DNA from: Moraxella nasicaprae
GTDB lineage: Bacteria > Pseudomonadota > Gammaproteobacteria > Pseudomonadales > Moraxellaceae
Direction of reading: 5' to 3'
Assembly (NCBI RefSeq): GCF_025643275.1
Contig: NZ_CP089977.1
Coordinates: 900,001-932,000 of the forward strand
DNA: 32,000 nucleotides
Shown: positions 1-32,000 of the stretch, piece by piece
Layout: every line of letters starts with the position of its first letter
How positions within the stretch are numbered: position 1 is the stretch's first letter
Position numbers and translations under genes: made by a program
Notes under the pieces: model-generated
The model's database searches: none
Seen by the model: the letters and a program-made list of their open reading frames with translations, nothing else
What the model was told of the DNA's origin: nothing

Positions 1-44
1 CATCATTTTGGTCAAAACAGCATCACAAATCAGCAAGAAATATC

Positions 45-2921
45 CTATTTTTGGAGCAGTGGTTTTAAAAATCTTCCTGTATGCGACTTCTCATCGTCCG
101 CCACCTGCTCAGGCGTACCTTGTGCCACAATCTGACCACCGCCATCTCCGCCTTCATAGCCTAAGTCCACCACCCAATCTGCCGTCTTAATCACATCTAA
201 ATTATGCTCAATGACCACCACTGTGTTACCTTTATCTCTGAGTGTGTGTAAAATCGTGAGCAATTTGGCAATGTCTTCAAAATGCAGCCCTGTGGTTGGT
301 TCATCTAGGATATACAGCGTTGCCCCTGTGTCTCTTTTGGCAAGTTCTTTGGCAAGTTTGACCCTTTGGGCTTCGCCACCAGAGAGCGTGGTTGCCGATT
401 GCCCAAGGCGAATATAATCCAAACCCACTTCTGCTAAGGCTTGCAGTCTTCTATGAATGGCTGGAATCGCCTCAAAAAATACCAAAGCCTCTTCCACCGT
501 CATATCAAGAACATCACTGATAGATTTACCCTTGTATTTGACTTCTAAGGTTTCACGGTTATAGCGTTTGCCATGACACGCATCGCACGGCACATACATA
601 TCAGGCAAAAAGTGCATTTCTACCTTAATCATACCATCGCCTTGACATACTTCACAGCGACCGCCTTTGACATTAAAACTAAACCGCCCTGCCTTATAGC
701 CCCTTGCCCTTGCATCTTCGGTTTGGGTGTATAGGTCTCGGATAAGCGTAAATACCCCCGTATAAGTGGCAGGATTACTTCTTGGCGTTCTGCCAATCGG
801 ACTTTGGTCAATGTCCACCATCTTATCCAAATGGTCAAGCCCTGTGATGCTGTCATACTTTTCAGGCACAAGCGTGGTGGCATTATTGAGCGTGGTGGCT
901 GCCAGCGGCATGAGCGTGCGGTTAATCAGCGTGGATTTGCCAGAGCCTGACACCCCTGTAATACAAGTCATCACACCCACAGGAATGGACAGATTGACAT
1001 TTTTTAGGTTGTTGCCACAAGCACCATTGAGGCGGATAAACTGTGGTTCATCAACGGTCTGCTTGCCTTTTTTGACAGTATGCAACTTAGGGGTGTGACG
1101 CACGCTTGGTACAGCAATTTTGCGTTTGCCAGACAGATACTCGCCCGTCAAAGAGCCTGCGGTATTGGCAACCTGCTCGGCAGTACCTTGGGCAATCACT
1201 CGACCGCCATGCACACCTGCCCCCACGCCAATGTCGATGATGTGGTCAGCTTGACGAATGGCGTCCTCATCATGCTCCACAACCACCACCGTATTACCCA
1301 AATCCCTTAGATGGGTAAGTGTCGATAGCAAGCGGTCATTATCCCTTTGGTGCAGACCAATGGACGGCTCATCAAGCACATACATCACGCCCATCAAGCC
1401 TGCCCCAATTTGGCTTGCCAAGCGGATACGCTGAGCTTCACCGCCTGACAAGGTCTCAGCACTTCTTGCCAAAGTCAAATAATCTAAGCCCACTTTGTTC
1501 AAAAAGCCAAGCCGTTCACGAATTTCCTTGAAAATCTTATCCGCCACTTCACCTTTTGCCCCTAAGATTTGCAAATTTTCGTAATATTGCCACGCCTCGC
1601 CAATCGGTAAGGTAATGATGTCGCCAATCACTCGCCCATCAACTTGCACATGGCGAGCGATGTCATTCAAACGCACACCATGACAGACATTGCAAGCGGT
1701 ATCAGATAAGTATTGTGCCAATTCATCTCGCACCAAATTACTGGTGGTGGACGCATAACGGCGTTCTAGATACGGCAAAATCCCCTCAAATGGCACTGTC
1801 TTTGTGGTTTTGCGTCCTCGCTCATCAACAAAATTAAACTCAATTTTTTCTTTGCCAGAACCATTGAGAATCAGCTGCTGCTGTTTGGCAGGCAGCTTTT
1901 GCCAAGAGGTATCCATGTCAATGCCAAAATGACGACAAACCGTACCAAGCAGCCCAAAATAATAAGCGTGTTTTTTATCCCAGCCGTGTATCGCTCCTTG
2001 GTTGAGCGATTTTTCAGGGTGGGTCACGATGCGTTCGGCAGAAAAATACTGTCGTTTGCCCAAGCCATCACAAGCAGGACACGCTCCATGAGGATTGTTA
2101 AAACTAAACAAGCGAGGCTCCAATTCACTCACCGCCTTATCGCACACAGGGCAAGAATGCTTGGCAGATAACACCTGCTCATCATCGCCATTAGGATTGC
2201 CGTCCATGTGGCTTAAAATCGCCAAGCCACTGCCCATTTTTAGGGCAGTTTCCAAACTTTCGGCAACACGATTACCCAAATCATCTCGCACCTTAAATCG
2301 GTCAATCACCACCTCGATGGTGTGTTTTTTGTTTTTTTCTAAGGCAGGCAATTCGTCACTGTCATAAACAACGCCATCAATACGAACCTTAGTAAAGCCT
2401 TGACTGGGCAACTGTTCAAGCAATGCCAAATGCTCGCCTTTGCGTTCACGCACCACAGGAGCCAAAATCATCAATTTGGTCGCCTCAGGCAATGCCAAAA
2501 TCAAATCCACCATTTCAGAGACCGTCTGTGCCACCATTGGCTCTTGATGCTCAGGGCAGTACGGCGTACCCACACGAGCGAACAACAAACGTAGATAGTC
2601 ATAGACTTCGGTAATCGTACCAACGGTGGAGCGTGGATTGTGGTTGGTGGATTTTTGTTCAATGGCGATGGCAGGCGATAAGCCCTCAATGCTATCCACA
2701 TCAGGCTTTTCCATCTGCGATAAAAACTGGCGAGCATAGGCGGACAGACTTTCTACATATCGCCTTTGCCCTTCGGCATACAAGGTATCAAAGGCAAGGG
2801 ACGACTTACCAGAGCCTGATAATCCTGTAATGACGACAAATTTGTCTCTTGGAATATCGACATCGATGTTTTTTAGATTGTGGGTTCTTGCCCCACGAAT
2901 TGCGATTTTGTCATGTGCCAT
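45..2921 (-). CDS. uvrA: Excinuclease ABC subunit A (UvrA)
   Basis: 958-aa ORF with ATG at 2919-2921. It has two ABC ATPase modules (Walker [11 protein letters not shown] and [10 protein letters not shown]; LSGGEAQR signature twice) and zinc-finger cysteine pairs (CPVC..CPAC, CEVC..CDAC) typical of UvrA. Confidence 0.97.
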
Positions 2922-2940
2922 GATGGTGCCTTGTGTTTTT

Positions 2941-2949
2941 TGATATAAT
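2941..2949 (+). promoter_or_regulatory. Candidate extended -10 promoter (TGATATAAT) for nadD-rsfS
   Basis: TGnTATAAT match at 2941-2949, about 140 nt upstream of the nadD ATG in the divergent uvrA/nadD intergenic region. No clear -35 element. Confidence 0.3.
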
Positions 2950-3090
2950 CATCTAGATATTATAAGACATAATGGGGCATCTGTTGATGGTTTTAAAGTA
3001 ACAAACAGCACCATGCTCACGCCTTGCTCAAAATCACAGGCTTTGTTACACTAAAACAAGTCATCAACAACCATTAACAACCTTATTTTC

Positions 3091-3750
3091 ATGAAAATCC
3101 GTGCGTATCTTGGCGGGTCGTTTGACCCCATTCATCAAGCCCATCTGGACATGGCGATGGCAGTGCATCAGACGCTACACACACATTGCCCCACCGCCAC
3201 CATCAGCGTGGAGCTTTTGCCCACCGCTGGCAATCCTTTTAAGAGCAATCCCACCAGTCCCCATCATCGGCTGATGATGATACGCCAAGCAACCGCCAGC
3301 TTGCCCATTGGCGTTGAAACACACGAGCTGACCCAGCCTGCCCCTGTCTATACCATTGATACCTTGCGTCACTTGCAAGCCATACACAAAGATGCCATGC
3401 TGATTTTTATCATGGGCAAAGACAGCCTATCCACCCTGCCACGCTGGAAACATAGCGATGACCTACTTATGATGGCAAAATTTTGGGTATTTGACCGCAT
3501 CAATGACGGCACTCTTGATGACATGAATATCAAGCCAGCATTATTGACTCAATGCACCGATGATTTGGCGGTTTTTTTGCAGACGGATAAAGCAATTTTT
3601 ATGGACCATACACCCATCATGGCGTTATCTTCAAGTCAGCTTCGCCAGCGTATCCAAATGGGCGTGGTCATTGATGGACAGTTACCCAGCACGGTTGCCC
3701 AGTACATCAGCACACATAAACTGTACCAAAAGCCATCAACTGTGTTATAA
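3091..3750 (+). CDS. nadD: Nicotinate-nucleotide adenylyltransferase (NadD)
   Basis: 219-aa ORF. The N-terminal GGSFDPIHQAHL nucleotidyltransferase motif, the size, and the rsfS gene immediately downstream all match the conserved nadD-rsfS arrangement. Confidence 0.9.
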   Translation: MKIRAYLGGSFDPIHQAHLDMAMAVHQTLHTHCPTATISVELLPTAGNPFKSNPTSPHHRLMMIRQATASLPIGVETHELTQPAPVYTIDTLRHLQAIHKDAMLIFIMGKDSLSTLPRWKHSDDLLMMAKFWVFDRINDGTLDDMNIKPALLTQCTDDLAVFLQTDKAIFMDHTPIMALSSSQLRQRIQMGVVIDGQLPSTVAQYISTHKLYQKPSTVL

Positions 3751-3782
3751 TGGCAAGTTTATAATCCTAATATGATGATTTT

Positions 3783-4151
3783 ATGACAGCACTTACCCTA
3801 GACCAAACCGTATCACTGGTCATCGACACCCTAGATGACCTTAAAGCCAAAAATATCACGACTTTACAGATTGAGCATTTGACCGCAGTTGCCGAACGCA
3901 TCATCATCTGTGACGCCACCAGCAAACGCCATGTCAAGGCACTGGCGGACAAACTAGGAGCTGCCACCAAAGAGGCAGGCTTGATGCCACTGGGTCGAGA
4001 AGGCGACAAAGACAGCGATTGGACGCTGGTGGATTTGGGCTCGGTGGTCGTACACATCATGACGCCACAAGCTCGTGAATTTTATGACCTAGAAGGTCTA
4101 TGGTCATCACCTGATGCTTTGCGTGCCTTGTCTGTCGCCCCAAAAGACTGA
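3783..4151 (+). CDS. rsfS: Ribosome silencing factor RsfS (Iojap family)
   Basis: 122-aa ORF with the typical RsfS core (IICDATSKRHVKALADKL...DWTLVDLGSVVVHIM..AREFYDLE), directly downstream of nadD. Confidence 0.9.
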   Translation: MTALTLDQTVSLVIDTLDDLKAKNITTLQIEHLTAVAERIIICDATSKRHVKALADKLGAATKEAGLMPLGREGDKDSDWTLVDLGSVVVHIMTPQAREFYDLEGLWSSPDALRALSVAPKD

Positions 4152-4161
4152 TGTAGATGTC

Positions 4162-4192
4162 AAAAAAGCGTTCCGCAAAGGACGCTTTTTTA
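4162..4192. terminator. Bidirectional rho-independent terminator between convergent rsfS and the NUDIX gene
   Basis: AAAAAAGCGTTCC-GCAAA-GGACGCTTTTTT: a hairpin flanked by an A-run and a T-run. It overlaps the stop codon of the minus-strand NUDIX gene. Confidence 0.7.
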
Positions 4193-4966
4193 GTCGGTGG
4201 ATAGACGATAATACCATGCATGAGTACGACCAAAACCAATCTGCATGAGACTGGCAAGTATCCGTCCTGTCAATCCCCAAATAATCTCCGCCTTGCCATC
4301 GCCATCACTGTCATACAGCCAAGCTGGAGTGTGAAGTTTGGTTGCTGATGTTGTCGATGACGACCTATCAAAGACAAAGTCGATGGGCTGAGTGTGCAAT
4401 ACCTGCAATGGCAACCAAAACACCCTGTCAATTTCGTCAGCATTGGCAACCAGCGTCTTGACCGCCTCAGGAGCAATGCTTGCCACCACAGGACGCACCA
4501 GCAAGCCTTTTTTGGAAATTTGCATGGGCAGATAACCCAAAATCTGGACATATTTTTTATCCAGCCCAATCTCCTCGTACGCCTCACGCAACGCCACATC
4601 GACCGAAGTGGCATCACAACCATCACGCTTACCACCCACCAAAGAGACCTCGCCTGCATGGCTATTTAGATGTGATGAGCGTCTTGTCAGTAGCAATTTT
4701 GGATTAGGCTCATCGGTGATAAGAACAAGCACGCACGCCTGCACGGTGCTTTTGTTTTGTAGTAGATTATCATAATGCTTGATGGCTTGCTCACGCACCA
4801 GACCTGTCAATAAATCATTATCATCGGTATAAGGCAAAATATCCACGCCTTGATATGCTTGTAATTGGACAAAAAGCTGATGAAAACGATGCGTCTTTGG
4901 CACATTGACATCGGCTTTGTCGATGAATGATGGGCTAAAAGTATTTGTCATTTTTCTCGTTTTCAT
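4190..4966 (-). CDS. NUDIX hydrolase, CoA pyrophosphatase-like
   Basis: 258-aa ORF with Nudix box GGKRDGCDATSVDVALREAYEEIGL. The box is preceded by LLLTRRSSHLNSHAGEVSLVGG, which resembles the CoA-pyrophosphatase (NudL/PCD1-type) upstream motif. Confidence 0.8.
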   Translation of the reverse strand: MKTRKMTNTFSPSFIDKADVNVPKTHRFHQLFVQLQAYQGVDILPYTDDNDLLTGLVREQAIKHYDNLLQNKSTVQACVLVLITDEPNPKLLLTRRSSHLNSHAGEVSLVGGKRDGCDATSVDVALREAYEEIGLDKKYVQILGYLPMQISKKGLLVRPVVASIAPEAVKTLVANADEIDRVFWLPLQVLHTQPIDFVFDRSSSTTSATKLHTPAWLYDSDGDGKAEIIWGLTGRILASLMQIGFGRTHAWYYRLSTD

Positions 4967-5008
4967 TTATCATTTTCATTCAAATTCATACCTTATGGCA
5001 CTCAAATC

Positions 5009-5584
5009 ATGCCCTACTGCCTACAATGCGGACAACCCGCCAACCAAACCATACCTGATGGCGACACTCGCTCACGCCTTGTTTGTTCTGCGTGTGGCTA
5101 TATCCATTATGATAATCCCAAGCTTATCTGCGGCACGCTTGCCATACACGATGGTCAGATTTTGTTGTGCAAGCGAGCCATCGAGCCTAGATTTGGCTAT
5201 TGGACCTTGCCAGCAGGCTTTATGGAGATTGGCGAAACCATGGCACAAGGAGCAGTCCGAGAGACCTTAGAAGAGGCAGACGCCATCGCCACCAATGCCC
5301 ATCTATATGCTTTATTTGACCTACCGCAATTTGGGCAAGTTCACGCCATGTATCTTGCCAATTTGCAAAATGGTCGGTTTGGTGTTGGTAGCGAAAGTTT
5401 GGAATGTGGGCTGTTTTTACCACATCAAATCGACCTGCCAAACCTTGCTTTTGAGACGGTCAAGCTGACCATCGAGCATTACTTAGCAGACCGCACAAAA
5501 CTCATTGAACTGGGCAAAGATGCCGATGATTTTACCAATTATCCTTTGCACCAAATCAGCTTGGCACATTTGCCTGTTTATTAG
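5009..5584 (+). CDS. NUDIX hydrolase with N-terminal zinc ribbon
   Basis: 191-aa ORF with a CLQCG...CSACG zinc ribbon followed by Nudix box GFMEIGETMAQGAVRETLEEADA. Confidence 0.8.
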   Translation: MPYCLQCGQPANQTIPDGDTRSRLVCSACGYIHYDNPKLICGTLAIHDGQILLCKRAIEPRFGYWTLPAGFMEIGETMAQGAVRETLEEADAIATNAHLYALFDLPQFGQVHAMYLANLQNGRFGVGSESLECGLFLPHQIDLPNLAFETVKLTIEHYLADRTKLIELGKDADDFTNYPLHQISLAHLPVY

Positions 5585-5589
5585 AATTG

Positions 5590-6042
5590 TCAGACTTCCA
5601 AGATAAAGTTGATTGGCCCATCATTGTGAGCAACAACCTGCATGTCTGCCCCAAATTGCCCTGTGGCGACCTGATGATGGCGTGTTTTGGCATAACCAAC
5701 CAAATCATCAAACAGTACTTTGGCATCATCAGGTGGCATGGCGGGAGCAAAATCAGGTCGGCGACCTTTATCCGTCTTTGCCATCAAGGTAAATTGCGAG
5801 ACCAACAACAAACCACCGTCAATATCCACGACTGACTTATCCAATTTGCCCAGCTTATCAGCATCGGTAACATTCTCAAAAATTCGATAAGTCAATATCT
5901 TGTCCACAAGCCGACACGCTTTATCAAAGTCATCATCACGACCAATGCCAATATACGCCAGCACGCCTGTTTGTATCTCGTCCACCATCTGACCATCAAC
6001 AGACACGCTTGCCATATGCACTCGCTGAATCAATGCTTTCAT
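5590..6042 (-). CDS. dtd: D-aminoacyl-tRNA deacylase (Dtd)
   Basis: 150-aa ORF beginning MKALIQRV, with the SQFTL and NDGPINF motifs characteristic of Dtd. Confidence 0.93.
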   Translation of the reverse strand: MKALIQRVHMASVSVDGQMVDEIQTGVLAYIGIGRDDDFDKACRLVDKILTYRIFENVTDADKLGKLDKSVVDIDGGLLLVSQFTLMAKTDKGRRPDFAPAMPPDDAKVLFDDLVGYAKTRHHQVATGQFGADMQVVAHNDGPINFILEV

Positions 6043-6051
6043 CTTATCTCC

Positions 6052-6687
6052 TTAAACGCTGGGAATCTGCCAAAAATGTGTTTGGGGGTGGTGCTGGCTT
6101 AGGTATGCTTGAAGATAATTTTTGGTGTCATTAGCAATCACACCATCGCCATCATGATATTCATTATAAGCCAGTGCATGAACACAGATATCACGGGCTT
6201 TTAGTGCCTGCAAACTAAGCAAGGTATGATTGATGCTGCCCAGCCTACCTGAGGTGACCAAAATGACACGATAGCCACATTGTGCCACATAATCGATGGT
6301 CAATAGCGTGTCAGTCAGTGGCACCATCAAGCCCCCAGCCCCTTCAACGAGCACCACCTGATATAAATCAGCAAGTTTCTTGGTGCTGGTGGTGATTTGT
6401 TGAAAATCTATCGTCTGATTGGCAAGTTTTGCTGATAAATGTGGCGAGGCAGGATACGGCAACAGCACAGGCATTGTCAATCTTTCATAATCTTGTGGTA
6501 ATAAATCACAGCCCATCAATCGTCTGTGCGTCATGATGTCTTGTGAAATCGTTTGATTGCCTGTTTCGATTGGCTTTTGTGTGATGACGCTGATGCCTTG
6601 TGCCAATAATCGCTTAGCAATGATGCCTGTGGCAATACTTTTGCCAATGTCGGTATCAATACCACTGATAAAATAGACGCCTTGCAT
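6052..6687 (-). CDS. bioD: Dethiobiotin synthetase (BioD)
   Basis: The ORF track starts at a TTG (6714). The likely start is the ATG at 6685-6687 (MQGVYFISGIDTDIGKS, compare E. coli MSKRYFVTGTDTEVGKT), which is preceded by an AAGGA Shine-Dalgarno. The product has a P-loop and an EGAGG motif. Confidence 0.9.
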   Translation of the reverse strand: MQGVYFISGIDTDIGKSIATGIIAKRLLAQGISVITQKPIETGNQTISQDIMTHRRLMGCDLLPQDYERLTMPVLLPYPASPHLSAKLANQTIDFQQITTSTKKLADLYQVVLVEGAGGLMVPLTDTLLTIDYVAQCGYRVILVTSGRLGSINHTLLSLQALKARDICVHALAYNEYHDGDGVIANDTKNYLQAYLSQHHPQTHFWQIPSV

Positions 6688-6760
6688 GTCATTATCCTTA
6701 TAATTTTTGGGCAATCAAATAGATGGGGTCGTAGGTCAAAGGCACGCCTTAGGTGCTTGG

Positions 6761-6943
6761 CTATGCCTCATAGTTTTGCTCAAACGCCATCAATGATTGT
6801 TTATTCCAACGAAAATCCTGACTGGTGCTAATCACGCTTGCTGTTTGCAAGTGCCTTAACACCGCTTTGGGTGTATCAAAATACAAGGTGCGTAATTCTT
6901 GATGCACCCATTTTAATGCAAAACCAGCCCAAGCACAAAAAAA
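6761..6943 (-). pseudogene. Possible remnant of bioC (malonyl-ACP O-methyltransferase): 60 codons in the same frame directly after the TGA that ends the bioF fragment
   Basis: My translation is FFCAWAGFALKWVHQELRTLYFDTPKAVLRHLQTASVISTSQDFRWNKQSLMAFEQNYEA*. The AWAGFALKW and LYFD..A.L..L segments resemble E. coli BioC (AWSNLAVQW; LWFDDALSAMRSLKG). The fragment is far too short for an intact gene. Confidence 0.4.
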
Positions 6944-7201
6944 TCAAGACAATACCGACCCAAAACCACCCCCTTGCCAATGATGAAAAAATTCTTCTTG
7001 CCACAATCCATCTTGGGTCACGCCCAAATAATCATTACTGGCAAGATTAAACAGCAACGCCCCATCATCGCCCAATTTGACATATTTACCCTGATGTAAT
7101 AGCGGATAAAGATGGCGATGATTGTTTTGTTGTTTTAGGTGGGTTAATTGATGAGCATAATCGTCCAACAGATGTTCACGCACGCACCATCTCCTTGACA
7201 A
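6944..7201 (-). pseudogene. bioF: 5' remnant of bioF (8-amino-7-oxononanoate synthase): about 85 codons, then TGA
   Basis: The fragment contains LFNLASNDYLGV...GGGFGS, matching the BioF N-terminus (YLNFSSNDYLGL...FGIGSGGS), and it overlaps the bioA 3' end as in bioA-bioF operons. The PLP-lysine region and the remaining ~300 codons are absent: only ~490 nt lie between bioA and bioD. Confidence 0.7.
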
Positions 7202-8471
7202 ATGCCACCACCTGCGTCAAAAGATGGTCAAGCTGCTCATCGCTGATGACAAAAGGCGGCATCACATAAACCAATCGACCAAAAGGACGAATCCAAATCC
7301 CTCGTGCCACGCATTGCTGAGCCACTTTGCTCATATCTACCGCATGGGCAAGCTCCACCACACCGATGGCTCCAAAAGCTCGCACATCGACCACGCCAGC
7401 AACATCGGTCAGCACCGATAATTTGTCTTGGCACATTGCCTGTATGCGAGCAACATTACCTTGCCAATCGCCATCAAGCAGCAGCTGTATGCTGGACATT
7501 GCCACACGACACGCCAAAGGATTTGCCATAAAAGTTGGGCCATGCATGAATACGCCAGCCTCGCCATCGCTGATGGTTTGTGCCACTTGGCTGGTGGTCA
7601 AGGTGGCTGACAATGTCATGTATCCCCCTGTCAATGCCTTGCCCACACACATGATGTCAGGACAAATATCTGCATGTTCGCAAGCAAACAATTTGCCCGT
7701 CCTGCCAAACCCTGTGGCTATCTCATCACAAATCAGCAATATCTCATATTCATCGCACAACTGCCTTAGCTGGGTCAAATAGCGTGGATGATAAAATCTC
7801 ATACCACCAGCCCCCTGCACCACAGGCTCAATGATGAACGCTGCCAGCGTCTGATGATGAGCCTCAAAGACTTGTCTGACTTCATTCATCTGTTCATCAG
7901 ACCACTCATCATCGATGCCAATGCTGGGTGCTGGCACAAAAATACGACTGGGCAGTGCTTGCCCAAAAATCTGATGCATGCCCGTCACAGGGTCGCACAC
8001 ACTCATTGCATTCCAAGTATCGCCATGATAGCCGGAACGAGTCGTAATGATGTTTTGTTTGTTTGGTTTGCCTTTGGCGTGCCAATATTGTACCGCCATT
8101 TTTAGGGCGACTTCTACCGCCACTGAGCCAGAATCGGCATAAAAAATGTGTTGTAGTGGTGCTGGTGTGATTGATAACAGTAATTTACCCAATTCAATCG
8201 CAGGCTCGTGCGTCAAGCCACCAAACATCACATGAGCCATCTGCGAAAGCTGGTCGGTAACGGCTTGATTGAGTACAGGGTGATTATAGCCATGAATGGC
8301 ACACCACCAAGACGACATACCGTCAATGAGCGTACTGCCATCTGCCAAGGTAATTTGACAGCCATCAGCTCGTGCCACTTTTAGGGCAGCAATCGGGTTG
8401 GTCATTGAGGTATAAGGGTGCCATAGGTGAGCGGTGTCAAAATCATCAAGTATCGCCAACATCGCCATCAT
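7176..8471 (-). CDS. bioA: Adenosylmethionine-8-amino-7-oxononanoate aminotransferase (BioA)
   Basis: A class-III aminotransferase with HLWHPYTSM near the N-terminus (E. coli BioA has HIWHPYTSM) and the [18 protein letters not shown]-lysine region. The maximal ORF starts at a GTG (8543). An ATG at 8471 or 8468 after AAGGA is more plausible. Confidence 0.93.
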
Positions 8472-8584
8472 ATTCCTTGCAAAAAAAGTTATGATAGCGG
8501 ATTTATCAAGCAAATGATATAGTAAATTAAACTCAAAATGCACCGCACTGGGTTTTTTACAGCAAAATCACATAGTACCACAAA

Positions 8585-8613
8585 CAAAAAAGCCCCTGCC
8601 ATAACACAGGGAC
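8585..8613 (-). terminator. Rho-independent terminator downstream of the 1431-aa gene
   Basis: Minus strand reads GTCCCTG-TGTTATGG-CAGGGGC followed by TTTTTTG, 16 nt after the stop at 8629. Confidence 0.55.
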
Positions 8614-8628
8614 TTTGTTTTTAGGCAC

Positions 8629-11600
8629 TTACGCCATTTCTTTCACTTTACTCTCAATAAACGCAATTTCATCATCGCTTAACCCATATTTGGCATAAAG
8701 CTGTTTATCAATCTCAGCAATGGATTGGGACCAATCAATATCAGAATTTTCGGTAAAGTCTTGTAGGGGGACTTTTGACCATTTTTCTTTTGTGTTGTCT
8801 TGGGTAATTTTTAAAACACCCAACATAGTTCGTGCAAATTTGCTTTTTACATATTTTAGGCAATTTTCGGCTTCCAAAAGCGTATTAAAACAACCAATAG
8901 AAATAAAGGTTTCGGTATACCCGATTAGGGGTTCCCCGATTAGGGGTTCCCCGATTAGGGGTGTGCTTAGAACTTCACCAATTGCCCCAGAACCGTTGGC
9001 TTTGGGTAAAATGACCTTAAAAGACCCCAAGTTCTCAGGCTCGCTTAAATAGGCTTTTTTGAACCATTTAAAGCATCTCTCATTTTCAAAACGCCCTAAA
9101 ATCTGAATGTATTCTTCGCCATCATCAGGTTTTTCATCTGTAAATAAATGTGGTAATTTCACAAACGCATTGGAAGCAATTCGTCTATCTGAAATTTGTT
9201 CCATATCTTTTGGATAGTCTCTATAAATTTTATCTGAATAACGATATTGTCCACGATTGGTAACAATTTCATCTAATGTATTTTTCGTTAATTTGCCAAC
9301 TTTTTGAGAAATGGTATTCAATTCATTGAATGTTGTAAATGTACCAATCGCCCCAAACTCCTGATGTATATCACGACATAAAATCGCAATACCACCTTTA
9401 ATATCAGTATTGGCAAAAACATTTTCGGATTTTTGTTCAAAATAAACCACTTTGATATGCTTATCATTAAGCATTTTTTCATTCCAATTTTTATCGGTAC
9501 TTCCTGCATTAAATAAAAATCGTGCTGGCGAAATCAAACAATATTTATCAGAATTTTTTTCAGCCAAATCATAAAAATAATGATAAATTGGGGTATCTTT
9601 TGTGCTTTCGCCCTTTGCATTTTCCTGATAAGGTGGATTACCCACTACAACATCAAATTTCATTGCTTTTCCAAAAATTTCTGTTAATTTTTCATTAAAA
9701 TCTAATTCGCCTTTGGCATAAGGCGTGGTATCCAAATGCACAATATGGCTATGGTCAAACTCACCAGCCTTATCCAATCCCAAAATAAAGTTTTTGGCGA
9801 TATTATAAATAATCTCACTTGGAGCAAAACCATAGACTTGATTGGCAAAAATGTGTTTGAGCCTTGCTTTATCATCAGGAATATGATTTTTTAAACCTTG
9901 ATACAAGCGTTTGACAATCTCGGTAATATACAACCCTGATTTCATATACAAATCGGCAAATGTGATATCAGGATTTTTAAAAATATCAGGATTTTCGCTT
10001 TCAAATTTGTCCATCATCATTTTTACCACCCATTTTGGCGTAAAAATCTGATTGGTTTTTTGTGGCGGAATATAATCAAAAATGTCTTCGCTTTGATTTT
10101 CATCAAAATAGTTGGCTAATGCTTGGCGTTTATTCAAAAACTCTTGCACAGAAGTATCAAACACCTGCTCATCAAAAAGTTGATGTTTGTCTCGCAAAAT
10201 GCGAAATTCATCAATCGTAATGTCTGTAACTTCTTTAAACACACGATCTGAAATATGCATATCAAAATTTGCCAATCTGGTATGTTCATTACCATATGCC
10301 ATCAAAAAAGACGGAATGGTACGACTAAACCCACGCAAACGCCCACGCATATCATCTTCCACCTTATCTTGCTTATTTTGCTCGGCTTTTTGTAGAATGC
10401 TTTCGGTGCTGTTTTGGGTAAATTCAGCGACTTTTATATTGACCGTTTCGCTGATTTTATTTTGCAAATCTTGGGTTATTGATTGTGTTTTGATTTCATA
10501 TTCATTTTGGATTTGCTGTTTTTGATCGTCGGTTTTGGCATTTTTTAATTCATTTTCAAATTGAATTTTGGCAACATTTTGTTCAATTCTGCTGTACTCT
10601 TGAAGTTTTTGCACTTCATTGACAAGCATTTTACTTTGTTCTTTAACCACTTTTTCGGCAAATTTTTCACTTACGCCTATTTCTTTTGCCAAATCTTTAA
10701 AGGCACTTTGCGTATTTTGTGTTAAGACATCGGTTAATTGAGTTGCCAAATTTTGATTATCTAAATTTGCTGTATGAATAATATCGTGCGTGGCGGTTTT
10801 AATATCACCATACACTTTTTCGCCAAAACGAGCATTATTGGTATTTACCACGATTTCATTATCAACCAACGCCTTGCCATTTTCATCTAATTGAACACCC
10901 TGCGTATCAATCGGTGTATTAGTTTTATTGGGCGTCATTTTACCTGCTTCAACAGGATTGATTTGTTCCAAAATTTGACGAATTTCTTCATTGTTTGCCC
11001 CAAAAATCCGCCCCACATTTTGAAATAACAAATTACTCAAAAAGCCTTTTCTAACCACCTCATTGGCTTTAATTATCTTTGGAATGGTCAAAACCTGATT
11101 GACATCAAGCTCTATCATTTTGCCATCTGCATCTTCGGCAATGACTGGAAAAAAGTTTAATAATTCACGGATATTCTCTTCACGATTTTGATTAGTACCG
11201 CTACCGCCCCTTGTATTTTTGGATAAATTATTAGCAAATTCATCATAAATAATGAGCGTGCGTTCTGGTGCAAAATCAAAGACATAGGCATTTTTCTTTT
11301 GATAAACTTGCCCATTTTGTTCATATTGCCACGCATTTTGAACTCTAAATGCCGTTTGCATATACAAAGCAGGCGATTTGACATTAGACAACATCAAAAC
11401 GGCTGTCCACTCTGGAATGGTTACACCTGTGGTTAATTGCCCAACCGATAAAGTAATGGTTTTGTCATTTTCTTTAATTGCTTTTTTGACACGGTTTAGG
11501 GCTGTACTGCTGATGACATCGGTTTCATCGCCACGACCATCGCCTGCCGCCAGCACAATCTTATAATGCTCAAAAACAGGGTGATTTTTTAATAATTTGG

Positions 11601-12924
11601 CTAGGGCTTTGGCACTGTCCACACGATTTAATAACCAAAATGTGTGTTTTAATTCATCTCGCAACGCTTTGGTAGAAAAAGGATATTTTTCATTTTGACT
11701 TAATGTATTAAGCCATTTTTCCACTTCTTTTTTGTGGATAAAATACCCTTTATCATCGGTGGCAAAAAACTCATTTAAATCAAAAGCAAAATCCCTATTT
11801 TCGCCATCAATATCCGCCCCTTGACCGACTTTATCGCTTATCATTTGGCTCATTTGATAGCTAAATAGATTTAAAGTAGGTAAAGCTGCATAGGGATTAT
11901 GTGCCTCGCCGCACCATTGTGATTTGGCTTTTTGCTCATCGGCATAAGTCCAATTATAAATCTCATCTTGGGCAAACTGTCCACTTGCCAATGCCTTAAA
12001 GGGCGTACCTGACAAATGTAAGGTAAAATCACGATTGATTTGCTCAAATGCCAAATCGGTTTTAAAGGTATCCACCCCTTCGTGAGCTTCATCAATCACG
12101 AGTAAGTCCCATTGTAATGATTTAACCCATTCTAATTTATCAAATTTTCCGCCAAAACAAATTGCCCCTTTTAAATCTTGCAGCGAAATAAAAGCAATCA
12201 TCTGTTTTTTGCCATTGGGTTTGCTTGTTTGGTCAAGAAATTCATCACGAGTTAAAACAGGGCGTTCTTTTAGGGTATCCGCTGTTGAAACAAACGCAAA
12301 ATCGCTTTGCCACGCAATGAATTTTTCAAAATCATCAAACCAAGAATGGGCAATGGCTGGGCGATTGGTAACAATCAAAACGGTTTTGGCATTTAACTTT
12401 CTGATTAAATCATAAGTCGTTAAAGTTTTACCAAATCTGGGTTTGGCATTCCACAAAAATTCACCATTTGGATTATTTTGAAAATATGCCAAAGTTTGAT
12501 TAACGGCTTCCGATTGTTCCTGCCGTAATTGATATTCTAATTGTTCGTTTTCTTGATTAAAGTTTTGGGCAACAAAATCATTAAAATCCACCAAACTTTG
12601 CTTGGGTGTGCCATTATAAAAAAACCATTCGGTATTGGGTTTATTTTTTATCTTTTTATATTTTTTTAGATAAGAATGCAATTGGTGGTCGCTAAAAATA
12701 CGATTATCAGCAAATCGTGCCACGCTATGCCACAATAAATCATAATCCAAATCTACCGTGCCCACCTGCTCTTTGATGCGTGTATTAACATCTTGACGCT
12801 CGGTATAGCCGATTTTTATCCAACCTTCTTTGCTTTTAACATCAGGCAAAGCATAAGCATAAATTTGTGGAAAAATCAGTTTACTGGTATTAATTTGGGT
12901 TTTATCAACATTCATAACCATCAC
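8629..12924 (-). CDS. Fusion protein: T5orf172/GIY-YIG-like module, SF2 DEAH helicase, coiled-coil spacer, gamma-class N6-adenine DNA methyltransferase and C-terminal recognition domain (Type ISP-like restriction-modification/defence enzyme)
   Basis: 1431-aa ORF. aa 18-105 read IYAYALP..WIKIGYTERQDVNTRIKEQ..HQLHSYL..NTEWFF (T5orf172/MUG113 pattern). Helicase motifs are Walker A PRFGKT (aa 162-167), VIDEAHEG (276-283), SGTP (305-308) and QTAFRVQN (523-530). aa ~640-860 are Q/N/K/E-rich. Methyltransferase motifs are IFTPKWVV (960-967) and FDVVVGNPPYQ (1090-1100; NPPY is nt 9628-9639). The C-terminal tail LYAKYGLSDDEIAFIE is typical of Eco57I/TaqI-type methylases. The start is ambiguous among GTG 12924, ATG 12921 and ATG 12915; the last has the best spacing from a GGAG. 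Confidence 0.85.
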   Translation of the reverse strand: MMVMNVDKTQINTSKLIFPQIYAYALPDVKSKEGWIKIGYTERQDVNTRIKEQVGTVDLDYDLLWHSVARFADNRIFSDHQLHSYLKKYKKIKNKPNTEWFFYNGTPKQSLVDFNDFVAQNFNQENEQLEYQLRQEQSEAVNQTLAYFQNNPNGEFLWNAKPRFGKTLTTYDLIRKLNAKTVLIVTNRPAIAHSWFDDFEKFIAWQSDFAFVSTADTLKERPVLTRDEFLDQTSKPNGKKQMIAFISLQDLKGAICFGGKFDKLEWVKSLQWDLLVIDEAHEGVDTFKTDLAFEQINRDFTLHLSGTPFKALASGQFAQDEIYNWTYADEQKAKSQWCGEAHNPYAALPTLNLFSYQMSQMISDKVGQGADIDGENRDFAFDLNEFFATDDKGYFIHKKEVEKWLNTLSQNEKYPFSTKALRDELKHTFWLLNRVDSAKALAKLLKNHPVFEHYKIVLAAGDGRGDETDVISSTALNRVKKAIKENDKTITLSVGQLTTGVTIPEWTAVLMLSNVKSPALYMQTAFRVQNAWQYEQNGQVYQKKNAYVFDFAPERTLIIYDEFANNLSKNTRGGSGTNQNREENIRELLNFFPVIAEDADGKMIELDVNQVLTIPKIIKANEVVRKGFLSNLLFQNVGRIFGANNEEIRQILEQINPVEAGKMTPNKTNTPIDTQGVQLDENGKALVDNEIVVNTNNARFGEKVYGDIKTATHDIIHTANLDNQNLATQLTDVLTQNTQSAFKDLAKEIGVSEKFAEKVVKEQSKMLVNEVQKLQEYSRIEQNVAKIQFENELKNAKTDDQKQQIQNEYEIKTQSITQDLQNKISETVNIKVAEFTQNSTESILQKAEQNKQDKVEDDMRGRLRGFSRTIPSFLMAYGNEHTRLANFDMHISDRVFKEVTDITIDEFRILRDKHQLFDEQVFDTSVQEFLNKRQALANYFDENQSEDIFDYIPPQKTNQIFTPKWVVKMMMDKFESENPDIFKNPDITFADLYMKSGLYITEIVKRLYQGLKNHIPDDKARLKHIFANQVYGFAPSEIIYNIAKNFILGLDKAGEFDHSHIVHLDTTPYAKGELDFNEKLTEIFGKAMKFDVVVGNPPYQENAKGESTKDTPIYHYFYDLAEKNSDKYCLISPARFLFNAGSTDKNWNEKMLNDKHIKVVYFEQKSENVFANTDIKGGIAILCRDIHQEFGAIGTFTTFNELNTISQKVGKLTKNTLDEIVTNRGQYRYSDKIYRDYPKDMEQISDRRIASNAFVKLPHLFTDEKPDDGEEYIQILGRFENERCFKWFKKAYLSEPENLGSFKVILPKANGSGAIGEVLSTPLIGEPLIGEPLIGYTETFISIGCFNTLLEAENCLKYVKSKFARTMLGVLKITQDNTKEKWSKVPLQDFTENSDIDWSQSIAEIDKQLYAKYGLSDDEIAFIESKVKEMA
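8921..8963. repeat. In-frame 15-bp tandem repeat (CCCGATTAGGGGTTC x2 plus 13 nt) encoding (PLIGE)x~3
   Basis: The direct tandem copies at 8921-8935 and 8936-8950 are identical. A third copy at 8951-8963 diverges at 8964. The repeat translates on the minus strand as PLIGEPLIGEPLIG (aa 1322-1335 of the 1431-aa protein). Confidence 0.95.
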
Positions 12925-13835
12925 TCCATAAAATTAACCAATTTTCCCGTTTGCCAATCTTTGATTTTGACAAGTCGTCCTTGATGAACCATAATCTCTT
13001 GTGGTTTTGCTGTATCAAATAAGTCATCTTGAGGATAAGAAACGAGTTGTCTTTTTTGTGATAAGGGAATGGTGCAAGTCAATCCATCCATTTGAAAAAT
13101 GTTATAACTGATGATTTGGGCGACTTGCAGCAATTCATCGATGGACGGCTTGCTCTGCCATTTGTCCATATAAAAATCATAATAGGTTAATAACAAGTTT
13201 TCCCTTGCCAATAATAAAGAGTCGCCATTCCATTCAAATCCATAGCTTGCTTGATAGGCTTTTTTAGCCCAATATTGCCATTGTTTTGGATTGTCAATTT
13301 CTTGATTGATGCGCCTTAATTTCCTATCCAAAAATCCTGCTCGCTCATTCAATTCAATCAATTCGCCTGTTGCCATTTCATAGCGATTGGCAAGATAAGG
13401 GGCTTCACCACAAGTGATTTCAAGCCAAGTTCTCCCAATATAGGTTTTTAAATCATCATCTTTAAAATTTTTGTCCAAAGCATCGTTTTGTTTTTTGACA
13501 ATCCAACTGGGGGTAAAAACTTCTGCCTTAGATTTGGTGCGTTCTTTTTGTTGTGCCTTGGATTTTAAAGCTCTGGGAATGATTAAATTCCCCTGATTGC
13601 CTGTAATCAAATCAGGGGTGATGGGGCAAGTTGCGCCATACTTTTTACCAAGCCCAATATAATTGTCATTTGCCCAAATAATATTCTTTTTCTTTTTGCT
13701 ATAATAAGAAGAGGTTCGGTCTTTTAATAAAACTTCCAAGATTTCTGGAGAGTATTGATACAAATCATTCTCCGACAAATTGGCAATATCAAAATCAATT
13801 GTCATCTTTTGGGGCGTAACTTGTTTATCAATCAT
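12921..13835 (-). CDS. Methyltransferase-like protein lacking the (D/N)PPY catalytic motif; first gene of the two-gene operon
   Basis: 304-aa ORF with ATG at 13833-13835, preceded by GGGGG 6 nt upstream. AEVFTPSWIVKK (aa 104-115) resembles gamma-MTase motif X and parallels IFTPKWVVKM in the downstream protein. WLEITCGEAPYL (137-148) resembles M.TaqI motif I (VLEPACAHGPFL). There is no PP dipeptide anywhere in the protein. Its stop TGA (12921-12923) overlaps the start of the 1431-aa gene. Confidence 0.75.
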   Translation of the reverse strand: MIDKQVTPQKMTIDFDIANLSENDLYQYSPEILEVLLKDRTSSYYSKKKKNIIWANDNYIGLGKKYGATCPITPDLITGNQGNLIIPRALKSKAQQKERTKSKAEVFTPSWIVKKQNDALDKNFKDDDLKTYIGRTWLEITCGEAPYLANRYEMATGELIELNERAGFLDRKLRRINQEIDNPKQWQYWAKKAYQASYGFEWNGDSLLLARENLLLTYYDFYMDKWQSKPSIDELLQVAQIISYNIFQMDGLTCTIPLSQKRQLVSYPQDDLFDTAKPQEIMVHQGRLVKIKDWQTGKLVNFME

Positions 13836-13855
13836 TGCAAGCCCCCAAATTTAGA

Positions 13856-13892
13856 CAACAAAAAACCTACTTCCAAGCGGAAGCAGGTTGTT
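13856..13892 (-). terminator. Intrinsic terminator/attenuator-like hairpin ~25 nt upstream of the operon ATG
   Basis: Minus strand reads AACAA-CCTGCTTCC-GCTT-GGAAGTAGG-TTTTTTGTTG: a 9-bp stem with one G-U pair, a 4-nt loop and a 6-U tract. Confidence 0.65.
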
Positions 13893-13950
13893 AGATGATG
13901 AATGATTAGGCTGTTAAAAGATTGATTTTTAACAAAAAAGTTATGTGGTT

Positions 13951-14160
13951 TTAGCTGAACGGCTGAACGGCTGAACGGCTGAACGGCTGAACGGCTGAAC
14001 GGCTGAACGGCTGAACGGCTGAACGGCTGAACGGCTGAACGGCTGAACGGCTGAACGGCTGAACGGCTGAACGGCTGAACGGCTGAACGGCTGAACGGCT
14101 GAACGGCTGAACGGCTGAACGGCTGAACATTATCGTTTGTCTATCAAAAATAGCAAGCAT
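13951..14160 (-). other. Repeat-containing upstream ORF (candidate regulatory leader ORF, not a structural protein)
   Basis: The ATG at 14158-14160 opens MLAIFDRQTIMF, followed by (SRSAVQPF)x7 encoded by the 8-nt repeat. In the present frame the ORF stops at TAA 13951-13953. There is no strong Shine-Dalgarno sequence. Confidence 0.3.
13954..14128. repeat. Octanucleotide microsatellite (GCTGAACG): 21 complete units plus 7 nt
   Basis: Perfect tandem 8-mers counted directly over 175 nt. The minus-strand unit is CGTTCAGC, which has no stop codon in any frame. Confidence 0.98.
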
Positions 14161-14224
14161 ATTTTAAGAAAAATCCAACAAAATACGCCCTATACTACAA
14201 TATTTTTGCACAGAATTAAAGTGG

Positions 14225-14259
14225 TAAAAAAATCCCCCAAACAACTTGCTTGGGGGATT
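14225..14259 (-). terminator. Rho-independent terminator of tRNA-Ser
   Basis: Minus strand reads ATCCCCCAA-GCAAGTTGT-TTGGGGGAT followed by a T-run of 6-7, beginning 9 nt after the tRNA CCA end. Confidence 0.8.
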
Positions 14260-14267
14260 ATCGTATA

Positions 14268-14358
14268 TGGCGGTGAAGAAGGGATTTGAACCCTTGATAC
14301 GCTATTAACGTATACACACTTTCCAGGCGTGCGCTTTCGACCACTCAGCCACTTCACC
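14268..14358 (-). tRNA. tRNA-Ser (anticodon GGA), class II with long variable arm, CCA encoded
   Basis: I folded the minus-strand sequence by hand. Acceptor stem is GGTGAAG/CTTCACC. The D stem has 3 bp. The anticodon stem is CACGC/GTGTG with loop CTGGAAA, giving anticodon GGA. The variable arm is 5 bp (ATACG/CGTAT). The T arm is AAGGG-TTCAAAT-CCCTT. The discriminator is G, followed by CCA. Total length 91 nt. Confidence 0.93.
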
Positions 14359-14368
14359 AGTGGGCGTT

Positions 14369-14397
14369 ATTATATCGCTAAGCCAGCAAAATTGCAA
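14369..14397 (-). promoter_or_regulatory. Sigma70-type promoter of tRNA-Ser
   Basis: Minus strand reads TTGCAA (14392-14397), a 17-nt spacer, then TATAAT (14369-14374). A GC-rich discriminator (AACGCCCACT) runs into the tRNA 5' end. Confidence 0.6.
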
Positions 14398-14400
14398 GAC

Positions 14401-14814
14401 TCACGCATCAGGCAAGCGTGCCATCCAAATCGATACCGCAAGACAAATCGCCCCAACCAAGCCTGCCACCCATAGTTTACCATCAGGCAGGCTAAACAAC
14501 AGCACCACCACAGACACGCTCATCATGCCCCACGCCATGTATTTGGCAAATCTTGGCATCGCACGGCGTTCTTGCCAATCCATAATCATCTTGCCAAAAA
14601 TCTTATGTCGCAATAAATAAGCATAAAATCGACGAGAGCTTTTTGCCCAGCAGTAAGCTGCTAATAAAATAAACACCGTCGTTGGTAAACCTGGCACAAC
14701 CACACCCAGCAAACCTAGACCAAAAAACATCACACCCAAGCCAAAAAACACACCCCGCATGAGGGCGTTTTGGTGCAAAGGATTATTGGGCGATTGTTTC
14801 ATGACACTAAGCAT
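14401..14814 (-). CDS. ybaN: DUF454 family inner-membrane protein (YbaN-like)
   Basis: 137-aa hydrophobic ORF. GLPTTVFILLAAYCWAKSSRRFYAYLLRHKIFG matches the YbaN/DUF454 signature region. An alternative start is the ATG at 14802. Confidence 0.8.
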   Translation of the reverse strand: MLSVMKQSPNNPLHQNALMRGVFFGLGVMFFGLGLLGVVVPGLPTTVFILLAAYCWAKSSRRFYAYLLRHKIFGKMIMDWQERRAMPRFAKYMAWGMMSVSVVVLLFSLPDGKLWVAGLVGAICLAVSIWMARLPDA

Positions 14815-14943
14815 TCTTGGATTTGCCTGTTGGTAAAAAATGAAGAGTTATTGTAGCCAAATTCATGGCACACCAACAGTAGAAAATTTCAAATAGTCCG
14901 ATTAACAAAATATGATAACAGTCTGACTCCAAAAAGTAAAATA

Positions 14944-14962
14944 AAAATGATTATTATTTGCG
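14944..14962. promoter_or_regulatory. Candidate Fur box upstream of hemO
   Basis: AAAAATGATTATTATTTGC matches the 19-bp consensus GATAATGATAATCATTATC at 13 of 19 positions (hand alignment), ~105 nt upstream of the hemO ATG. Confidence 0.4.
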
Positions 14963-15066
14963 GGAAAATACTTTACTTTTTAGATGATGTTTGATAAATT
15001 ACAACGGTATTTTGGCTAAATAATAAGCATACTTTTTTTCAAAATCATCGTCAAGGAAATACAAAA

Positions 15067-15627
15067 ATGACCACCATCACCGAAGCACTCAAAGAACACT
15101 CTCGCACCACTCACGACAGCGTGGACAATTTGGTCATGTCGATGCAGCCCTTTGCCAGTCATGACAATTATCGCAAATTTTTACAAGCCCAATATGAATT
15201 TCATTCGGCAGTATTGCCAATTTATACCAAAGAGTTTTTGACTTCACACATTGACGGTCTGATTAACCTATCTCGTCTTGACCGAGTCAAATCAGACATG
15301 AAAGACCTAGAAGTTGCTCCATTCCAAACAGGCATCGAAGTGCCAAATTATACCGATGATGAGGCGATTGGCTGGCTGTACTGCGTTGAAGGCTCGAATG
15401 TTGGGGCAGCCATTTTATACAAAGAGGCAGGCAAAATCGACTTGACCGATGAATTTGGTGCATCACATTTGGCGGCTCACGAAGATGGTCGTATGCCGCA
15501 TTGGCGTGCTGTGAAAGCCAAGATTGACGCACTACCGCTCAGTGATGATGCCAAAGCCGCTGCCATGAAAGGGGCTGATGATGCCTTTGCTTATTTTAAA
15601 GCACTGATTCGAAAAATCTATGGCTAA
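15067..15627 (+). CDS. hemO: Heme oxygenase (HemO/PigA-type, biliverdin-producing)
   Basis: 186-aa ORF. THDSVDNLVMSMQPF, AIGWLYCVEGSNVGAAILYK and HLAAHEDGRMPHWRA are closely similar to Neisseria HemO as I remember it. An AAGGA Shine-Dalgarno precedes the ATG. Confidence 0.88.
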   Translation: MTTITEALKEHSRTTHDSVDNLVMSMQPFASHDNYRKFLQAQYEFHSAVLPIYTKEFLTSHIDGLINLSRLDRVKSDMKDLEVAPFQTGIEVPNYTDDEAIGWLYCVEGSNVGAAILYKEAGKIDLTDEFGASHLAAHEDGRMPHWRAVKAKIDALPLSDDAKAAAMKGADDAFAYFKALIRKIYG

Positions 15628-15634
15628 CACACCA

Positions 15635-15663
15635 ACCCAAAGTAACAATACTTTGGGTTTTTT
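15635..15663 (+). terminator. Rho-independent terminator of hemO
   Basis: CCCAAAGT-AACAAT-ACTTTGGG followed by TTTTTT, 8 nt after the hemO stop. Confidence 0.8.
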
Positions 15664-15739
15664 ATGATGTTTATTTGGGGCAAATAAGGTGTATTTATGC
15701 TAAAATAGGCAAAATTCTTCTCAATCATTGATGGTAACA

Positions 15740-16570
15740 ATGAATAAATTTGCCCTACTTCAAACCCTAGTGCCACAGCAAACCCTCAGCGAATTGGCAG
15801 GTATGCTTGCCAAAAGCGAGGTTTCTTATGTCAAAAAACCACTCATCAAAACTTTTGCCAAAGCCTATGGCATCAAACTTGATGAATACGACAGAGGCTC
15901 GTTGGACGACTACACCAGTTTTAACGATTTTTTTACTCGTGAGCTCAAAGACAACGCTCGCCCCATTGACCCAACCCCAAATGGCATCATCTGCCCTGCT
16001 GATGGCACGGTTTCTCAGCTTGGCAACATTCACGCCCAAGCCATCTTACAAGCCAAAGGTAAGGACTACGAGGTCGGTCAGTTATTGGCAGATTTTGATG
16101 ATGGTCAGTATTTTGCTGATGGCAGCTTTGCCACCATCTATCTTGCTCCCAGCAACTATCATCGGGTGCATATGCCATTTGACGGCAAACTCATCGCCAC
16201 TCGCTATGTGCCTGGCACGCTATTTTCAGTGAACAACACCACTGCACAGCATGTGCCTGACCTATTTGCTCGCAATGAACGATTGGTCTGTGTATTTCAG
16301 ACCGCTTTTGGTAAGGCGTGCGTGGTGCTGGTTGGTGCGATGATTGTCGCTGGCATCGAATGCGTTGCCACAGGTCCAATCAAACGCACGCCATACATTC
16401 AGTATCGCACTCACGATTTGACCCTTGCCAAAGGCGATGAACTTGGTCGATTCTATCTAGGCTCAACCGCCATCATCGTTCTGCCAAAACAAGCAGGCAC
16501 GGCTTGGCAAGATGACATTGCACACGGCTCAGTTGTGATGATGGGACAAAAAATCGGGCAGTTAAGCTAA
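15740..16570 (+). CDS. psd: Phosphatidylserine decarboxylase proenzyme (Psd)
   Basis: FNDFFTREL, the GTVSQ region, HRVHMP and the LGST self-cleavage motif (FYLGSTAIIV) are all present. The ORF track starts at a TTG (15728). ATGs at 15731 or 15740 (MNKFALLQ) are more plausible. Confidence 0.92.
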   Translation: MNKFALLQTLVPQQTLSELAGMLAKSEVSYVKKPLIKTFAKAYGIKLDEYDRGSLDDYTSFNDFFTRELKDNARPIDPTPNGIICPADGTVSQLGNIHAQAILQAKGKDYEVGQLLADFDDGQYFADGSFATIYLAPSNYHRVHMPFDGKLIATRYVPGTLFSVNNTTAQHVPDLFARNERLVCVFQTAFGKACVVLVGAMIVAGIECVATGPIKRTPYIQYRTHDLTLAKGDELGRFYLGSTAIIVLPKQAGTAWQDDIAHGSVVMMGQKIGQLS

Positions 16571-16786
16571 ACTTGATGGCGTAATATCGCCAACAAAATC
16601 TGCTGTCTGATTGCTCAGACTTACCACAACCACAGATTGTCATTACAAAAAATTCGTCAAAGCACGATGAAAAAGCCCAATGGTGTAATTCTTTGACCAT
16701 GAACGGTTTTTATCATGTATGATTTTAGATGGTATCTTGTGTAAGCACCAAATTGACAATCCATTTAAATGTAAGTCCGCCCAAAT

Positions 16787-16817
16787 AAAAAACACGCCCT
16801 TTAAGAGCGTGTTTTTT
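16787..16817. terminator. Bidirectional rho-independent terminator, immediately 3' of gltS
   Basis: AAAAAACACGC-CCTTTAAGA-GCGTGTTTTTT: a 7-bp stem flanked by an A-run and a T-run. Confidence 0.75.
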
Positions 16818-16827
16818 ATCATGAGGC

Positions 16828-18057
16828 TTATAGCATTTTGGTAAAAACCCCCAAAATGGCGGTATTGATGATGTCCACAAAGAACGCACCCACCATTGGC
16901 ACAACCAAAAACGCTTTATGCGATGGCAAATAACGATCGGTGATTGCCTGCATGTTGGCGATGGCGGTTGGTGTTGCACCCAAACCAAAACCACAATGAC
17001 CCGCCGACAAAACGGCTGCATCATAGTCCCGACCCATCACATAATAGGTCACAAAATATGCAAACAAAAGCATCACCAGCGTTTGCACCAGCAAAATCAC
17101 CAATACAGGTACTGCCAAAGAAGTTAGCTCCCATAGTTTTAGATTCAGCAATGCGATGGCAAGAAATAGGCTCAAAGACGCATTACCAAAGACATCAATG
17201 GAGCGGTCAAACATATCAAACTTGAAAATCAAGGTCAATGCATTACGCAAAATCGCACCACCTGCCAACGCCCATACGAAAGTCGGTAGTTCAAATGCCG
17301 TGCCTTTTGCCACGCCTGTCATCACATCAGCGAAAACCAAACAGGCTGCAAACAACGCCAAAGTCTCGATGGCAGAAGTAGCGGTAATCAGACGCACTTT
17401 GTCTGATTTCTCAAAGACTTCTTCGCCAGCATTGCCTGTTTCTTTTAGGGTTGATGAATCAGTTACTTGATGAACGCTTGGCTGCATGTTTAGTTTTTTG
17501 GTGATGATGCGTTTTGCCACAGGGCCACCGATTAGACCGCCTGCCACCAGACCATAAGTTGCCGCTGCAATACCCAAAGTGGTTGCACCAACCAAACCAA
17601 AGTCATTTTCAAGTGTTGCACCCCAAGCACCTGCCGTGCCATGACCACCCGTCAAAGGAATTGAGCCTAGCACCAGACCCATCAACGGCTCTAAGCCAAA
17701 AGCACTTGCCAATGCGACACCCACACCATTTTGTAGGACAATGAATAACGATACGATGATGGTAAAAATCACCAGTGTCAGACCGCCTGCTTTTAGACGG
17801 CTAAAATCAGCCGACAAACCGATGGACGCATAGAACATCAGCATACAGGCTGTTTGTAGGTCCTTAAAAAAGACAAAACTATAACCAAAAAACGCATTCA
17901 ACGCATAAATCACCGCAGCCGCCACAAGACCGCCAGCCACAGGCTCTGGAATGCTAAAATCTTCTAAAAATTTGATTTTTTTAACCAAAAATTTGCCAAG
18001 CAGCAACACTAAGGTTGCTAAAATCAGCGTGTAATAGCCATTTAAAGCGATTTCCAT
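16828..18057 (-). CDS. gltS: Sodium/glutamate symporter (GltS)
   Basis: Polytopic membrane protein with long collinear similarity to E. coli GltS (IPEPVAGGL, GGHGTAGAWG, AFELPTFV, AGHCGFGLGATPTAIANMQAIT, FLVVPMVGAFF). The ATG at 18057 (MEIAL) is preferred over the TTG at 18060. Confidence 0.93.
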   Translation of the reverse strand: MEIALNGYYTLILATLVLLLGKFLVKKIKFLEDFSIPEPVAGGLVAAAVIYALNAFFGYSFVFFKDLQTACMLMFYASIGLSADFSRLKAGGLTLVIFTIIVSLFIVLQNGVGVALASAFGLEPLMGLVLGSIPLTGGHGTAGAWGATLENDFGLVGATTLGIAAATYGLVAGGLIGGPVAKRIITKKLNMQPSVHQVTDSSTLKETGNAGEEVFEKSDKVRLITATSAIETLALFAACLVFADVMTGVAKGTAFELPTFVWALAGGAILRNALTLIFKFDMFDRSIDVFGNASLSLFLAIALLNLKLWELTSLAVPVLVILLVQTLVMLLFAYFVTYYVMGRDYDAAVLSAGHCGFGLGATPTAIANMQAITDRYLPSHKAFLVVPMVGAFFVDIINTAILGVFTKML

Positions 18058-18237
18058 CAATGACTCCTATTATTGTGAATTGACAAAATAATCTAATAAA
18101 ACTTTGTCAATATTTTGTAAAAAATCATCAAACAGGTAGTATAATCCTATTTGATGATTGATAAAATAAAACGATAAGTCGATTTATTATACTAATATTT
18201 CATTGATAAAGCAAAAGTTTTCTAAAATGTTACTGAA

Positions 18238-18268
18238 CAAAAAAATAAGGTGGTCATCGACCACCTTA
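18238..18268 (-). terminator. Rho-independent terminator of purL
   Basis: Minus strand reads TAAGGTGGTC-GAT-GACCACCTTA followed by TTTTTTT: a 10-bp perfect stem. Confidence 0.85.
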
Positions 18269-18289
18269 TGACATGACACAGGTTAGGCA

Positions 18290-21200
18290 TTAACGCAAGA
18301 ATGCACGAGCGTTGCGGAACAGACGCATCCACGCACCATCATTCGCCCATTCATCAGGCTTCCATGAATGATTGACCGCTCTAAGCGTACGCTCTGGGTG
18401 CGGCATCATTAAAGTTACACGACCATCATTACTACAAATACCTGTGATGCCTTGTGGCGAGCCATTTGGGTTTAGCGGATAATGTTCGGTTGGATTGCCT
18501 TGACTATCAACATAACGCAAGGCAATTTGACCGCTATTTTCAAGCTCAAACTTGGCTTTTTCGGTCAAGTTGGCATAGCCCTCGCCATGAGCAATCGCCA
18601 CAGGCAAGATGCTATCTTGCATGCCTTTAAGCAGTACCGACTTGGTGCGTTCAACACGGACATTGACCGTGCGAGCCTCAAAACGAGCTGACTTGTTGGC
18701 AATAAAGCGTGGGAAATGCTCCGCCCCAATCATCAGCTCTTTAAGCTGACTCATCATCTGACAGCCATTACACACGCCCAACGCAAAAGTCTCTGGGCGA
18801 TGGAAAAATCTGGCAAACTGCATACGAAGTTCCTCGTGGAACAATATCGAATTTGCCCAGCCAGAACCTGCACCCAGCACATCGCCATAGCTAAAACCGC
18901 CACACGCCACCAAGCCTTCAAAGTCTCGCAGATTGATGCGACCACTCATCAAGTCGCTCATGTGGACATCAATCGCCTCAAAGCCTGCTCGTACAAAACC
19001 TGCCGCCATTTCCAAATGACCATTAACACCCTGCTCACGCAAGATGGCAACTTTTGGCAGGCTGGTGCGACTGTTTACATAAGGGGCTTCTACCGCCAAA
19101 TCTAGGTCATAATTTGCCTGTGCAATCAAACCATGATGATTGACATCATCAATCAAAGCAAATTCTTGGTCAGCACAGGCTGGATTATCACGCAAACTTG
19201 CGATGGCGTGGCTGACTTTTGTCCATTCTTTTTGTAATTGGCTACGAGCAAAAGACAAAGATTGGCTTGGTGTGGTGATGCTTAACACATCAAGCCCTGC
19301 CCCGCCTGCTGGCGTTTGCTTAACCTGACCGACAAGGCTTAGCATATCATCAACCTGATGACTTTGTGCCAATGCCACAAATTCATCCACCGACTCTGGC
19401 AACACCTGAACAACCGCACCCAATTCTTCGGCAAACAGCTGACCCAAAAGATGGTCATCACTTAGGCTCAACGCAATAGCAACACGACTGGTAAACTGCA
19501 TCTCAGCAACAGCAGCAATCAAGCCACCATCACCAATGTCATGATAGGCTTGAATCAATCCTTTTTGGGCAGCCGCTTGGATAAATGCAAAGAAATTTGC
19601 CAAATCTTTGGGGCTATCCAAATCAGCACTATCATCGCCAAGCTGGCTTAATGTCTGGGCAAAAATCGAACCGCCTAGACGCAGCTTGCCTTTGGATAAA
19701 TCCAAACGATACAATGCTGAATCTTGATTGGCAAGCTCAGGCGTGATGGTCTTAGCGACATCTTGCACAGGGGCGAAAGCTGTGATAATCAGGCTCATTG
19801 GCGAGGTTACTGATTTGTCCTCTTCGCCATCTTTCCAGCCTGCTTTCATTGACAAGCTATCTTTACCCACAGGAATGGTGATGCCCAACGCAGGGCACAG
19901 CTCTTCGCCCACTGCATACACCGCATCGAACAAGGCGGCATCTTCTTTGTCATCGCCACACGCTGCCATCCAGTTGGCAGATAATGTGATGTCGCTGATT
20001 TTTGCAATATTTGCTGATGCGATGTTAGTTACCGCCTCGCCCACCGCTAGGCGTGCCGATGCCGCAGGATTAATGAGTGCCACAGGGCTACGCTCGCCCA
20101 TCGCCATCGCCTCGCCTGTGTTCGCCAAAAGACCGCTTGATGTGACCGCAGCGTCTGCCACAGGCACTTGATAGCGACCGACATATTGGTCTTGGGTTAC
20201 CATGCCTGTGATGGAGCGGTCGCCAATGCTGATGAGAAACGATTTGCTGGCGACCGTTGGGTGTCTTAACACATCTTTGATGCTTTGTGCCAAATCGACA
20301 CCTGATACATCTAGCGGGCTTAGCTTGGCATCTGTACGCTCAAAACTTCTTTTCATGCGTGGTGTGCCGCCAAGTAGCACCTGCATTGGTATATCCACAG
20401 GTTGTTCTGGCAACAGGCTATCATCAACTTTAAGTTCACGAACTTGGGTGGCAACGCCCAATACTGCGTATGGGCAGCGTTCTCTGGCACAGATTTGGCT
20501 GAACACTTCTTCGCTTTCTGGTGCAATAGCAAGCACATAGCGTTCTTGGGCTTCGTTCGACCAAATCGCCATCGGACTCATGCCAGCTTCTAGTGATGGC
20601 ACTTTACGCAGATTTAAGTGAGCTCCAAGCTCATGGTCATCAACCAGCTCTGGCATTGCATTGGACAGACCGCCTGCACCGACATCATGAATGGAGATGA
20701 TTGGGTTTTTATCATCGCCATCTTTTGCCATCGCCCAGCACGCATCAATGACCTCTTGGCAGCGGCGTTCCATCTCAGCATTGTCTCGTTGTACGGACGC
20801 AAAATCCAGCCCTTCATCAAGCTCGCCACTATCTACCGAGCTTGCCGCTCCGCCACCCAAACCGATTTGCATCGCAGGACCTCCCAATACGATGAGCAAA
20901 TCGCCCTCTTTGATGGCGTTTTTTTGTACCAAGTTGCGTTTGATGTTACCATAACCCCCTGCAATCATGATGGGCTTATGATAGCCACGCATCTGGCTAC
21001 CGTCCTGTGCGTCAGAAGTGTCTAACTGAAAACTGCGAAAATAGCCATTAAGATTTGGGCGACCAAACTCATTGGCAAATGCAGCCCCACCCAAAGGACC
21101 CTCAATCATAATGTCCAAAGCACTTGCCATGCGTTCTGGCTTGCCATAATCTGCACTTGATACCTTGCCTGATTGCTCCCATTTTTCGGGCATATTAGGC

Positions 21201-22234
21201 AGGTGTAAATGAGACACGCTAAATCCTGTCAGACCTGCTTTTGGCTTACCGCCACGACCTGTCGCTCCTTCATCACGAATCTCGCCACCAGCCCCTGTTG
21301 CTGCTCCTGCAAACGGTGCGATGGCGGTTGGGTGGTTGTGCGTTTCTACTTTCATCAAAATATCGATTTGCTCTTGATGAAAATCGTATTGCGACTCGCC
21401 TGCCTCATTTTTGGTGGGATAAAAACGCTGTGCTTCAAAACCTGCCATCACCGCCGCATTATCTTTATAGGCAGACAAGATGCCATCAGAATGTTTTTCG
21501 TGCGTGTTCTTAATCATCTTAAACAATGATTTTGGTTGCACCTGTCCATCAATCGTCCACTCGGCATTAAAAATCTTATGGCGGCAATGCTCTGAGTTAG
21601 CCTGAGCAAACATCATCAGCTCGACATCGGTTGGATTACGACCTAATTTGATGAAGTTTTCAACCAAATACTCGATGTCTTCTTCGGATAATGCAAAACC
21701 ATGCTCACTGTTCGCCTCAACCAACGCCACCTTGCCACGACCAATGATGTCCACCGTGCTTAGATGGGCAGGCTCGCCATCAATGAATAAGGCTGCCACC
21801 TCATCAAGCTGATAACTAAGCGTCTGCGTCATGCGGTCGTGCAGAATATTCTCAGCAAGTTTTGGCAATCTGGCAGGCAGTTCATCGCCTGTCAGCGTGT
21901 ACACCACCACACGCTCCACACGCTCAATATTCACACCGCAATTTTTAAAAATATCGGTCGCCTTTGATGACCATGGGCTAATCGTGCCAAAACGAGGGGA
22001 GACCACCACCTGAATTTGACCTGCTTGGGCGGTTTTTGGGGCAACTTCTTCGCCATGATTGAGTAGATTGATGGCTTTTTTACGGTCAGCATCGGACAAT
22101 GCCGAATTAAAAATATAGACCTGCTGGCTGTCAATCGCCGTAATGGCAAGATTTGCCTTATCGTTGAGTTGTTTGGTCAATTTTTGTGCTTGAAAGTCGG
22201 TCAAAAAACCCAGACCAGCAATAGTACTCATCAT
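18290..22234 (-). CDS. purL: Phosphoribosylformylglycinamidine synthase, large single-chain form (PurL)
   Basis: ORF of ~1314 aa with [40 protein letters not shown] and a C-terminal glutamine amidotransferase domain ([12 protein letters not shown]). The ATG at 22234 after AAGGTGG is preferred over the GTG at 22243. Confidence 0.96.
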
Positions 22235-22307
22235 GTTTGCCACCTTTATTGAGCTTTGTCCATGTGCGATAACACTTGGCGATGATTTGTGAAAGAAATG
22301 GTTGAAT

Positions 22308-22316
22308 ATTATAACA
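22308..22316 (-). promoter_or_regulatory. Candidate extended -10 promoter (TGTTATAAT) for purL
   Basis: The minus strand has TGnTATAAT ~70 nt upstream of the purL ATG. No good -35 element. Confidence 0.35.
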
Positions 22317-22372
22317 GAATTTTAACAAAGTTTTGGGCAAAATCATCAACCAATCCTGTAATTTTGCCCAAG

Positions 22373-22401
22373 AAAAAACCGCCAACGACTCATGCTGACG
22401 G
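22373..22401 (-). terminator. Probable terminator of the DUF2799 lipoprotein gene
   Basis: Minus strand reads CCGTCA-GCATGAGTCG-TTGGCGG (6 bp with one G-U pair) followed by TTTTTT, 8 nt after the stop. Confidence 0.45.
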
Positions 22402-22408
22402 TCTTTGA

Positions 22409-22990
22409 TTAGTAAGAAGCATACGGAGAGTGATGACGCAGATAGTCCAATTTGGATTGATATTCCGTCACTTCCTTGTCCAAGTCGCTCACCACGCTTG
22501 GCAATGCCAGCATTCTTAATCTGGCTTCTTTGACACTTTGAAATTTGAGCATGTCGCCACCACGAAGTTTGTTGTACTCTTCCACCAGTTTTTTGCGTTC
22601 TCTTAGTTTGCTGTCGATGTCAGATTCTAGCTGATGAATCGCTTGACCATAACGATTGGCTTTGTCCAATATCTCTTGCGATTCAGCAGGGCAAGCCATG
22701 CCGACCGAGATGCCTTTTAGCCCTCGCTGATAAGCATTGCCGATGGTGCAGTAGCTTTGTAAGCCTTGCTGGCGACCCGCCTCCCAAGCCTGCTTGTCTG
22801 GCACGATACCAGCTTTGGCACAGGATTTGGCATGGTCTGCAAGATGATGCCACATTTTGCCTGTTTTGCCATCGCTTAATCCCACTTGATACCAGTCCGC
22901 CACTTGGCATTCTGCTTTTGTCATCGTGCCACAAGCCGACAGCGTCATCGCTGTACAAATAGCCCCAATTCCCATAAACAATGCTTTCAT
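22409..22990 (-). CDS. Lipoprotein, DUF2799-like
   Basis: 193-aa ORF with a signal peptide and lipobox (MTLSAC). The cysteine-containing motifs CQVADWYQVGLSDGKTG and QAWEAGRQQGLQSYC resemble the DUF2799 repeat. The C-terminal part is coiled-coil-like. Confidence 0.6.
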   Translation of the reverse strand: MKALFMGIGAICTAMTLSACGTMTKAECQVADWYQVGLSDGKTGKMWHHLADHAKSCAKAGIVPDKQAWEAGRQQGLQSYCTIGNAYQRGLKGISVGMACPAESQEILDKANRYGQAIHQLESDIDSKLRERKKLVEEYNKLRGGDMLKFQSVKEARLRMLALPSVVSDLDKEVTEYQSKLDYLRHHSPYASY

Positions 22991-23047
22991 GATACGCTCA
23001 TTATCAAGTAAAAATTAACATAACTATAAAACAAAACCCACATCTCG

Positions 23048-25912
23048 TCAAGTATTAAACTGCGATAAATCCACCGTCTGTAATGCGTCCAAAGCATCAA
23101 TCAAGGCACGATAAGCAGGACGCAACGCCACAAAAGCAGCAGCGTCTGTTTTTTGGACATCGGCTCGGCATTTTTGTTCAAATGATTCGCTCATCAGGCG
23201 TAATCTTGGCACGCCTGCATAGCGAGACGCTCCCACCATGCGGTGCGACAATTCTGACAATTTAGCACGGTCTCTATCCGCCCACGCCCTTTCAAATGCT
23301 CGCTTATCCTCCTCAATGGCATCAATGAGCATGGTCAAAATCTTCAAGGCAAGCTCAGGTTTATTTGCTGACCTATCCAACGCATCTTGCCAATCCACAT
23401 CTGCCAAAGTCGTGCCATCGACCGCCAGCAGTGCAGGAGTGGGCAACGCTTCTGTCTGCTCATGTCGATGTAGCCAGCGTTGTAACAACTGAACCAGTTG
23501 CACCTGACCGATGGGCTTACTGGCATAATCATCAAGCCCTGATGCCACCAAGCGGTCTTTTTCGTCTGACAATCCATGTGCGGTCAAAGCAATGATGGGT
23601 ACAGGCTGAGCCAGATGAGCCTGCTCAATCTTACGAATCTCAATGCTTGCCTCCAAGCCAGACATTCTAGGCATTTGCACATCCATGAACACCAAATCAA
23701 TGGGCAGTCCTGTGCCAGAGATGCTCTGATTCATTTTTTCAATCGCCTCAAAGCCACTTTCTGCGGTCAATACATCAACACCCATTTCGCCCAGCAAAGC
23801 CTCTAATACCAGCAGATTGGGCAGATGGTCGTCCACCGCCAGCACACGGCAACCATCAAACCTAGCCTGACGAGAAGATTGAGCGTGCAATGCCAAATTA
23901 TCCTGATTGTTTAGCATCGCACAAAGCTGTCTTCTGTCAATCGGTTCGTATAATCCCACCGCCTGATAGCGACCCAATAATGTCGTATCCATGCCCACTT
24001 GATAGCCATAGCTTGCCAATTTGCCATGATAACGCTGGCGAATCTGGCGTAAAATCGCCCCAATGTCATCTTTGGCAGCATCTTGCCCAAAATAATCGAC
24101 AATCACCCAATCATACTGCGTTTCTTTATTATCAAGCTGTTCTAATAAATCTGCCAAGCCAATCGTCACTACCATATTAGCAGGCGTACCTGAAAGGCTT
24201 GCTTTTAAAACTTGCAATGCTGGGTCGTGGTTAATCCATACCAAGATATTCATCGGATTGTTCAGACAGACAATCATTGGCATTTCTTCCACTATGTCCA
24301 CCCCTGATGGTATCTCAAACCAAAAAGTTGACCCAGACTTGGCAATGTTTTCGCTGTTATTATCAAAAAACCCAATCGAGCCGCCCATCAAATGAGCCAG
24401 CTGTTTTGAGATGACCAGACCCAGACCCGTGCCACCATAGCGGCGAGTAACCGACAAATCGCCTTGACTAAAACTTTGGAATAAATTGACTTTATCGCTC
24501 TCGCTGATGCCTTTGCCCGTATCTTCAACTTCAATACGCAAAAAATTCGCCCTATCCGCCAGACTGACTCGCACCGTCACGCTGCCAGATTCGGTAAATT
24601 TGATGGCATTGCCCACCAAATTGGTCAAAATTTGCTTAAACCGCAAACTATCGCCCATCACCAAAATCGGTACATCATGATAAAACAGCACCGACAAGCG
24701 TAATTTTTTTTCTAAGGCGGCAGGCGATAGCATATCCACCACATCATAGACGGCAGCATATAGGTCAAAATCATGCTCATCTAAGGCAAGTTTGCCTGCT
24801 TCCATTTTTGAAAAATCCAGCACATCATTGACCAGTGCTAACAGATGAGCAGAAGATTTTTTGATGGTTTGCACATACAAATCTTGCTCGCTGGTCAGTC
24901 CTGATTTGCGAGCCAAAAGATTGATGAAGCCATCGATACTGTTGAGCGGTGTACGCAATTCGTGGCTGATGTTTGCCAAAAATGCTGATTTAGCCTGACT
25001 GGCACTGATGGCAGCATCACGAGCATTACGGATAGAAATATTTTGCATTTCCATCTCGTCAAAGGCTTGCTGTAAGTCTCTTTCGGTCTCTTGGGCGTGG
25101 TTTTTTAGGTCAGTAAAGCTGGCATCAAGTCGCTGAATCGCCCTAGCAAAATCGTGCTTTAATAGGGCAAATTCGCCATCAGTCTGCAAGTCTGGAATGT
25201 ATGACAGATTATTGGCATTAAGCCTTTGCAAATACAGTCGCATTTCATAAATCGGTGCAATCCAGCGTTTTGAATAAATATTTAAAATCAGCAGCAGTAG
25301 CAACACCGTACTCAACCCTGTGATGGATAACGCCAGCCCCACACGATAATAAGCAATCTGCAATGGGGCATTATCCATATCCACCATCAGCCAATAGCGG
25401 TTTTTGTCCGAATAAATGGCGGTTCCATAGGCTGTACCCACATCAGTCGGCAGGCGGTTGATTTGGTTGGCATTAACATCAAAAGTTGCCCATGCTTCAT
25501 CGGTCTGAACCCCTGTGGTGAACAGTATTTTGCCCTGCTCATCCATCACCGCCAGACGCAGCACATGCTGACTGGGCGAACGCTGAAATTGAGCAAACCA
25601 GCTATCCACTGCTTCACGGTCATCAATCGGAGCGATGCTGGCTGAAATCGGCTCACTGCCCAATCGCCCAATCTGAGCATCAATCTGATTTTGGCTTTGT
25701 TTTTGTTCAATCTCTTTAATCATCGGTCTGATGATGGTTTCATAGCGAGCCAATGCTGCCTTTGCCAGCACATCTTGCTCTGACCAAAACGCCCTGCGAG
25801 TCTCGCCAAGCACAATCGCTGCCCCCACGCCTGCCAAAATCACGATGGGCAAAAATACCAATAAAATCAGTTGTCCGTATGCACTTTTGATGCCAAAATT
25901 TTTCTTTATCAT
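23048..25912 (-). CDS. Hybrid sensor histidine kinase/response regulator (BarA/GacS-type: TM-HAMP-HisKA-HATPase-REC-Hpt)
   Basis: 954-aa ORF with two TM segments. It has the H-box SHELRTPLN, N/G boxes (LVGNAIKFT, DTGKGI, GGTGLGL), a receiver domain (VLAVDDHLPNL...DLVFMDVQMP) and a C-terminal Hpt (LSHRMVGASRYAG). Confidence 0.9.
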   Translation of the reverse strand: MIKKNFGIKSAYGQLILLVFLPIVILAGVGAAIVLGETRRAFWSEQDVLAKAALARYETIIRPMIKEIEQKQSQNQIDAQIGRLGSEPISASIAPIDDREAVDSWFAQFQRSPSQHVLRLAVMDEQGKILFTTGVQTDEAWATFDVNANQINRLPTDVGTAYGTAIYSDKNRYWLMVDMDNAPLQIAYYRVGLALSITGLSTVLLLLLILNIYSKRWIAPIYEMRLYLQRLNANNLSYIPDLQTDGEFALLKHDFARAIQRLDASFTDLKNHAQETERDLQQAFDEMEMQNISIRNARDAAISASQAKSAFLANISHELRTPLNSIDGFINLLARKSGLTSEQDLYVQTIKKSSAHLLALVNDVLDFSKMEAGKLALDEHDFDLYAAVYDVVDMLSPAALEKKLRLSVLFYHDVPILVMGDSLRFKQILTNLVGNAIKFTESGSVTVRVSLADRANFLRIEVEDTGKGISESDKVNLFQSFSQGDLSVTRRYGGTGLGLVISKQLAHLMGGSIGFFDNNSENIAKSGSTFWFEIPSGVDIVEEMPMIVCLNNPMNILVWINHDPALQVLKASLSGTPANMVVTIGLADLLEQLDNKETQYDWVIVDYFGQDAAKDDIGAILRQIRQRYHGKLASYGYQVGMDTTLLGRYQAVGLYEPIDRRQLCAMLNNQDNLALHAQSSRQARFDGCRVLAVDDHLPNLLVLEALLGEMGVDVLTAESGFEAIEKMNQSISGTGLPIDLVFMDVQMPRMSGLEASIEIRKIEQAHLAQPVPIIALTAHGLSDEKDRLVASGLDDYASKPIGQVQLVQLLQRWLHRHEQTEALPTPALLAVDGTTLADVDWQDALDRSANKPELALKILTMLIDAIEEDKRAFERAWADRDRAKLSELSHRMVGASRYAGVPRLRLMSESFEQKCRADVQKTDAAAFVALRPAYRALIDALDALQTVDLSQFNT

Positions 25913-26052
25913 GCTGTCTAATATTACCCATCACAATCACCAAAATAGTGTAGCATGATTTTATGATTTTGGTAAAAAATCTTAGGCAATCTGCGACACT
26001 TATCCACCAAAGATGATTGATGGCGATTTAGCACAGCACATCGCCAAAATTG

Positions 26053-26061
26053 TGCTATAAT
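26053..26061 (+). promoter_or_regulatory. Candidate extended -10 promoter (TGCTATAAT) for cysM
   Basis: TGnTATAAT ~95 nt upstream of the cysM ATG, embedded in an AGCACA..N15..TGTGCT inverted repeat. Confidence 0.35.
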
Positions 26062-26153
26062 CTGCCCATATTTGACGGATTGCAGCACAAGCCACGCTCT
26101 GATTGCTTTAATCATGCTGCATCTTTTTTTATATAAAACATCAAGAGATTATC

Positions 26154-27065
26154 ATGCCTGCCAATTTTATCCAACAAACCACCACCTTGTCCGACTGCGT
26201 TGGGCAAACCCCCTTAGTCAAGCTAAACCGTTTGGGTCAGGATACATCAGCAACCCTGCTTGCCAAACTTGAAGGCAATAACCCAGCAGGCTCAGTCAAA
26301 GACCGACCTGCCTTTAATATGATTTTTCAGGCTGAACAGCGAGGTCAAATCAAGGCAGGCGACACACTCATTGAGGCAACCTCTGGCAACACAGGCATTG
26401 CTTTGGCGATGGTGGCTGCCATGCGTGGTTATAAGATGACCTTGCTGATGCCAAAAAACTCTACCCAAGAACGCAAAGATGCGATGGCAGCCTATGGGGC
26501 GACTTTGATTGAAGTGGAAGAGGGTATGGAGGCAGCTCGTGACATGGCACTACAAATGCAGGCTGACGGGCTTGGCGTGGTGCTTGACCAGTTCAATAAT
26601 GACGACAACAAAAACGCCCACTACCTGACCACAGGCCCTGAAATCTGGGAACAAACCGCAGGCAAAATCACTCACTTTGTCAGCTCAATGGGAACGACAG
26701 GCACCATCATGGGTGTCAGCAAATTTTTAAAAGAAAAAAACCCCAACATTCAAGTCATTGGCTTGCAACCAGACGACCATTCAAGCATTGCTGGTATTCG
26801 CCGTTGGCCCAAGGCATATTTGCCAGGTATTTTTGATGCCTCTTTGGTCGATACCGTGATGGACATCAGCCAAAAAAATGCTGAAATCTATATGCGAAAA
26901 CTTGCCAAAGAAGAAGGGATTTTTTGTGGCGTATCGTCAGGCGGTGCAGCATGGGCAGCCCATCAAATCGCCAAGCAAAATCCTGATGCCGTCATCGCTT
27001 TCATCGTTTGTGACCGAGGCGACCGCTATTTATCAACAGGATTATTTGGCATCACAGATGAATAA
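26154..27065 (+). CDS. cysM: Cysteine synthase B (CysM)
   Basis: 303-aa ORF nearly collinear with E. coli CysM (GNTPLVKL-like, LEGNNPAGSVKDR, EATSGNTGIALAM, HFVSSMGTTGTI, GIRRWP, CDRGDRYLSTG). Confidence 0.95.
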   Translation: MPANFIQQTTTLSDCVGQTPLVKLNRLGQDTSATLLAKLEGNNPAGSVKDRPAFNMIFQAEQRGQIKAGDTLIEATSGNTGIALAMVAAMRGYKMTLLMPKNSTQERKDAMAAYGATLIEVEEGMEAARDMALQMQADGLGVVLDQFNNDDNKNAHYLTTGPEIWEQTAGKITHFVSSMGTTGTIMGVSKFLKEKNPNIQVIGLQPDDHSSIAGIRRWPKAYLPGIFDASLVDTVMDISQKNAEIYMRKLAKEEGIFCGVSSGGAAWAAHQIAKQNPDAVIAFIVCDRGDRYLSTGLFGITDE

Positions 27066-27092
27066 TGCTGACTGACATTTGACAAGGAAAGA

Positions 27093-27872
27093 ATGATGTT
27101 TCAGACACCCGTGATGGTCTTTGATATTGAAACCATACCAGACATCGACACAGGCAAAAGGCTATATCCTAGCATCAAGAACCTTGATGATGATGACGCC
27201 TTGACCGCCCTGATTGCCATGCGTCAAGCCGAAGCTGGCAATGATTTTATGCGTCTGCCACTACACAAAATCGCTTGCTTGTCTTTTTTATGGTTTGGCG
27301 ATGGACAGTTTCATCTAAAAACCCTATCCATCGACACGATGAGCGAGTCAGAAATTTTGAGTACTTTTTTAAGGGCATTTGCCAAAAAGCCCACGCTCAT
27401 CTCGTGGAATGGGGCTGGTTTTGACTTGCCCGTCCTGCTATATCGCATGACACATCATGGACTGGACGCATCTGCTTTGGTTAATGCAGGGTTTCAACGA
27501 CAAGACTATCTGTATCGATACAGCGATAAACACATCGACTTGATGGAAAAATACTCGTTTGGTGCATGGAATAATAAACAAAAACTAGATACCGTTGCCA
27601 GTCTGTGCGGTTTTGCTGGCAAACAAGACATTGACGGCTCACAAGTTGTGCCTATGGTACAGGCAGGCGAATGGCAAAAACTTGCCACTTATTGTGAGTC
27701 TGATGTGCTAAACACTTGGCTTTTGTACTTACGCTGGCTACTACTTTATGGCAAACTTGACCAGCAAGCGGTGGAATTTTTGAACGCACAAACTCATGAA
27801 TTTGTCCAAAGCCAACAAAATGATGATGGCACGATACGCCATCAAGGATTTTTGGACGCTTGGCAAAGATGA
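27093..27872 (+). CDS. Predicted 3'-5' exonuclease, PolB-exonuclease-like/RNase H fold
   Basis: 259-aa ORF with VFDIETIPD (ExoI-like DxE), SWNGAGFDLPVL (ExoII-like) and YCESDVLNT (ExoIII-like), preceded by an AAGGAAAGA Shine-Dalgarno. Confidence 0.7.
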   Translation: MMFQTPVMVFDIETIPDIDTGKRLYPSIKNLDDDDALTALIAMRQAEAGNDFMRLPLHKIACLSFLWFGDGQFHLKTLSIDTMSESEILSTFLRAFAKKPTLISWNGAGFDLPVLLYRMTHHGLDASALVNAGFQRQDYLYRYSDKHIDLMEKYSFGAWNNKQKLDTVASLCGFAGKQDIDGSQVVPMVQAGEWQKLATYCESDVLNTWLLYLRWLLLYGKLDQQAVEFLNAQTHEFVQSQQNDDGTIRHQGFLDAWQR

Positions 27873-27882
27873 CCTGACCAAT

Positions 27883-27913
27883 AAAAAAACCGCTCGATAT
27901 AAGCGGTTTTTTT
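27883..27913. terminator. Bidirectional rho-independent terminator between the convergent exonuclease and MFS genes
   Basis: AAAAAAACCGCT-CGATATA-AGCGGTTTTTTT. Confidence 0.8.
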
Positions 27914-27933
27914 AAGCTGTATTCCAGCTAGGC

Positions 27934-29259
27934 TTAGGCATTGGTCAAATCCAAATCTTTGGTCTCTTTTGAATACCAAAACGCAACGAAGCTCAGCACG
28001 GCATTGGCAGCCAAATACAATCCCACGCCCATCATGCCAAAATTTTCGTTAATTTTCATGGCAACAATGGTCGCAATCGATGCCCCTGTGATTGCCGCCA
28101 AATTATAGGCAAGGCTTGAACCAGTATAACGCACTTGGGTAGGAAAAATCTCTGGTAAGATTGCCGCCACAGGACCAAAAGTGATGCCCATCAAGGTAAA
28201 TCCAATGACCAAGAACGCCAGCACCGAGCTTGGTGTACCGCCATCTAAGAATGCAGGCAACAACAACCCAAAAATACCAATGGCAACCGTCACGATTAAC
28301 TGCAAACGGCGGCGACCAATTTTATCACTGATTTTTCCAGACAAACTGACAAAAATGGCGAACACCACCGCACCAATCAACAAAAACCCTGTGTATGTAT
28401 TGGCGGGAATACCCAGCCCCATCTGATGACCTGCATCTGAAAAAGTGGCGGGTGCTTTTGAATACACTTGGGCAAAGGCGGTCATGATATAAAACAAAAC
28501 ATACAAAGCGGTAATCATCAAAGTCCCTTGCAAAATCTGCAACCAATGATGCTTAAAGACATCAATCGTTGGTGTGCCTTGCGTTTTGCCAGCCTCTTCT
28601 GCCACTTCAAACACCCGACTTTCTTTGAGCGTCAATCGCATATACAAGCCAACCGCCACCAATAAAATCGAAGCAATGAACGGAATACGCCAGCCCCATT
28701 CAACCAACGCCTCATGACCAATGGCAAGACTGATGATGAAAAACACCGCATTTGCCATAAACAAACCAATGGGAGCCCCCAGCTGAGGAAAAGTGCCAAA
28801 CCATGCTCGTTTTTCTGGGGGTGCATTCTCAACCGCCACCAATGCCGCTCCGCCCCATTCGCCGCCCAAGCCAATGCCTTGACCGACACGAAATACACAC
28901 AACAAAATCGGTGCCCAAATGCCAATATCTGCATAAGTTGGCAATAGTCCAATGGCAACGGTGGATAATCCCATCAACAATAGCGAGGCAACCAAAGTTT
29001 TTTTACGACCAATCTTGTCGCCAAAATAACCAAAAAGCAATGAGCCAAATGGTCGAGCAATGAACGCCAATGCCAATGTGGATAACGACAACAAAGTCGC
29101 CACCGCAGGGTCAGATTTATCAAAAAACTGGGTGCTAAACACCAATACAGCCGCAGCGGCATAGATATAATAATCATAAAATTCAATCGCTGTACCCACC
29201 ATTGATGAGATGGCGACTTTGTAGGGGTTATTGTTTAACGGCTGTGTTGAAGCTGTCAT
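27934..29259 (-). CDS. MFS transporter, metabolite:H+ symporter (MHS) family (ProP/KgtP/ShiA-like)
   Basis: 441-aa ORF with 12 predicted TM segments. GYFGDKIGRKKTL and GGEWGGAALVAVENAPPEKRAWFGTFPQLGAPIG are typical of MHS-family carriers. The substrate cannot be called. Confidence 0.85.
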   Translation of the reverse strand: MTASTQPLNNNPYKVAISSMVGTAIEFYDYYIYAAAAVLVFSTQFFDKSDPAVATLLSLSTLALAFIARPFGSLLFGYFGDKIGRKKTLVASLLLMGLSTVAIGLLPTYADIGIWAPILLCVFRVGQGIGLGGEWGGAALVAVENAPPEKRAWFGTFPQLGAPIGLFMANAVFFIISLAIGHEALVEWGWRIPFIASILLVAVGLYMRLTLKESRVFEVAEEAGKTQGTPTIDVFKHHWLQILQGTLMITALYVLFYIMTAFAQVYSKAPATFSDAGHQMGLGIPANTYTGFLLIGAVVFAIFVSLSGKISDKIGRRRLQLIVTVAIGIFGLLLPAFLDGGTPSSVLAFLVIGFTLMGITFGPVAAILPEIFPTQVRYTGSSLAYNLAAITGASIATIVAMKINENFGMMGVGLYLAANAVLSFVAFWYSKETKDLDLTNA

Positions 29260-29410
29260 GATACATATTCCTTAGGCTGATTATCCAAATATCCCCTATA
29301 TTACTAAAAGTTTTATAATTTTGTAAATATAAAATTTTTGGTTTGCTAATAACCATCGGTTATCATCATGATGATATTTTTGGGCATGGCAAATGATGCT
29401 TAGCATGAAT

Positions 29411-29443
29411 AAAAAAACCAAGCCTCATTCAGCTTGGTTTTTT
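29411..29443. terminator. Rho-independent terminator 3' of the FAD oxidoreductase gene
   Basis: AAAAAAACCAAGC-CTCATTCA-GCTTGGTTTTTT, which reads as a hairpin plus T7 on the minus strand immediately after the stop at 29448. Confidence 0.8.
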
Positions 29444-29447
29444 ACCA

Positions 29448-30827
29448 TCATTCAAACCAGATTTTATCAGGATTCATAATGTTATTTGGGTCAATGGCAG
29501 ACTTGATGGCTTTCATCACGGCGATTGCCTCATCACCATGTTCTAATGCCATATAAGCTCTTTTGCCCTGTCCGACACCGTGTTCGCCTGTACAAGTACC
29601 GTCCATTGCAATGGCTCGCTTGGCAAGCCTTGACAAAATGTCTTTGGTTTTTTGAATGTCGTCAGGATTGTTTTTGTCAAGTAACAGCAATACATGAAAA
29701 TTGCCATCGCCCACATGCCCAACCACAGGGGCTGTCATTCCCTGTTCTTTGATGTCGGCAACTGTCTGCCCAACGCATTCAGCAAGGCGTGAAATGGGTA
29801 CGCACGCATCAGTAGATAAGCTCTCAAAATCAGGTTTTAGGGCTTTGGCAGCATAGTAGGCATTGTGGCGGGCTGTCCACAGTTTTTTGCGTTCGCTTTC
29901 ATCTTGGCTGTATGTAAAACCAAAACCGCCAAACTCTTCAATAATCCCTGCAAAAATCTGGGCTTGTTCTGCAACCCCATTGGCAGTACCGTGAAACTCC
30001 ACAAATAAAGTAGGCGTTTCTTGCAGATTTAATTTTGAATAGGCATTGCACGCCTTAATCTGTGTACCATCAAGCAATTCAAGTCTTGCGACAGGTAAAC
30101 CATACTGAATGGTCAGCATGACCGCCTGACACGCCCCATCAATATCATTAAAATGACACAGACCACTGCCCACACAGTCAGGCTGCCCAAATAATTTGAC
30201 TGTAATTTCGGTAATGATGCCCAGCGTACCCTCCGAGCCAATCATCAATCTTGTTAAATCATAGCCTGCTGAGGATTTTTTGGCACGAGTGCCTGTTTTG
30301 ATAATATCGCCATTTGGCAACACCACTTCAAGACACAAAACCACATCTTTCATTGTCCCATATTTAACCGCATTTGTGCCAGAGGCACGAGTGGCACACA
30401 TACCACCAATACTGGCGTTTGCACCAGGGTCTATGGGGAAAAATAATCCTGTGTGGCGTAAGGCTTCATTCAGCTGTTCACGAGTAACCCCAGCTTCTAC
30501 GGTGGCGGTCAAATCCTCAGCATCAATACGAACAATATTCGTCATTTGCGACATATCAATACACAATCCACCGTGAGGGGCATTTAATTGCCCCTCCAAT
30601 GATGAACCTGTCCCAAAGGCAATGACGGGCATTTTGTGGGCGTTACAAATTTTGACCGCCTCACTGATTTGCTGTTTGTTTGTGACGGTCAATACCGCAT
30701 CGGGAGCCTCAGTTTCAATCCAGCTCATCGTGTGAGCGTGTTGCTGGCGAACAGTTGGATTGGTGCTTAGGGCTTTGCCAAAGGTTTGACTAAGCTTGGC
30801 GATGGCCTCTGAAAATCGTTCGTTCAT
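29448..30827 (-). CDS. FAD-binding oxidoreductase, GlcD/D-lactate dehydrogenase (cytochrome) family
   Basis: 459-aa ORF with a PCMH-type FAD-binding domain (VIAFGTGSSLEGQ, GANASIGGMCATRASG) and the C-terminal motif GTCTGEHGVGQGKR typical of GlcD/Dld-like enzymes. Confidence 0.85.
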   Translation of the reverse strand: MNERFSEAIAKLSQTFGKALSTNPTVRQQHAHTMSWIETEAPDAVLTVTNKQQISEAVKICNAHKMPVIAFGTGSSLEGQLNAPHGGLCIDMSQMTNIVRIDAEDLTATVEAGVTREQLNEALRHTGLFFPIDPGANASIGGMCATRASGTNAVKYGTMKDVVLCLEVVLPNGDIIKTGTRAKKSSAGYDLTRLMIGSEGTLGIITEITVKLFGQPDCVGSGLCHFNDIDGACQAVMLTIQYGLPVARLELLDGTQIKACNAYSKLNLQETPTLFVEFHGTANGVAEQAQIFAGIIEEFGGFGFTYSQDESERKKLWTARHNAYYAAKALKPDFESLSTDACVPISRLAECVGQTVADIKEQGMTAPVVGHVGDGNFHVLLLLDKNNPDDIQKTKDILSRLAKRAIAMDGTCTGEHGVGQGKRAYMALEHGDEAIAVMKAIKSAIDPNNIMNPDKIWFE

Positions 30828-31126
30828 TTTTATCCCTTAATAGTAACAAACAAAAAACTGGCTAAGACTGGGTCAGTCCAACCGCATCAATCCATCGCTG
30901 ATTTGGCAATTGATTGACGGTAAATAGACGCAATCATCAAAACCATTTACCAATAATAATCCGAAATCAACATCATGGTCAATAGCAATCAACACTCCTG
31001 CCATCTGATTGATTTATATCTAAAATGCTTGATTGGCAATTTGTCAATTTTTCACAAAAGCCATCGACTTTTTTTCAAAAAAACTTAGATAGATGGTCTA
31101 TTTTTACCGAATAGCTTGGCAAAGCA

Positions 31127-31135
31127 TGCTATAAT
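31127..31135 (+). promoter_or_regulatory. Candidate extended -10 promoter (TGCTATAAT) for rlmD
   Basis: TGnTATAAT ~45 nt upstream of the ATG at 31181. Confidence 0.35.
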
Positions 31136-31180
31136 GGGCAGTTTTTATTTACCCACCTTTTTTGGCAGGCAAACATCACA

Positions 31181-32000
31181 ATGACAACTCTCATCAACGC
31201 CCCCTCAAAAAAATCTGGCAAACTGACCGCCAGAACCCGTAAACGCTTGCAGGACGCACCGCCTGTCAATTTTAACATCACAGGTCTTGCCCACGATGGG
31301 CGAGGTGTTAGTAGTTACGGCATTGGCGAACACGACCACCCAGCCGATAAACTGGGCAAGAAAGTTTTTGTCAGCTTTGCTTTGCCTGGCGAAACCGTCA
31401 CCGCCAAACTTCGCAATAGCAAAAAAACCTTCGAAGAAGCGGACGCTCTATCCGTCATTGGCGACCCAAACCCAGAACGCCAAACACCGCCTTGCCCACA
31501 TTTTGGGGTGTGTGGCGGTTGTAGCTTGCAACATTGGCACCCTGACGGACAAATCAATTTCAAACAATCCGTCCTAGCAGAACTATTACAGCATCAAGCA
31601 GGGGTGCAACCTCAGCAATGGCTACCACCTTTGACCGCCGACCGCTTAGGCTATCGTACCAAGGCTCGCATGGGCGTGCGTTATGTCGCCAAAAAAGATT
31701 CGGCATTAGTGGGTTTTCGTGAAAGAGCCAGCAATTTTCTGGCAAATTTGGACGAATGTCATATCTTAGACCTCAGAGTTGGCGAGCAAATCACCGCCCT
31801 CAAACAGCTCATCACTACTCTTGACGGACGAGACCACATCGCACAGCTAGAATTGGCGATGGGCGAAAGTCTGGCACACATCGCAGACAGTCAAAAATCT
31901 GTGGCAGTGATTGTGCGTCATTTACAGCCACTGAGCGATGGCGACATAGACAAACTACAAACATTTTTTGCTGACAGAAATTGGCAACTGTTCTTGCAGC
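31181..32000 (+). CDS. rlmD: 23S rRNA (uracil1939-C5)-methyltransferase RlmD (RumA), 5' partial: runs off the window
   Basis: This frame is open from the ATG at 31181 to the window end and is not in the ORF track because it has no stop. My own translation shows a TRAM-like N-terminus ([11 protein letters not shown]...[12 protein letters not shown]) and the 4Fe-4S cysteine cluster [14 protein letters not shown] typical of RlmD. Confidence 0.85.

What the first reader, a model, noticed from the sequence alone, without database searches (positions are those of the whole stretch)
8629..13835. Two-gene AT-rich defence islet: a nuclease-like/helicase/coiled-coil/N6A-methyltransferase megaprotein plus a coupled partner, Type ISP-like in logic but not a characterised architecture that I recognise
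Two co-oriented ORFs overlap at GTGATG: the stop TGA at 12921-12923 shares bases with GTG 12924 and ATG 12921. The 1431-aa product has five parts from N to C. (i) A T5orf172/MUG113-type GIY-YIG-superfamily module (aa ~18-105: IYAYALP..WIKIGYTERQDVNTRIKEQ..HQLHSYL..NTEWFF). (ii) An SF2/Type III Res-like helicase (PRFGKT 162-167, VIDEAHEG 276-283, SGTP 305-308, QTAFRVQN 523-530). (iii) A spacer of ~220 aa rich in Q/N/K/E. (iv) A gamma-class N6-adenine methyltransferase (IFTPKWVV 960-967, FDVVVGNPPYQ 1090-1100). (v) A C-terminal TaqI_C/Eco57I-like recognition region. Putting nuclease, translocase, methyltransferase and recognition domain in one chain is the logic of Type ISP enzymes such as LlaGI and LlaBIII. 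Those enzymes use an Mrr/PD-(D/E)xK nuclease and act as single polypeptides. Here the N-terminal module is GIY-YIG-like, there is a long spacer, and a second methyltransferase-like gene is translationally coupled. The location next to a tRNA, the AT-richness and the hypermutable repeats are typical of accessory defence loci.
Basis: partly seen in the sequence, partly recalled or inferred. Interest (0 to 1): 0.85.

Follow-up and report, generated by a model that had tools for sequence, protein, structure and literature searches.

The report
Helicase-nuclease restriction enzyme with split methylase
This AT-rich islet in Moraxella nasicaprae encodes a widespread but apparently unstudied ATP-driven restriction-modification enzyme; its methyltransferase is built from interchangeable half-domains spread over two or three proteins, and a hypervariable repeat tract sits upstream of it.

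Summary
Two tightly linked ORFs lie on the minus strand, and every motif is at the stated residue.

- **Large protein.** It reads T5orf172 (GIY-YIG clan) nuclease, SF2/ResIII motor, variable spacer, then a complete gamma-class N6-adenine methyltransferase with a CamA/BrxX/LlaBIII-like recognition domain.
- **Small protein.** It is not a second methyltransferase. It is only the N-terminal, AdoMet-binding-type half (called A here) of an Eco57I-family methylase, and it has no NPPY.
- **Relatives.** The catalytic C-half plus recognition domain (B) takes several forms. It is a separate gene in 33 loci. It is fused to the helicase protein's own N-half (A') in 25 loci, as in this window. It is fused to A in one locus.
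- **Evolution.** A, the motor and A' co-evolve, while B is swapped independently, like a specificity cassette.
- **Distribution.** The family has more than 8000 homologues across phyla and sits on 91 plasmids. PADLOC labels the proteins generic RM. I found no paper on the architecture and no solved relative by sequence.
- **Leader.** In Moraxella the operon is preceded by a promoter, a 7/8-nt repeat tract and a terminator. The tract has 3-24 copies among M. bovoculi strains.

Verdict: a new variant of ATP-dependent RM with Type ISP/Type I-like logic. The mechanism is inferred, not shown.

The parts
14129..14156 (-). Sigma-70-like promoter TTGCTA-16-GATAAT, ending directly at the repeat tract
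   Evidence: The same -35/16 nt/-10 layout, with a different spacer sequence, precedes the repeat in L006 and L007 (TTGCAA-16-TATAAT and TTGCAA-16-GATAAT). This is a consensus match plus conservation. The transcription start has not been mapped.
13954..14128 (-). Simple-sequence repeat (GTTCAGCC)x21.9 in the presumed 5' leader
   Evidence: Homologous tracts sit upstream of the operon in other Moraxella: an 8-mer x5.4 (L006), an 8-mer x>=11 (L008), a 7-mer GTTCAGC x13.4 (L007) and a 7-mer GTCAAGC x>=10/18 (L003/L005). M. bovoculi strains with identical flanks carry 3, 5, 8, 16 or 24 copies.
13855..13889 (-). Intrinsic-terminator-like hairpin plus T-run, 20 nt upstream of the RBS/ATG of the first gene
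   Evidence: 11-bp stem, 5 G-C pairs. A hairpin plus a T-rich tail (TTTTTGTTGTCC in several loci) is kept at the same place in L002, L003, L005, L006, L007 and L008, with different stem sequences. It is predicted to form at any repeat number. No room is left for another promoter before ATG 13835.
12921..13835 (-). Gene A: 304-aa N-terminal half of an Eco57I-family gamma methyltransferase. It has motif X EVFTPSWIV 105-113, motif I LEITCGEAPY 138-147, motif II YGFE 198-201 and motif III FQMDG 247-251. It has no motif IV.
   Evidence: PADLOC MTase_II PDLC03390, E 2e-88. No Pfam, NCBIfam or PDB match. It shows 47-49% identity to residues 7-280 of the 629-aa single-chain methylase P0246. 80 invariant columns among 35 homologues. 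AF2 pLDDT 74.5.
8629..12924 (-). Large gene (1431 aa from GTG 12924; probable start ATG 12915, 1428 aa): nuclease-motor-spacer-methylase-recognition domain
   Evidence: 100% identical to Moraxella nasicaprae WP_263077188.1.
12622..12861 (-). T5orf172 (GIY-YIG clan) nuclease module, aa 22-101
   Evidence: Pfam PF10544, E 5.7e-5, 24 bits against a cut-off of 20. IYAY, KIGYTE, R, H..YL and EWF are at least 90% conserved in 41 homologues. A T5orf172 protein (ICP1 Gp88) is described as an origin-directed nuclease that keeps the catalytic Arg and Glu (PMC8263062).
11005..12534 (-). SF2 helicase/translocase, aa 131-640 (motif I PRFGKT, II DEAH, III SGTP, VI QTAFRVQN)
   Evidence: Pfam ResIII, E 1.5e-14. 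PHROG 16 'DNA helicase', E 7e-33. The motifs are nearly invariant. This is the most conserved part of the protein.
10378..11004 (-). Poorly conserved N/Q/E/K-rich spacer, aa 641-849
   Evidence: Identity to the query falls to 0.28-0.45. Composition. Only weak bZIP-like matches. The coiled-coil reading is not tested.
9664..10377 (-). Helical coupler (aa 850-949) plus A', the large protein's own methylase N-half (aa 950-1087: IFTPKWVV, DLYMKSGLY, VYGFAPSE with Ala at the motif II acid position)
   Evidence: AF2 model of aa 850-1431, pLDDT 84.8: strands beta1-beta3 at aa 989-991, 1030-1034 and 1061-1063. In 33 related loci the helicase protein ends right after this module.
8632..9663 (-). B: methylase C-half (MKFDVVVGNPPYQ, NPPY aa 1096-1099 = 9628-9639) plus recognition domain (aa ~1191-1431)
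   Evidence: PADLOC MTase_II PDLC03375 covers aa 1086-1430. 46% identity to P0246 residues 290-628, E 2e-93. B is a separate ORF in 33 loci. It evolves independently of A, the motor and A'. Foldseek on the A'+B model: CamA E 1e-14, BrxX 7e-12, LlaBIII 2e-10.
8920..8962 (-). In-frame 15-nt x2.9 repeat (PLIGE units) in a low-confidence loop of B
   Evidence: The same x2.9 in L004 and x2.7 in L007. The family consensus has two units. pLDDT is below 50 here. It cannot shift the reading frame.
8589..8616 (-). Terminator-like hairpin plus T-run closing the operon
   Evidence: 11-bp stem, 13 nt after the stop codon.

Best explanation
The locus encodes a two-subunit, ATP-dependent restriction-modification enzyme of a widespread, uncharacterised modular family.

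Modules:
- A: a methylase N-half of the AdoMet-binding type, encoded as a free protein.
- N-H-A': a T5orf172 nuclease, an SF2 motor, a spacer and a second, divergent methylase N-half.
- B: the methylase C-half with the catalytic NPPY, plus the DNA-recognition domain. In this window B is fused to A'.

Inferred mechanism:
1. B reads a short asymmetric target and, completed by an N-half, makes m6A on host DNA.
2. On an unmodified target the SF2 motor hydrolyses ATP and moves along the DNA.
3. The GIY-YIG-type nuclease then cuts. This is the same logic as Type ISP and Type I enzymes.
4. A is an obligatory subunit that contacts B and/or A'.
5. B is the exchangeable specificity cassette.

In Moraxella, a hypermutable 7/8-nt repeat in the leader, followed by a terminator, probably makes expression vary between cells.

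Shown here: the domain identities, the conservation of catalytic motifs, the gene linkage, the fusion permutations, the independent evolution of B, and the repeat-number variation.

Inferred only: complex formation, methylation, ATP-driven translocation, cleavage, defence, and any effect of the repeat on expression.
For: - Domains and motifs.
- Complete 7-strand Rossmann fold plus recognition domain in A'+B. The closest structures are CamA, BrxX/PglX, LlaBIII/LlaGI, M.BseCI, DrdV and MmeI.
- Linkage: in all sampled loci with enough contig that carry a helicase gene, A lies upstream on the same strand, directly adjacent in nearly all. These span Proteobacteria, Bacillota, Actinomycetota, Verrucomicrobiota, Planctomycetota, Spirochaetota and one archaeal MAG.
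- Fusion permutations (Rosetta-stone evidence): B is fused to A' in 25 loci, free in 33, and fused to A in L001 next to an N-H-A' protein 52% identical to residues 10-1049 of the window protein.
- A+B without any helicase occurs as an orphan. It is single-chain in Fusobacterium phage FNU4 and split in Tenacibaculum phage PTm1, where gp277 is B (E 6e-42) and gp279 is A. So A and B together probably make a working methylase.
- Specificity-cassette behaviour of B: L022 and L025 have 95% identical N-H-A', but their B genes are 60% and 26% identical to the query. Distance correlations are 0.54-0.76 among A, motor and A', but 0.02-0.23 between these and B. L066 carries two extra B-only ORFs.
- Mobile, defence-like distribution: a GC trough, 91 plasmids, and a McrB | McrC::A | T5orf172-helicase locus.
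- Repeat variation.
Against: - No experiment on any member was found.
- The related three-gene cluster dnmA-yeeB-yeeC of B. subtilis gave no restriction or phage protection (PMC9973331).
- Two N-halves for one C-half is unexplained.
- A' has Ala where motif II normally has Asp or Glu, and its motif I glycine loop is degenerate (KSG).
- A and A' align only weakly (hhalign E 0.007, probability 5.5%).
- The A model has no significant structural match (best hit MmeI, E 0.75).
- The variable part of B is short (about 90-100 aa).
- The effect of the repeat on expression is untested. The predicted leader fold does not change with repeat number.
Confidence: 0.72

Rival explanations
1. Modification-only or regulatory system. 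The locus acts mainly as a phase-variable DNA methylase (a 'phasevarion') or as a relic. The nuclease-motor part would no longer restrict, as reported for B. subtilis DnmA-YeeB-YeeC.
For: - The B. subtilis cluster with the same three domain families gave no restriction or phage protection, and DnmA acts as an orphan regulator (PMC9973331).
- A hypervariable repeat upstream is typical of phase-variable methylases in host-adapted bacteria (my own knowledge).
- A+B orphans exist without a helicase.
Against: - The nuclease (Y, Y, R, E) and motor motifs I, II, III and VI are at least 90% conserved across phyla.
- The motor is the most conserved part of the protein.
- The full-length ORF is intact, with more than 8000 full-length homologues.
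- The Vibrio crassostreae dnmA/yeeB homologues do affect phage sensitivity (as cited in PMC9973331).
Confidence: 0.12
2. Type I/III-like holoenzyme in which A+B is the true methylase core. The A' module of the helicase protein would be a non-catalytic decoy N-half that only docks the nuclease-motor subunit onto the core. B might alternate between A (methylation) and A' (restriction).
For: - A keeps canonical motif I/II/III residues (E139, G143, E201 and D250 are invariant).
- A' has Ala at the motif II acid position and a degenerate glycine loop.
- Phages carry A+B alone.
- B is fused to A in L001.
- The linker from A to B in the fused forms is long (about 55 aa of beta-hairpins).
Against: - AF2 folds A'+B in cis into a confident, complete Rossmann domain (pLDDT 84.8).
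- 25 of the sampled loci have A'-B covalently fused with a short linker.
- Distance analysis does not favour A over A' as the partner of B (partial r 0.04 against 0.18).
Confidence: 0.3
3. A non-cleaving or abortive defence. The motor and methylase would sense foreign DNA and block replication, BREX-like, or the nuclease would attack host DNA, rather than carrying out classical restriction.
For: - The methylase-recognition unit resembles BrxX/PglX almost as closely as it does CamA (E 7e-12).
- One-strand modification of asymmetric sites is common in this methylase class (PMC2731913).
Against: - PADLOC matched only its RM models, so no other BREX or DISARM component was detected.
- A conserved nuclease domain is fused to the motor.
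Confidence: 0.08

Closest known systems
Type ISP restriction-modification enzymes (LlaGI, LlaBIII)
   Same: - The same N-to-C order: nuclease, SF2 motor, coupler, gamma-class N6A methylase, recognition domain.
- The methylase-recognition unit is structurally similar (LlaBIII E 2e-10, LlaGI 2e-9).
- Close relatives differ mainly in the specificity module, as LlaGI and LlaBIII do (PMC3553950).
   Different: - The nuclease is T5orf172/GIY-YIG clan, not Mrr PD-(D/E)xK.
- It is not a single polypeptide. A is always present, and B is a separate gene in most relatives.
- There is an extra spacer of about 200 aa.
- No sequence or profile similarity to the solved Type ISP chains was detectable.
DnmA(YeeA)-YeeB-YeeC clusters (MmeI-like methylase + SF2 helicase + T5orf172 protein)
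   Same: - The same three domain families work as a linked set.
- Morgan et al. proposed a Type I-like RM with a GIY-YIG nuclease (PMC2731913).
- The clusters are found in low-GC islands (PMC9973331).
   Different: - There the methylase is one complete MmeI-like chain, and the helicase and nuclease are separate proteins in the order M-H-N.
- Here the nuclease and helicase are fused N-terminally, the methylase is split, and there is an extra N-half subunit.
Eco57I-type / Type IIG systems (bifunctional R-M protein plus a separate methylase)
   Same: - Eco57I-family methylase domain (Pfam PF07669).
- PADLOC REase_MTase_IIG, E 3e-42.
- A two-gene layout in which one gene is methylase-related.
   Different: - Type IIG enzymes have no ATPase motor.
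- The partner here lacks the catalytic half.
- The PADLOC match is partial (4 stretches, best at the C-terminal 130 aa).
CamA (Clostridioides difficile orphan N6A methylase)
   Same: The best structural match of the A'+B unit (Foldseek E 1e-14, TM 0.45-0.49): a gamma methylase followed by a C-terminal DNA-recognition domain.
   Different: - CamA is a stand-alone single chain without nuclease or motor.
- Only 13-15% sequence identity.
5'-leader or promoter repeat tracts in host-adapted bacteria (e.g. M. catarrhalis uspA2 AGAT repeats, H. influenzae hmw 7-bp repeats; my own knowledge, not checked here)
   Same: - A short non-triplet repeat upstream of the start codon.
- Copy number varies between strains of one species.
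   Different: - The tract here starts at the -10 element and is followed by a conserved terminator hairpin just before the RBS.
- No effect on expression has been shown.

Membership tests
Type ISP RM enzymes | All activities in one polypeptide that acts alone | tested here: not met
   A separate A gene sits upstream of the helicase gene in every sampled locus that has one. B is a separate ORF in 33 of them.
Type ISP RM enzymes | N-terminal Mrr-family PD-(D/E)xK nuclease | tested here: not met
   The N-terminus matches Pfam T5orf172 (GIY-YIG clan) instead. Its conserved residues fit GIY-YIG.
Type ISP RM enzymes | SF2 helicase-like ATPase between the nuclease and the methylase | tested here: met
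   ResIII, E 1.5e-14. Motifs I, II, III and VI are conserved.
Type ISP RM enzymes | Gamma-class N6A methylase followed by a C-terminal recognition domain | tested here: met
   Eco57I domain with NPPY. The AF2 model matches LlaBIII and LlaGI (E 2e-10 and 2e-9).
Type ISP RM enzymes | ATP-dependent translocation and collision-dependent cleavage | not testable with these tools
   Needs biochemistry.
T5orf172 / GIY-YIG superfamily | Profile match above the curated threshold | tested here: met
   PF10544, 24.0 bits against a cut-off of 20, aa 22-101. Many homologues carry a precomputed PF10544 hit.
T5orf172 / GIY-YIG superfamily | Conserved GIY...YIG tyrosines and catalytic Arg and Glu | tested here: met
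   IYAY 21-24, KIGYTE 37-42, R48 and E99 (NTEWF) are at least 90% conserved in 41 homologues.
T5orf172 / GIY-YIG superfamily | Nuclease activity | not testable with these tools
   Another T5orf172 protein (ICP1 Gp88) is described as an origin-directed nuclease (PMC8263062).
Eco57I-family gamma N6A methyltransferase (large protein) | Motifs X, I-III and IV (NPPY) in gamma order, forming a 7-strand Rossmann fold | tested here: met
   Pfam PF07669 covers the full profile (1-171). AF2 gives seven strands at pLDDT 84.8. Caveat: the motif II acid is Ala in A'.
Eco57I-family gamma N6A methyltransferase (small protein) | Catalytic motif IV (D/N/S)PP(Y/F/W) and the C-terminal half of the fold | tested here: not met
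   The sequence has no such motif. It aligns only to residues 7-280 of single-chain relatives, before their NPPY.
Type IIG (Eco57I/MmeI-like) RM | Nuclease, methylase and recognition domain in one chain, no ATPase, cutting at a fixed distance | tested here: not met
   A 510-aa SF2 motor is present. The PADLOC IIG match is partial. The cutting pattern is not testable here.
DnmA-YeeB-YeeC cluster | MmeI-like complete methylase lacking PD-ExK, then a separate helicase gene, then a separate T5orf172 gene | tested here: not met
   The gene and domain order differs (nuclease-helicase fused, methylase split). Sequence homology to YeeA/B/C was not tested.
Type III RM | Beta-class Mod with an internal recognition domain, plus Res with a C-terminal PD-(D/E)xK nuclease | tested here: not met
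   The motif order is gamma, the recognition domain is C-terminal, and the nuclease is an N-terminal T5orf172.

The most novel reading that the evidence does not exclude
The family may be a distinct class of ATP-dependent RM in which a split Rossmann methylase acts as the decision switch. The exchangeable C-half/recognition subunit B would complete its fold either with the free N-half A (methylation) or with the motor-tethered N-half A' (licensing translocation and GIY-YIG cleavage). In Moraxella, expression of the whole enzyme would be set by a new kind of contingency switch: a hypermutable 7/8-nt repeat at the 5' end of the transcript acting through the downstream terminator, for example by tuning Rho loading or read-through.
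Probability: 0.15. Interest if true: 0.85.

Novelty: new variant of a known kind. Interest (0 to 1): 0.6.

Why it matters
The family is very common. It has more than 8000 near-full-length homologues at about 60% identity across phyla. It sits on 91 plasmids, mostly from Enterococcus and lactic acid bacteria, in one case next to optrA. Yet I found no experiment, no structure and no dedicated description of it.

- It would add a GIY-YIG-type, multi-subunit relative to the Type ISP and Type I enzymes.
- The shuffling of one catalytic half-domain between three proteins is a natural experiment on how split methyltransferases assemble, and on how RM enzymes couple target reading to a motor.
- The independently swapped B cassette suggests an easy route to new specificities.
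- The repeat-plus-terminator leader offers a testable case of repeat-controlled expression of a defence system in veterinary Moraxella.

Tried and rejected
**Searches that found nothing**
- Sequence or profile searches of the PDB with either protein or with their alignments.
- NCBIfam.
- Pfam and PHROGs on the small protein.

**Weak or unavailable structure comparisons**
- Foldseek on the small-protein model gave only insignificant hits. The top of the list was MmeI, DrdV, LlaGI and BrxX.
- hhalign of A against A' was weak.

**Ideas considered and dropped**
- A tRNA-targeted integrative island. Rejected: there are no flanking direct repeats, no integrase ORF in 7000-16000, and related loci are not at tRNAs.
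- The 69-aa ORF made of FSRSAVQP repeats (13951-14160) as a leader peptide whose frame, set by repeat number, couples to the ATGA start. One frame does run to a TGA that overlaps ATG 13835. Judged unlikely: its ATG lies inside the conserved -35 element, and both 7-nt and 8-nt units occur.
- The repeat RNA acting as an anti-terminator. Rejected: the minimum-energy folds keep the terminator at 0-30 repeats.
- The 15-nt coding repeat as a switch. Rejected: it is in frame and the same length in relatives.
- A mirror-tree test of whether B co-evolves with A or with A'. It was not informative.

**Literature**
- Searches for this architecture found only general remarks (PMC2731913, PMC3553950).

Full report
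**1. The observation**

Both ORFs are on the minus strand. The 304-aa gene runs 13835..12921 and lies upstream. The 1431-aa ORF runs 12924..8629. The junction reads GGAGTGATGGTTATG.
- The SD-like GGAG sits 8 nt before the ATG at 12915, and the public protein is 1428 aa. The likely arrangement is therefore a 5-nt gap, which is still tight linkage.

All quoted motifs are at the quoted residues. GC drops to 0.32-0.37 across the islet, against about 0.45 outside it. The window is from Moraxella nasicaprae, with 100% identity for both proteins.

**2. The large protein**

Pfam places three domains above their curated thresholds:
- T5orf172 at aa 22-101.
- ResIII at aa 131-309.
- Eco57I methylase at aa 1028-1170.

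In 41 homologues, three sets of residues are invariant or at least 90% conserved:
- the GIY-YIG-type residues (IYAY, KIGYTE, Arg, EWF);
- helicase motifs I, II, III and VI;
- NPPY.

T5orf172 belongs to the GIY-YIG superfamily, and one member, ICP1 Gp88, is described as an origin-directed nuclease (PMC8263062).

An AlphaFold model of aa 850-1431 has pLDDT 84.8. It shows a helical region, a complete seven-strand Rossmann domain, and a C-terminal mixed alpha/beta domain. Foldseek finds these matches:
- CamA, E 1e-14.
- BrxX/PglX, E 7e-12.
- LlaBIII, E 2e-10.
- Then M.BseCI, LlaGI, DrdV and MmeI.

Part (v) rests on structure only, because Pfam gives no TaqI_C hit. The spacer (aa 641-849) is the least conserved stretch. 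Its coiled-coil nature is untested.

**3. The small protein**

The small protein has no Pfam, NCBIfam, PHROG or PDB match. It does match a PADLOC 'MTase_II' model at E 2e-88.

Its conserved blocks read as motifs X, I, II and III of a gamma-class methylase: EVFTPSWIV, LEITCGEAPY, YGFE and FQMDG. There is no motif IV.

An exhaustive search found 1455 cluster representatives. Many are single chains of about 630 aa.
- In P0246 (629 aa), residues 7-280 match the small protein (49% identity, E 7e-72).
- Residues 290-628 match the last 344 residues of the large protein (46% identity, E 2e-93).
- In such chains Pfam's Eco57I profile starts inside the part that matches the small protein.

The small protein (A) is therefore the N-terminal half of an Eco57I-family methylase. 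The C-terminal 344 residues of the large protein (B) are the matching C-terminal half plus the recognition domain.

The large protein also has its own, divergent N-half (A', aa 950-1087). A and A' align in register from motif X to strand beta1, but only weakly (hhalign E 0.007).

**4. Permutations in relatives**

The contig carrying P0246 encodes A-B. Two genes further on it encodes a 1097-aa protein that is 52% identical to residues 10-1049 of the window protein. That protein is nuclease-motor-spacer-A' and it stops before NPPY.

I fetched 80 loci from genomes of many phyla and mapped the modules.

| Architecture | Loci |
|---|---|
| A, then N-H-A', then B as a separate ORF starting at MKFD..GNPPY | 33 |
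| A, then N-H-A'-B fused, as in the window | 25 |
| of those 25, with a different non-T5orf172 N-terminus | 5 |
| of those 25, with two extra B-only ORFs (L066) | 1 |
| A and B with no helicase | 3 |

- Where the contig allows and a helicase gene is present, A lies upstream of it on the same strand, directly adjacent in nearly all loci.
- One metagenomic locus reads McrB, then McrC fused to A, then a T5orf172-helicase gene.
- Phages carry the methylase halves alone. Fusobacterium phage FNU4 has a fused A-B next to its integrase. Tenacibaculum phage PTm1 has B-only gp277 (32% identity, E 6e-42) and A-only gp279, separated by an HTH gene.

B is fused to A in one genome, to A' in others, and free in most. 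This is Rosetta-stone evidence that the products work in one complex. The phage cases suggest that A and B together are a sufficient methylase.

**5. B behaves as a specificity cassette**

- Two Granulicatella loci have N-H-A' proteins 95% identical to each other, but B genes that are 60% and 26% identical to the query.
- Over 54 loci, pairwise distances of A, the motor and A' correlate with each other (r 0.54-0.76). Distances of B correlate with none of them (r 0.02-0.23). The parts of B correlate with each other (r 0.43-0.64).
- B is also the most divergent module, with a mean distance of 0.59 in its central part.

This is the pattern seen for LlaGI against LlaBIII (PMC3553950), and for Type I HsdS.

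**6. How it most likely works**

Shown: domain identities, motif conservation, linkage, fusions, modular exchange.

Inferred:
1. B reads a target and, completed by an N-half, methylates adenine.
2. On unmodified targets the SF2 motor translocates and the T5orf172 nuclease cuts.
3. A is an obligatory subunit.

It is open which N-half completes the fold of B.
- AF2 folds A'+B confidently in cis.
- A keeps the canonical AdoMet-contact residues, while A' has Ala at the motif II acid position and a degenerate glycine loop.
- Phages use A+B alone.

I give about 0.3 to the variant in which A+B is the methylase core and A' is a docking or decoy half.

Two N-halves for one C-half remains unexplained.

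**7. The leader**

Between the tRNA-Ser terminator and the first gene, four elements lie in this order:
1. A sigma-70-like promoter, TTGCTA-16-GATAAT, at 14156-14129.
2. Immediately after it, (GTTCAGCC)x21.9 at 14128-13954.
3. A spacer of about 65 nt.
4. A terminator-like hairpin with a T-run at 13889-13855, just 20 nt before the RBS and ATG.

The same layout occurs in other Moraxella loci. The unit lengths and sequences differ (8-mer GTTCAGCC, 7-mer GTTCAGC, 7-mer GTCAAGC), and so do the hairpin stem sequences. It is absent from Faucicola mancuniensis.

In M. bovoculi strains with identical flanks, the tract has 3, 5, 8, 16 or 24 units. Short-read contigs break inside the tract.

So the upstream repeat is truly hypermutable. 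How it affects expression is unknown. Predicted folds keep the terminator at any repeat number.

The in-frame 15-nt repeat inside B is only a loop-length polymorphism.

**8. Comparison with what is known**

- **Type ISP.** The logic and domain order match Type ISP enzymes. Membership fails on two defining features: a single polypeptide and an Mrr nuclease. There is no detectable sequence similarity to the solved chains.
- **DnmA-YeeB-YeeC.** These clusters use the same three domain families as separate, complete proteins. Morgan et al. proposed that they form a Type I-like RM (PMC2731913). The B. subtilis copy shows no defence. The Vibrio copy reportedly does (PMC9973331).
- **Earlier remarks.** Both Morgan et al. 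and Smith et al. mention, in a single sentence each, large fused enzymes or relatives with GIY-YIG nucleases as unstudied.
- **Annotation.** PADLOC labels the two proteins Type IIG and Type II methylase. RefSeq names them 'Eco57I ... domain-containing protein', 'restriction endonuclease' or 'N-6 DNA methylase'.
- **Literature.** Six full-text searches found no paper on this architecture. The library does not cover most subscription journals or REBASE, so a description elsewhere cannot be excluded.

**9. Verdict**

This is a real, intact, horizontally mobile restriction-modification-type locus. It is a new variant of a known kind rather than a new category.

Two points need revising: what the partner gene is, and how rare the system is. 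The split, permuted methylase and the repeat-terminator leader are the features most worth an experiment.

Noticed in passing
window 13855-14156 (minus strand); L006 9650-10000; L007 9550-10000; L085-L090 upstream of the A gene: The operon leader has a conserved layout: promoter, then a 7/8-nt repeat tract that starts right after the -10 element, then a terminator hairpin just before the RBS. Copy number is 3-24 among M. bovoculi strains with identical flanks. The unit differs between species (GTTCAGCC, GTTCAGC, GTCAAGC). How it acts on expression is unknown.
   Followed up: partly
window 13951-14160 (minus strand): A mechanical 69-aa ORF made of FSRSAVQP repeats. All three frames of the repeat are open, and one exit frame runs to a TGA overlapping the ATG at 13835. 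Its start codon lies inside the -35 element, so translation seems unlikely, but it was not excluded.
   Followed up: partly
L066 15322-17631: A Holophagaceae MAG carries two extra B-only ORFs (359 and 348 aa) downstream of the fused large gene. Each is preceded by a stretch similar to the end of A'. These may be alternative specificity subunits or recombination cassettes.
   Followed up: partly
L082 1226-7240: A marine metagenome locus reads McrB-like GTPase, then McrC-like nuclease fused to the A module, then a T5orf172-helicase gene. This would join a modification-dependent restriction pair to this system.
   Followed up: partly
L029 9917-15189 (also L033, L049, L071, L076): A sister family in which the helicase-methylase protein lacks T5orf172. 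In L029 an unannotated 226-aa ORF sits between A and the helicase gene and may be a separate nuclease.
   Followed up: no
L001 2062-3804 and 7129-8041: In the locus with the A-B fusion, two Fic-domain genes and two unknown ORFs (333 and 196 aa) are interleaved with the methylase and helicase genes.
   Followed up: no
L084 (Enterococcus faecium plasmid pAT02-a) 375-8338: A homologous pair (248-aa 'N-6 DNA methylase' plus a 1445-aa protein) lies about 900 bp downstream of the linezolid-resistance gene optrA. 39 Enterococcus plasmids carry the large-protein homologue.
   Followed up: no
L098 (Tenacibaculum jumbo phage PTm1) 2079-4511; L097 (Fusobacterium phage FNU4) 3501-5384: Phages carry the methylase halves without nuclease or helicase. 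They are split as B, HTH, A in PTm1 and fused in FNU4. These may be self-protecting methylases aimed at this RM family.
   Followed up: partly
window 14268-14358 and 14231-14259: tRNA-Ser(GGA) with its own terminator lies directly upstream of the leader. There is no repeat of the tRNA 3' end at the other side of the islet, so the adjacency looks incidental.
   Followed up: yes
L004 9700-9830: In Faucicola mancuniensis the 89%-identical operon sits downstream of what looks like a 5S rRNA gene (identified by eye, not by a tool) and has no repeat tract. The islet therefore occupies different chromosomal sites in close relatives.
   Followed up: no

What the first reader, a model, noticed from the sequence alone, without database searches (positions are those of the whole stretch)
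13832..14160. 8-nt microsatellite in an upstream ORF, then an intrinsic terminator, with one frame reading through the terminator to a TGA overlapping the operon ATG: candidate phase-variable leader switch
Seen directly: (GCTGAACG) with 21 full units plus 7 nt at 13954-14128; the minus-strand unit CGTTCAGC is stop-free in all frames. A minus-strand ATG at 14158-14160 opens an ORF that enters the tract. With the present unit number it stops at TAA 13951-13953, just past the tract. Between the tract and the first operon gene is a canonical minus-strand terminator (CCTGCTTCC-GCTT-GGAAGTAGG plus TTTTTT, 13860-13887). It lies only ~25 nt before the ATG at 13833-13835 and is distinct from the tRNA-Ser terminator at 14225-14259. 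I translated all three minus-strand frames leaving the tract. The current frame stops at 13951-13953. A second frame stops at TAA 13941-13943. The third is open for 42 codons (VQLKPHNFFVKNQSFNSLIIHHLTTCFRLEVGFLLSKFGGLQ), crosses both arms of the hairpin, and ends at TGA 13832-13834, which overlaps the operon ATG as ATGA. One unit is 8 nt, a +2 frame shift, so loss of one unit or gain of two puts the ATG-initiated ORF into that read-through frame. Inference: slipped-strand mispairing could toggle between two states. In one, ribosomes are released upstream of the hairpin, the terminator forms, and the operon is OFF or low. In the other, ribosomes transit the hairpin and terminate-reinitiate at ATGA, turning the operon ON. 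The sequenced allele is in a predicted OFF frame. Known phase-variable RM genes (for example the mod phasevarions) carry their repeats inside the mod ORF or promoter. I am not aware of a described repeat-gated leader-ORF/terminator design. An AT-rich ~125-nt stretch that is open in exactly this frame and ends on the start codon seems unlikely to be chance, but I cannot quantify that here.
Basis: partly seen in the sequence, partly recalled or inferred. Interest (0 to 1): 0.88.

Follow-up and report, generated by a model that had tools for sequence, protein, structure and literature searches.

The report
Repeat-gated leader switch of restriction system
A perfect 8-base repeat sits in a short upstream reading frame, followed by a terminator hairpin, in front of a Moraxella restriction-modification operon; it most likely switches the operon on and off at random, by a mechanism so far shown only for Streptococcus pili.

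Summary
The window is Moraxella nasicaprae. The repeat precedes a two-gene restriction-modification-like operon (304 aa, then 1431 aa with helicase and Eco57I-type methylase domains).

In the window alone the open read-through frame is not significant (P about 0.08-0.17). Comparison makes it convincing. Six Moraxella lineages and one Lactobacillaceae metagenome genome carry different repeats (units of 8, 7 or 5 nt) at the same place. In each, two frames stop just after the tract, and one stays open across a terminator hairpin to the gene's start codon. That frame ends in an ATGA overlap in five of the seven lineages.

Moraxella bovoculi strains carry 8.9, 16.9 and 24.9 units, one in each frame. 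A published table gives 2-28 units for M. catarrhalis.

The design is not new. Danne et al. 2014 proved it for the Streptococcus gallolyticus pil1 and pil3 loci. It has not been described for restriction-modification systems or for Gram-negative bacteria.

The main open problem is that a conserved promoter-like motif overlaps the upstream ORF's start codons, so the transcription start must be mapped. Confidence in the mechanism is about 0.6. I rate it a new member of a known kind.

The parts
14231..14358 (-). tRNA-Ser(GGA) gene (14268-14358) and its own intrinsic terminator (14231-14259). This is the upstream boundary and insulates the switch from read-through transcription.
   Evidence: ARAGORN, Rfam tRNA match, terminator scan with a 13-pair stem.
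14192..14220 (-). Candidate upstream promoter TTTAAT-N17-TAGTAT (7 of 12 matches). It is the only candidate whose transcript would contain the uORF start codons.
   Evidence: Read from the sequence. It scores below the scan threshold. Comparable upstream candidates exist in M. porci (TTTAAT-17-TATAAT, read by eye), M. haemolytica, M. bovoculi and M. lacunata (TTGACA-17-TAGTAT). Inferred, not mapped.
14129..14156 (-). Sigma-70-like motif TTGCTA-N16-GATAAT, ending immediately at the first repeat unit. It overlaps both uORF ATGs. It conflicts with the uORF model if it is the working promoter.
   Evidence: Scan. The same arrangement is seen in M. porci (TTGCAA-16-GATAAT), M. haemolytica (TTGCAA-16-TATAAT) and M. 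bovoculi (TTGACA-16-TATCCT), and more weakly in M. lacunata.
13951..14160 (-). uORF as sequenced: ATG 14160-14158 (second in-frame ATG 14130-14128), 69 codons, stop TAA 13953-13951. This is the predicted OFF allele.
13954..14128 (-). Perfect repeat tract (GTTCAGCC on the minus strand), 21.9 units. It is stop-free in all three frames on this strand and contains no start codon.
   Evidence: Tandem Repeats Finder, 100% matches; translation.
13941..13953 (-). Stops of the two OFF frames (TAA 13953-13951 and TAA 13943-13941). They end 63 and 53 nt upstream of the hairpin.
13922..13931 (-). Invariant leader motif TAAAAATCAA (T-AAA-A..C.A in all seven Moraxella leaders), always read in the same phase by the ON frame. 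Function unknown.
   Evidence: Alignment A1; distances to ATG.
13832..13957 (-). Read-through (ON) frame leaving the tract: 42 codons across both hairpin arms, ending at TGA 13834-13832, which overlaps the gene's ATG as ATGA.
   Evidence: Reached by losing one unit or gaining two.
13854..13889 (-). Intrinsic-terminator-like hairpin (core stem 13887-13879 / 13874-13866, loop GCTT) plus TTTTTTGTTGTC.
   Evidence: Terminator scan; RNAfold -14 to -17 kcal/mol. Hairpins of different sequence sit at the same place in six other lineages.
13842..13846 (-). Shine-Dalgarno-like GGGGG, 6 nt before the gene's ATG. Orthologues have GGCGG or GGTGG starting 11 nt before the ATG.
12921..13835 (-). Gene 1, 304 aa. 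Identical to the Moraxella nasicaprae protein WP_263077189.1, annotated 'restriction endonuclease'. It belongs to a very widespread, highly conserved family with no Pfam domain.
8629..12924 (-). Gene 2, 1431 aa, with T5orf172, ResIII helicase and Eco57I-type N6-adenine methylase domains. Its start overlaps the stop of gene 1 (GTGA; further ATGs follow within a few codons).
   Evidence: Pfam, PADLOC REase_MTase_IIG and MTase_II models, junction sequence.

Best explanation
This is a phase-variable leader switch of the kind proven for the Streptococcus gallolyticus pil1 and pil3 loci, here placed in front of a two-gene restriction-modification-like operon of Moraxella nasicaprae.

Proposed mechanism:

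1. A short upstream ORF starts at ATG 14160 or at the in-frame ATG 14130 and runs into a hypermutable 8-nt repeat.
2. Each unit gained or lost shifts the frame in which ribosomes leave the tract.
3. In two of the three frames, including the sequenced allele, ribosomes stop 0-10 nt after the tract, more than 50 nt before the hairpin. The terminator forms and little transcript reaches the operon (OFF).
4. In the third frame, reached by losing one unit or gaining two, ribosomes follow RNA polymerase across both arms of the hairpin and prevent termination.
5. They then finish at a TGA overlapping the operon's ATG, which may additionally hand ribosomes to gene 1 by stop-start coupling (ON).

Shown: the anatomy, its conservation across lineages, and tract-length polymorphism between strains of related species.

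Inferred: that the uORF is transcribed and translated, that the hairpin terminates transcription, that ribosome transit relieves termination, and that reinitiation occurs at ATGA.
For: 1. Anatomy is confirmed.

2. The same architecture recurs with different parts.
- M. porci (GTTCAGC, 13.4 units), M. bovoculi (GTTCAGC), M. haemolytica (GTTCAGCC, 10.4 units), M. lacunata (CCTGCGTA, 16.1 units) and two Moraxella metagenome genomes (GTCAAGC) all show it.
- Each has two frames stopping 0-31 nt after the tract and one frame open over 105-138 nt, across a hairpin plus T-run.
- That frame ends at TGA in ATGA, or at TAA 4 nt before the ATG in M. lacunata.

3. A Lactobacillaceae metagenome genome (L030) has ATG followed by (ACAGA) x11.8. 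One of its frames reads through a strong terminator and stops 8 nt after the start of the homologous gene.

4. The spacers are about as diverged from each other (54-67% identity) as from the unrelated L030 spacer. Despite this:
- The distance from the invariant TAAAA motif to the ATG is 96, 93, 90, 117 and 87 nt, always a multiple of 3, while its sub-intervals vary in all classes.
- The full pattern occurs in 4-10% of shuffles per locus. The product over seven lineages is about 2e-8.
- Seven of seven repeat-bearing lineages have the open frame, against two of seven repeat-less orthologues.

5. Hairpin sequences differ between lineages, but the structure and T-run persist.

6. All five repeat units have lengths that are not multiples of 3 and are stop-free on the sense strand.

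7. Polymorphism:
- M. bovoculi alleles with near-identical flanks have 8.86 units (ON frame), 16.86 and 24.86 units (the two OFF frames).
- M. catarrhalis has 5, 28, 2, 12 and 11 GCGTCAA units, 122 bp upstream of its homologue (PMC7302503).

8. Experimental precedent for every step of the mechanism except the ATGA stop-start coupling: Danne et al. 2014 (PMC3894217). There the OFF peptides stop at least 28 nt before the terminator. Here the OFF stops end 21-65 nt before it.

9. Orthologues without repeats lack the hairpin leader altogether.
Against: - No transcription start, translation or expression data exist.
- Both uORF ATGs lie within a sigma-70-like promoter motif that abuts the tract. 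In WIN, M. porci and M. haemolytica the hexamers are conserved while the 16 nt between them are not, which is the signature of a real promoter. A transcript from that promoter would start inside the tract, which contains no start codon.
- None of the candidate uORF start codons has a convincing Shine-Dalgarno sequence.
- The upstream promoter candidates that would include the ATG are weak in the window (7 of 12).
- The open frame in a single locus is not significant, and two repeat-less controls show similar frames by chance.
- The shuffle thresholds were chosen after seeing the data, and the Moraxella leaders share ancestry.
- Tract-length variation within M. nasicaprae itself could not be tested. 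The only near relative, L047, is a contig that breaks in the tract.
Confidence: 0.6

Rival explanations
1. The repeat sits in an untranslated leader. The tract-adjacent motif TTGCTA-N16-GATAAT is the operon's promoter, transcription starts in the first unit, and the tract is 5' UTR. Its length then tunes expression in a graded, translation-independent way, for example through mRNA stability, RNA polymerase pausing or structure upstream of the attenuator. Examples from my own knowledge are the 7-bp repeats upstream of Haemophilus influenzae hmw1A/hmw2A and the AGAT repeats in the Moraxella catarrhalis uspA2 leader.
For: - The -35 and -10 hexamers with 16-17 nt spacing are conserved immediately next to the tract in four or five species, while the spacer between them is free to vary.
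- Similarity between the WIN, M. porci and M. haemolytica leaders begins at this motif. This fits a mobile cassette that carries its own promoter.
- The uORF ATGs lack Shine-Dalgarno sequences.
- Moraxella is known to use upstream repeats (PMC7302503).
Against: - It does not explain why one exit frame stays open to the start codon in seven of seven lineages, or why the other two close at once.
- It does not explain why compensating insertions and deletions keep the TAAAA-to-ATG distance a multiple of 3, or why the frame ends in ATGA.
- It does not explain why unit lengths are never multiples of 3.
- No RNA pairing between the tract and the terminator arms is evident (and inspection).
Confidence: 0.2
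2. The hairpin is only an insulator, and the operon has a promoter of its own that overlaps or follows it (window TTGGAA-N17-TAAATT at about 13876-13847; M. bovoculi TTTGCA-17-TAAAAT). The repeat and the uORF are then hypermutable but have little effect on expression.
For: - A promoter-like match overlaps the hairpin in M. bovoculi (9 of 12) and, by eye, in the window (8 of 12).
- The motif C(C/T)AAAA(T/C)TT after the T-run is conserved.
Against: - The -35 part is not conserved in M. porci, M. lacunata, M. haemolytica or L001.
- In the window the start site would fall within the GGGGG Shine-Dalgarno-like run, leaving roughly a 5-nt leader and removing most of that site.
- A perfect 22-unit tract with strain-to-strain polymorphism, kept in six lineages with different units, argues for selection on the switch.
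- It does not explain the frame pattern.
Confidence: 0.1
3. Promoter, tract and terminator together form a separate small RNA gene. Its product, made largely of repeats, acts in trans, and the operon is expressed only by read-through.
For: A promoter-like motif directly upstream and a terminator about 240 nt downstream delimit a unit.
Against: - No Rfam family matches.
- The repeat sequence differs completely between lineages (GTTCAGCC, GTCAAGC, CCTGCGTA), so no conserved target pairing is possible.
- The unit is always attached to this one gene family.
- It does not explain the frame pattern.
Confidence: 0.05

Closest known systems
[quoted passage not shown]
   Same: - A repeat whose unit length is not a multiple of 3 lies inside a leader-peptide ORF.
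- A stem-loop terminator with a T-run sits between the leader ORF and the first structural gene.
- The frame decides whether the peptide stops well upstream of the hairpin (low expression) or within or beyond it (high expression).
- Tract length differs between isolates.
- The tract size is similar: 22 units there, 21.9 here.
   Different: - There the unit is GCAGA (5 nt), the host is Gram-positive, the target is a pilus operon, the leader ORF has a clear ribosome-binding site, and the transcription start was mapped.
- There both out-of-frame states gave high expression.
- Here the units are 7-8 nt, the host is Gram-negative, and the target is a restriction-modification operon.
- Here only one frame in three reads through, and it runs past the whole hairpin to an ATGA stop-start overlap.
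- Here the start codons lack a ribosome-binding site and overlap a promoter-like motif.
- Nothing has been tested experimentally here.
Moraxella catarrhalis upstream GCGTCAA tract at 'restriction endonuclease subunit M' RS08500 (Tan et al. 2020, PLoS One, PMC7302503, Table 1)
   Same: - Same genus.
- The gene's annotation, the tract position (122 bp upstream; 105-138 nt here) and the repeat unit suggest it is the same gene family. GCGTCAA is a rotation of the GTCAAGC found in L001 and L003.
- Tract length varies between closed genomes (5, 28, 2, 12 and 11 units).
   Different: - That paper only lists the tract as highly likely to be phase variable. It then excludes it because the ORF is truncated, and proposes no uORF, terminator or mechanism.
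- I could not retrieve the M. catarrhalis DNA to confirm homology of the leader.
Phasevarions: phase-variable Type III mod, Type I hsdS/hsdM and Type IIG genes (for example modM in M. catarrhalis, cj0031 in Campylobacter jejuni)
   Same: A repeat-driven stochastic ON/OFF switch of a DNA methyltransferase-containing restriction-modification system, so genome-wide methylation could switch.
   Different: In those systems the repeat lies inside the methylase or specificity ORF, or in its promoter, and acts by frameshifting the enzyme itself. Here the enzyme genes carry no repeat; a separate leader ORF is frameshifted instead.
Repeats between promoter and start codon: H. influenzae hmw1A/hmw2A 7-bp repeats and M. 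catarrhalis uspA2 AGAT repeats (own knowledge; uspA2 is also in PMC7302503 Table 1)
   Same: A repeat of 4-8 nt units sits upstream of the start codon and downstream of a promoter. The uspA2 case is in the same genus.
   Different: Those act in a graded way with length and have no described leader ORF or terminator. Here the frame structure points to translation.
Classical leader-peptide attenuation (trp, his, pheA)
   Same: The position of a ribosome on a leader ORF decides whether a downstream intrinsic terminator forms.
   Different: Classical attenuators sense charged tRNA through regulatory codons and use alternative antiterminator hairpins. Here the input is a heritable frameshift, and the ribosome itself is proposed to occupy the terminator.

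Membership tests
Repeat-gated leader-peptide attenuation switch (S. gallolyticus pil1 type) | A tandem repeat whose unit length is not a multiple of 3, inside a short ORF upstream of the regulated operon | tested here: met
   An 8-nt unit, 21.9 copies, inside the 69-codon ORF 14160-13951. Orthologues have units of 7, 8 or 5 nt.
Repeat-gated leader-peptide attenuation switch (S. gallolyticus pil1 type) | An intrinsic terminator (stem-loop plus T-run) between the leader ORF and the first gene | tested here: met
   Hairpin at 13889-13864 plus six T, -14 to -17 kcal/mol. Present with different sequences in seven other loci, six other lineages. Termination activity was not tested.
Repeat-gated leader-peptide attenuation switch (S. 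gallolyticus pil1 type) | The frame determines whether the leader ORF stops well upstream of the terminator or within or beyond it | tested here: met
   OFF stops end 63 and 53 nt before the hairpin. The ON frame crosses it and ends at ATGA. The same pattern holds in all seven lineages.
Repeat-gated leader-peptide attenuation switch (S. gallolyticus pil1 type) | Tract length varies between isolates or clones in whole units | tested here: inconclusive
   Met in orthologues: M. bovoculi has 8.86, 16.86 and 24.86 units, and M. catarrhalis has 2-28 units (PMC7302503). Not testable for M. nasicaprae, because the only close relative is a contig broken in the tract.
Repeat-gated leader-peptide attenuation switch (S. 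gallolyticus pil1 type) | The transcription start lies upstream of the leader ORF, and the leader ORF is translated (ribosome-binding site plus ATG) | tested here: inconclusive
   Upstream promoter candidates exist in all five species with upstream sequence. However, a conserved promoter-like motif overlaps the ATGs, and no Shine-Dalgarno sequence is evident. Mapping is needed.
Repeat-gated leader-peptide attenuation switch (S. gallolyticus pil1 type) | Operon transcription depends on the frame and on translation of the leader | not testable with these tools
   Needs reporters, qRT-PCR, and ATG or stop mutants.
Classical phasevarion / phase-variable restriction-modification gene | The repeat is located within the coding sequence (or core promoter) of the mod, hsdS, hsdM or Type IIG gene | tested here: not met
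   No repeat of non-triplet unit lies in genes 1 or 2. The only other tandem repeat in the window is an in-frame 15-nt repeat at 8920-8962. The tract lies 118 nt upstream of gene 1, in a different frame.
Classical phasevarion / phase-variable restriction-modification gene | The switched gene product is an active DNA methyltransferase, so the methylome changes | not testable with these tools
   Gene 2 has an Eco57I-type methylase domain. Activity and target site are unknown.
Stop-start translational coupling (overlapping ATGA) | The stop codon of the upstream ORF overlaps the start codon of the downstream gene | tested here: met
   This holds only in the ON frame, where TGA 13834-13832 overlaps ATG 13835-13833. 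It is conserved in five of the six Moraxella lineages. M. lacunata stops 4 nt before the ATG and L030 stops 8 nt after the start. Reinitiation was not tested.
Promoter or 5' UTR repeat with graded, translation-independent effect (hmw, uspA2 type) | The repeat lies between the working promoter and the start codon, with no requirement for an ORF | tested here: inconclusive
   A promoter-like motif abuts the tract, but the conserved frame pattern indicates an ORF requirement.

The most novel reading that the evidence does not exclude
A self-contained repeat, leader-ORF and terminator cassette has been attached to a widespread two-gene restriction-modification family. It occurs in at least six Moraxella lineages and, independently, in a Lactobacillaceae genome. 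It makes the whole system, and possibly the methylome, phase-variable without any repeat in an enzyme gene. It also adds a conserved ATGA stop-start overlap, so that one frameshift would control both transcription termination and translation initiation. Such switches are invisible to surveys that look for repeats inside restriction-modification ORFs.
Probability: 0.5. Interest if true: 0.65.

Novelty: new member of a known kind. Interest (0 to 1): 0.55.

Why it matters
- Published surveys for phase-variable restriction-modification systems look for repeats inside mod, hsdS or hsdM genes (for example PMC5909438 and PMC7383803, listed). A switch housed in a leader ORF would be missed by them. 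In M. catarrhalis the homologous tract was catalogued and then set aside (PMC7302503).
- If the mechanism holds, the pil1-type attenuation switch is not a streptococcal curiosity. It would be a portable module used in Gram-negative bacteria and for genome defence or epigenetic regulation.
- It gives a directly testable system. M. bovoculi strains with 9, 17 and 25 units already exist as natural ON, OFF and OFF alleles.
- It is relevant to phage resistance and possibly to phasevarion-type gene regulation in veterinary Moraxella pathogens.

Tried and rejected
- Exact-protein look-ups for the window protein, P0135 and P0021 found no contigs.
- Short-read contigs (L001, L003, L047, L051, L147-151, L156) break inside the tract. 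They give spacers but no unit counts.
- L155, with 3.86 units, comes from a k-mer assembly and may be collapsed. I did not count it.
- The metagenome scan gave 78 loci of the family, with only one further repeat-bearing leader (L051, similar to M. porci).
- Plasmid homologues, all in Firmicutes, Bifidobacterium or Treponema, were not Moraxella. The three I examined have short intergenic regions, or in Enterococcus faecium a preceding helix-turn-helix regulator gene; I did not scan them for repeats.
- The automatic consensus fold of the hairpins failed because I gave wrong coordinates and the sequences are too divergent. I replaced it with per-locus folds.
- The pairing of the TAAAAATCAA motif with the start-codon region seen in the window's minimum-energy fold is not possible in orthologues, so I rejected it.
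- Leaderless initiation at either uORF ATG is rejected, because no -10 hexamer sits at the required distance (inspection).
- Rfam gave nothing in the leader.
- The solved-structure sequence search found nothing for either protein.
- The AlphaFold model of gene 1 had mean pLDDT 60, so I ran no fold search.
- NCBIfam gave no family.
- Literature searches found no leader-peptide repeat switch described for restriction-modification systems or for Moraxella.
Full report
**Observation.** The region is as described.
- Tandem Repeats Finder reports a perfect period-8 array, 21.9 copies, at 13954-14128.
- On the minus strand, ATG 14160-14158 opens a 69-codon ORF. It enters the tract and stops at TAA 13953-13951. 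A second ATG at 14130-14128 is in the same frame.
- Of the three frames leaving the tract, one stops at once and one stops at TAA 13943-13941.
- The third runs 42 codons across both arms of a hairpin (13889-13864, followed by six T). It ends at TGA 13834-13832, overlapping the ATG of the next gene.
- Removing one unit or adding two puts the ATG-initiated ORF into that frame.
- The upstream tRNA-Ser has its own strong terminator.

**Context.**
- The 304-aa product of gene 1 is identical to Moraxella nasicaprae WP_263077189.1.
- Gene 1 belongs to a very large and unusually conserved family annotated 'restriction endonuclease'. It has more than 7000 hits, about 55% identity across phyla, and no Pfam domain.
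- Gene 2 (1431 aa) overlaps gene 1's stop. It carries T5orf172, ResIII helicase and Eco57I-type methylase domains.
- The pair is found together in all relatives whose downstream gene I could see.

**Is it more than chance?** In this window alone it is not.
- Shuffled spacers keep the ATGA frame open in 8-17% of trials, and any frame open in 23-47%.
- The whole pattern (one frame open, two closing within 31 nt) appears in 7-10%.
- Two of seven repeat-less orthologues have a comparable open frame by accident.

**Comparative evidence.** The orthologous gene pair carries a tract at the same place in other Moraxella, but with different parts.

| Lineage | Repeat unit | Units |
|---|---|---|
| M. 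porci | GTTCAGC | 13.4 |
| M. bovoculi | GTTCAGC | 8.9-24.9 |
| M. haemolytica | GTTCAGCC | 10.4 |
| M. lacunata | CCTGCGTA | 16.1 |
| Two Moraxella metagenome genomes | GTCAAGC | contigs break in the tract |

- In every one, two exit frames stop 0-31 nt after the tract.
- In every one, the third stays open over 105-138 nt, across a hairpin of lineage-specific sequence (-7 to -17 kcal/mol) with a T-run.
- It ends at TGA within ATGA. In M. lacunata it ends at TAA 4 nt before the ATG.
- Spacers are 54-67% identical, no more than against an unrelated sequence.
- The distance from an invariant TAAAA motif to the ATG is 96, 93, 90, 117 or 87 nt. It is always a multiple of 3, although its sub-intervals fall in all residue classes.
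- A Lactobacillaceae metagenome genome (L030) has ATG followed by (ACAGA) x11.8. Two frames stop within 7 nt. One frame reads through a strong terminator to 8 nt past the homologous gene's start.
- The product of the per-locus pattern probabilities over seven lineages is about 2e-8. This overstates significance, because the thresholds were chosen after seeing the data and the lineages are related. A cruder comparison, seven of seven against two of seven controls, gives P of about 0.01.
- Orthologues without a tract lack the hairpin leader. In Enterococcus plasmids a helix-turn-helix regulator gene precedes the pair instead.

**Hypermutability.**
- Three M. bovoculi assemblies with nearly identical flanks carry 8.86, 16.86 and 24.86 units. 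That is one allele in each frame, and the first is in the read-through frame.
- Tan et al. 2020 list a GCGTCAA tract 122 bp upstream of M. catarrhalis 'restriction endonuclease subunit M'. It has 5, 28, 2, 12 and 11 units in five closed genomes. They judged it highly likely to be phase variable but set it aside (PMC7302503).
- I could not test variation within M. nasicaprae.

**Mechanism and precedent.**
- GCAGA repeats lie in a leader-peptide ORF. Peptides that stop at least 28 nt before a stem-loop terminator give low expression.
- Frameshifted peptides ending at or in the hairpin give high expression.
- Those authors confirmed this with terminator-deletion, ATG-knockout and triple-stop mutants (PMC3894217).
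- Here the OFF stops end 21-65 nt before the hairpins.
- What is added here is that the ON frame runs on to a stop-start overlap with the gene's ATG. This overlap is conserved in five of the six Moraxella lineages.

**Main unresolved conflict.**
- A sigma-70-like motif, TTGCTA-N16-GATAAT (14156-14129), ends exactly at the tract and contains both uORF ATGs.
- The hexamers and their spacing are conserved in M. porci and M. haemolytica while the 16 nt between them are not. M. bovoculi has TTGACA-16-TATCCT at the same place.
- If this is the working promoter, transcripts begin inside the tract, which has no start codon, and the uORF cannot be translated.
- Promoter candidates that would include the ATGs exist upstream in all five species, but they are weak in the window.
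- The ATGs have no clear Shine-Dalgarno sequence.
- I therefore put 0.6 on the leader-ORF/terminator switch. I put 0.2 on a translation-independent 5' UTR repeat effect, and the rest on an insulator-plus-internal-promoter or small-RNA reading.

**Novelty.**
- The mechanism is known (2014), and the existence of such a tract upstream of what appears, from its annotation, tract position and repeat unit, to be the M. catarrhalis homologue is on record (2020).
- The combination has not been described in the literature I could search. That combination is a leader-ORF/terminator architecture controlling a restriction-modification operon, in Gram-negative bacteria, with a conserved ATGA overlap, and recurring across lineages.
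- I file it as a new member of a known kind, of moderate interest.

Noticed in passing
window 8920-8962 (minus-strand gene 2, near its C terminus): A perfect 15-nt tandem repeat, 2.9 copies, in frame. It encodes PLIG-EPLIG-EPLIG in the presumed target-recognition part of the 1431-aa enzyme. Being a multiple of 3, it cannot switch the frame, but it could vary in length.
   Followed up: partly
window 14128-14134 and 14158-14160; L004 5706 and 5736; L050 2781 and 2811; L049 2735; L048 2741: Most candidate uORF start codons are the G-extended end of a -10-like hexamer ((G/T/C)ATAAT-G): the tract-proximal ATG in three species, and the sole ATG in M. lacunata and M. bovoculi. In three species the distal ATG, 32 nt before the tract, lies immediately upstream of a -35-like TTGC(A/T)A. 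I have no explanation for this overlap of promoter-like and start-codon signals.
   Followed up: partly
window 13922-13931 and 13846-13856; alignment A1: There are two conserved leader motifs of unknown function. TAAAA(A/G)(T/C)CAA lies 18-31 nt after the tract and is invariant at T-AAA-A..C.A. C(C/T)AAAA(T/C)TT lies right after the terminator's T-run.
   Followed up: partly
L040 7717-7745 (Neisseria iguanae NZ_PXYY01000009): An (AGGC) x7.2 tract lies about 0.9 kb downstream of a decayed, frameshifted copy of the gene 1 homologue. Its relation to the system was not worked out.
   Followed up: no
L159 553-756 (Enterococcus faecium plasmid NZ_CP116515): In enterococcal plasmids a small helix-turn-helix regulator gene precedes the homologous gene pair. 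This suggests controller-protein regulation where Moraxella has the repeat leader.
   Followed up: no
window 12921-13835 (gene 1 family): The family is extraordinarily conserved for a restriction-system component. It keeps about 55% identity between Moraxella, Firmicutes, Spirochaetes and Verrucomicrobia, with more than 80 invariant columns among 25 sequences. It has no Pfam or NCBIfam model and no relative with a solved structure. Motifs such as EVFTP and CGEAPY look like degenerate gamma-class methylase motifs. This last point is my own reading and is untested.
   Followed up: partly
L001, L003, L047, L051, L147-L151, L156 (contig ends): Short-read and Logan contigs of this locus end inside the tract, about 100-300 nt upstream of gene 1. 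Draft assemblies therefore systematically lose the unit count and the upstream promoter region.
   Followed up: yes
PMC7302503 Table 1 (M. catarrhalis 25239): Other M. catarrhalis genes also carry upstream repeats with 7-8-nt or 4-nt units: gor (GACTGTTT, 25 bp upstream), a permease (GTTC, 68 bp upstream) and modO (CAACG, upstream). They may be worth checking for the same leader-ORF design.
   Followed up: no
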